From: a virus
Taxonomy: Duplodnaviria > Heunggongvirae > Uroviricota > Caudoviricetes
Virus record (IMG/VR): IMGVR_UViG_2737471841_000002
Location: 1 to 7,138 of that record
Length of the DNA stretch: 7,138 bases
Reading direction: 5' to 3' (one strand)
Shown: positions 1 through 7,138 of the stretch, in pieces
Layout: the number at the start of each line of letters is the position of its first letter
Position numbering within the stretch: position 1 is the stretch's first letter
Notes under the pieces: model-generated
Seen by the model: the letters and a program-made list of their open reading frames with translations, nothing else
What the model was told of the DNA's origin: nothing
Databases searched by the model: none
Made by a program: the position numbers and the translations under genes

Positions 1-310
1 GGGCAGCTCCTGCCCCACCTGATTCTGGTTGGATTTGTTGTGCATTATCCAGCGTCAGATAAAAAACGTTTGACTGGTTAAGCTCTCCTTTTCTTCTGAA
101 TTCCCTTTTCAAAAGCCCCATCTCTTCCAGTGCCCTAATGTGACTTTTTACTGTCGATCTGCTCACCTCACACTGGTCAGCGACATGTTGATATGAAGGC
201 CAGCATTCGCCATTATCATTGGCGTTATCGGCAAGTTTAATCAGAACCAGTTTTCTCAGTGGGTTGCCAACCTTTATATTCATGGCCTTAGCCATAAGAT
301 TCATGCTCAT
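1..310 (-). CDS. Replication initiation protein (lambda O position), N-terminal 103 codons only; gene continues beyond the window start
   Basis: Minus-strand frame is open from ATG at 310 to the window edge (hand translation MSMNLMAKAMNIKVGNPLRKLVLIKLADNANDNGECWPSYQHVADQCEVSRSTVKSHIRALEEMGLLKREF...). The LADNANDNGECWPS...STV...AL..L pattern looks like the winged-HTH N-terminus of phage replication initiators. Start overlaps the upstream ORF stop (ATGA). It sits downstream of cII as O does in lambda. Absent from the ORF track because it is edge-truncated. Confidence 0.6.
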   Translation of the reverse strand, partial: MSMNLMAKAMNIKVGNPLRKLVLIKLADNANDNGECWPSYQHVADQCEVSRSTVKSHIRALEEMGLLKREFRRKGELNQSNVFYLTLDNAQQIQPESGGAGAA

Positions 311-450
311 TTTGACTTCTCCGAAGTTTTGTACCTGTTAAGTATTTCTCTCAGTGGCACAGCTATTGCTGGATTAACCCCCTGATAAAACTGGTCACGT
401 AGCACATCTTTTCGGTGATTAACGCGTTTATTTTCCTGCGTTTTTCGCAT
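307..450 (-). CDS. Hypothetical small basic protein (47 aa) between cII and the replication gene
   Basis: 3' part of track ORF 307..618; the upstream part overlaps cII out of frame. ATG at 450 is preceded by GAGGT with a 6-nt spacer; stop overlaps the next gene's start. No family recognised. Confidence 0.4.
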   Translation of the reverse strand: MRKTQENKRVNHRKDVLRDQFYQGVNPAIAVPLREILNRYKTSEKSK

Positions 451-455
451 ATAAT
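427..455 (+). promoter_or_regulatory. Candidate Po-like promoter for the oop-like RNA (perfect TATAAT at 450-455, weak -35 TTTATT near 427-432)
   Basis: TATAAT read directly on the + strand about 50 nt upstream of the oop-like terminator; the -35 is poor. Position matches lambda Po (between cII and O, opposite to cII). Confidence 0.4.
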
Positions 456-461
456 TACCTC

Positions 462-531
462 GTTGGATGTTATTAAAATTCCATTTGTATTTGATCAGAA
501 CGCTCGGTCTTGCACACCGGGCGTTTTTTAT
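462..531 (+). ncRNA. oop: oop-like antisense RNA overlapping the cII 3' end, ending at an intrinsic terminator (stem 501-508/516-523, T-run 524-529)
   Basis: + strand gatcagaacgctcggtcttgcacaccgggcgttttttattggtgag closely resembles the lambda oop terminator as recalled. Stem cgctcggt/accgggcg (one G-U pair), 7-nt loop, then TTTTTT. It lies antisense inside the last ~57 nt of cII. The 5' end is inferred from the promoter, not observed. Confidence 0.55.
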
Positions 532-772
532 TGGTGAGTCCATCAAGTGCATACTTAAAAGCCCTGCTAATCGGACTGATGTCTGATGCCATTCCGAAAG
601 CACACAAGACCGAAGCAATAAACCTCCAGTCCGTTCTGCTTATCTTCGATTCATGACAGCCAATCATCTTTGCCAGACCGCGCTGGGTAAGCGTTGACAG
701 GTTGATGAGTAAATCAGTTTCAGCGCGATCAACGTCGCGCTGTGATAGTTTGCTGTAACTTGTTTGTTCCAT
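473..772 (-). CDS. cII: CII-family transcriptional activator of lysogeny (99 aa)
   Basis: Track ORF 473..772. C-terminus LTNKKRPVCKTERSDQIQMEF matches the lambda CII tail (..TNKKRPAATERSEQIQMEF); an HTH-like segment TQRGLAKMIGCHESKISR is present; gene lies immediately downstream of cro. The N-terminal two thirds differ from lambda CII. Confidence 0.85.
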   Translation of the reverse strand: MEQTSYSKLSQRDVDRAETDLLINLSTLTQRGLAKMIGCHESKISRTDWRFIASVLCAFGMASDISPISRAFKYALDGLTNKKRPVCKTERSDQIQMEF

Positions 773-782
773 TTCTTACTAT
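750..782 (+). promoter_or_regulatory. Candidate PRE-like CII-activated promoter (TTGC-N6-TTGT at 750-763, possible -10 TACTAT at 777-782)
   Basis: A TTGCtgtaacTTGT repeat overlaps the first codons of cII on the opposite strand and points toward cI, as lambda PRE does. The second repeat is imperfect (TTGT). Confidence 0.3.
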
Positions 783-836
783 TTCCATAGGTAAATAATC
801 ACTAATACTCATCTTTCGATGAGTGCTTAATTAGTT

Positions 837-871
837 ACCGCGTTGTCGGCGGTGCAGATTGATAAAGAGCG
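837..871 (-). promoter_or_regulatory. nutR: boxA (863-871, reads CGCTCTTTA on - strand) and P22-type boxB hairpin (837-853, reads ACCGCCGACAACGCGGT)
   Basis: Immediately downstream of the cro stop in the PR transcript. boxB matches the P22 nutR boxB as recalled and is an interrupted palindrome ACCGC-CGACAAC-GCGGT. Confidence 0.8.
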
Positions 872-878
872 GTGTTAC

Positions 879-1079
879 TTATGCAGTTGTTTTTTTGTTG
901 CTTGGGAAGGGCTTTATTTCTTCCGCATAAACGCTTCCATCAGCGTTTATAGTTAAAAAAATATTTCGGCCTGCATGAATGGCCTTGTTGATCGCGCTTT
1001 GATATACGCCGAGATCTTTAGCCGTCTTGGTTTGACCAAAGCGCATTGCATAATCTTTCAGGGTTATGCGTTGTTCCAT
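879..1079 (-). CDS. cro: Cro repressor, lambda type (66 aa)
   Basis: Track ORF translation [66 protein letters not shown] is near-identical to lambda Cro as recalled (two conservative differences). Confidence 0.95.
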
Positions 1080-1103
1080 ACAACCTCCTTAGTACATGCA
1101 ATC

Positions 1104-1132
1104 ATTATCACCGCTAGAGGTAAAATAGTCAA
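1104..1132 (-). promoter_or_regulatory. PR promoter (-10 GATAAT = + 1104-1109; -35 TTGACT = + 1127-1132; 17-bp spacer), transcribing cro leftward
   Basis: Hexamers read directly; they overlap OR1 and OR2 exactly as in lambda. Confidence 0.85.
1106..1122. promoter_or_regulatory. Operator OR1 (tatcaccgctagaggta)
   Basis: 17-bp lambda-type operator; one substitution relative to lambda OR1 as recalled (TATCACCGCCAGAGGTA). Confidence 0.85.
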
Positions 1133-1146
1133 CACGCACGGTGTTA
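1130..1146. promoter_or_regulatory. Operator OR2 (caacacgcacggtgtta)
   Basis: Matches lambda OR2 as recalled. Confidence 0.85.
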
Positions 1147-1173
1147 GATATTTATCCCTTGCGGTGATAGATT
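1145..1173 (+). promoter_or_regulatory. PRM promoter (-35 TAGATA 1145-1150; -10 TAGATT 1168-1173), giving a near-leaderless cI transcript
   Basis: Lambda-type PRM hexamers with 17-bp spacing; the cI ATG is at 1180. Confidence 0.8.
1153..1169. promoter_or_regulatory. Operator OR3 (tatcccttgcggtgata)
   Basis: Matches lambda OR3 as recalled; overlaps the PRM -10. Confidence 0.85.
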
Positions 1174-1176
1174 TAA

Positions 1177-1893
<717 letters not shown>

Positions 1894-1924
1894 TTCAACG
1901 CAGCGAAAAAGGGTAATTCAATTA

Positions 1925-2797
1925 ATGGAACATGATGATTTACAGCAATTACCATCCCCATTCGCAAAATGGAAGGGGAAGATCGACTTAGGTGGTGAAA
2001 GTATTGATTGCTATGTGCTTGACACTGGACATCGTGTTATAGCTTTGCGAGCAACTGTAAAAGCAATTGCCAATGCGGAGTCAGGAGACCTGGCTAAATT
2101 TATTGGCGTTAGCTCACTTAATGGCTTTATAGACAAAGACTTAGTCCTGGCCGAACTCATAGAGTTTTCCATACCAGGAACCCAATTTAAGAGCCAAGGA
2201 CTTAAGACTGAGCAATTTGAATTGATTTGTCGCGGCTATGTACAGGCGCTATACAAAGGCGCGCCATTGACAGATAGACAGCGAGAAATAGCAATTAAAT
2301 GCGCTGTATTAACAGCGGGTTTAACTAGGACTGGGTTAGATGCTCTAATTGATGAGGCTACTGGGTATCAGTATGAGCGCGCAGAGGATGCTCTCCAAGT
2401 AAAACTCAGGGCGTTCATCGCTGAGGAACTAAGAGCATGGGAAAAAACATTTCCTGATGAGTTATGGGAAGAATTTGGTAGATTGACAGGATGGAGCACC
2501 CCATTGCAATCAAGGCCCAAATGGTGGGGGAAATTAGTTATAGAGTTAATTTATGACACTCTTGACGAAGATGTGGCTAAATATCTTAAAGAAAACAAGC
2601 CTGCGGCAGGAGTTCACTGGCATAGACAGTTAACCGAGAACCTAGGTGTAAGGCAGCTTGTATCAAGGTGCTGGGAGGTTATTGGGGTCGCAAAAACATG
2701 CGACACCATGCATGAGCTAAGAAGTCGAGTAGCTCAACACTATGGAAAGAAACCTGTTCAAATGACAATGTATTTACCGGAAAAAGAAATTAAATAA
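1925..2797 (+). CDS. Hypothetical protein (about 290 aa) at the rexA/rexB position; candidate lysogen-expressed exclusion or defence gene
   Basis: Track ORF 1829..2797; the first in-frame ATG after the cI stop is at 1925 (MEHDDLQQLP...). Same strand as cI and immediately downstream; followed by an intrinsic terminator. It does not resemble lambda RexA or RexB as recalled; no family recognised by eye. Confidence 0.7.
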   Translation: MEHDDLQQLPSPFAKWKGKIDLGGESIDCYVLDTGHRVIALRATVKAIANAESGDLAKFIGVSSLNGFIDKDLVLAELIEFSIPGTQFKSQGLKTEQFELICRGYVQALYKGAPLTDRQREIAIKCAVLTAGLTRTGLDALIDEATGYQYERAEDALQVKLRAFIAEELRAWEKTFPDELWEEFGRLTGWSTPLQSRPKWWGKLVIELIYDTLDEDVAKYLKENKPAAGVHWHRQLTENLGVRQLVSRCWEVIGVAKTCDTMHELRSRVAQHYGKKPVQMTMYLPEKEIK

Positions 2798-2804
2798 TAT
2801 ACAA

Positions 2805-2830
2805 CCCGGCCTCAGCGCCGGGTTTTCTTT
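2805..2830 (+). terminator. Intrinsic terminator closing the cI/rex-locus transcription unit
   Basis: cccggc-ctcagc-gccggg followed by ttttcttt, directly after the stop at 2797. Confidence 0.7.
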
Positions 2831-2985
2831 GCCTCACGATCGTCCACATAAAAAACATAATCAATTGTATTTATTGAAAAATAAATAGATACAACTCACT
2901 AAACATCGCAATTCTGATCTCTCGATCACACCACCACAGCAACACACCCCGGCAAAAAATAAATCTATATAAAAAACATACATAT

Positions 2986-3002
2986 AACAACCTGCGGTGA
3001 TA
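2986..3002. promoter_or_regulatory. Operator OL3 (aacaacctgcggtgata)
   Basis: Lambda-type operator; two differences from lambda OL3 as recalled. Confidence 0.75.
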
Positions 3003-3005
3003 AAT

Positions 3006-3022
3006 TATCTCTGGCGGTGTTG
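3006..3022. promoter_or_regulatory. Operator OL2 (tatctctggcggtgttg)
   Basis: Identical to lambda OL2 as recalled. Confidence 0.85.
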
Positions 3023-3048
3023 ACAAGCATACCACTAGCGGTGATACT
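3020..3048 (+). promoter_or_regulatory. PL promoter (-35 TTGACA 3020-3025; -10 GATACT 3043-3048; 17-bp spacer)
   Basis: Hexamers read directly and embedded in OL1/OL2; the surrounding sequence resembles the lambda PL region as recalled. Confidence 0.9.
3030..3046. promoter_or_regulatory. Operator OL1 (taccactagcggtgata)
   Basis: Lambda-type operator with one substitution relative to lambda OL1 as recalled (TACCACTGGCGGTGATA). Confidence 0.85.
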
Positions 3049-3093
3049 AAACACATCAGCAGGACGCTGGTAGCCAAACGGAACAGATTGGCA

Positions 3094-3128
3094 TGCTCTT
3101 TAACTTCGATGGGGCGCTGACAAAGCGC
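3094..3128 (+). promoter_or_regulatory. nutL: boxA (tgctctttaa, 3094-3103) and P22-type boxB hairpin (gcgctgacaaagcgc, 3114-3128)
   Basis: boxB is identical to the P22 nutL boxB as recalled (GCGCUGACAAAGCGC), a 5-bp stem with a GACAA loop, about 30 nt downstream of the PL start region. Confidence 0.85.
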
Positions 3129-3247
3129 AAACAGATACCAAACGAGATGGGTTTGGCGGTGATGTGAATTGCAGCTGCAACGACAGCAACCAGAAGATCA
3201 GCACCTGGCGCATCACCACCAAAGCCATTTCACATGAGGAAAATATC

Positions 3248-3556
3248 ATGACGGTAATCGTGTACGGAAAATCAACATTTGCAGGAAATGCCAAAACTCG
3301 CCGTCATGAGCGGCGCAGAAAGCTGGCTATCGAGCGTGATGCTATATGCAACATCATCGATTCGATCTTCGGCACAGACAGTGAGGAACCTGTTCAGGAA
3401 GCCCCGAGAAAGCGTTTAAGCATTTCTGAAAAAGCAATATCACTCGGCATCATTAGCAAATCAAATACAGATGCGAATAGCGGAAGCGTTTGTTTGCCTG
3501 AAGTTGCACTGTATGCTGCTGGTTACAGAAGGCAAAAACTAATTACAGCGAGGTAA
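3248..3556 (+). CDS. N: N-type transcription antiterminator, P22 gene 24 type (102 aa)
   Basis: Track ORF 3164..3556 with internal ATG at 3248 preceded by GAGGA; MTVIVYGKSTFAGNAKTRRHERRRKLAIERD... contains the P22 N arginine-rich motif (NAKTRRHERRRKLAIER) as recalled. It is first in the PL operon and paired with P22-type boxB sites. Confidence 0.9.
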   Translation: MTVIVYGKSTFAGNAKTRRHERRRKLAIERDAICNIIDSIFGTDSEEPVQEAPRKRLSISEKAISLGIISKSNTDANSGSVCLPEVALYAAGYRRQKLITAR

Positions 3557-3558
3557 AA

Positions 3559-3837
3559 ATGAAGCCTAGCATAACAATCAAGCCAGCGAGAGATAATAGC
3601 AGGAACCGCCGCAGAGAGGCCAGGAAGGCAGAAAGAGCAGAGAAGGAAAACAAGAGCCGGGAGGAGAGAAAGGCAGAGATTTTGGAAAAAGGAGGATTGG
3701 CTGCCGTGAGGGGTGAAAAAGCAGCTGAATTAGCAGTAGCTCACGAAAAGACAGAGATTGACAATAATTCTGGTGGAGATGCAATGTTTAAAGTTGTCAA
3801 TCACGCCCATCAACGAAACCCCAAAAAGAAATGGTAA
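3559..3837 (+). CDS. Hypothetical highly charged basic protein (92 aa) with an arginine-rich N-terminal segment
   Basis: Track ORF; ATG two nt after the N stop, with the GAGG Shine-Dalgarno inside the N 3' end (translational coupling). Composition RDNSRNRRREARKAERAEKENKSREERKAE. Confidence 0.55.
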   Translation: MKPSITIKPARDNSRNRRREARKAERAEKENKSREERKAEILEKGGLAAVRGEKAAELAVAHEKTEIDNNSGGDAMFKVVNHAHQRNPKKKW

Positions 3838-3840
3838 TCA

Positions 3841-3862
3841 ACCCGTCCAAGACGGGTTTTTT
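3841..3862 (+). terminator. Intrinsic terminator (tL1-like) after the 92-aa ORF
   Basis: acccgtccaagacgggtttttt: GC-rich stem then T6, three nt after the stop. Confidence 0.7.
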
Positions 3863-3894
3863 ATTGCAAGCAAACCACTTATTTGAGGTGAGAT

Positions 3895-4146
3895 ATGGAG
3901 TTTCATGAAAGTGCGATTTGTGATTTTCGCGCTAACGCAAATTCAGTAAAACCACAGCCAATTGCAGTTCTTTTTAAAACAATGGGTGCGTGGGCTGTTT
4001 TATGCTTCGCCGCTGATGACACTGACGCAAGAATGGCAATAGGCCAAGAGATGGAGATGGACCCGACAAACGATGAATTCATAATTTATGGCGCTCCATC
4101 TAATTACTTACTTGATACCTGCAACATTTACAACAAGGCTGCCTGA
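3895..4146 (+). CDS. Hypothetical protein (83 aa) with a hydrophobic central segment
   Basis: Track ORF; GAGGTG Shine-Dalgarno 5-10 nt upstream of the ATG. No family recognised. Confidence 0.5.
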   Translation: MEFHESAICDFRANANSVKPQPIAVLFKTMGAWAVLCFAADDTDARMAIGQEMEMDPTNDEFIIYGAPSNYLLDTCNIYNKAA

Positions 4147-4282
4147 TGGTGGCCTTTATTTTTGGCATAAACAACAGAATAAACACTGCACTGTGTATTC
4201 ATTCCAACGAGTGAATACACGGAGCAATGTCGCTCGTAACTAAACAGGAGCCGACTTGTTCTGATTATTGGAAATCTTCTTT

Positions 4283-4310
4283 GCCCTCCAGTGTGAGGGC
4301 AATTTTTTTT
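4283..4310 (+). terminator. Intrinsic terminator (tL2-like) directly upstream of the next gene's ribosome-binding site
   Basis: gccctc-cagtgt-gagggc followed by aatttttttt. Confidence 0.7.
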
Positions 4311-4322
4311 GATGGAGGATAT

Positions 4323-5291
4323 ATGAGTGAAGTAACAGATTTAGTTGTTATTGAAAAAGCAAATGCAATGACTGTATTTCAGTCTGCCGACCAGATTGAA
4401 GAAATCCTTCAAAAGGTTGAACGTGAAGTTATGTCCTTTGTGCCTGATATCACAACGGCAAAGGGCAGAAAGGAGATCGCTTCTCTGGCGTATAAAGTTG
4501 CGCAGACGAAAACATATCTCGATGGTCTTGGCAAAGACCTTGTTGCTGAACTGAAGGAAATTCCAAAGCTAATTGATGCCAACCGCAAGACAGTGCGTGA
4601 TCGACTTGATGAGCTGAAAGCCAAGGCACGCCAGCCTCTTACTGATTATGAGGATGAACAGGCACGGATTAAAGCCGAAGAAGAAGCTAAGGCAGCAGCT
4701 GAAGCTCTCGCAAAGCAAATTGAGTCTGACCATGAAATAGCGATTTTGATGGATCGCGAATTTGACCGCCAAAGAGAAGAGGCAAGACTCAAAGCGGAGC
4801 AGGAAAAGCGAGAGCATGAAGAACGCTTAAAAAGAGAAGCTGAAGAGAAAGCCAGAGCAGAAGCCGAAGCAAAGGCAAAAGCAGAAATTGAAGCAGCAGC
4901 AAGACGAGAAGCAGAGGCTAAGGCCGCAGCGGAACGTGCAGAGCGTGAACGCATTGAAGCCGAGCAACGAGCACAGCGCGAAGCAAAAGAGGCAGCAGAA
5001 CGAGCTGAAAAAGAAAAGCAGGCAGCAATTGAAGCAGAACGCAGAAAAGCACAGGAGGAGGCTGAACGAATCCGTCGCGAGGCTGAAGCAAAAGAGCAAG
5101 CCAGAATCGCAGAAGAAAAAAGAATCAAGGACGAAGAAGAGCACAGAGCAAAGGATAAAGCTCACCGGAAAGAAGTAAATAACAAAATACTTGCTGACCT
5201 TATCAAGGTTGGCGCATCAGAAGATGTTGCTAAAAATATCATAACAGCCATCGTAAAAGGCGAAGTATTCGCAACAAAAATAACCTACTAA
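4323..5291 (+). CDS. Hypothetical protein (322 aa): N-terminal domain, ~180-aa E/A/K/R-rich helical region, short C-terminal domain
   Basis: Track ORF 4227..5291; internal ATG at 4323 is preceded by GGAGG and lies downstream of the terminator at 4283-4310, so 4323 is the likely start. The central region is a degenerate charged repeat (EAEAKAKAEIEAAARREAEAKAAAERAERERIEAEQRAQREAKEAAERAEKEK). Confidence 0.7.
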   Translation: MSEVTDLVVIEKANAMTVFQSADQIEEILQKVEREVMSFVPDITTAKGRKEIASLAYKVAQTKTYLDGLGKDLVAELKEIPKLIDANRKTVRDRLDELKAKARQPLTDYEDEQARIKAEEEAKAAAEALAKQIESDHEIAILMDREFDRQREEARLKAEQEKREHEERLKREAEEKARAEAEAKAKAEIEAAARREAEAKAAAERAERERIEAEQRAQREAKEAAERAEKEKQAAIEAERRKAQEEAERIRREAEAKEQARIAEEKRIKDEEEHRAKDKAHRKEVNNKILADLIKVGASEDVAKNIITAIVKGEVFATKITY

Positions 5292-5315
5292 TAAAACCAA
5301 CATAAGGAACCACCC

Positions 5316-5462
5316 ATGATTTACGCAATCGCGGGAGGCGCTCGCATGGGTGCCTTCCAACTAAATGAATCTTTACTTGAACGAATCACCCGTAAATTAC
5401 GTGACGGATGGAAACGACTCATCGACGTACTTAATCAGCCAGGAGTTCCAAAAAATGGATAA
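5316..5462 (+). CDS. cIII: CIII-like protein (48 aa), the lambda FtsH inhibitor that stabilises CII
   Basis: Hand translation MIYAIAGGARMGAFQLNESLLERITRKLRDGWKRLIDVLNQPGVPKNG; its core matches lambda CIII as recalled (ESLLERITRKLRDGWKRLIDILNQPGVPKNG). AAGGA Shine-Dalgarno upstream. Below the ORF-track length cutoff. Confidence 0.7.
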   Translation: MIYAIAGGARMGAFQLNESLLERITRKLRDGWKRLIDVLNQPGVPKNG

Positions 5463-5568
5463 AACACTTATGGCTATTCAGACTAAATTCACTATCGCCA
5501 CTTTTATTGGCGATGAAAAGATGTTTCGTGAGGCCGTCGAAGCCTACAGAAAATGGAGGTCTAAATGA
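5455..5568 (+). CDS. kil: Kil-like host cell-division inhibitor (37 aa)
   Basis: Internal ATG of track ORF 5365..5568, preceded by AGGAG; MDKTLMAIQTKFTIATFIGDEKMFREAVEAYRKW resembles the lambda Kil N-terminus as recalled. Overlaps the cIII 3' end by 8 nt. Confidence 0.6.
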   Translation: MDKTLMAIQTKFTIATFIGDEKMFREAVEAYRKWRSK

Positions 5569-5753
5569 TTCCGGTAGAGCTGGCGAAAACTCCAGAGTTA
5601 AGTCGATTAAAAAGAGAATATCACATTGCTGAGGCTCGTTACTGGCGTAAAGCGGGAGATAAATCAAAGAAACAACTTTGTTTATGGCAAGCACAAAGAG
5701 AGCGCATGAATGAGCGCGAATTTCTTTCCTCCCCATCCGAATTACCATTCTGA
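5565..5753 (+). CDS. Hypothetical protein (62 aa) in the position lambda uses for gam
   Basis: Track ORF; start overlaps the kil stop (ATGA). No resemblance to lambda Gam as recalled. Confidence 0.45.
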   Translation: MIPVELAKTPELSRLKREYHIAEARYWRKAGDKSKKQLCLWQAQRERMNEREFLSSPSELPF

Positions 5754-5761
5754 GGTGAATT

Positions 5762-6469
5762 ATGGATTTGAATAAATTCGATGAGCCATTCAGCCCTGAA
5801 GATATCGAATGGCGAATACAGCAAAGCGGTAAAACACGCGATGGAAAAGTGTGGGCTATGGTGCTGGCTTATGTCACGAACAGGGCAATCATGAAACGCC
5901 TGGACGATGTTTGCGGCAAAGCAGGATGGCGCAATGAATACCGCGATATTCCCAACAACGGAGGCGTTGAATGCGGCATATCAATCAGGATTGATTCCGA
6001 ATGGGTAACCAAATGGGATGCTGCTGAAAACACGCAGGTAGAAGCCGTCAAAGGTGGTCGTTCAGGTGCAATGAAGCGTGCTGCCGTTCAGTGGGGAATC
6101 GGTCGGTATCTGTATAACCTTGAGGAAGGTTTCGCACAAACATCTCTCGATAAAAAGCAGGGGTGGCACAGGGCAAAACTGAAGGATGGAACAGGATTTT
6201 ACTGGCTCCCTCCATCGCTGCCGGGATGGGCAATCCCAGCATCAGATAACAAACCATCACCAGAAAATACCAACCAGAAATCTCCATCGGTTGACTGCGA
6301 ACAAATCCTGAAAGACTTCAGCGATTATGCGTCAACAGAAACTGACAAGAAAAAACTCATCGAGCGTTATCAGCGTGACTGGCAATTAATGGCTGGCAAC
6401 GAGGAGGCGCAGGCTAAATGCGTTCAGGTAATGAACATCAGAGTTAACGAACTAAAACAGGCGGCATAA
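5762..6469 (+). CDS. Rad52-like single-strand annealing protein (phage recombinase, 235 aa)
   Basis: Track ORF; GAGGTG Shine-Dalgarno. The segment EAVKGGRSGAMKRAAVQWGIGRYLY parallels the conserved Rad52 motif (EAVTDGLKRALRSFGNALG); gene is immediately followed by ssb. Confidence 0.75.
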   Translation: MDLNKFDEPFSPEDIEWRIQQSGKTRDGKVWAMVLAYVTNRAIMKRLDDVCGKAGWRNEYRDIPNNGGVECGISIRIDSEWVTKWDAAENTQVEAVKGGRSGAMKRAAVQWGIGRYLYNLEEGFAQTSLDKKQGWHRAKLKDGTGFYWLPPSLPGWAIPASDNKPSPENTNQKSPSVDCEQILKDFSDYASTETDKKKLIERYQRDWQLMAGNEEAQAKCVQVMNIRVNELKQAA

Positions 6470-6943
6470 ATGGCAAGCAGAGGCGTAAATAAGGTGATCA
6501 TTATTGGTCGCCTTGGGCATGATCCAGAAATCAGATATTCACCATCAGGAACGGCATTTGCAAACCTTACCGTTGCTACGTCAGAACAATGGCGTGATAA
6601 GAAAACTGGAGAGCAAAAGGAGCAGACGGAGTGGCACCGCGTGGTAATGAGCGGGAAACTGGCAGAAATTGCCAGCGAATATCTGCGAAAAGGCTCTGAT
6701 GTTTATCTTGAAGGCAAATTGCGGACAAGAAAATGGCAGGATCAAAGTGGACAGGATCGGTTCACTACCGAAGTCATCGTGGGCGTTGGTGGAACCATGC
6801 AAATGCTTGGTGGCAAGCAAGGAGGCAATGAACAGTCTTCACCTCAGCGAAATAACGGTCATCAACAAAGACAGCAACCTCAGCAGCATGGAAATCACAG
6901 CGAACCACCTATGAACTTCGACGATTCGGATATTCCGTTCTAG
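6470..6943 (+). CDS. ssb: Single-stranded DNA-binding protein (157 aa)
   Basis: Track ORF resembles E. coli SSB along its OB-fold region ([16 protein letters not shown]...TEWHRVV...[11 protein letters not shown]) as recalled, with a Gly/Gln-rich linker and acidic tail ending DDSDIPF. Start ATG abuts the upstream stop (TAAATG). Confidence 0.95.
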
Positions 6944-6952
6944 GAGCTGAAT

Positions 6953-7138
6953 ATGAAAATCTGCTCAAGATGCCATCAACAGAAGGAAGAAAGGGACTTT
7001 CAAATCAGAAGAGCATCCAGAGATGGATTAACTGCCGCTTGCCGGGCTTGCCTGGCTGAATATGACAAAGAGCGCGCGGGATTGCCACATCGAGTATCAG
7101 CAAGGAGAGAATATCAATCATCGGAACGCGGCAGAGAA
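6953..7138 (+). CDS. Hypothetical Cys-rich protein, N-terminal 62 codons only; runs off the window end
   Basis: ATG at 6953 preceded by AGGAG with a 6-nt spacer; hand translation MKICSRCHQQKEERDFQIRRASRDGLTAACRACLAEYDKERAGL... has two CxxC-like pairs (C4, C7, C30, C33). Confidence 0.45.
   Translation, partial: MKICSRCHQQKEERDFQIRRASRDGLTAACRACLAEYDKERAGLPHRVSARREYQSSERGRE

Follow-up and report, generated by a model that had tools for sequence, protein, structure and literature searches.

A probable pO-oop-tO antisense RNA unit across the end of cII in a mosaic lambdoid phage

An oop element between cII and the replication module

The early region studied here lies in a 7,138-nucleotide stretch of DNA from a tailed phage (positions 1 to 7,138 of IMG/VR record IMGVR_UViG_2737471841_000002; hereafter, the window). 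At the 3' end of its cII gene we find an element that is very probably the pO-oop-tO unit of a mosaic lambdoid phage, one that combines lambda-type immunity with a phage-21-type cII and the start of a replication module of the Stx-phage type; its oop RNA, predicted to be ~69 nt long, would act as in lambda. The coordinates of all features are collected in Table 1.

By analogy with lambda, we infer promoter activity, transcript ends, RNase III cleavage and an effect on lysogeny as follows. A sigma-70 promoter, with its -10 over the start codon of a small ORF, would fire leftward (+ strand) at ~462, and transcription would end at ~530, at an intrinsic terminator that the final ~19 cII codons contain. 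The duplex formed by this RNA and the cII message would be cut by RNase III, the cII message would decay, the level of CII would fall and the lysis-lysogeny decision would shift to lysis. That lambda OOP promotes RNase III-dependent decay of cII mRNA is the finding of Krinke and Wulff as it is cited in PMC5869508, PMC12197685 and PMC7067206. In lambda the physiological contribution of OOP is modest in some conditions, and it has no role in the loss of CII after SOS induction (PMC2327240). In the open-access literature we found no paper with transcript data for an oop variant of the window type.

Table 1. Features of the window discussed in the text, with their coordinates
Feature	Position	Strand	Basis or remark
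O-like replication initiator, 5' part, HTH_36; runs off the window	1-310	-	annotated O in phi24B and Min27; Pfam
47-aa ORF between oop and the replication gene	307-450	-	hypothetical protein in phiXuzhou21
Candidate weak -35 of pO, TTTATT	427-432	+	3/6 matches, 17-nt spacer; low confidence
Mosaic joint at ~ -19 of pO	443		homology starts exactly there in 20/80 IMG/VR loci
pO -10 hexamer, TATAAT	450-455	+	sequence; first base pairs with the A of the 47-aa ORF's ATG
Predicted oop RNA, ~69 nt	462-530	+	predicted start 7 nt after the -10 (G462), predicted end near A530 after the T-run
Weak 5' stem-loop, UGGA 464-467 / UCCA 480-483, 4 bp	464-483	+	counterpart of the strong lambda-type oop 5' hairpin
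cII, 99 aa, phage-21 type	473-772	-	Pfam Phage_CII PF05269, E = 1.9e-34
Mosaic joint at the cII stop codon, inside oop	477-480		homology starts there in 39/80 IMG/VR loci and lambda
Segment matching lambda DNA (88% identity): final 19-20 codons of cII, 3' two thirds of oop	480-538		alignment
Intrinsic terminator tO: stem 497-508/516-527, loop 509-515, T-run 524-529	497-529	+	fold, covariation and covariance model
Mosaic joint, cII body versus tail/terminator unit, just 3' of the T-run	531-545		mEp234, L004 and lambda versus the window
cro	879-1079	-	ORF/Pfam reading
cI	1180-1893	+	ORF/Pfam reading

The predicted RNA and its terminator

An earlier note on this DNA, made from the sequence alone, had proposed that a hairpin with a T-run on the + strand and a perfect TATAAT about 50 nt upstream delimit an RNA of ~70 nt that is antisense to the 3' end of cII. 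Each of these elements is present: the -10 stands 46 nt before the core stem, and the RNA that we predict covers the last 58 nt of cII together with an 11-nt spacer that reaches to the ribosome-binding site of the next ORF, being perfectly complementary to the cII message there. We set the 3' end of the predicted RNA by analogy with lambda oop, which ends in U6A.

The core stem of tO is GC-rich, with CGCTCGG (501-507) facing CCGGGCG (517-523); it extends to 12 pairs, carries a 7-nt loop and is followed by six T. Folding of the hairpin-plus-RNA gives -19.3 kcal/mol, with z = -2.9 relative to shuffles. The 5' stem-loop is much reduced, with 4 bp in the window versus 5-11 bp in most of the 17 homologues that were folded, and RNA stability could differ with it.

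Generic terminator patterns are not enriched in positions 1-1300, where 2 were found against 1.2 expected. One of these two sites is a terminator-like pattern inside cII on the - strand (607-632, 9 pairs, weak T-run), which at this background is probably a chance match. A scan with Rfam returned no match in the window; the known lambda and P22 oop RNAs were likewise unmatched, so Rfam 15 has no oop model and this null is uninformative.

Selection on the hairpin and its strand

We assembled 101 loci encoding CII relatives from genomes and IMG/VR, together with annotated phages. In 65 of the 68 distinct 3' regions, the strand antisense to the end of cII carries a stable hairpin with a T-run after it. 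Cronobacter phage ENT47670 has the hairpin and misses the T-run threshold only through an interrupted run. In Yersinia phage vB_YenM_29.18 and Pseudomonas phage PP9W2, both distant relatives, there is no clear antisense terminator or -10 at the 3' end of cII. Because these two loci are without a clear antisense terminator, oop appears to be confined to the enterobacterial lambdoid group rather than universal to the CII family.

The terminator hairpin is under selection as RNA. This follows from an alignment (A3) of 25 distinct terminator variants taken from cII loci, including those of lambda, P22, HK620 and many enterobacterial prophages. RNAalifold recovers from it an 11-bp helix in which 8 of the 11 pairs have changed on both sides in a compensatory manner. 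Paired cells make up 86.5% of the helix, compared with 37-57% when the partners are slid against each other; cells with a double change number 40 as against 10 at most in the slid controls, and the covariation score is 0.527 as against 0.194 at most. None of 500 shuffles reached the values of the real alignment. The pairs are also asymmetric between the strands: there are 55 G.U cells and 9 A.C cells, so selection on the helix has acted on the oop strand rather than in the cII mRNA.

To see the element from its relatives only, we built a covariance model from 11 other terminators, leaving out all sequences of the lambda and window types. Its sole significant match in the window is 481-532 on the + strand (31.8 bits, E = 8.7e-7), the next best reaching 13.4 bits (E = 0.12). 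By sequence and by covariation, the predicted rho-independent terminator tO is embedded in the last ~20 codons of cII on the antisense strand.

The pO promoter

In lambda, pO is under LexA control. The window-type -10 lies over the start codon of the next gene and 7 nt upstream of the predicted start of the RNA; it overlaps the ATG of the 47-aa ORF (448-450, - strand), and the Shine-Dalgarno sequence of that ORF, GAGG (the complement of 458-461), abuts the predicted 5' end of oop. TATAAT occurs in the window only here, on either strand; with 3.2 copies expected by chance, the count of 1 is not significant alone and we do not use it as evidence by itself.

No pO was called by a consensus promoter scan, because the -35 matches the consensus at only 3 of 6 positions, and the promoter has no extended -10. 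The case for a promoter therefore rests on the -10, on its position and on homology. The -35 regions of pO are not conserved between lambdoid phages (PMC3349717), and the hexamers by themselves do not suffice for an active, full pO in lambda, which requires about 94 nt (PMC5869508); beyond -19 the upstream sequence of the window is unrelated to that of lambda. Most of the 68 distinct cII loci have a [CT]ATAAT hexamer at the equivalent site, where it is flanked by the ribosome-binding site and the start codon of whichever gene comes after cII. Lambda has CATAAT placed likewise over the start of O, and the curated P22 record (BK000583) has an annotated oop promoter over the start of orf48. The window-type pO is therefore a putative promoter.

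Hayes et al. found a conserved 33-bp box, ACTGGATCaATCcACAGGAGTaATTATGaCAAA, spanning pO and the 5' part of oop in 23 lambdoid phages (PMC3349717). It has no match in the window at up to 3 mismatches, a threshold at which the lambda control is positive (with 3 mismatches). Among 80 loci with a nearly identical cII the box is present in 38, and the window-type sequence in another 38; the box marks one large subgroup and is not a defining trait of oop RNA. Within it lies a 12-nt palindrome, TGGATTGATCCA, at the oop 5' end of P22 (L105), HK620 (L106), L012, L019, L021, L022 and others, which may form a tetraloop hairpin in the RNA or serve as a binding site for a protein. In the window only TGGA and TCCA remain of this palindrome, 12 nt apart.

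Comparison with known oop systems

The earlier note's reading of the element as a homologue of lambda oop is upheld by its position, by its identity to the oop sequences of lambda and phage 21 and by a covarying terminator on the oop strand. The island that matches lambda oop is the sole similarity to lambda outside the immunity region; the first ~18 nt of the predicted RNA do not align to lambda or phage 21 oop.

Like lambda OOP (pO-oop-tO, 77 nt), the window RNA would be antisense to the 3' end of cII, with an overlap of 58 nt versus 52-55 nt in lambda. The arms of the terminator stem and the T-run are identical in sequence, the -10 is placed over the start codon of the gene after cII, and the 5' end of the RNA abuts the ribosome-binding site of that gene. 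The window RNA is shorter (~69 versus 77 nt), having lost 8 nt from its 5' part, and its 5' stem-loop has 4 bp in place of the 10 bp of lambda. The -10 is TATAAT rather than CATAAT, and the downstream gene is the 47-aa ORF rather than O. In the terminator itself, the loop has 7 nt versus 4 nt in lambda, with VCK in place of AA in CII.

The oop RNA annotated in phage 21 (AJ237660.1) matches on the cII side: CII is 92% identical, including the VCK loop, and the stem, loop and T-run of the terminator are the same. Homology to lambda starts in the terminator loop, exactly at the 'border lambda immunity' (imm21/lambda) of the record. Unlike the window, which has a 5' oop and pO of the Stx-phage type, phage 21 has a lambda-type 5' oop, pO and O gene.

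On the replication side the match is to Stx phages (phi24B, Min27 and many Stx2a phages), and a 91-nt pO-oop stretch is 94-99% identical in 63 records. These phages have immunity regions of their own, in contrast to the lambda-type cI and cro of the window. According to reviews, Stx phages carry oop-like sequences in their cII-O regions (PMC5488031, PMC12197685). The near-identical copies of the window-type variant in the 63 phage records are mostly from Stx2a phages, and oop is unannotated in all such records that were inspected; it is annotated in the GenBank records of phage 21 and P22.

P22 oop (BK000583, with annotated promoter and terminator) shares the order c1/cII, oop, small ORF (orf48) and replication gene, and has its promoter over the start of the small ORF. 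It differs in the sequence of its terminator, where the changes are compensatory, in a shorter CII tail (..FEA) and in a 5' hairpin that is wholly intergenic; its small ORF belongs to DUF2740, which the window ORF does not match. RNA-seq has revealed an OOP homologue in prophage BTP1 (PMC7067206), and 23 lambdoid phages have kept oop within the gene order cII-oop-orf-O-P (PMC3349717).

The 47-aa ORF of the window is the positional analogue of P22 orf48 and of HK620 hkaW (DUF2740). We considered it as a homologue of orf48; the similarity amounts to a local match of 8 residues at the same position (KDVLRDQF versus KNILRDRF, E = 0.01), and homology is not established. The ORF has no match in Pfam. 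Its stop codon overlaps the ATG of the next gene (ATGA, 307-310), which suggests translational coupling of the two.

The cII tail

CII of the window is 40% identical to lambda CII overall and 92% identical to that of phage 21. The earlier note had described its C-terminal tail as lambda-like and the remainder as not, and the alignment agrees: the tail (LTNKKRP..TERS.QIQMEF) shares 17 of 21 aligned residues with lambda, and the body is at ~28% amino acid and ~51% DNA identity. The 11 codons for the two arms of the stem and for the T-run (L T N K K R P ... T E R S) do not differ from lambda at any of their 33 nucleotides. The loop codons do differ, AA in lambda versus VCK in the window, through a 3-nt insertion. 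The last 8 codons differ from lambda at 6 nucleotides, of which 4 are synonymous, 1 is a conservative E/D change and 1 falls in the stop codon.

Across the family the protein reflects the pairing of the terminator. Where CII tails have the form K-x-P...TE-z (proteins P0001-P0120; loci L004-L024), the residues x/z are R/R in 13, S/D in 6 and A/A in 2 of 22. These are exactly the combinations in which the first two codon bases are complementary. As the x/z pairs match the base pairing of the terminator, RNA structure imposes correlated residue changes on the CII tail, which would make the tail a clear example from nature of protein covariation driven by an RNA fold.

Two causes had been offered for the lambda-like tail, constraint from the overlapping RNA and a recombination joint inside cII, and there is evidence for both. 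The codons of the tail double as hairpin and T-run and so are held at the nucleotide level; the absence of differences at the stem and T-run codons and the compensatory stem changes across loci speak for this. The segment of tail and oop also sits at a module boundary and is exchanged independently of the cII body, to which the three tail versions found on one body, the clustered homology boundaries and the phage 21 border point.

Recombination joints

The earlier note had proposed aligning the cII DNA to lambda and P22 c1 to locate any breakpoint within the gene; the joint between body and tail lies at ~531-545. One cII body occurs with three versions of the tail and terminator: the window type, the exact lambda tail (L004) and, in mEp234, KKSPAATEDFKQIDMQF. 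Megablast had drawn the mEp234 boundary at 517; we rejected this position, as alignment puts the true joint just 3' of the T-run and mEp234 has a different, compensated terminator. In the GenBank record of phage 21, the 'border lambda immunity' is marked inside oop and cII.

On the other side of the unit, a lambda/P22 hybrid also diverges at -19 of pO (PMC3349717). One cII allele is joined to pO of the 33-bp-box type in 38 loci and to pO of the window type in 38 loci. Further homology boundaries among close relatives are at 787 and 872-886. With joints at 443, at 477-480 and at ~531-545, the oop gene therefore straddles module joints. The 5' part of oop moves, together with its promoter, as part of the replication module, and the terminator moves along with the tail of cII, so that recombinants carry chimeric oop genes with a 5' part from the one module and a 3' part from the other.

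Alternative readings and significance

The segment could in principle be a relic, kept only as a shared recombination site between the cII and replication modules, with a dead promoter and no functional RNA. We regard this as unlikely. Mosaic joints do cluster here (443, 477-480 and ~540), the 33-bp pO box is missing, the -35 is weak and the annotated lambda/21 homology border falls here as well. However, a mere homology patch would not give compensatory stem changes with an excess of G.U over A.C, nor would it keep [CT]ATAAT at the same site in most divergent loci. The -10 of the window type is, moreover, a perfect consensus, and the variant is maintained in 63 phage records and in 38 of 80 IMG/VR loci.

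A constraint on the protein only, with the tail serving as the C-terminal degradation signal of CII for FtsH and the hairpin as a by-product of its codons, is very improbable. Lambda and the window share the final six residues, QIQMEF, in spite of the 4 synonymous changes, and protein constraint probably accounts for this end of CII. It does not account for the hairpin, which is always kept across the family although the residues of the tail vary widely; the R/R, S/D and A/A pairs track base complementarity and not chemistry, and the 11 stem and T-run codons have no synonymous changes. The least probable reading places the role of the hairpin in the sense cII-O mRNA, where it might aid processing or stability, instead of in terminating a leftward RNA. 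Its inverted repeat can largely fold in cII mRNA, and Krinke and Wulff (1990), as cited in PMC5869508, place processing of the lambda cII-O message near here. Nevertheless, the G.U and A.C cells (55 versus 9) make for a better helix on the oop strand, a T-run follows the stem on the + strand only (on the - strand the stem is followed by TTCTGATC), and the -10 is at the right distance upstream on the + strand.

The unusual traits of the element are limited to its shorter 5' segment, its weak 5' stem-loop and the missing 33-bp pO box. Its significance beyond correct annotation is small: oop is a textbook antisense regulator, the element is already known, and both its conservation across lambdoid phages and the homology border inside cII are documented. 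What the present analysis adds is a quantitative demonstration, for 25 variants, of oop-strand covariation in the hairpin, evidence that the CII tail is thereby forced to change at correlated residues, and evidence that the oop RNA gene straddles module joints. A more speculative suggestion, which we hold to be doubtful, is that the window-type oop common to many Stx2a phages forms a functionally distinct sub-class, with the covariation of the CII tail as a related point. It is without the 33-bp box and the protective 5' stem-loop and has a consensus -10, so its rate of synthesis and its half-life could differ from those of lambda OOP. Were such a sub-class real, it would alter the threshold between lysis and lysogeny and, in Stx phages, the output of toxin.

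Gene layout and mosaic make-up of the window

The window corresponds to a lambdoid early region, given in the leftward reading direction. Positions 865-1297, which span cro, the operators and cI, are 97% identical to lambda, and positions 300-797 are 97.8% identical to the Stx phages Min27 and phi24B. Positions 1-1900 can be described as a three-way mosaic of a lambda-type cI-cro segment, a phage-21-type cII (92% at the amino acid level) and pO, the small ORF and the start of the O-like gene of the Stx-phage type, with joints at ~443/477, 787 and 865-886.

Directly after cI, in the position of rexAB in lambda, a 322-aa ORF (1829-2797, + strand) encodes a protein with a P63C domain (E = 2.7e-22). 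As listed, this ORF overlaps the 3' end of cI by 65 nt; it has no match in PADLOC. Further along the + strand, Pfam identifies leftward early genes for the N antiterminator (3164-3556), Kil (5365-5568), a Rad52/Erf-type annealing protein (5762-6469) and SSB (6470-6943). In this part the window resembles Sf6 rather than lambda, with 98% identity to Sf6 over 4132-7138 and to IME10 over 3054-7138.

Follow-up and report, generated by a model that had tools for sequence, protein, structure and literature searches.

Which function is served by the single gene that occupies, in this lambdoid phage DNA, the place where lambda carries rexA and rexB? The window, by which we mean the whole stretch of 7,138 nucleotides that was analysed, is a lambdoid immunity region. 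Its minus strand holds cII (473-772) and cro (879-1079), and its plus strand holds a lambda-type cI repressor of 237 aa (1180-1893) with HTH_3 and Peptidase_S24 domains, which presumably heads the PRM operon and whose DNA is 97.5% identical to lambda cI by BLAST. Farther along the plus strand, the lambda-like operators OL3, OL2, and OL1 and the promoter PL (2985-3048; -35 at 3020 and -10 at 3043) were recognised from the sequence, a promoter scan, and the lambda alignment; past them come an N gene, genes of unknown function, a Rad52-like annealing protein, and an SSB. The earlier note on this DNA had described the repressor, operators, and terminator as lambda-like, which is correct; past OL, N is of the P22 type rather than the lambda type and the early-left genes resemble those of P22/Sf6.

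The gene itself runs from 1925 to 2797 on the plus strand, encodes 290 aa, and is defined by an ORF call together with matches to Pfam P63C and PHROG 2384. It lies between the cI stop at 1893 and a terminator hairpin at 2803-2824, exactly where the earlier note had placed an ORF of about 290 aa in the rexA/rexB slot. In BLAST against lambda, homology ends at 1894 and restarts at 2803, and the segment from 1895 to 2802 is thus a cassette that replaces rexA-rexB exactly. The cargo was said to be unlike RexA and RexB, and so it is: lambda homology is absent between these two points, neither BLAST against lambda nor Pfam reveals RexA or RexB sequence or domain similarity in the gene, and the sole Pfam family found is P63C. 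The left boundary of the cassette is a 31-nt spacer between cI and the ORF (1894-1924, plus strand), which contains an AGGG at 1910-1913, 11 nt 5' of the ATG at 1925. The open frame spans 1829-2797 (322 aa), with its 5' part overlapping the 3' end of cI, and the start at 1925 falls on the same residue in the Salmonella, Klebsiella, and Enterobacter orthologues. The right boundary is an intrinsic terminator homologous to lambda tIMM (2803-2832, plus strand), which is common to other cargo genes; its hairpin has 8 pairs, 6 of them G-C, and is followed by TTTTCTTT, with the arms reading AACCCGGC-N6-GCCGGGTT ahead of the T-run. A scan found no terminator-like site between cI and the ORF, and a promoter scan found no internal plus-strand promoter within the P63C gene. 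The short, terminator-free gap and the tIMM-like terminator after the gene agree with cotranscription of cI and the P63C gene from PRM.

Although the gene had been called unrecognised, this is not so at the level of the family. Residues 161-245 (2405-2659, plus strand) match Pfam P63C (PF10546) with 79.8 bits against a gathering cutoff of 26.1 (E 2.3e-22), and the protein matches PHROG 2384, a family of unknown function, at 1e-86. All 77 aligned relatives match P63C. A word-indexed search returned 2702 homologues, and the family counts 1987 clusters at 50% identity; members are found in prophages and range from Streptococcus to Alphaproteobacteria. The name, according to UniRef, derives from the C-terminus of p63 of Myxococcus phage Mx8. 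The domain was reportedly first described in a survey by Iyer, Koonin and Aravind (2002), in which KilA-N is said to have been defined too. We found no functional study of any P63C protein in the searchable literature, where full-text search gave three papers that name P63C along with phage. Nothing was matched in PADLOC, including its BstA model, at E values up to 1, or in NCBIfam, and the PDB sequences gave no hit either, whether the query was the single protein or a profile. At E values up to 0.01, P63C is the only Pfam family returned, with no sequence match to Bro-N or KilA-N.

The gene is old and well kept. Orthologues in Pseudomonas, Delftia, Aureimonas, Sulfitobacter, and Caulobacterales retain 75-90% amino acid identity, with pairwise pN of 0.08-0.18 and pS of 0.76-0.93 (saturated), a pattern of old, strong purifying selection rather than recent transfer, and the ORF is a true gene. 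Its AF2 model (pLDDT 89) has an alpha/beta N-terminal domain (residues ~12-110; 1958-2254, plus strand) followed by an all-helical C-terminal half, within which the P63C domain lies. In the structure search proposed in the earlier note, Foldseek of the model against the PDB gave no match. The BFVD fold list consists mostly of proteins named Bro-N, BRO, KilA, or 'repressor domain', all with poor E-values (5e-3 or worse for the named Bro-N proteins). The N-terminal domain is thus predicted to have a Bro-N/KilA-N-like fold and is putatively DNA-binding. About 15 of the 77 family members carry an additional N-terminal HTH of the Cro/XRE type, which points to a function on DNA. Among the best-conserved residues are the motif DEATGYQ (residues 143-149; 2351-2371, plus strand) and R152, which are kept in at least 90% of the 77 members, down to 28% identity.

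The position of the gene is informative in itself. Phages whose cI and OL flanks are ~95% identical to those of lambda differ in the cargo between them, which is rexA-rexB in lambda, SfI, and ev243, hicA-hicB-hicC in mEp234 and HK106, gp49-gp48 in HK97, an NYN-domain gene in ev099, a GspM-like gene in mEp332, and various hypothetical genes in HK244, HK542, HK544, CL707, and PhiR5_2. Behind other repressor types the cargo may be a DUF1828 or DUF2335 gene, and the terminator flank is common to these too. In BTP1, bstA lies in the equivalent place. This survey of what stands between cI-family repressors and OL, which had been suggested as a check, shows how much the cargo of the slot varies, and published work treats the slot as a variable locus or hotspot of defence genes (bioRxiv 10.1101/2024.02.24.581848; PMC8585504; both cite Degnan et al. 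2007). As one of these cargoes the P63C gene is rare. Among 5426 complete E. coli genomes, the 3' half of cI was found in 1214 and the cI-P63C junction in 9. Eleven genomes altogether have the P63C gene; at the DNA level we found the gene in no deposited phage.

Outside this lineage, cassette homology to other immunity types starts ~28 nt inside the 3' end of the repressor gene. About 13 of 26 close orthologues, taken from IMG/VR viral contigs, lie at most 300 bp downstream of a co-oriented CI-type repressor, and these repressors matched several different seed types. At four loci (L020-L022 and L038) the repressor is of the BTP1 type and the P63C gene follows in the place of bstA, which makes the two genes alternative occupants of one slot. 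A 90% orthologue lies between repressor and N in Salmonella P22-like phages (SI8 and relatives), two small ORFs separate an S24 repressor from the P63C gene in a Pseudomonas chlororaphis prophage, and a group at 57% identity has it between an ImmA-like peptidase and the integrase. In the S. pyogenes prophage Javan515, a relative at 31% identity sits between repressor and integrase. A loose pattern scan of genome contigs yielded at least four true loci, its remaining matches being mostly due to chance.

The gene also contains a constrained nucleotide element. We aligned the codons of 29 diverged orthologues and measured how often positions that share an amino acid also share its codon. A stretch of suppressed synonymous change covers codons 46-84 (2060-2176), with a core at codons 64-84 where this codon identity reaches 0.64-0.70, while ~0.35 is expected (z about 20, up to 21); codons 46-63 form a shoulder of the same signal, and the rest of the gene stays at the per-residue baseline of ~0.35. 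Amino acid identity in the stretch of codons 64-84 is below average, so the constraint acts on nucleotides. The most conserved core in the 29 orthologues (2126-2157) has the consensus TTTATAaACAnnGACTTAaTCCTGGnnGAA; within it, Leu75 is CTG in 25 of 26 orthologues and Glu77 is GAA in 24 of 25. This core includes one copy of a direct repeat, R2 (CCTGGCC, 2146-2152, codons 74-76), together with the sequence directly 5' of it, and the other copy, R1 (CCTGGCT, 2089-2095, codons 55-57), lies 57 bp upstream across an AT-rich spacer. The pair was also detected independently by a repeat search (family D2). Two other candidates for the source of the constraint were rejected: RNAalifold on 20 orthologues predicted 0 pairs in the conserved stretch, and an antisense ORF of 53 aa that overlaps it (2011-2172, minus strand) is interrupted by stops in many orthologues and has no conserved start.

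The two repeats vary together. In a set of 42 unique sequences with at least 46% identity, the hexamer CTG-NNN is identical in R1 and R2 in 35, and seven repeat classes occur (CTGGCC, CTGGCG, CTGGGT, CTGGGC, CTGCAG, CTGGTC, and CTCGAG). Of the seven non-identical pairs, five are mismatched by a single base; among them is the pair in the window, from the E. coli lineage, with GCT in R1 and GCC in R2. Shuffling the partners lowered codon identity from 0.76 to 0.17, and the observed value was reached in none of 20000 shuffles. The repeat is absent at the aligned position in 24 of 24 sequences below 36% identity, and no recurrent repeat at 57-bp spacing was found in or near the gene in the scanned members below 50%, which makes the element a feature of this clade alone.

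A variable pair of this kind recalls a known self-immunity site. Defence and self-immunity have been demonstrated for BstA of the Salmonella prophage BTP1, and the site, aba, is a DNA-based element of 63 bp with terminal CCCGCC repeats that is cognate to each BstA (Owen et al. 2021, PMC8585504). We placed aba at 29002-29064 of locus L014, where its repeats are 56 bp apart. Among 53 unique BstA loci, 66% contain two exact copies of a sequence of 6 nt or more, spaced 55-58 bp apart, against 3.8% in shuffles; most of these repeats begin roughly 28 to 40 nt 5' of the start codon, and their sequence varies by homologue. By sequence comparison, variable, co-varying direct repeats 56-57 bp apart thus mark both the P63C clade and BstA. 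The proteins may be related in their N-terminal halves, which hhalign aligns over 125 colinear columns (P=0.0017, probability 15%; controls 0.22 and 0.34), and the predicted order of secondary structure in residues 13-146 of the P63C protein is that of residues 19-146 of BstA. The C-terminal halves are unrelated (hhalign P=0.22), being predicted as all-helical here and as helices and strands in BstA. Membership of the BstA family was tried and rejected: full-length hhalign gave a probability of 4%, and neither the BstA C-terminal domain (PF26567) nor the PADLOC BstA model was matched. Since its C-terminal domain is not that of BstA, we file the gene as a variant of the BstA kind and not as a member of the BstA family.

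The explanation that we favour, with confidence slightly better than even, is that the P63C gene encodes a BstA-like abortive-infection protein that carries its own aba-like self-immunity element. The lysogen would express the protein from the PRM message that also encodes cI, and its Bro-N/KilA-N-like N-terminal domain would bind DNA. An infecting phage would be blocked, most likely at DNA replication, as an abortive infection, with the helical P63C C-terminal half and its DEATGYQxxR signature serving as the effector or as a partner-binding part. R1 and R2 with their AT-rich spacer would form the cognate self-immunity site, analogous to aba, so that when the home prophage replicates, the copies of the site may bind or titrate the protein and its own growth would not be aborted. 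The gene had been put forward earlier as a candidate for a defence function, a proposal that the replacement of bstA in its slot, the aba-like repeats, and the BstA-like N-terminal half support and from which we infer the function itself. Several observations count against it. Such strong conservation (75-90% amino acid identity between proteobacterial classes) is unusual in a defence protein. The PADLOC null, the unrelated C-terminal half, and the weakness of the N-terminal similarity (hhalign 4-15%) all weigh against a BstA-like reading, as do the position of the repeats ~165 nt inside the ORF and the one-base mismatch between R1 and R2 in the window lineage. Distant members such as that of 933W have no such repeats and occupy positions suited to lytic expression, so the family is not solely expressed in lysogens.

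More tentatively, and with somewhat less than even confidence, we suggest that the P63C clade and BstA form one mechanistic class, with a shared repeat-reading domain and interchangeable C-terminal effectors. A Bro-N/KilA-N-like reader would recognise two direct repeats 56-57 bp apart, and since the site would lie in the reader domain's own codons, the protein and its self-marking site could diversify together.

Of the other explanations, the one that survives best, although we think it unlikely, makes the protein a DNA-binding regulator of its own prophage, with the repeats as an operator or roadblock that tunes the PRM operon or the lysogeny-lysis switch. The Bro-N/KilA-like N-terminal fold and the HTH added in some members would suit such a role, as would the very high conservation of the protein, and an operator-regulator pair would also produce co-varying repeats. 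RexA, which occupies the same slot, has been reported to bind DNA and to affect the lysogeny-lysis switch (PMC12894663). Against this regulator, the gene follows repressors of several seed types with different operators, which argues that it is not tuned to one switch, and it is also found at prophage edges with no repressor nearby. In addition, variable repeats at 56-57 bp match aba, which is an element of self-immunity and not of gene regulation.

We regard as improbable the proposal that the protein is an early lytic regulator or antirepressor of the Bro/Ant/Roi type that has come to lie after cI by chance and would act in lytic growth or on other prophages rather than in defence. Proteins with Bro-N are commonly annotated as antirepressors, and distant family members do lie in lytic early regions beside roi, Rha-type, or AntA-type genes, the 933W member being next to roi in the nin region. 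The clade studied here is instead co-oriented behind repressors or located between immunity genes and integrase, that is, in lysogeny modules, and in the window the gene runs up to the terminator at which the rexAB operon of lambda also stops, and would be antisense if read from PL.

About equally doubtful is the view that protein structure accounts for the repeat, two packed helices requiring the same small residue, or that an internal peptide duplication does, the gene being a lysogenic-conversion factor with no cis element. R1 and R2 do encode similar peptides, DLAKFI and VLAELI, in neighbouring helices of the model (residues 56-60 and 71-76), and amino acids 57 and 76 co-vary as A/A, G/G, Q/Q, V/V, and E/E. 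What speaks against a protein-level origin is that synonymous states switch together as well (GCC/GCC against GCG/GCG, GGT/GGT against GGC/GGC, and CTC/CTC against CTG/CTG) and that the third positions of eight codons neighbouring the repeats are conserved, including a Leu TTA that is retained in Pseudomonas and Aureimonas loci despite a locus GC above that of the gene. Selection on the protein does not explain these two features. Least probable of all is an iteron-type origin or partition site made of the repeats and their AT-rich spacer, with the protein as an initiator-like binder after the model of lambda, whose O gene contains its origin, because there are just two repeats, the match to DnaD is weak and short (64 residues), lambdoid relatives of the window already have a replication module of the O/P type, and an initiator made constitutively from PRM would harm the host lysogen.

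To our knowledge, self-immunity through a cis DNA site is so far known for one family. If the P63C gene is a BstA-like defence gene with its own site, this type of self-immunity would extend to a second, unrelated effector, and its simple computational mark would be a pair of direct repeats that co-vary at 56-57 bp spacing, together with suppressed synonymous change. A family of ~2000 clusters at 50% identity would also gain a first function, and the defence hotspot between cI and N in lambdoid phages another tested cargo. Should the P63C clade and BstA moreover belong to one class, a signature detectable in sequence would be available for self-immune prophage defence genes.

Among known systems, lambda RexAB shares with the P63C gene the identical slot, the cI and OL flanks, the terminator, and presumably the same PRM transcript, but is a gene pair that includes one membrane protein, whereas here there is a single gene. 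HicA-HicB-HicC (mEp234, HK106) and HigBAC are toxin-antitoxin-chaperone sets that form alternative cargo of the cI-OL slot, and anti-phage activity has been reported for the type of system to which the HigBAC found here belongs (bioRxiv 10.1101/2024.02.24.581848); both are multigene toxin-antitoxin systems, in contrast to the single P63C gene, which has no partner ORF. Proteins of the Bro-N/KilA-N group (Bro, Roi, Ant, and KilA types), known from phages and large DNA viruses, appear, from the model, to share the fold of residues ~12-110, but are mostly regulators of the lytic cycle, unlike the P63C clade with its place in lysogeny modules. BstA differs in having a C-terminal domain to which the all-helical P63C half is unrelated, in an aba that spans the bstA start codon where the repeats here lie within the ORF at codons 55-77, and in homologues that retain ~50% identity where P63C orthologues retain 75-90%. 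The two have these features in common: both are single proteins of ~300 aa encoded directly downstream of a co-oriented repressor and before N, both have homologues across alpha-, beta-, and gamma-proteobacteria, both N-terminal halves have the same predicted order of secondary structure and may both be KilA-N/Bro-N-like, and in both an AT-rich spacer separates two repeats 56-57 bp apart that change together between variants.

Across the loci of BstA, the defence protein of prophage BTP1, 66% of the unique loci (L256-L335; L014 29002-29064, the published aba self-immunity site) contain exact direct repeats, ≥6 nt long and spaced 55-58 bp apart, that mostly start 28-40 nt 5' of the start codon. 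The sequence of the repeat differs among homologues, which carry CCCGCCA, CCACCA, GGGCAGCA, GGTCAGCA, GATCCC, TGGTCA, and others. The original BstA paper tested three loci for aba (PMC8585504); judged from the repeats at the BstA homologues, the aba architecture would now extend past those three, and the survey offers a means of predicting cognate aba classes.

Within the P63C family, the R1/R2 direct repeats are retained in some close orthologues (75% identity to the P63C protein of the window; L006 6001-7101; P0103, P0108, P0111, P0116, P0120) that are extended at the N-terminus by a P22_Cro/YdaS-like HTH and whose genes occupy prophage edges with no repressor next to them. In the protein-guided codon alignment, an 86% orthologue with a BTP1-type repressor upstream (IMGVR_UViG_2884403191_000002; L038 / L097) has a gap of 39 columns, and its frame is lost precisely across the conserved nucleotide core and R2 (codons about 66-80). 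From the alignment, this gap may represent a natural loss of the repeat element or of the P63C gene. A 53-aa antisense ORF (2011-2172, - strand) overlaps the conserved nucleotide stretch of the P63C gene; it is unlikely to be coding because its start codon is missing and stops are present in many orthologues.

At the protein level, a DEATGYQ motif (residues 143-149, window 2351-2371), located where the long helix 117-146 ends, is, together with R152, nearly invariant (≥90%) in 77 family members with identities down to 28%. In the P63C half these residues could serve in catalysis or in binding a ligand, and they gave no match to any known motif. The family reaches Stx2 phage 933W and its relatives as a 349-aa protein (28% identity; L011 3333-4382, NP_049495) whose gene belongs to the nin region, flanked by a DNA methyltransferase and roi, a position that would suit lytic expression; the 57-bp repeat is absent from this gene. 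Lysogeny modules also house other P63C clades, with the gene order ImmA-like peptidase, 100-aa ORF, P63C, integrase in a group of 57% identity (L045-L051) and repressor, P63C, integrase in the S. pyogenes prophage Javan515 (31%; L013 2980-3873).

When the P63C cassette is compared with prophages of other immunity types, homology begins within the repressor gene, ∼28 nt from its 3' end (window 1864-1893; L001 5973-; L012 3447-), and thus the C-terminal codons conserved among CI-type repressors seem to provide the joint for recombination on the left of the slot.

Elsewhere in the window, 4227-5291 encodes a 354-aa protein of extreme Glu/Lys/Ala richness, which accounts for the strong AT skew of this interval; it has no Pfam match, and in mEp234 and APC_JM3.2 it is annotated as TolA or "cell envelope biogenesis protein". 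The N gene (3164-3556), for which the ATG at 3248 is the probable start, contains an arginine-rich motif of the P22 type (gene 24), GNAKTRRHERRRKLAIERD. The recombination module (5762-6943) consists of a Rad52-like annealing protein and an SSB, the same module as in Sf6 and IME10, and, taken with the N motif, it indicates that the phage is a mosaic of lambda immunity and P22/Sf6-like early-left genes.

Follow-up and report, generated by a model that had tools for sequence, protein, structure and literature searches.

A Nun-family gene coupled to a P22-type N gene in a lambdoid early region, with a predicted specificity for HK620-type nut sites

The early region and the gene that follows N

The window, that is, the whole stretch of 7,138 nucleotides that was analyzed (positions 1 to 7,138 of IMG/VR virus record IMGVR_UViG_2737471841_000002, Caudoviricetes), is a lambdoid early region in the orientation opposite to that of the lambda map. 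The following features were identified:

473-772, minus strand: cII, lambdoid early gene
837-871, minus strand: nutR, with boxA CGCTCTTTA at 871-863 and boxB ACCGCCGACAACGCGGT at 853-837
879-1079, minus strand: cro, lambdoid early gene
1180-1893: cI, 98% identical to lambda cI
1925-2797, plus strand: P63C-domain ORF of 290 aa (PF10546, phrog_2384), in the rexAB position
2803-2824: terminator 3' of the P63C-domain ORF
3020-3048, plus strand: PL promoter (TTGACA-17-GATACT, 10 of 12 consensus matches) within lambda-like OL operators
3094-3128, plus strand: nutL, with boxA TGCTCTTTAAC at 3094-3104 and the P22-type boxB GCGCTGACAAAGCGC at 3114-3128
3248-3556, plus strand: N antiterminator gene of the P22 gp24 type (ATG at 3248, TAA at 3554-3556), with the arginine-rich motif (ARM) GNAKTRRHERRRKLAIERD
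3550-3553, plus strand: Shine-Dalgarno sequence GAGG of the next gene, inside the last N codons and 5 nt before its ATG
3559-3837, plus strand: gene of 92 codons assigned to the Nun family (phrog_5632, PDB 6ALG chain N, hhalign, dN/dS), a predicted transcription-arrest or exclusion factor
3580-3702, plus strand: codons 8-48 of this gene, the ARM RDNSRNRRREARKAERAE and adjoining helix, within an N-terminal module (1-48) homologous to HK620-type N
3775-3834, plus strand: codons 73-92, the C-terminal RNA-polymerase arrest peptide GDAMFKVVNHAHQRNPKKKW, delineated by alignment to 6ALG chain N
3840-3866, plus strand: intrinsic terminator (8-bp stem with 5 G-C pairs, T-run) directly after this gene
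4323-5291, plus strand: 322-aa ORF (phrog_1376) with a very long Glu/Ala/Lys/Arg-rich central region, probably a coiled-coil

The gene at 3248-3556, which the first-pass annotation had called N, is indeed an N gene, as indicated by its matches to Pfam PF25694 (N_peptide, E=1.9e-38) and phrog_271 (E=2e-35) and by 66.7% identity to P22 gene 24 over the full length. Both nut sites of the window are of the same P22 type. The nutL boxB GCGCTGACAAAGCGC is identical to the annotated nutL boxB of P22 and forms a hairpin of -8.6 kcal/mol (z=-3.5), the loop of the nutR boxB is of the GACAA (P22) type rather than the HK620 type, and no HK620-type boxB is found anywhere in the window. The search for sigma-70-like promoters upstream of N and the Nun-like ORF gave PL alone.

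Several features of the surrounding region are worth recording. A mosaic joint lies within 1180-3100, where a lambda-type cI and lambda-like OL/PL are followed, just past PL, by a P22-type nutL and N. The P63C-domain ORF, located between the lambda-type cI and a terminator, would share a transcript with the repressor in a lysogen, which makes it a candidate for a moron or defence gene expressed by the prophage. On the 3' side of the Nun-like ORF, the terminator is followed by two ORFs of unknown function, an Erf/Rad52-type recombinase and SSB. Relatives of the 322-aa ORF are named 'cell envelope biogenesis protein TolA' in RefSeq, which is probably a compositional mis-annotation. The entire window is contiguous in no complete E. 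coli genome (best coverage 66%).

The ATG of the Nun-like ORF lies 2 nt past the N stop codon, with the ribosome-binding site within N, as originally described, and equivalent junctions in which the Shine-Dalgarno sequence overlies the N stop are present in relatives L011, L012, L003 and L007. The terminator that follows the ORF (-14 kcal/mol, z=-3.25) is placed like the one that follows nun in HK022 and has equivalents in all relatives. Near-identical copies of the ORF (at least 96% identity) are present in 32 of 5,426 complete E. coli genomes, and all are RefSeq coding sequences named 'hypothetical protein'. Prophages with the ORF are present in, for example, E. coli W and UMNK88. Among the genomes that carry it are two RefSeq assemblies labelled E. 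coli DH5alpha (NZ_CP026085.1 and NZ_CM135829.1, 4.83 Mb); this is unexpected for a K-12 derivative, and the strains may be mislabelled or contaminated. More divergent homologues, at 45-86% identity, come from E. coli, one Enterobacter genome and metagenome assemblies; a word-indexed homology search gave just 11 close relatives. The first-pass annotation had asked whether homologues always adjoin N-type genes, and in every relative with enough upstream sequence the gene starts 2-7 nt after an N-family gene and is followed by an intrinsic terminator.

Comparison with these relatives gives dN/dS of 0.12-0.28 in the frame of the ORF (Nei-Gojobori; pS about 0.4). The ARM (pN 0.03-0.06) and the final 20 codons (0.02-0.04) show the least non-synonymous change, and the linker shows more (0.10-0.15); because of this pattern and the low dN/dS, the ORF is a real gene under purifying selection, and the conservation and frame check proposed for it comes out in its favor. 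The AF2 model of the product contains a helix at 14-43 (pLDDT 85-93), a second helix and a low-confidence tail, with a pTM of 0.36 and no globular fold, and fits an intrinsically disordered, tethered peptide. Nun is likewise described as intrinsically disordered in reviews (PMC6391919).

A Nun-type tail and an N-type head

The PHROGs profile of 'Nun-like transcription termination factor' (phrog_5632) matches the ORF product almost end to end (E=1.5e-29, residues 1-92 against positions 4-111 of 112). PHROGs is the sole recognizer of this protein among the collections searched, with no match in Pfam (at E<=0.1), NCBIfam or PADLOC. Chain N of 6ALG, which is HK022 Nun bound in an arrested elongation complex, is the best match among PDB sequences (E=5.4e-5). 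The C-terminal tail MFKVVNHAHQRNPKKKW aligns to MHRVVNHAHQRNPNKKW of HK022 Nun, with 15 of the last 17 residues identical, and the residues of the arrest peptide correspond one to one: H82 to H98, H84 to H100, R86 to R102, K90/K91 to K106/K107 and W92 to W108 of Nun, with the contact residue N97 also retained as N81. In the cryo-EM structure, N97, H98 and H100 of Nun touch RNA, template DNA and the beta' rudder, residues R102 to W108 touch beta', RNA and the fork, and mutation of H98, K106/K107 or W108 abolishes or reduces function in vivo (PMC5386594). The residues of the arrest peptide are invariant across the Nun-like family; the ORF product has F77 at the position of H93 and is missing the terminal Ser109. 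This Nun arrest motif, VVNHAHQRNPKKKW, and the foreign origin of the ARM discussed below were both missed in the first-pass annotation.

The similarity to HK022 Nun extends beyond the tail. Plain MAFFT alignment with HK022 Nun misaligned the ARM, and profile-profile alignment was used instead; hhalign aligns the family of the ORF with HK022-type Nun at 98.4% (E=4.9e-15), ARM on ARM and tail on tail, with homology over the full length. Like HK022 Nun, the ORF product is small and non-globular (92 aa), with an arginine-rich N-terminal motif, RDNSRNRRREARKAERAE, that is predicted to be helical and aligns to the Nun ARM, and a C-terminus of the form ..M.(R/K)VVNHAHQRNP.KKW. Its gene lies, as expected for nun, in a PL operon after nutL, promoter-proximal to the tL1 position, and an intrinsic terminator comes next. 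These features place the ORF, as judged from its sequence, in the Nun transcription-arrest family and not in the N family.

There are also clear differences from HK022 Nun. Apart from the two changes in the tail, the ORF product is shorter than Nun proteins of the HK022 type (109-112 aa) and has a shorter, unrelated linker; in contrast to the ARM of HK022 Nun, SRDRRRIARWEKRIAYAL, its ARM belongs to the lineage of HK620-type N and has no aromatic residue at the position of Nun Y39. Unlike HK022, which has no N and uses put RNA, the phage of the window uses N and nut and keeps an intact N between nutL and the Nun-like gene, an arrangement shared with phage Kapi1 and many viral contigs. Outside HK022, a phage-21-type N likewise precedes many of the nun genes of the HK022 type. 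The ARM of HK022 Nun binds lambda boxB in competition with N, and its C-terminus blocks translocation of RNA polymerase, with the help of Nus factors and boxA (PMC4124055, PMC5386594, PMC6391919). In contrast to this specificity for lambda nut, the predicted target of the ORF product is the HK620-type nut. By its sequence, the ORF is thus an unannotated addition to the Nun kind with a predicted new specificity.

Three independent tests connect the N-terminus to HK620-type N. First, in local alignments of the head against 26 N N-termini with shuffle controls, HK620-type N ranks at the top (score 66, z=6.7), with 37-56 for the next best N types and 25-35 for the adjacent N; relatives L007 and L018 reach 85-105 (z=11-14; maximum 105, z=13.7). 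Second, hhalign of an 11-member alignment of the ORF family against HK620-type N gives 97.3% (E=1.8e-11), residues 1-48 on 1-48 in register, compared with control values of 1.2% for the window's own N and 1.4% for lambda N. Third, when 1.84 billion representatives were searched exhaustively with an HMM of the family, just 23 clusters were found, in which the sole N is a truncated HK620-type N (E=3.4e-4). The pairwise BLASTP comparison of the window ORF with HK620 N is not significant (composition-adjusted E=15), and several ARM positions differ (A/S, A/E, R/A, Q/K); the proposed link comes from profiles, closer relatives and shuffle controls.

The first-pass annotation compared the arginine-rich N-terminal region to the RNA-binding motifs of N proteins, and this comparison holds both in the HK620-type homology and in a weak phrog_271 match (E=7.3e-5) limited to residues 5-67. 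The protein as a whole is not an N: there is no Pfam match, the homology to HK620-type N (AAK28866 for HK620; phrog_271/PF25694) ends at residue 48, and the C-terminal motifs of N are absent. Up to that point the two share, in register, a beta-like leader (I-x-I/V-K/Y), DN(S/A)RNRRR..R...R and RK(I/A)..L..G, a correspondence that implies, as far as sequence can, the same boxB partner. Beyond it, the RNA-polymerase-activating and stabilizing remainder of HK620-type N is swapped for the Nun arrest tail, such that the predicted outcome is arrest and not antitermination. With lambda N and P22 gp24, the ORF product shares the general principle of a short arginine-rich helix for a GNRA-like boxB next to boxA, together with Nus factors; unlike its similarity to HK620-type N, there is no specific ARM similarity to either of these proteins, even though P22 gp24 represents the type of the N encoded next door in cis.

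The ARM of the ORF is not cognate to the boxBs of its own phage, both of which are of the P22 type; it is unrelated to the P22-type N ARM. In the relatives, RDNSRNRRREARKAERAE is invariant behind two N systems, namely the P22 type with boxB GCGCUGACAAAGCGC and the SGRRRERRAALQ type with boxB GGCUGAAAAGCC; therefore it does not co-vary with the neighboring N. The HK620 type of N, which starts with MTVVITYLADDNARNRRRARRQAQREQ in viral contig L107, is found also in HK620, HK140, HK630, mEp213, CUS-3 and several Stx phages, and its annotated nutL boxB is UCCCGCCGAAAUGCGGGA; in HK620 itself, the gene after N (hkaQ) is not Nun-like. The head of the ORF product thus looks, in sequence comparisons, as if it was copied from the HK620-type N of another phage group, and because the ARM is unlike the adjacent N, is like HK620-type N and is found behind two N/boxB types, the likely target is a foreign nut type. 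ARM similarity is an imperfect guide to boxB specificity given that HK022 Nun binds lambda boxB with an ARM weakly similar to that of lambda N.

Nun-type genes in other phages

When IMG/VR was scanned with a back-translated DNA pattern for VVNHAHQR, 45 distinct ORFs were found in 96 contigs, and all of them end in (D/E)(A/V/I)(M/I)xxVVNHAHQRxxxKKW(S). The N-termini of these proteins, by comparison, fall into about ten unrelated arginine-rich classes, including the HK022 Nun type, the type of the window, and P22- or phage-21-N-like types, and one class approximately copies the lambda N ARM (MDAQARRREKRKAKQEEWKKQN compared with MDAQTRRRERRAEKQAQWKAAN in lambda). In 9 of 10 representative cases, the gene directly upstream belongs to the N family (phrog_271). 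Of the 24 distinct pairs compared, 23 have a head that is far closer to a foreign N than to the N located next to it; for example, lambda-like heads score 107-118 against lambda N and 25-29 against the adjacent N, and HK022 Nun, for which lambda nut is the experimentally known target, best matches a lambda-like N. The sole exception is L110, where the upstream gene is not recognizably N: it encodes 92 aa with an ARM like that of its own Nun-type gene and an N-like ending, SGEVTARA, and has neither a phrog_271 match nor the central N region. This gene may be a rearranged N.

In species-representative genomes, the same pattern yields mostly chance matches in unrelated phyla, which were removed by retaining short ORFs ending in KKW, and the true members are confined to Enterobacterales. 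A 3.7-kb contig from a metagenome-assembled genome labelled Oxalobacter sp. (L164, CAKRSU010000058.1) carries an N-nun tandem in which the Nun ORF matches the HK022-type variant L020; it is probably a wrongly binned Enterobacteriaceae phage contig. The searchable literature yielded no account of Nun homologues or of a Nun-type family like this one.

The tandem of a phage-21-type N and an HK022-type nun is the most common arrangement among the viral contigs found. In phage Kapi1 (L013, MT813197), N (1980-2285) and nun (2288-2626) are 2 nt apart, both annotated as 'hypothetical protein', and the Kapi1 nun has one substitution relative to HK022 nun in the shared 112-aa ORF. In HK022 (L001, AF069308), about 130 nt just upstream of nun (approximately 2664-2793) are nearly identical to the 3' end of Kapi1 N; this N-like remnant reads ..KDSNPLGNKIHAVQKIKLYSKLPYGAY, and the N stop codon TGA is now TGG. 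The 'nun without N' state of HK022 thus looks, from the sequence of this remnant, to be derived from an N-nun tandem.

Other arrangements are also observed. In Hafnia phage Pocitis76 (L014, OL512804; 1518-2560), a single N precedes two Nun-type genes that differ in their heads, with a lambda-N-like ARM in ORF43 and a head like the P22/21 N-terminus in ORF42, and a tRNA-Gly is annotated within the nutL leader. Two Nun-type genes in tandem are found also in L032. Finally, a prophage of the Enterobacter cloacae complex (L012, GCA_049238165.1; 4636-5763) combines two N genes of different types in one PL operon, in the order nutL, N1, Nun-like gene, terminator, boxA-less HK620-type boxB and HK620-type N2. 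This arrangement may be a recombination scar or may mean that this class of Nun-like genes sometimes acts within its own operon.

Probable role, alternatives and implications

The reading that we favor, with somewhat better than even confidence, is that the ORF encodes a retargeted exclusion factor of the Nun type which would arrest transcription of phages with HK620-type nut sites, both the RNA target and the arrest being predicted. Under this reading, the protein consists of two modules, the arginine-rich alpha-helix of residues 1-48, which would be the RNA-binding head of an HK620-type N, and the last 20 or so residues, which would be the Nun arrest peptide. The ARM would bind boxB UCCCGCCGAAAUGCGGGA on the nascent nut RNA of a rival with an HK620-type N (candidates are HK620, HK140, HK630, mEp213, CUS-3 and some Stx phages), and occupancy of boxB would shut out the rival's N. 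The tethered tail would then enter the elongation complex and contact the RNA/DNA hybrid, the beta' rudder and the downstream fork, so that translocation would freeze and early transcription of the rival would stop just past its nut sites. The resident phage would escape arrest, its two nut sites being of the P22 type and served by the P22-type N that it encodes. This reading draws directly on the family membership, the arrest residues, the chimeric head, its mismatch with the N and boxBs of the window, the purifying selection, the position after N and the terminator; what is predicted from these is that the protein binds RNA, which boxB it targets, that it causes arrest and when it is expressed. 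We infer foreign-boxB binding, competition with the rival's N and exclusion from the homology of the ARM and from its unlikeness to the N and nut sites of the window. The product would thus probably be directed at competitors and not assist the N encoded beside it.

An alternative that we consider unlikely is that the protein is a Nun-type arrest factor with another target or none, i.e., the boxB of some other phage, a host RNA, or any elongation complex not modified by N, with the protein serving as a general brake on RNA polymerase, for example, in host shut-off or in competition among several co-induced prophages. The conserved tail agrees with this possibility, Nun is toxic when overproduced and in vitro brings any elongation complex to arrest (PMC4124055, PMC5386594), expression is probably from PL together with N, and ARM similarity does not prove RNA specificity. 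However, the first 48 residues are specifically homologous, in register, to one N type, and selection has allowed little change in the ARM (pN 0.03-0.06 with pS about 0.4); both points favor a specific, boxB-like RNA as the partner.

More doubtful still is a self-directed role, in which the protein would bind its own nutL and nutR and, being made in a fixed ratio with N, would damp or time antitermination as a built-in anti-N. Translational coupling to N and co-transcription from PL are compatible with such a function, as is the ability of Nun to work without boxB at high concentration (PMC4124055). The L110 gene, with an ARM more similar to that of its neighbor in cis than in trans (scores of 88 and 57), and the L012 locus, where an HK620-type boxB and N lie directly downstream in the same operon, point in the same direction, and L012 is awkward for a strictly anti-foreign role. 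The evidence from the window itself is against self-targeting: the ARM shows no relationship to the neighboring N (1.2%; score of 33 compared with 66 for HK620-type N), both boxBs are of the P22 type, and relatives with two different N/boxB systems carry an identical ARM. In addition, the heads are like a foreign N in 23 of 24 pairs, the L110 neighbor is not recognizably N, and nun mutants of HK022 grow and lysogenize normally (PMC4124055). The first-pass annotation had suggested an RNA-binding factor or a modulator of antitermination; a genuine second arginine-rich protein coupled to N is indeed present, but an N-like factor or modulator acting on its own nutL and nutR fits poorly with an ARM this dissimilar to that of the resident N.

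A second N-type antiterminator, that is, an N paralogue giving read-through at additional sites, is very improbable: the arginine-rich N-terminus is homologous to an N, with the weak phrog_271 match (E=7.3e-5), but there is no Pfam N_peptide match, and the C-terminal region present in all neighboring N proteins (CLPxVALYAAGYR..TAR or SKP..GRQKIK..PLI) is replaced by the Nun arrest peptide. The possibility that the charged product has an unrelated function, as also raised at the outset, or none at all, has hardly any more to recommend it, because its low-complexity charged composition, the uniform 'hypothetical protein' name in RefSeq and the lack of Pfam, NCBIfam and PADLOC matches are set against dN/dS of 0.12-0.28, a position, Shine-Dalgarno sequence and terminator kept across divergent relatives, and a full-length PHROG match with an invariant functional motif. 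As a Nun-like protein with an N-type RNA-binding motif, the product very probably acts on the nut/antitermination machinery, to judge from these motifs.

Given the tight coupling to N, the Nun-like protein would be made at least early after infection or induction; the coupling suggests synthesis mainly in lytic development. Classical exclusion requires expression from a repressed prophage; upstream of the ORF, PL was the only promoter found. HK022 nun is said to be expressed constitutively from the repressed prophage via P_Nun, as reportedly described by King, Madsen and Weisberg in 2000. In standard and relaxed scans, the 3' end of N yielded no conserved internal promoter, and the P_Nun that HK022 reportedly has is missed by these scans as well. 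Production is presumably from PL with N after infection or induction, and/or from a putative constitutive promoter in the lysogen as for P_Nun. A Nun-like protein made early could act against co-infecting or co-induced rivals.

In reviews, the specificity of Nun is described as unique and the exclusion of lambda as its sole known role (PMC4124055, PMC4496710). The diversity of heads attached to a constant tail raises a broader proposal, for which we see about even chances, that Nun is a modular, retargetable family of lambdoid phages of Enterobacterales. The members would combine a constant jamming tail with heads copied from the N proteins of rivals (lambda-, P22/21-, HK620-type and others), and the gene would be carried behind the phage's own, different N as an 'anti-N', in some phages in two versions. 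The gene of the window would be the member directed against HK620-type N, and HK022, in which a fossil of about 130 nt of the N 3' end still precedes nun, would have come to its N-less state secondarily.

The present observations fill an annotation gap, with 32 E. coli copies named 'hypothetical protein' in RefSeq and no Nun model in NCBIfam or PADLOC. Natural ARM/boxB pairs might serve as RNA-tethering tools, and variants of the arrest peptide could be useful for structural work on RNA-polymerase translocation. Provided that the gene of the window and its relatives function, phages would have in Nun-type arrest a general and programmable way to compete with one another, with specificity set by exchange of an RNA-binding head of about 30 residues; from the head of a given prophage one could then predict the lambdoid phages that it excludes, among them some Stx phages with an HK620-type N.

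Follow-up and report, generated by a model that had tools for sequence, protein, structure and literature searches.

Gene content of the early-left operon

The window, i.e. the whole 7138 nt stretch of DNA that was analysed, contained a lambdoid pL operon, in which the gene examined here encodes a protein of 322 aa (Table 1). The pL-like promoter driving the early-left operon separates N from the cI-side genes, an arrangement shared with the annotation of Shigella phage Sf6. Three intrinsic terminators precede the gene, the last of which is homologous to a site annotated in Sf6 as 'terminator; homology to phage lambda; tL2A'. This order of a pL-like promoter, N and three terminators indicates that expression of the gene should need N antitermination, and is consistent with the delayed-early placement proposed in the original prediction. 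Downstream, cIII, kil and a small ORF stand between the gene and erf; in lambdoid phages, the gene moves with cIII and kil as a mosaic unit.

Table 1. Coordinates of the gene, the segments of its product and the surrounding operon features in the window
Feature	Position	Strand	Evidence
pL-like sigma-70 promoter, TTGACA / 17 nt / GATACT	3020..3048	+	Promoter scan, 10/12 matches
N antiterminator, ORF listed from GTG 3164	3164..3556	+	Pfam N_peptide 3.9e-38, aa 29-130
Intrinsic terminator 1, between N and the gene	3840..3858	+	Terminator scan: 8-bp stem, then T run
Intrinsic terminator 2	4135..4156	+	Terminator scan: 9-bp stem
Intrinsic terminator 3, tL2A-like, directly 5' of the gene	4281..4302	+	Terminator scan
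Gene examined, 322 aa + stop; ATG at 4323, stop 5289-5291	4323..5291	+	ORF list, sequence
Conserved N-terminal domain, aa 1-110 (to ~118)	4323..4652	+	Alignments, profile search, AlphaFold2
Amphipathic linker, aa 111-147	4653..4763	+	Alignment, heptad analysis
Predicted E/A/K/R single-alpha-helix spacer, aa 148-282	4764..5168	+	Composition, i/i+4 charges, heptads, AlphaFold2, DNA repeats
Conserved C-terminal mini-domain, aa 283-322 (~40 aa)	5169..5288	+	Family C-termini, pLDDT 90-97
cIII-like ORF directly downstream	5316..5462	+	ORF list; Sf6 homologous position is cIII
Kil, cell-division inhibitor	5365..5568	+	Pfam Lambda_Kil 4e-21
62-aa ORF, HK97 gp42-like	5565..5753	+	PHROG 1723 (label 'recombinase') 1.6e-33; Sf6 annotation
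Single-strand annealing protein, Erf-like, Rad52 fold	5762..6469	+	Pfam Rad52_Rad22 7.2e-26; PHROG 1097 6.5e-130
Phage SSB	6470..6943	+	ORF list; identical L088 ORF matches Pfam SSB 1.7e-38; Sf6 annotation

The existence and frame of the ORF had been called correctly, with the start, stop, Shine-Dalgarno sequence (GGAGGA, read from the sequence at 4314-4319, ahead of the ATG) and conservation across the family all in agreement. In Sf6, the annotated start of gene 33 corresponds to 4323, and the homologs all start MSEVTDL. A longer ORF with a start at 4227 was rejected, as the extension would cross the third intrinsic terminator and homologs begin at the 4323-equivalent position, with none supporting the longer form.

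The gene was essentially the same as Sf6 gene 33 (protein NP_958209), which is likewise preceded by this terminator and followed by cIII-kil. Equivalents were found in IME10 (Orf53), HF4s, CUS-3, HK544, mEp043, mEp213, mEp234, Sf101 and Stx1/Stx2 phages. DNA identity of the coding sequence to Sf6, HF4s, IME10 and others was 98.2-98.4 %, and it was 97.7-98.4 % across the whole ORF in Sf6 gene 33 and these equivalents; dozens of lambdoid phages shared the gene at 98 % DNA identity. The immunity region and pL-proximal genes differed from these Sf6-type relatives by mosaicism, and the best match to the whole window covered only 44 %. The gene was present in 530 of 5426 complete E. coli genomes (~10 %), one of which carried a 100 % identical copy. 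The gene is not new as a sequence, matching Sf6 gene 33 almost exactly, and as an individual gene it is ordinary.

At the protein level, PHROG 1376 matched residues 1-322 (4.9e-109), and BLASTP against phi80 (Lula) Agt (YP_007947961) aligned residues 1-322 of both proteins at 50 % identity (E 1e-63). We therefore assign the protein with high confidence to the Sf6 gp33/phi80 Agt family, a kinship that went unrecognized in the original prediction. Agt is also 322 aa long, shares the three-part architecture and is likewise encoded in a pL operon immediately ahead of a recombination module, but its N-terminal domain is only ~41 % identical to that encoded here. The phi80 operon continues with gamL, a recT-type rec and exo, whereas in the window the gene is followed by cIII, kil, the small ORF, an Erf/Rad52-type single-strand annealing protein (SSAP) and SSB. 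A further relative, Orf53 of Pseudomonas phage D3, has an N-terminal domain with 55 % identity and the same C-terminal motif, and lies directly upstream of Erf and an exonuclease, whilst its spacer, like that of the wider family, differs in sequence and length.

Domain architecture and the charged spacer

The protein had been described as consisting almost entirely of Glu, Ala, Lys and Arg between residues ~115 and 300. These residues did make up 76 % of that region, but the extreme stretch was narrower, spanning residues 148-282, where their fraction was 0.75-1.0 in 20-aa windows and 61 % of residues were charged. Residues 131-150, with a fraction of only 0.35, instead held the conserved amphipathic motif IESDHEIAILMDREFDR. 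The alignment placed a conserved IESDHE(I/M)A(I/L)LM..FDR motif in the linker, which is duplicated or deleted in relatives, and heptad analysis of the linker gave a hydrophobic a/d occupancy of 0.5. Across residues 148-280, only 1-2 of 8 a/d positions were hydrophobic (best occupancy 0.12-0.25) and 40-60 % were charged. Relative to 2000 shuffles, opposite charges occurred more often at i/i+4 (E to K/R, z=+4.4; K/R to E, z=+6.7), and like charges less often (z=-5.3). The combination of enriched i/i+4 opposite charges and the lack of a hydrophobic heptad core points to a single-alpha-helix spacer and not a classical coiled coil.

Structure prediction, which had been proposed as a check, was carried out with AlphaFold2 on a 47-sequence alignment and yielded one continuous helix from residue 46 to 295 at a mean pLDDT of 84. 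The long helix foreseen originally, as either a single helix or a coiled coil, was thus borne out, with the charge and heptad tests favouring the former. If straight, the spacer would be ~20 nm long. Similar long charged helices with a matching i/i+4 salt-bridge pattern act as ER/K spacers in myosin VI/X and caldesmon, and the spacer described here is very probably a helical element of this ER/K type. Classical ER/K motifs contain less Ala than this helix, in which Ala accounts for 27 % of residues.

The short degenerate repeats noted in the protein were also evident in the DNA. Tandem Repeats Finder (TRF) reported repeats at 4830-4886 with periods of 6, 12 and 24 nt, and dispersed repeats of 34-37 nt had spacings that were all multiples of 3, the spacer comprising degenerate repeats of 2, 4 and 8 codons. 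All five of the overlapping ORFs previously considered spurious were present in the ORF list, four on the minus strand (4569-4817, 4646-5128, 4827-5165 and 4918-5091) and one on the plus strand (4888-5178).

The small domains expected on either side of the helix were both conserved across the family. The N-terminal domain was composed of amphipathic helices (pLDDT 80-89 with a deep alignment), and its invariant or near-invariant residues include T45, G48, R49, G70, K71, K78, D85, R88, R103, P105 and E110. The C-terminal domain follows the family consensus H(R/K)..(I/V)N..A...L...G..E.AK....AIA.G.I....I.Y., a motif of ~40 aa ending in Y that is present in the protein. The family is defined by a conserved domain at either terminus with a variable charged spacer between them, and this three-part architecture was found here in full. 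Spacer length ranged from ~50 to 210 aa and varied even between close relatives; natural variants include forms of 197 and 322 aa. The protein is modelled as a soluble cytoplasmic rod, with a helical N-terminal domain of ~110 aa and a C-terminal mini-domain of ~40 aa held apart by a stiff helix, the greater part of which would be the charged ER/K-type segment of freely variable length.

A profile of the N-terminal domain matched 5469 cluster representatives (E<=1e-3), giving a family size of at least 5469 clusters at 50 % identity. The family is spread over PHROGs 1376, 17211 and 21365, whose members are annotated as of unknown function, and a Pfam scan of 47 diverse relatives returned no match. 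A family this large that lacks a Pfam model is worth recording at the family level. For the protein itself, no meaningful match was obtained in Pfam (none at E<=0.1), NCBIfam or PADLOC. Profile searches of the PDB with the N-terminal and C-terminal domains, for which separate searches had been suggested at the outset, and with the full-length protein gave nothing significant. The C-terminal domain weakly resembled RuvA domain III and UBA folds, at levels short of significance (E 0.13-1.8; Foldseek probability 0.2-0.28). Plasmid DNA-binding proteins of the KfrA type, in which a long Ala-rich helical tail follows the KfrA_N domain (PF11740), were also considered; the tail was the only resemblance, with no PF11740 match in the protein or its relatives.

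Recombination genes downstream of family members

A census of neighbouring genes was performed on 57 diverse prophage loci from GTDB species genomes, with neighbours taken as ORFs of >=100 aa under crude ORF calling. Genome loci were used here, a scan of viral contigs having returned almost only near-identical copies. The first downstream ORF encoded an annealing protein, nuclease, Gam or SSB at ~42 of the 57 loci (ERF 21, RecT 4, Rad52 3, AAA_24/Sak4 3, nuclease 9, Gam 1 and SSB 1). Amongst the second downstream ORFs were SSB (14), YqaJ (9), RecT (3) and DUF3799 (3). In the control, the first upstream ORF was recombination-related in only ~8 of 56 cases. Adjacency to four unrelated SSAP families was seen in Gamma-, Beta- and Alphaproteobacteria alike, in settings that lack cIII and kil. 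Gene orders included orf53, Erf and YqaJ exonuclease in Pseudomonas phage D3; gp10, Erf, exonuclease and NinB in Sinorhizobium phage phiLM21; and the Agt/gp33 family gene, GamL, Bet and exonuclease in a Klebsiella phage.

The same allele (>=97.8 % DNA identity) preceded Erf, SSB and Abc2 in Sf6, a lambda-type Gam-Bet-Exo module in an Stx1a phage, and a different recombinase with Abc2 in mEp043 and HF4s. That one allele precedes three such unlike modules favours a host or DNA target over one specific recombinase. The gene in the window conforms to the family pattern, being located in an early operon upstream of a recombination module. Gene adjacency is correlative evidence, and on this basis the gene probably belongs functionally to the phage recombination module.

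Candidate roles in recombination and nuclease control

The sole genetic clue to function comes from phi80. In its GenBank record, agt is described as 'anti-toxin for Gam; Mog (modifier of Gam)', while gamL, immediately after it, is entered as 'gam-like host nuclease inhibitor; toxic without Mog'; rec and exo come next. The agt result reportedly derives from Rotman et al. 2012, and is otherwise given here as it stands in the GenBank annotation. Rotman 2012 is cited for the blocking of RecBCD by GamL in a Genome Research paper of 2025 (PMC12315714), a survey of lambdoid Rec modules in which the Agt/gp33 gene is not discussed, and our search of the literature on agt, gamL and Sf6 gene 33 found no further functional data. 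An adjacent gamL was absent from the window according to the ORF list, Pfam and PHROG, placing the gene outside the definition of a GamL antidote. Moreover, GamL homologs occurred at only 2 of ~60 family loci, and hence neutralization of GamL cannot be the general function of the family; Abc2 was likewise found at only 2.

The best explanation overall, to which we would give an even chance, is that the gene encodes a promoter-proximal accessory protein of the recombination and anti-nuclease module. With its transcription from pL dependent on N-mediated antitermination, the gene would serve phage homologous recombination and protection from nucleases. Its two end domains would bind a host or DNA-end target and not a particular phage recombinase. 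The effect may be to tune host double-strand-end processing by RecBCD and SbcCD, or the phage's own inhibitors of these enzymes, such that phage DNA ends enter SSAP-driven recombination whilst the toxicity of a complete nuclease blockade is avoided. This proposal agrees with the phi80 record, in which agt is the antidote or modifier of an otherwise toxic GamL; the specific nuclease-modulating mechanism is tentative.

The conserved first position of the gene in modules with four unrelated families of annealing protein suggests an accessory function that has been missing from accounts of phage recombination and host-nuclease control. A more speculative extension is that the Agt/gp33 family might be a general, unrecognized fourth component of single-strand-annealing modules in proteobacterial phages, whether the annealing protein is Erf, RecT, Rad52 or Sak4. 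Its ends, kept 20-35 nm apart by a single alpha-helix, would capture a host double-strand-end enzyme such as RecBCD or SbcCD, or a DNA end, in a manner unlike Gam or Abc2. Its functional counterparts would be the DUF1351, Gp157 and Mu Gam genes of Firmicutes phages. In these, a gene for Mu Gam, DUF2483, DUF1351 or Gp157 lies ahead of erf-ssb or sak4, and the authors of that work considered their functions analogous (PMC8093625). DUF1351 (PF07083) occupies the same module slot, also begins with a helical N-terminal region, and shows a plausible register of motifs in hhalign, but is without the long E/A/K/R spacer and differs in its C-terminal half. The hhalign comparison of the two families fell short of significance (P=0.08, probability 0.7 %), with DUF1351 represented by a verified alignment of one Enterococcus-phage subfamily only, and Pfam detected no PF07083 match in the protein or 46 relatives. 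The accessory function suggested by the conserved first position bears on recombineering toolkits, the origin of phage genetic mosaics and the toxicity of RecBCD inhibitors.

It is also conceivable, though unlikely, that the protein passively tethers or scaffolds the recombination or replication machinery and plays no part in nuclease control, with one end on DNA or a replisome component, the other on a generic partner such as SSB, and the helix as spacer or molecular ruler. A rod with two conserved ends would suit such a role, SSB is the commonest second downstream gene, and the RuvA-domain-III/UBA-like signal in the C-terminal domain arose in two independent searches. However, those matches were non-significant, the variation in spacer length between even close relatives argues against a precise ruler, and the phi80 clue points to modulation of Gam.

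Distinctly unlikely is a reading in which the gene serves another host process, for example anti-defence or a role with Kil and cIII, and its adjacency to recombination genes merely reflects operon mosaicism. The joint movement with cIII and kil in lambdoid phages, the mosaic boundary sequence just upstream of the gene and the lack of the gene in lambda itself are compatible with this, as are the ~15 of 57 first downstream neighbours that carry no recombination domain. Against it stand the association with four unrelated SSAP families in three proteobacterial classes in settings devoid of cIII/kil, the directionality of the signal (~42/57 downstream versus ~8/56 upstream) and the lack of a PADLOC match for the protein.

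The loose resemblance to TolA noted originally extended to composition but not to kinship. E. coli TolA domain II is also a long Ala/Glu/Lys/Arg-rich charged helix that acts as a spacer, and relatives carry database names such as 'cell envelope biogenesis protein TolA', 'TolA' and 'colicin import membrane protein'. In a BLASTP comparison, however, only 58 low-complexity residues aligned with E. coli TolA (E=0.28). The TolA C-terminal domain III (PF06519), matched by E. coli TolA at 2e-38, was absent from the protein in Pfam at E<=0.1, and no NCBIfam TolA model matched. TolA has a membrane anchor, whereas the protein contained no transmembrane or signal sequence: no 19-aa window was hydrophobic enough, and the maximum Kyte-Doolittle value (1.03) fell at residues 293-311 and not at the N-terminus. 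The genomic context was a lambdoid pL operon, unlike tolQ-tolR-tolA-tolB/tol-pal, and points to recombination and host-nuclease control. With no anchor, no TolA domain and no significant alignment, a role in the envelope or superinfection as first envisaged is unsupported, and a TolA-like envelope, superinfection-exclusion or envelope-perturbing protein is very improbable; the reading is effectively refuted. On account of their composition, members of the family are regularly misannotated as TolA, tail fibre or fibrinogen-binding protein, and correcting the TolA label would be a practical gain.

Finally, a wrong frame or functionless low-complexity sequence, to which the five overlapping ORFs and frameshifted versions in some assemblies (e.g. 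P0003) might hint, is vanishingly unlikely and already refuted by sequence conservation, given that both end domains are kept in the 4323 frame across thousands of clusters, which rules out the different reading frame once named as a possible refutation, that a strong Shine-Dalgarno sequence and start codon are present, and that repeat spacings and length variants are all multiples of three.

Identity and reading frame of the target gene

The target gene was shown to be gene 33 of Shigella phage Sf6 by identity (97.7-98.4 % at the DNA level) and to be homologous with agt of phage phi80, whose product aligned with the target protein end to end (50 % identity, BLASTP E 1e-63). ORFs of IME10, HF4s, CUS-3, HK544, mEp043, mEp213, mEp234, Sf101 and many Stx phages fell in the same 97.7-98.4 % range, and 530 of 5426 complete E. 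coli genomes carried the gene, one of them as a 100 % identical copy. PHROGs assigned it to families labelled as being of unknown function. The HF4s record labels the equivalent gene 'similar to phage phi80 Agt; Gam antitoxin', whilst the phi80 record describes agt (322 aa) as 'anti-toxin for Gam; Mog (modifier of Gam)' and places it beside gamL, labelled 'toxic without Mog', with rec and exo next. Work on phi80 by Rotman et al. in 2012 reportedly found that RecBCD and SbcCD are inhibited by the gamL product, to which agt is the antidote. The target ORF was already known and is widespread among phages, and one of its homologs has been characterised genetically.

The gene is real and correctly framed, and its start is sound. 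The ATG at 4323 is preceded by GGAGGA (4314-4319), and the Sf6 record, which labels the terminator equivalent to 4281-4302 tL2A, starts gene 33 at the equivalent position. An alternative ATG at 4227 was rejected, as the extension reads through that intrinsic terminator. The coding DNA contained degenerate 6-, 12- and 24-nt repeats and dispersed 34-37 nt repeats, all at spacings that are multiples of three, and the five spurious overlapping ORFs mentioned in the original prediction were all present. In some Logan-assembled database proteins, such as P0003, the sequence changes at about residue 170 to an alternative K/Q/R-rich frame, that of the spurious +1 ORF at window positions 4888-5178; frameshifts introduced during assembly of the repetitive DNA probably account for this, not biology.

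Predicted structure and the TolA names

The original prediction described a long helical spacer of Glu, Ala, Lys and Arg loosely reminiscent of TolA, and its structural impression was right. E/A/K/R made up 76 % of residues 115-300, with a core narrower than first stated, at residues 148-282 (20-aa windows of 0.75-1.0 E/A/K/R; 61 % charged), and residues 131-150 were not of low complexity but formed a conserved amphipathic motif. AlphaFold2 with a 47-sequence alignment (mean pLDDT 84) modelled short helices at 12-37, a single uninterrupted helix at 46-295 and a confident C-terminal mini-domain (pLDDT 90-97), and a second run with a shallower alignment returned the same long helix. Compared with shuffles, the core was strongly enriched for opposite charges at i/i+4 (z +4.4 and +6.7), with like charges depleted at i+4 (z -5.3) and recurring at i+8 (z +4.8); only 1-2/8 of heptad a/d positions were hydrophobic and about half were charged. 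Judged by this patterning, the core carries the signature of an ER/K-type single alpha-helix and not that of a canonical coiled coil.

The envelope lead did not hold. Many records give this protein an envelope name (TolA, 'cell envelope biogenesis protein', 'colicin import membrane protein') or call it a tail fibre or a fibrinogen-binding protein, yet BLASTP against E. coli TolA gave E=0.28 over the low-complexity part only, the protein had neither a TolA C-domain nor a membrane anchor, and no tol-pal genes surrounded it. All of these names are compositional artefacts. The protein should be cytoplasmic, since it lacks any hydrophobic segment (maximum KD 1.03) and has a pI of 5.5 overall. No Pfam, NCBIfam or PADLOC model matched the target or its relatives, and a search of solved and predicted structures gave no informative match for the family; RuvA domain III and UBA folds recurred as weak, non-significant matches to the C-domain, once in a sequence-profile search and once in a Foldseek search, as the sole repeated hint.

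The Agt family and its link to recombination modules

Searching representatives of 50 %-identity clusters with an N-domain profile recovered 5469 at E<=1e-3 and 4527 at E<=1e-10, mostly of 280-430 aa. They shared invariant N-domain residues (T45, R49, G70, K71, K78, D85, R88, P105, E110), a C-terminal motif, H(R/K)..(I/V)N..A...L...G..E.AK....AIA.G.I....I.Y, and a spacer of 141-210 aa (median 181; median 72 % E/A/K/R/Q, Pro+Gly about 1 %). Comparison of natural length variants (P0019, P0113, P0064 and P0094) with 4323-5291 revealed in-frame spacer deletions or duplications among close relatives, giving totals of 197, 221, 245, 262 and 322 aa, which indicates that exact length is not critical. 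The 245-aa form common in E. coli lacks exactly residues 121-197, an in-frame loss between two EAKAAAE repeats, and 197-262 aa Klebsiella and E. coli forms have lost or duplicated an A(L/M)xMNxxFDR motif; these changes appear to be driven by the repeats. P0093, a 111-aa E. coli prophage protein, joins target residues 1-80 to the C-terminal residues of Abc2 (RPFRKATYTHFPE..DPRLRNYRSRYGAISND, Pfam DUF2856), and appears to stem from a defective prophage in which a deletion reaching from gene 33 to abc2 took out kil, erf and ssb along with the rest. A 3.9-kb contig binned in an 'Actinomycetes bacterium' MAG (L088, JAFADF010000066.1) carries a 99 %-identical copy at 59-1024, with the same kil, Rad52/Erf and SSB genes after it; the contig almost certainly comes from an enterobacterial phage and was binned wrongly.

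A directional link between Agt-family genes and recombination modules was shown by a census of 63 loci on GTDB contigs (one genome per species; Gamma-, Beta- and Alphaproteobacteria and a few other MAGs), with ORFs called mechanically and neighbours of at least 100 aa scanned against Pfam. The first downstream ORF was of recombination type in about 42 of 57 loci (ERF 21, RecT 4, Rad52 3, AAA_24/Sak4 3, nucleases 9, Gam 1, SSB 1), and the second, again at 57 loci, included SSB (14), YqaJ (9), RecT (3) and DUF3799 (3), plus NinB, YbcO, PDDEXK and AAA_24; of 56 first upstream ORFs, taken as the control, about eight were recombination-related. The gene is thus characteristically promoter-proximal in the module, whichever annealing-protein family follows. 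Named phages displayed similar orders: orf53, Erf and YqaJ exonuclease in Pseudomonas D3; gp10, Erf, exonuclease and NinB in Sinorhizobium phiLM21; the Agt-family gene, GamL, Bet and exonuclease in Klebsiella ST15-VIM1phi2.1; and an adjoining exonuclease in Vibrio phiV208. Among lambdoid phages the same target allele precedes three different modules, namely Erf/SSB/Abc2 in Sf6, lambda Gam-Bet-Exo in phiSTEC801-Stx1a, and another recombinase with Abc2 in mEp043 and HF4s.

These data suggest that the protein is a functional accessory of phage recombination modules. Because it is indifferent to recombinase type, it would act on a host or DNA-end target, most plausibly, given the phi80 annotation, the RecBCD/SbcCD axis or phage inhibitors of it. 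GamL homologs occurred in only two census loci, so 'GamL antitoxin' cannot be the general function; Abc2 was likewise present in only two. In Firmicutes phages the slot upstream of erf-ssb or sak4 is occupied by Mu Gam, DUF2483, DUF1351 or Gp157, for which analogous functions have been suggested (PMC8093625); homology of the target family with DUF1351 was not significant (hhalign P=0.08). What interest remains concerns the consistent yet unexplained association of the family with these modules.

Gene order of the surrounding region

The window comprises the immunity region and the early-left (pL) region of a temperate phage or prophage that is lambdoid and resembles Sf6/HK620. The best single-stretch coverage by any phage record was 44 %, reflecting typical lambdoid mosaicism.

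Features of the immunity and early-left region
Feature	Position	Strand	Remarks
Cro-like ORF	879-1079	minus	
cI	1180-1893	plus	
P63C-domain ORF, 322 aa	1829-2797	plus	Pfam 2.7e-22; PHROG 2384, labelled unknown function
pL-like promoter	3020-3048	plus	
N	ends 3556	plus	
Nun-like ORF, 92 aa, Arg-rich	3559-3837	plus	PHROG 5632 'Nun-like transcription termination factor', 1.5e-29
Three intrinsic terminators	3840-3858, 4135-4156, 4281-4302	plus	all within ~460 bp, between N and the target
83-aa ORF	3895-4146	plus	
Target gene	4323-5291	plus	
cIII (cIII-like ORF)	5316-5462	plus	
kil	5365-5568	plus	Pfam Kil match
62-aa ORF	5565-5753	plus	
Erf-like annealing protein, Rad52 fold	5762-6469	plus	
SSB	6470-6943	plus	

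Terminator-like sites numbered 11 in the scanned region against 3.8 expected, and the three between N and the target imply tight N-dependence of all genes downstream. The Nun-like ORF begins immediately after N and has the arginine-rich motif NSRNRRREARKAERAE; it is unusual for one phage to have a Nun-like gene in tandem with an N antiterminator. The P63C-domain ORF lies between cI and pL, where lambda has rexAB, and is a candidate for an accessory or exclusion gene expressed in lysogens. As listed, it shares 65 nt with the end of cI; a bidirectional terminator (2803-2824) comes after it, and it had no match in PADLOC. The cIII-like and listed kil ORFs share about 100 nt, read in different frames, against an overlap of 16 nt in Sf6, and the Pfam Kil match spans only aa 32-62 of the listed kil ORF; kil probably starts further downstream than listed, as in Sf6.

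Follow-up and report, generated by a model that had tools for sequence, protein, structure and literature searches.

In phage λ, the early-left operon continues after cIII and kil with gam, bet, and exo (Red), whose task is end resection and annealing. In the phage DNA analyzed here, a stretch of 7,138 nt (the window), genes for the same task occupy the same operon position, namely, a 62-aa open reading frame (ORF), a Rad52-family annealase gene, and a phage SSB gene, which raises the questions of how DNA ends are processed and what the small ORF contributes. The initial annotation had drawn this contrast with λ, and correctly so: all three genes lie after kil at the coordinates it gave, and no homologue of Gam, Bet, or Exo was found between kil and the annealase gene or among the window ORFs scanned (Pfam, PHROG).

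Gene content and layout of the interval

The interval contains the following genes.

5316..5462, + strand: cIII, FtsH-inhibiting lysogeny factor and upstream edge of the cluster (Pfam Lambda_CIII, PF02061, E 1.9e-24); overlaps the kil start
5455..5568, + strand: kil, λ-type division inhibitor, 37-aa form (Pfam Lambda_Kil, PF06301, E 4e-21)
5565..5753, + strand: hkaM-family gene, 62 aa (phrog_1723, E 1.6e-33 across 58/58 profile positions)
5762..6469, + strand: single-strand annealing protein, 235 aa (Pfam Rad52_Rad22, PF04098, E 7.2e-26)
6470..6943, + strand: bacterial-type SSB, phage-encoded, 157 aa (Pfam SSB, E 2.7e-38; TIGR00621, 179 bits, cut-off 54)
6953..7138, + strand: 5' part of an HNH-type endonuclease gene, 62 codons, frame open to the window end

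The genes are tightly packed in the order cIII-kil-hkaM-annealase-SSB-HNH in the pL operon, and between 5200 and 7138 we found no promoter-like sites on either strand and no terminator-like sites on the + strand. The Lambda_Kil match covers residues 32-62 of a 67-aa ORF that opens at 5365. This longer form is probably unused; Bas106, HK620, and E. coli 13C1065T all have kil annotated at 114 nt. The ATG of the 62-aa ORF overlaps the kil stop codon as ATGA, with a GGAGG Shine-Dalgarno sequence 5 nt upstream, and its own stop codon sits within the Shine-Dalgarno sequence of the annealase gene (TGAGGTGA). The SSB start abuts the annealase stop (TAA followed directly by ATG), and the HNH gene begins 9 nt past SSB. 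This last gene had been missed by the initial annotation. Its 62 codons from 6953 encode residues 1-62 of Bas106_0032 (159 aa, an Sf6 gp26 homologue) without a difference, and an HNH homologue at another HkaM locus, L098, matches phrog_2340, "endonuclease" (E 5.5e-46). Since the window end falls 186 nt inside the HNH gene, the recombination module is incomplete in the window.

The annealase belongs to the Rad52/Rad22 superfamily by its N-terminal annealing domain, which scores above the Pfam gathering threshold (91.4 bits, cut-off 20.3, residues 4-136), with annealing activity itself predicted. The protein also matches phrog_1097 (E 6.5e-130), and its C-terminal 79 residues share 63% identity with P22 Erf (E 2e-30). 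Its architecture is thus a Rad52/Rad22-type core (4-136) fused to a P22-Erf-type C-terminal domain (about 179-235), the latter predicted to be a three-helix bundle (pLDDT >90); a fold search with this domain was uninformative. An Erf "domain swap" of this kind has been described before (PMC2629481).

A probable Abc2-type module continuing past the window

We consider the interval likely to be the first, promoter-proximal part of a lambdoid recombination module of the ES18/Sf6 ("Abc2") type, carried in an N-antiterminated pL operon, with the product of the 62-aa ORF, HkaM, as a proposed accessory factor of the annealase. Abc2 is the P22 protein that re-programs host RecBCD. The module features seen in the window are an annealase gene in an early-left operon, a contiguous gene for a bacterial-type SSB (SSB-1), and a contiguous nuclease gene, of which only the first 62 HNH codons are present. 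A module class combining anti-RecBCD, SSB, nuclease, and SAP functions has been published as the "ES18" type, found in 25/325 phages (PMC12315714, Genome Res 2025). The module is therefore already known, the window adding a further mosaic example to a Rec-module type that has been catalogued.

The window shares genes, gene order, and 98% DNA identity with Sf6 and Bas106 (positions 5300-7138 in the Bas106 comparison), including the succession of small ORF, Rad52-type SAP with Erf C-terminal domain, SSB-1, and HNH at the same pL location after cIII-kil. To the left, the immunity region differs from Sf6 and Bas106 in its mosaic make-up (λ/HK97-like cI, P63C protein), and the best-matching public phage or E. 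coli records reach at most 66% coverage of the window. The order in Bas106 is hkaM-annealase-SSB-HNH-DnaQ exonuclease-Abc2, the DnaQ-like protein being a 3'-5' exonuclease, and Sf6 has the same order minus DnaQ; the full ES18/Sf6-type module thus has Abc2 with or without a DnaQ nuclease, whereas the window covers the first part only. Where relatives offer enough sequence, Abc2 lies 0.5-1.1 kb past the point matching the window end, as seen in 79 of 80 IMG/VR loci and in Bas106, Sf6, HK620, HK97, and E. coli 13C1065T. Because relatives carry Abc2 there, we infer that it probably lies 0.5-1.1 kb beyond 7138 in the window's phage as well.

According to the literature, phages that encode Abc2 have no exonuclease of their own, as the co-opted RecBCD takes over that activity (PMC9836394). 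Judging from the sequence comparisons, the missing exonuclease and Gam is a window-edge effect combined with predicted hijacking of RecBCD via Abc2. The initial annotation was right that neither gene lies in the window, but the oddity that it implied does not follow, as relatives continue to Abc2, sometimes via a DnaQ-like exonuclease. It had also reasoned that an exonuclease just downstream would make the module conventional, which is partly the case in the closest relative, Bas106, where HNH and DnaQ-like 3'-5' exonuclease genes come after SSB.

Comparison with characterized systems places this module type among those that hijack RecBCD, whereas λ blocks RecBCD with Gam and brings Exo; a C-terminal adaptor domain is nevertheless present in the λ annealase also. 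The P22 cluster kil-arf-erf-abc1-abc2 follows the same logic as predicted for the window module, with no phage exonuclease and with RecBCD re-programmed by Abc2. The two annealases share the C-terminal domain described above, and both clusters have a small accessory ORF between kil and the annealase gene. They differ in the annealing core (ERF in P22, Rad52_Rad22 here), in the SSB and HNH genes that stand where P22 has Abc1, in kil, which in the window is of the λ type, unlike that of P22, and in the small ORF (acidic Arf of 47 aa in P22, basic HkaM of 62 aa here). Homology between HkaM and Arf was rejected, in that the sequences are unrelated, their charges are opposite (pI 4.05 for Arf versus 9.58), and they belong to separate families (phrog_2445 versus phrog_1723); an earlier study likewise reported no Arf-HkaM homology (PMC5928155). 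Nor do Arf and HkaM simply replace each other, since Sf6 has an HkaM homologue in addition to an acidic, Arf-like ORF. In HK620 (hkaM-sak4-ssb-abc2; Hutinet et al. 2018, PMC5928155), the order kil-hkaM-annealase-SSB-Abc2 is as here, and the SSB tail, which recruits the annealase, ends in PF, as does that of the window SSB (DSDIPF). However, the HK620 annealase is a RecA-like Sak4 lacking the Erf C-terminal domain, unlike the window annealase, and its SSB is of the non-canonical DUF669 type, whereas the window SSB is bacterial-type.

The 62-aa ORF and its family

The 62-aa ORF was shown by sequence comparison to belong to the HkaM family (phrog_1723), and thus to be a real, conserved protein-coding gene that consistently accompanies annealase genes on their 5' side. 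It is 98% identical to HkaM of HK620, which received its name in 2018, when it was described as an orphan without known function (PMC5928155). Of the homology and structure searches that the initial annotation had suggested, PHROG identified the family, while searches of Pfam, NCBIfam, and PDB gave no match, and Foldseek comparison of the predicted structure with PDB returned generic helical hairpins only, all at E > 4. AF2 predicts two helices (residues 10-30 and 33-49) forming a hairpin, with block-mean pLDDT values of 87-94 over residues 11-40 and 83 over 41-50 in a prediction that drew on only 8 sequences, followed by a low-confidence tail (50-62) predicted to be disordered.

Family length is constant at 56-62 aa, and its members are uniformly basic (pI 9.05-10.4; the window protein has a pI of 9.58 and a net charge of +4). 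Seven residues (S13, A24, R28, G31, E46, P61, and F62) are invariant among 16 sequences reaching down to 34% identity, and the codons for P61 and F62 vary synonymously (CCA/CCG/CCT and TTC/TTT) while the residues do not. Six-frame translation of 15 loci gave 829 ORFs of 40 aa or more, and a Pro-Phe end was found in 25 of them, among which are 13 HkaM homologues and 11 SSBs. The residues before this end include acidic ones, as is typical of SSB tips, in close homologues (SELPF, DDLPF) but not in several distant ones (GPCPF, GPAPF, GNCPF), and the residue immediately preceding Pro-Phe is not conserved among distant homologues.

Genomic context ties HkaM to the annealase gene. The gap between the two genes is 8 nt in the window and 7-11 nt across all other contexts examined, and homologues as distant as about 34% identity are without exception placed directly 5' of an annealase gene, with kil adjacent or not. 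This adjacency holds in at least 12 sequence-divergent contexts with varying upstream neighbors and with three annealase cores: ERF (loci L011, L098, L099, L100, and L102, and HK97), Rad52 (the window, locus L012, phage L, and Sf6), and AAA_24/Sak4 (HK620 and locus L097). Wherever distant HkaM homologues occur, an Erf-type C-terminal domain is fused to the ERF, Rad52, or AAA_24 core, which shows, within these sequences, that HkaM co-varies with this domain.

In IMG/VR, 80 loci carry an HkaM of 97-100% identity, and all of them follow the arrangement kil-hkaM, then either Rad52-like plus SSB or Sak4 plus SSB_HK620, then optionally HNH/DnaQ, and then Abc2, the last gene being present in 79 of them; Gam, Bet, and Exo are absent from all 80. 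Abc2 also occurs alongside the HkaM homologues of HK97, L011, and L098. A strict link between HkaM and Abc2 is unsupported for distant homologues, however, as the Abc2 HMM recognized no Abc2 beside those of L012, L097, and L100.

Candidate roles of HkaM

In the model drawn from the P22 and HK620 literature, a phage without a 5'-3' exonuclease and without Gam would use Abc2, bound to RecC, to re-program host RecBCD to resect phage DNA ends, and the resulting single-stranded DNA (ssDNA) would be annealed by the phage annealase with help from the phage SSB. Here, the annealase would act as a Rad52-type core with an Erf-type C-terminal adaptor domain. For HkaM, we infer an accessory role at the annealase/SSB step in preference to nuclease inhibition. 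The basic hairpin of HkaM may bind nucleic acid or a partner protein, and its flexible tail, with a Pro-Phe-COOH end, may dock into a pocket that reads SSB C-terminal tails, either in the annealase C-terminal domain or in host SSB-interacting proteins. Against this role stand the HK620 recombineering result given below and the variable residues before Pro-Phe in distant homologues.

A more specific version of this role, which we put forward tentatively and regard as rather doubtful, is that HkaM is a miniature SSB-tail mimic, in which a basic two-helix core, binding DNA or a partner, carries a flexible Pro-Phe-COOH tail that plugs into the pocket for the SSB C terminus and thereby couples the annealase to, or shields, ssDNA from Abc2-modified RecBCD. 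Candidate targets would be the annealase, through its Erf-type three-helix C-terminal domain, or host enzymes that interact with SSB, such as ExoI, RecJ, RecQ, or PriA. Precedents include binding of an SSB C-terminal 9-mer by the Redβ C-terminal domain (PMC6393309) and the need of Sak4 for the NDYPPF tail of its cognate SSB (PMC5928155). The companionship of HkaM with three annealase folds, its SSB-like Pro-Phe end, and its co-variation with the Erf domain together make this a concrete hypothesis, and the unexplained step that it addresses is annealase loading onto RecBCD-Abc2 products. If true, a mimic of this kind would found a new class of small accessory proteins in recombination and could be the adaptor missing from the Abc2 hijack model. 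These features of HkaM may also matter for porting annealase/SSB pairs in recombineering.

HkaM could instead be a host-takeover or anti-defense factor unconnected with recombination that hitch-hikes at a frequent mosaic boundary. In oligonucleotide recombineering, the whole HK620 module including hkaM performed the same as sak4 plus ssb alone (PMC5928155), so HkaM neither stimulates nor competes in that assay, as such a factor would lead one to expect. In addition, the mosaic boundary between Sf6 and the window falls exactly at the HkaM 3' end, and small genes of this kind abound in early-left operons. A passenger of this sort is nonetheless unlikely given the adjacency to three annealase cores under changing upstream genes, the translational coupling of HkaM to the annealase gene, and the PF tail common to HkaM and the module SSBs.

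Very unlikely is the proposal that hkaM is only a translated leader delivering ribosomes to the annealase start, its peptide having no function. The stop codon within the annealase Shine-Dalgarno sequence and the narrow spacing kept in every lineage would suit such a leader. A pure leader would be expected to drift freely, however, and HkaM retains its protein sequence to 34% identity, its seven invariant residues, the synonymous pattern at P61/F62, its length, and, in the AF2 prediction from 8 sequences, a confidently folded core.

We also weighed whether HkaM is a truncated relative of Abc2 acting via peptidyl-prolyl isomerase PpiB, the partner of Abc2 helix 2/Pro68. HkaM residues 39-62 align with Abc2 49-69, both ending in PF (10/24 identities, pairwise BLASTP E 0.002); the Abc2 proline in this alignment is P68, which lies within the PpiB active site (PMC9836394), and a natural ORF fuses HkaM 1-39 to Abc2 50-97 exactly at the alignment junction. 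Against this, profile-profile comparison of the two families (hhalign) gave a probability of 0.1% over 6 aligned columns, HkaM homologues stay at E > 2 against the Abc2 HMM, other Abc2 proteins do not retain the CIW motif, the DNA-level matches are partly out of frame, and the fusion ORF is explained by a microhomology deletion. With no Pfam match either, homology of HkaM to Abc2 (PF11043) was rejected at the profile level, leaving this derivation highly improbable.

Equally improbable is the role raised by the initial annotation, a small anti-nuclease replacing Gam as RecBCD inhibitor and functionally coupled to kil. In its favor are the λ gam position of the ORF relative to kil, the overlap of its start with the kil stop, and the frequency of host-nuclease inhibitors among small phage proteins. 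Pfam, PHROG, and PDB searches found no similarity to Gam, and the basic charge of HkaM sets it apart from acidic Gam, a DNA mimic, and from Arf, a suspected one; by these measures HkaM does not resemble Gam-like, DNA-mimic inhibitors of RecBCD. In close E. coli/Salmonella lineages, moreover, HkaM sits with a dedicated anti-RecBCD gene, Abc2, and a second RecBCD blocker would thus be unneeded. The functional link to kil fails as well, since distant homologues keep their place beside the annealase gene with kil elsewhere or absent.

HkaM, for which we prefer the accessory role at the annealase/SSB step, is present in 229 of 5426 complete E. coli genomes (about 4%), and a scan of species-representative genomes added only 2 further loci. 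It occurs in the model phages HK620, HK97, Sf6, ES18, ε34, and L, and is still annotated as "hypothetical" or, misleadingly, as "recombinase."

The recombination region at the window end

The window comes from a lambdoid phage and covers its immunity and early-left region; the pL operon is on the + strand. The genes are, in order:

cII and cro, − strand, first in the window
λ-like cI, next in order
1829-2797, P63C-domain gene directly after cI (PF10546, E 2.7e-22)
N
3559-3837, arginine-rich Nun-like ORF of 92 aa directly after N (phrog_5632, "Nun-like transcription termination factor", E 1.5e-29)
83-aa ORF
4227-5291, TolA-like gene, encoding a 354-aa E/K/A-rich coiled coil (phrog_1376; Sf6 gp33; PGAP name "TolA")
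cIII, clear Pfam match
kil, clear Pfam match
5565-5753, hkaM, 62-aa ORF between kil and the annealase gene (phrog_1723, E 1.6e-33)
5762-6469, annealase, 235 aa (Pfam Rad52_Rad22, E 7.2e-26, residues 4-136)
SSB, 157 aa, with the C-terminal end DSDIPF (Pfam SSB, E 2.7e-38)
6953 to the window end, 5' part of an HNH-type endonuclease gene, with 62 open codons in a frame that runs off the end

The P63C-domain protein occupies the λ rexAB position and is a candidate prophage-expressed exclusion or defense gene. The annealase, SSB, and 62-aa ORF lie where the initial annotation had put them, and Pfam confirmed Rad52_Rad22, SSB, kil, and cIII. The genes from kil onward are spaced as closely as in a single translational unit: the hkaM start overlaps the kil stop in ATGA, with GGAGG upstream; hkaM is translationally coupled to the annealase gene, whose Shine-Dalgarno sequence contains the hkaM stop (TGAGGTGAattATG); the SSB start directly follows the annealase stop; and 9 nt separate the SSB end from the next gene start. 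Neither strand showed a promoter-like site within 5200-7138, nor did the + strand show a terminator-like one.

The absence of an exonuclease and of Gam, which had been singled out as unusual, is correct as observed, but the oddity is a window-edge effect, since relatives run on to Abc2; the module is cut, not incomplete. The 62 codons from 6953 encode the exact N-terminal sequence of a 159-aa HNH-type endonuclease (Sf6 gp26 family) from phage Bas106, which matches window 5300-7138 at 98.3% identity. Whether an exonuclease follows depends on the relative: in Bas106, the HNH gene precedes a DnaQ/Rv2179c-like 3'-5' exonuclease (PF16473, E 2.9e-73) and then Abc2 (PF11043, E 2.4e-61), and in Sf6 the order is HNH, then Abc2. 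An E. coli 13C1065T prophage with a 100% identical small ORF has the SSB, a gap, and then a "phage anti-RecBCD protein".

We typed by tblastn the neighbors of hkaM in 80 IMG/VR loci, each with a small ORF at 97-100% identity to that of the window. The order (cIII)-kil-small ORF-annealase was common to all, followed by a detected SSB in all but one, and Abc2 was reached in 79 of 80; in the remaining locus, kil-HkaM-Sak4 stood alone, both SSB and Abc2 being undetected. A Rad52-like annealase and SSB pair was present in 14 loci (6 of these with the HNH gene and 4 with the DnaQ exonuclease), an HK620-type Sak4 and SSB pair in 65, and both pairs in 1. This typing found λ Gam, Bet, and Exo in none of the 80. 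Because no public phage or E. coli record spans the whole window (best coverage, 66%), we infer from these relatives that an Abc2-type continuation lies downstream of 7138.

We identify the region as the first part of an Abc2-type (ES18/Sf6) recombination module, which is known and not novel. A 2025 survey of 325 lambdoid phages sorted Rec modules by anti-RecBCD, SSB, nuclease, and strand-annealing protein, assigned all four functions to the "ES18" type (25 phages), named SSB-1 for Sf6 and ES18, and included HNH and DnaQ genes in a module when they are tightly packed (PMC12315714). Abc2 works through host RecBCD, which directly explains the lack of exonuclease and Gam; RecC-bound Abc2 has been proposed to make the phage annealase, in place of RecA, the protein that is loaded (PMC9836394).

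HkaM and its annealase partners

The small ORF encodes HkaM, an orphan protein named previously; it is 98% identical to HK620 HkaM. Homology searches matched phrog_1723 and HkaM, with no relatives in Pfam, NCBIfam, or PDB. HkaM or a ~60-70%-identical relative (ST64T orf66, phage L, ES18 gp50, ε34 gp37) is encoded in 107 phage records, and Sf6 gp29 and HK97 gp42 are more distant members (33% identity). HkaM occurs in 229 of 5426 complete E. coli genomes, annotated there as hypothetical, as PGAP annotates the window ORF. A profile search of 1.84 billion representative proteins returned only 21 matches, the distant ones 34-50% identical. The PHROG label "recombinase" is misleading; it appears to be a positional transfer and is not evidence, since the whole HK620 module including hkaM was no better in oligonucleotide recombineering than sak4+ssb alone (PMC5928155). 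The same PHROG-derived label sits on Sf6 gp29 and gp30, with P22 arf as its apparent positional source. P22 Arf itself (47 aa, pI 4.05, phrog_2445) is unrelated to HkaM.

We placed six distant HkaM matches on contigs and examined HK97, Sf6, phage L, and two species-representative genomes alongside them. Wherever enough sequence was available, hkaM lay 7-11 nt upstream of an annealase gene, and the annealases belong to three different folds:

ERF core: comparison loci L011, L098, L099, L100/L101, and L102/L103; HK97
Rad52_Rad22 core: window, locus L012, phage L, Sf6
AAA_24/Sak4 core: HK620 type, L097 (Phytobacter ursingii prophage)

The upstream neighbor varied (kil, a DUF551 protein, the TolA-like phrog_1376 protein, or 41-aa or 49-aa ORFs), so the constant partner of hkaM is the annealase gene, not kil. 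Abc2 followed in L011, L098, and L096 and was not recognizable in L012, L097, and L100.

The last 79 residues of the window annealase are 63% identical to P22 Erf (E 2e-30), and its core is Rad52_Rad22, not ERF; "Erf domain swaps" of such annealases were described with the ε34 genome (PMC2629481). This C-terminal domain, a predicted three-helix bundle (AF2, pLDDT >90), is common to ERF, Rad52, and L097 AAA_24 annealases (L097 versus L100, 51% identity over 49 residues, E 2e-12); only HK620-type Sak4 lacked it among the HkaM-linked annealases compared. One domain is thus fused to three unrelated cores, Rad52_Rad22, ERF, and AAA_24/Sak4-type, and the literature consulted speaks of the Rad52/ERF swap alone. 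Annealases carrying it, each with hkaM just upstream, are:

window 5762-6469
L097 6194-7063
L100 5180-5791
L098 5189-5821

Since hkaM precedes each core type, the core is a swappable piece flanked by HkaM and the C-terminal domain.

Several smaller features were seen around hkaM. In L098 and L012, the hkaM homologue follows the TolA-like gene with no gene between; in L097, one 62-aa ORF stands between the two. The TolA-like gene may belong to the same functional block. The intervening 62-aa ORF (L097 5801-5989, ending ...EFTNCPF) may be a diverged tandem paralogue of HkaM. Sf6 (L002) has two overlapping small ORFs before the annealase (5282-5440 and 5361-5531): gp30, which is acidic (phrog_2123) and shares SDEEFI with P22 Arf, and the HkaM homologue gp29, so Arf-like and HkaM-like genes co-exist there and are not alternatives. 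HK97 (L104) gp42, with ORFs 4292-4543/4292-4468 both labeled "recombinase", ends in FLGPCPF.

Possible roles of HkaM

HkaM is a real protein-coding gene under selection. AF2 modeling with 8 sequences predicted helices at residues 10-30 and 33-49 (block-mean pLDDT of 87-94 for residues 11-40 and 83 for 41-50), followed by a low-confidence tail. Across 16 sequences down to 34% identity, seven residues are invariant: S13, A24, R28, G31 at the hairpin turn, E46, and the C-terminal pair P61 and F62. The family motif is ER-x-N-x-x-x-F-L-G-x-x-P-F-COOH. The terminal codons vary (Pro CCA/CCG/CCT, Phe TTC/TTT), which argues that the protein is under selection, as opposed to the RNA near the annealase ribosome-binding site. 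The family is basic throughout (pI 9.05-10.4), and its invariant Pro-Phe end follows a disordered segment. Among 829 six-frame ORFs of at least 40 aa from 15 loci, 25 end in Pro-Phe: 13 HkaM homologues, 11 module SSBs (…DSDIPF, …ERIPF, …DDSIPF, …DYPPF), and the extra L097 ORF upstream of HkaM.

The C-terminal Pro-Phe tip of SSBs is a handle for recruiting partner proteins. The C-terminal three-helix domain of Redβ binds the SSB C-terminal 9-mer and λ Exo (PMC6393309), and Sak4 binding to SSB-coated ssDNA requires the SSB NDYPPF tail (PMC5928155). The only forward-looking element of this analysis is a hypothesis on the conserved SSB-like terminus of HkaM and its partnership with swappable-core, constant-tail annealases. 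We give about an even chance to the broader statement that HkaM is an accessory factor of the annealase/SSB step. A more specific model, which we consider rather unlikely, is that the HkaM tail would serve as an SSB-tail-like ligand. Its target would be either the annealase, with the Erf-type C-terminal domain as the most economical site, or host SSB-interacting enzymes, and HkaM would thereby help the step between RecBCD-Abc2 resection and annealing. Three observations speak against this model: distant homologues do not retain the acidic residues that true SSB tips carry, fold searches gave no specific match, and hkaM made no difference in oligonucleotide recombineering, an assay that bypasses the dsDNA-end step.

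Alternatively, HkaM could be a hitch-hiking host-takeover gene, which would leave its constant annealase adjacency and coupling unexplained. Two findings hint at kinship with Abc2, a 24-residue match that stops at Abc2 Pro68 (the PpiB-bound proline) and a natural in-frame HkaM(1-39)::Abc2(50-97) fusion in a prophage that has lost its annealase and SSB, but this kinship fails at the profile level, and deletion at an 11-nt hkaM/abc2 microhomology (TTGTNTATGGC) adequately explains the fusion. A pure leader peptide conflicts with the conserved sequence and predicted fold. The initial suggestion of a Gam-like anti-nuclease is at odds with the basic charge, the co-occurrence with Abc2, and the absent kil linkage.

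The HkaM::Abc2 fusion lies at 5001-5264 of L009 (Logan contig DRR480387_1501), where the annealase, SSB, and HNH genes are deleted and the junction falls within the microhomology. A second natural fusion joins HkaM(1-30) to Sak4 (P0019).
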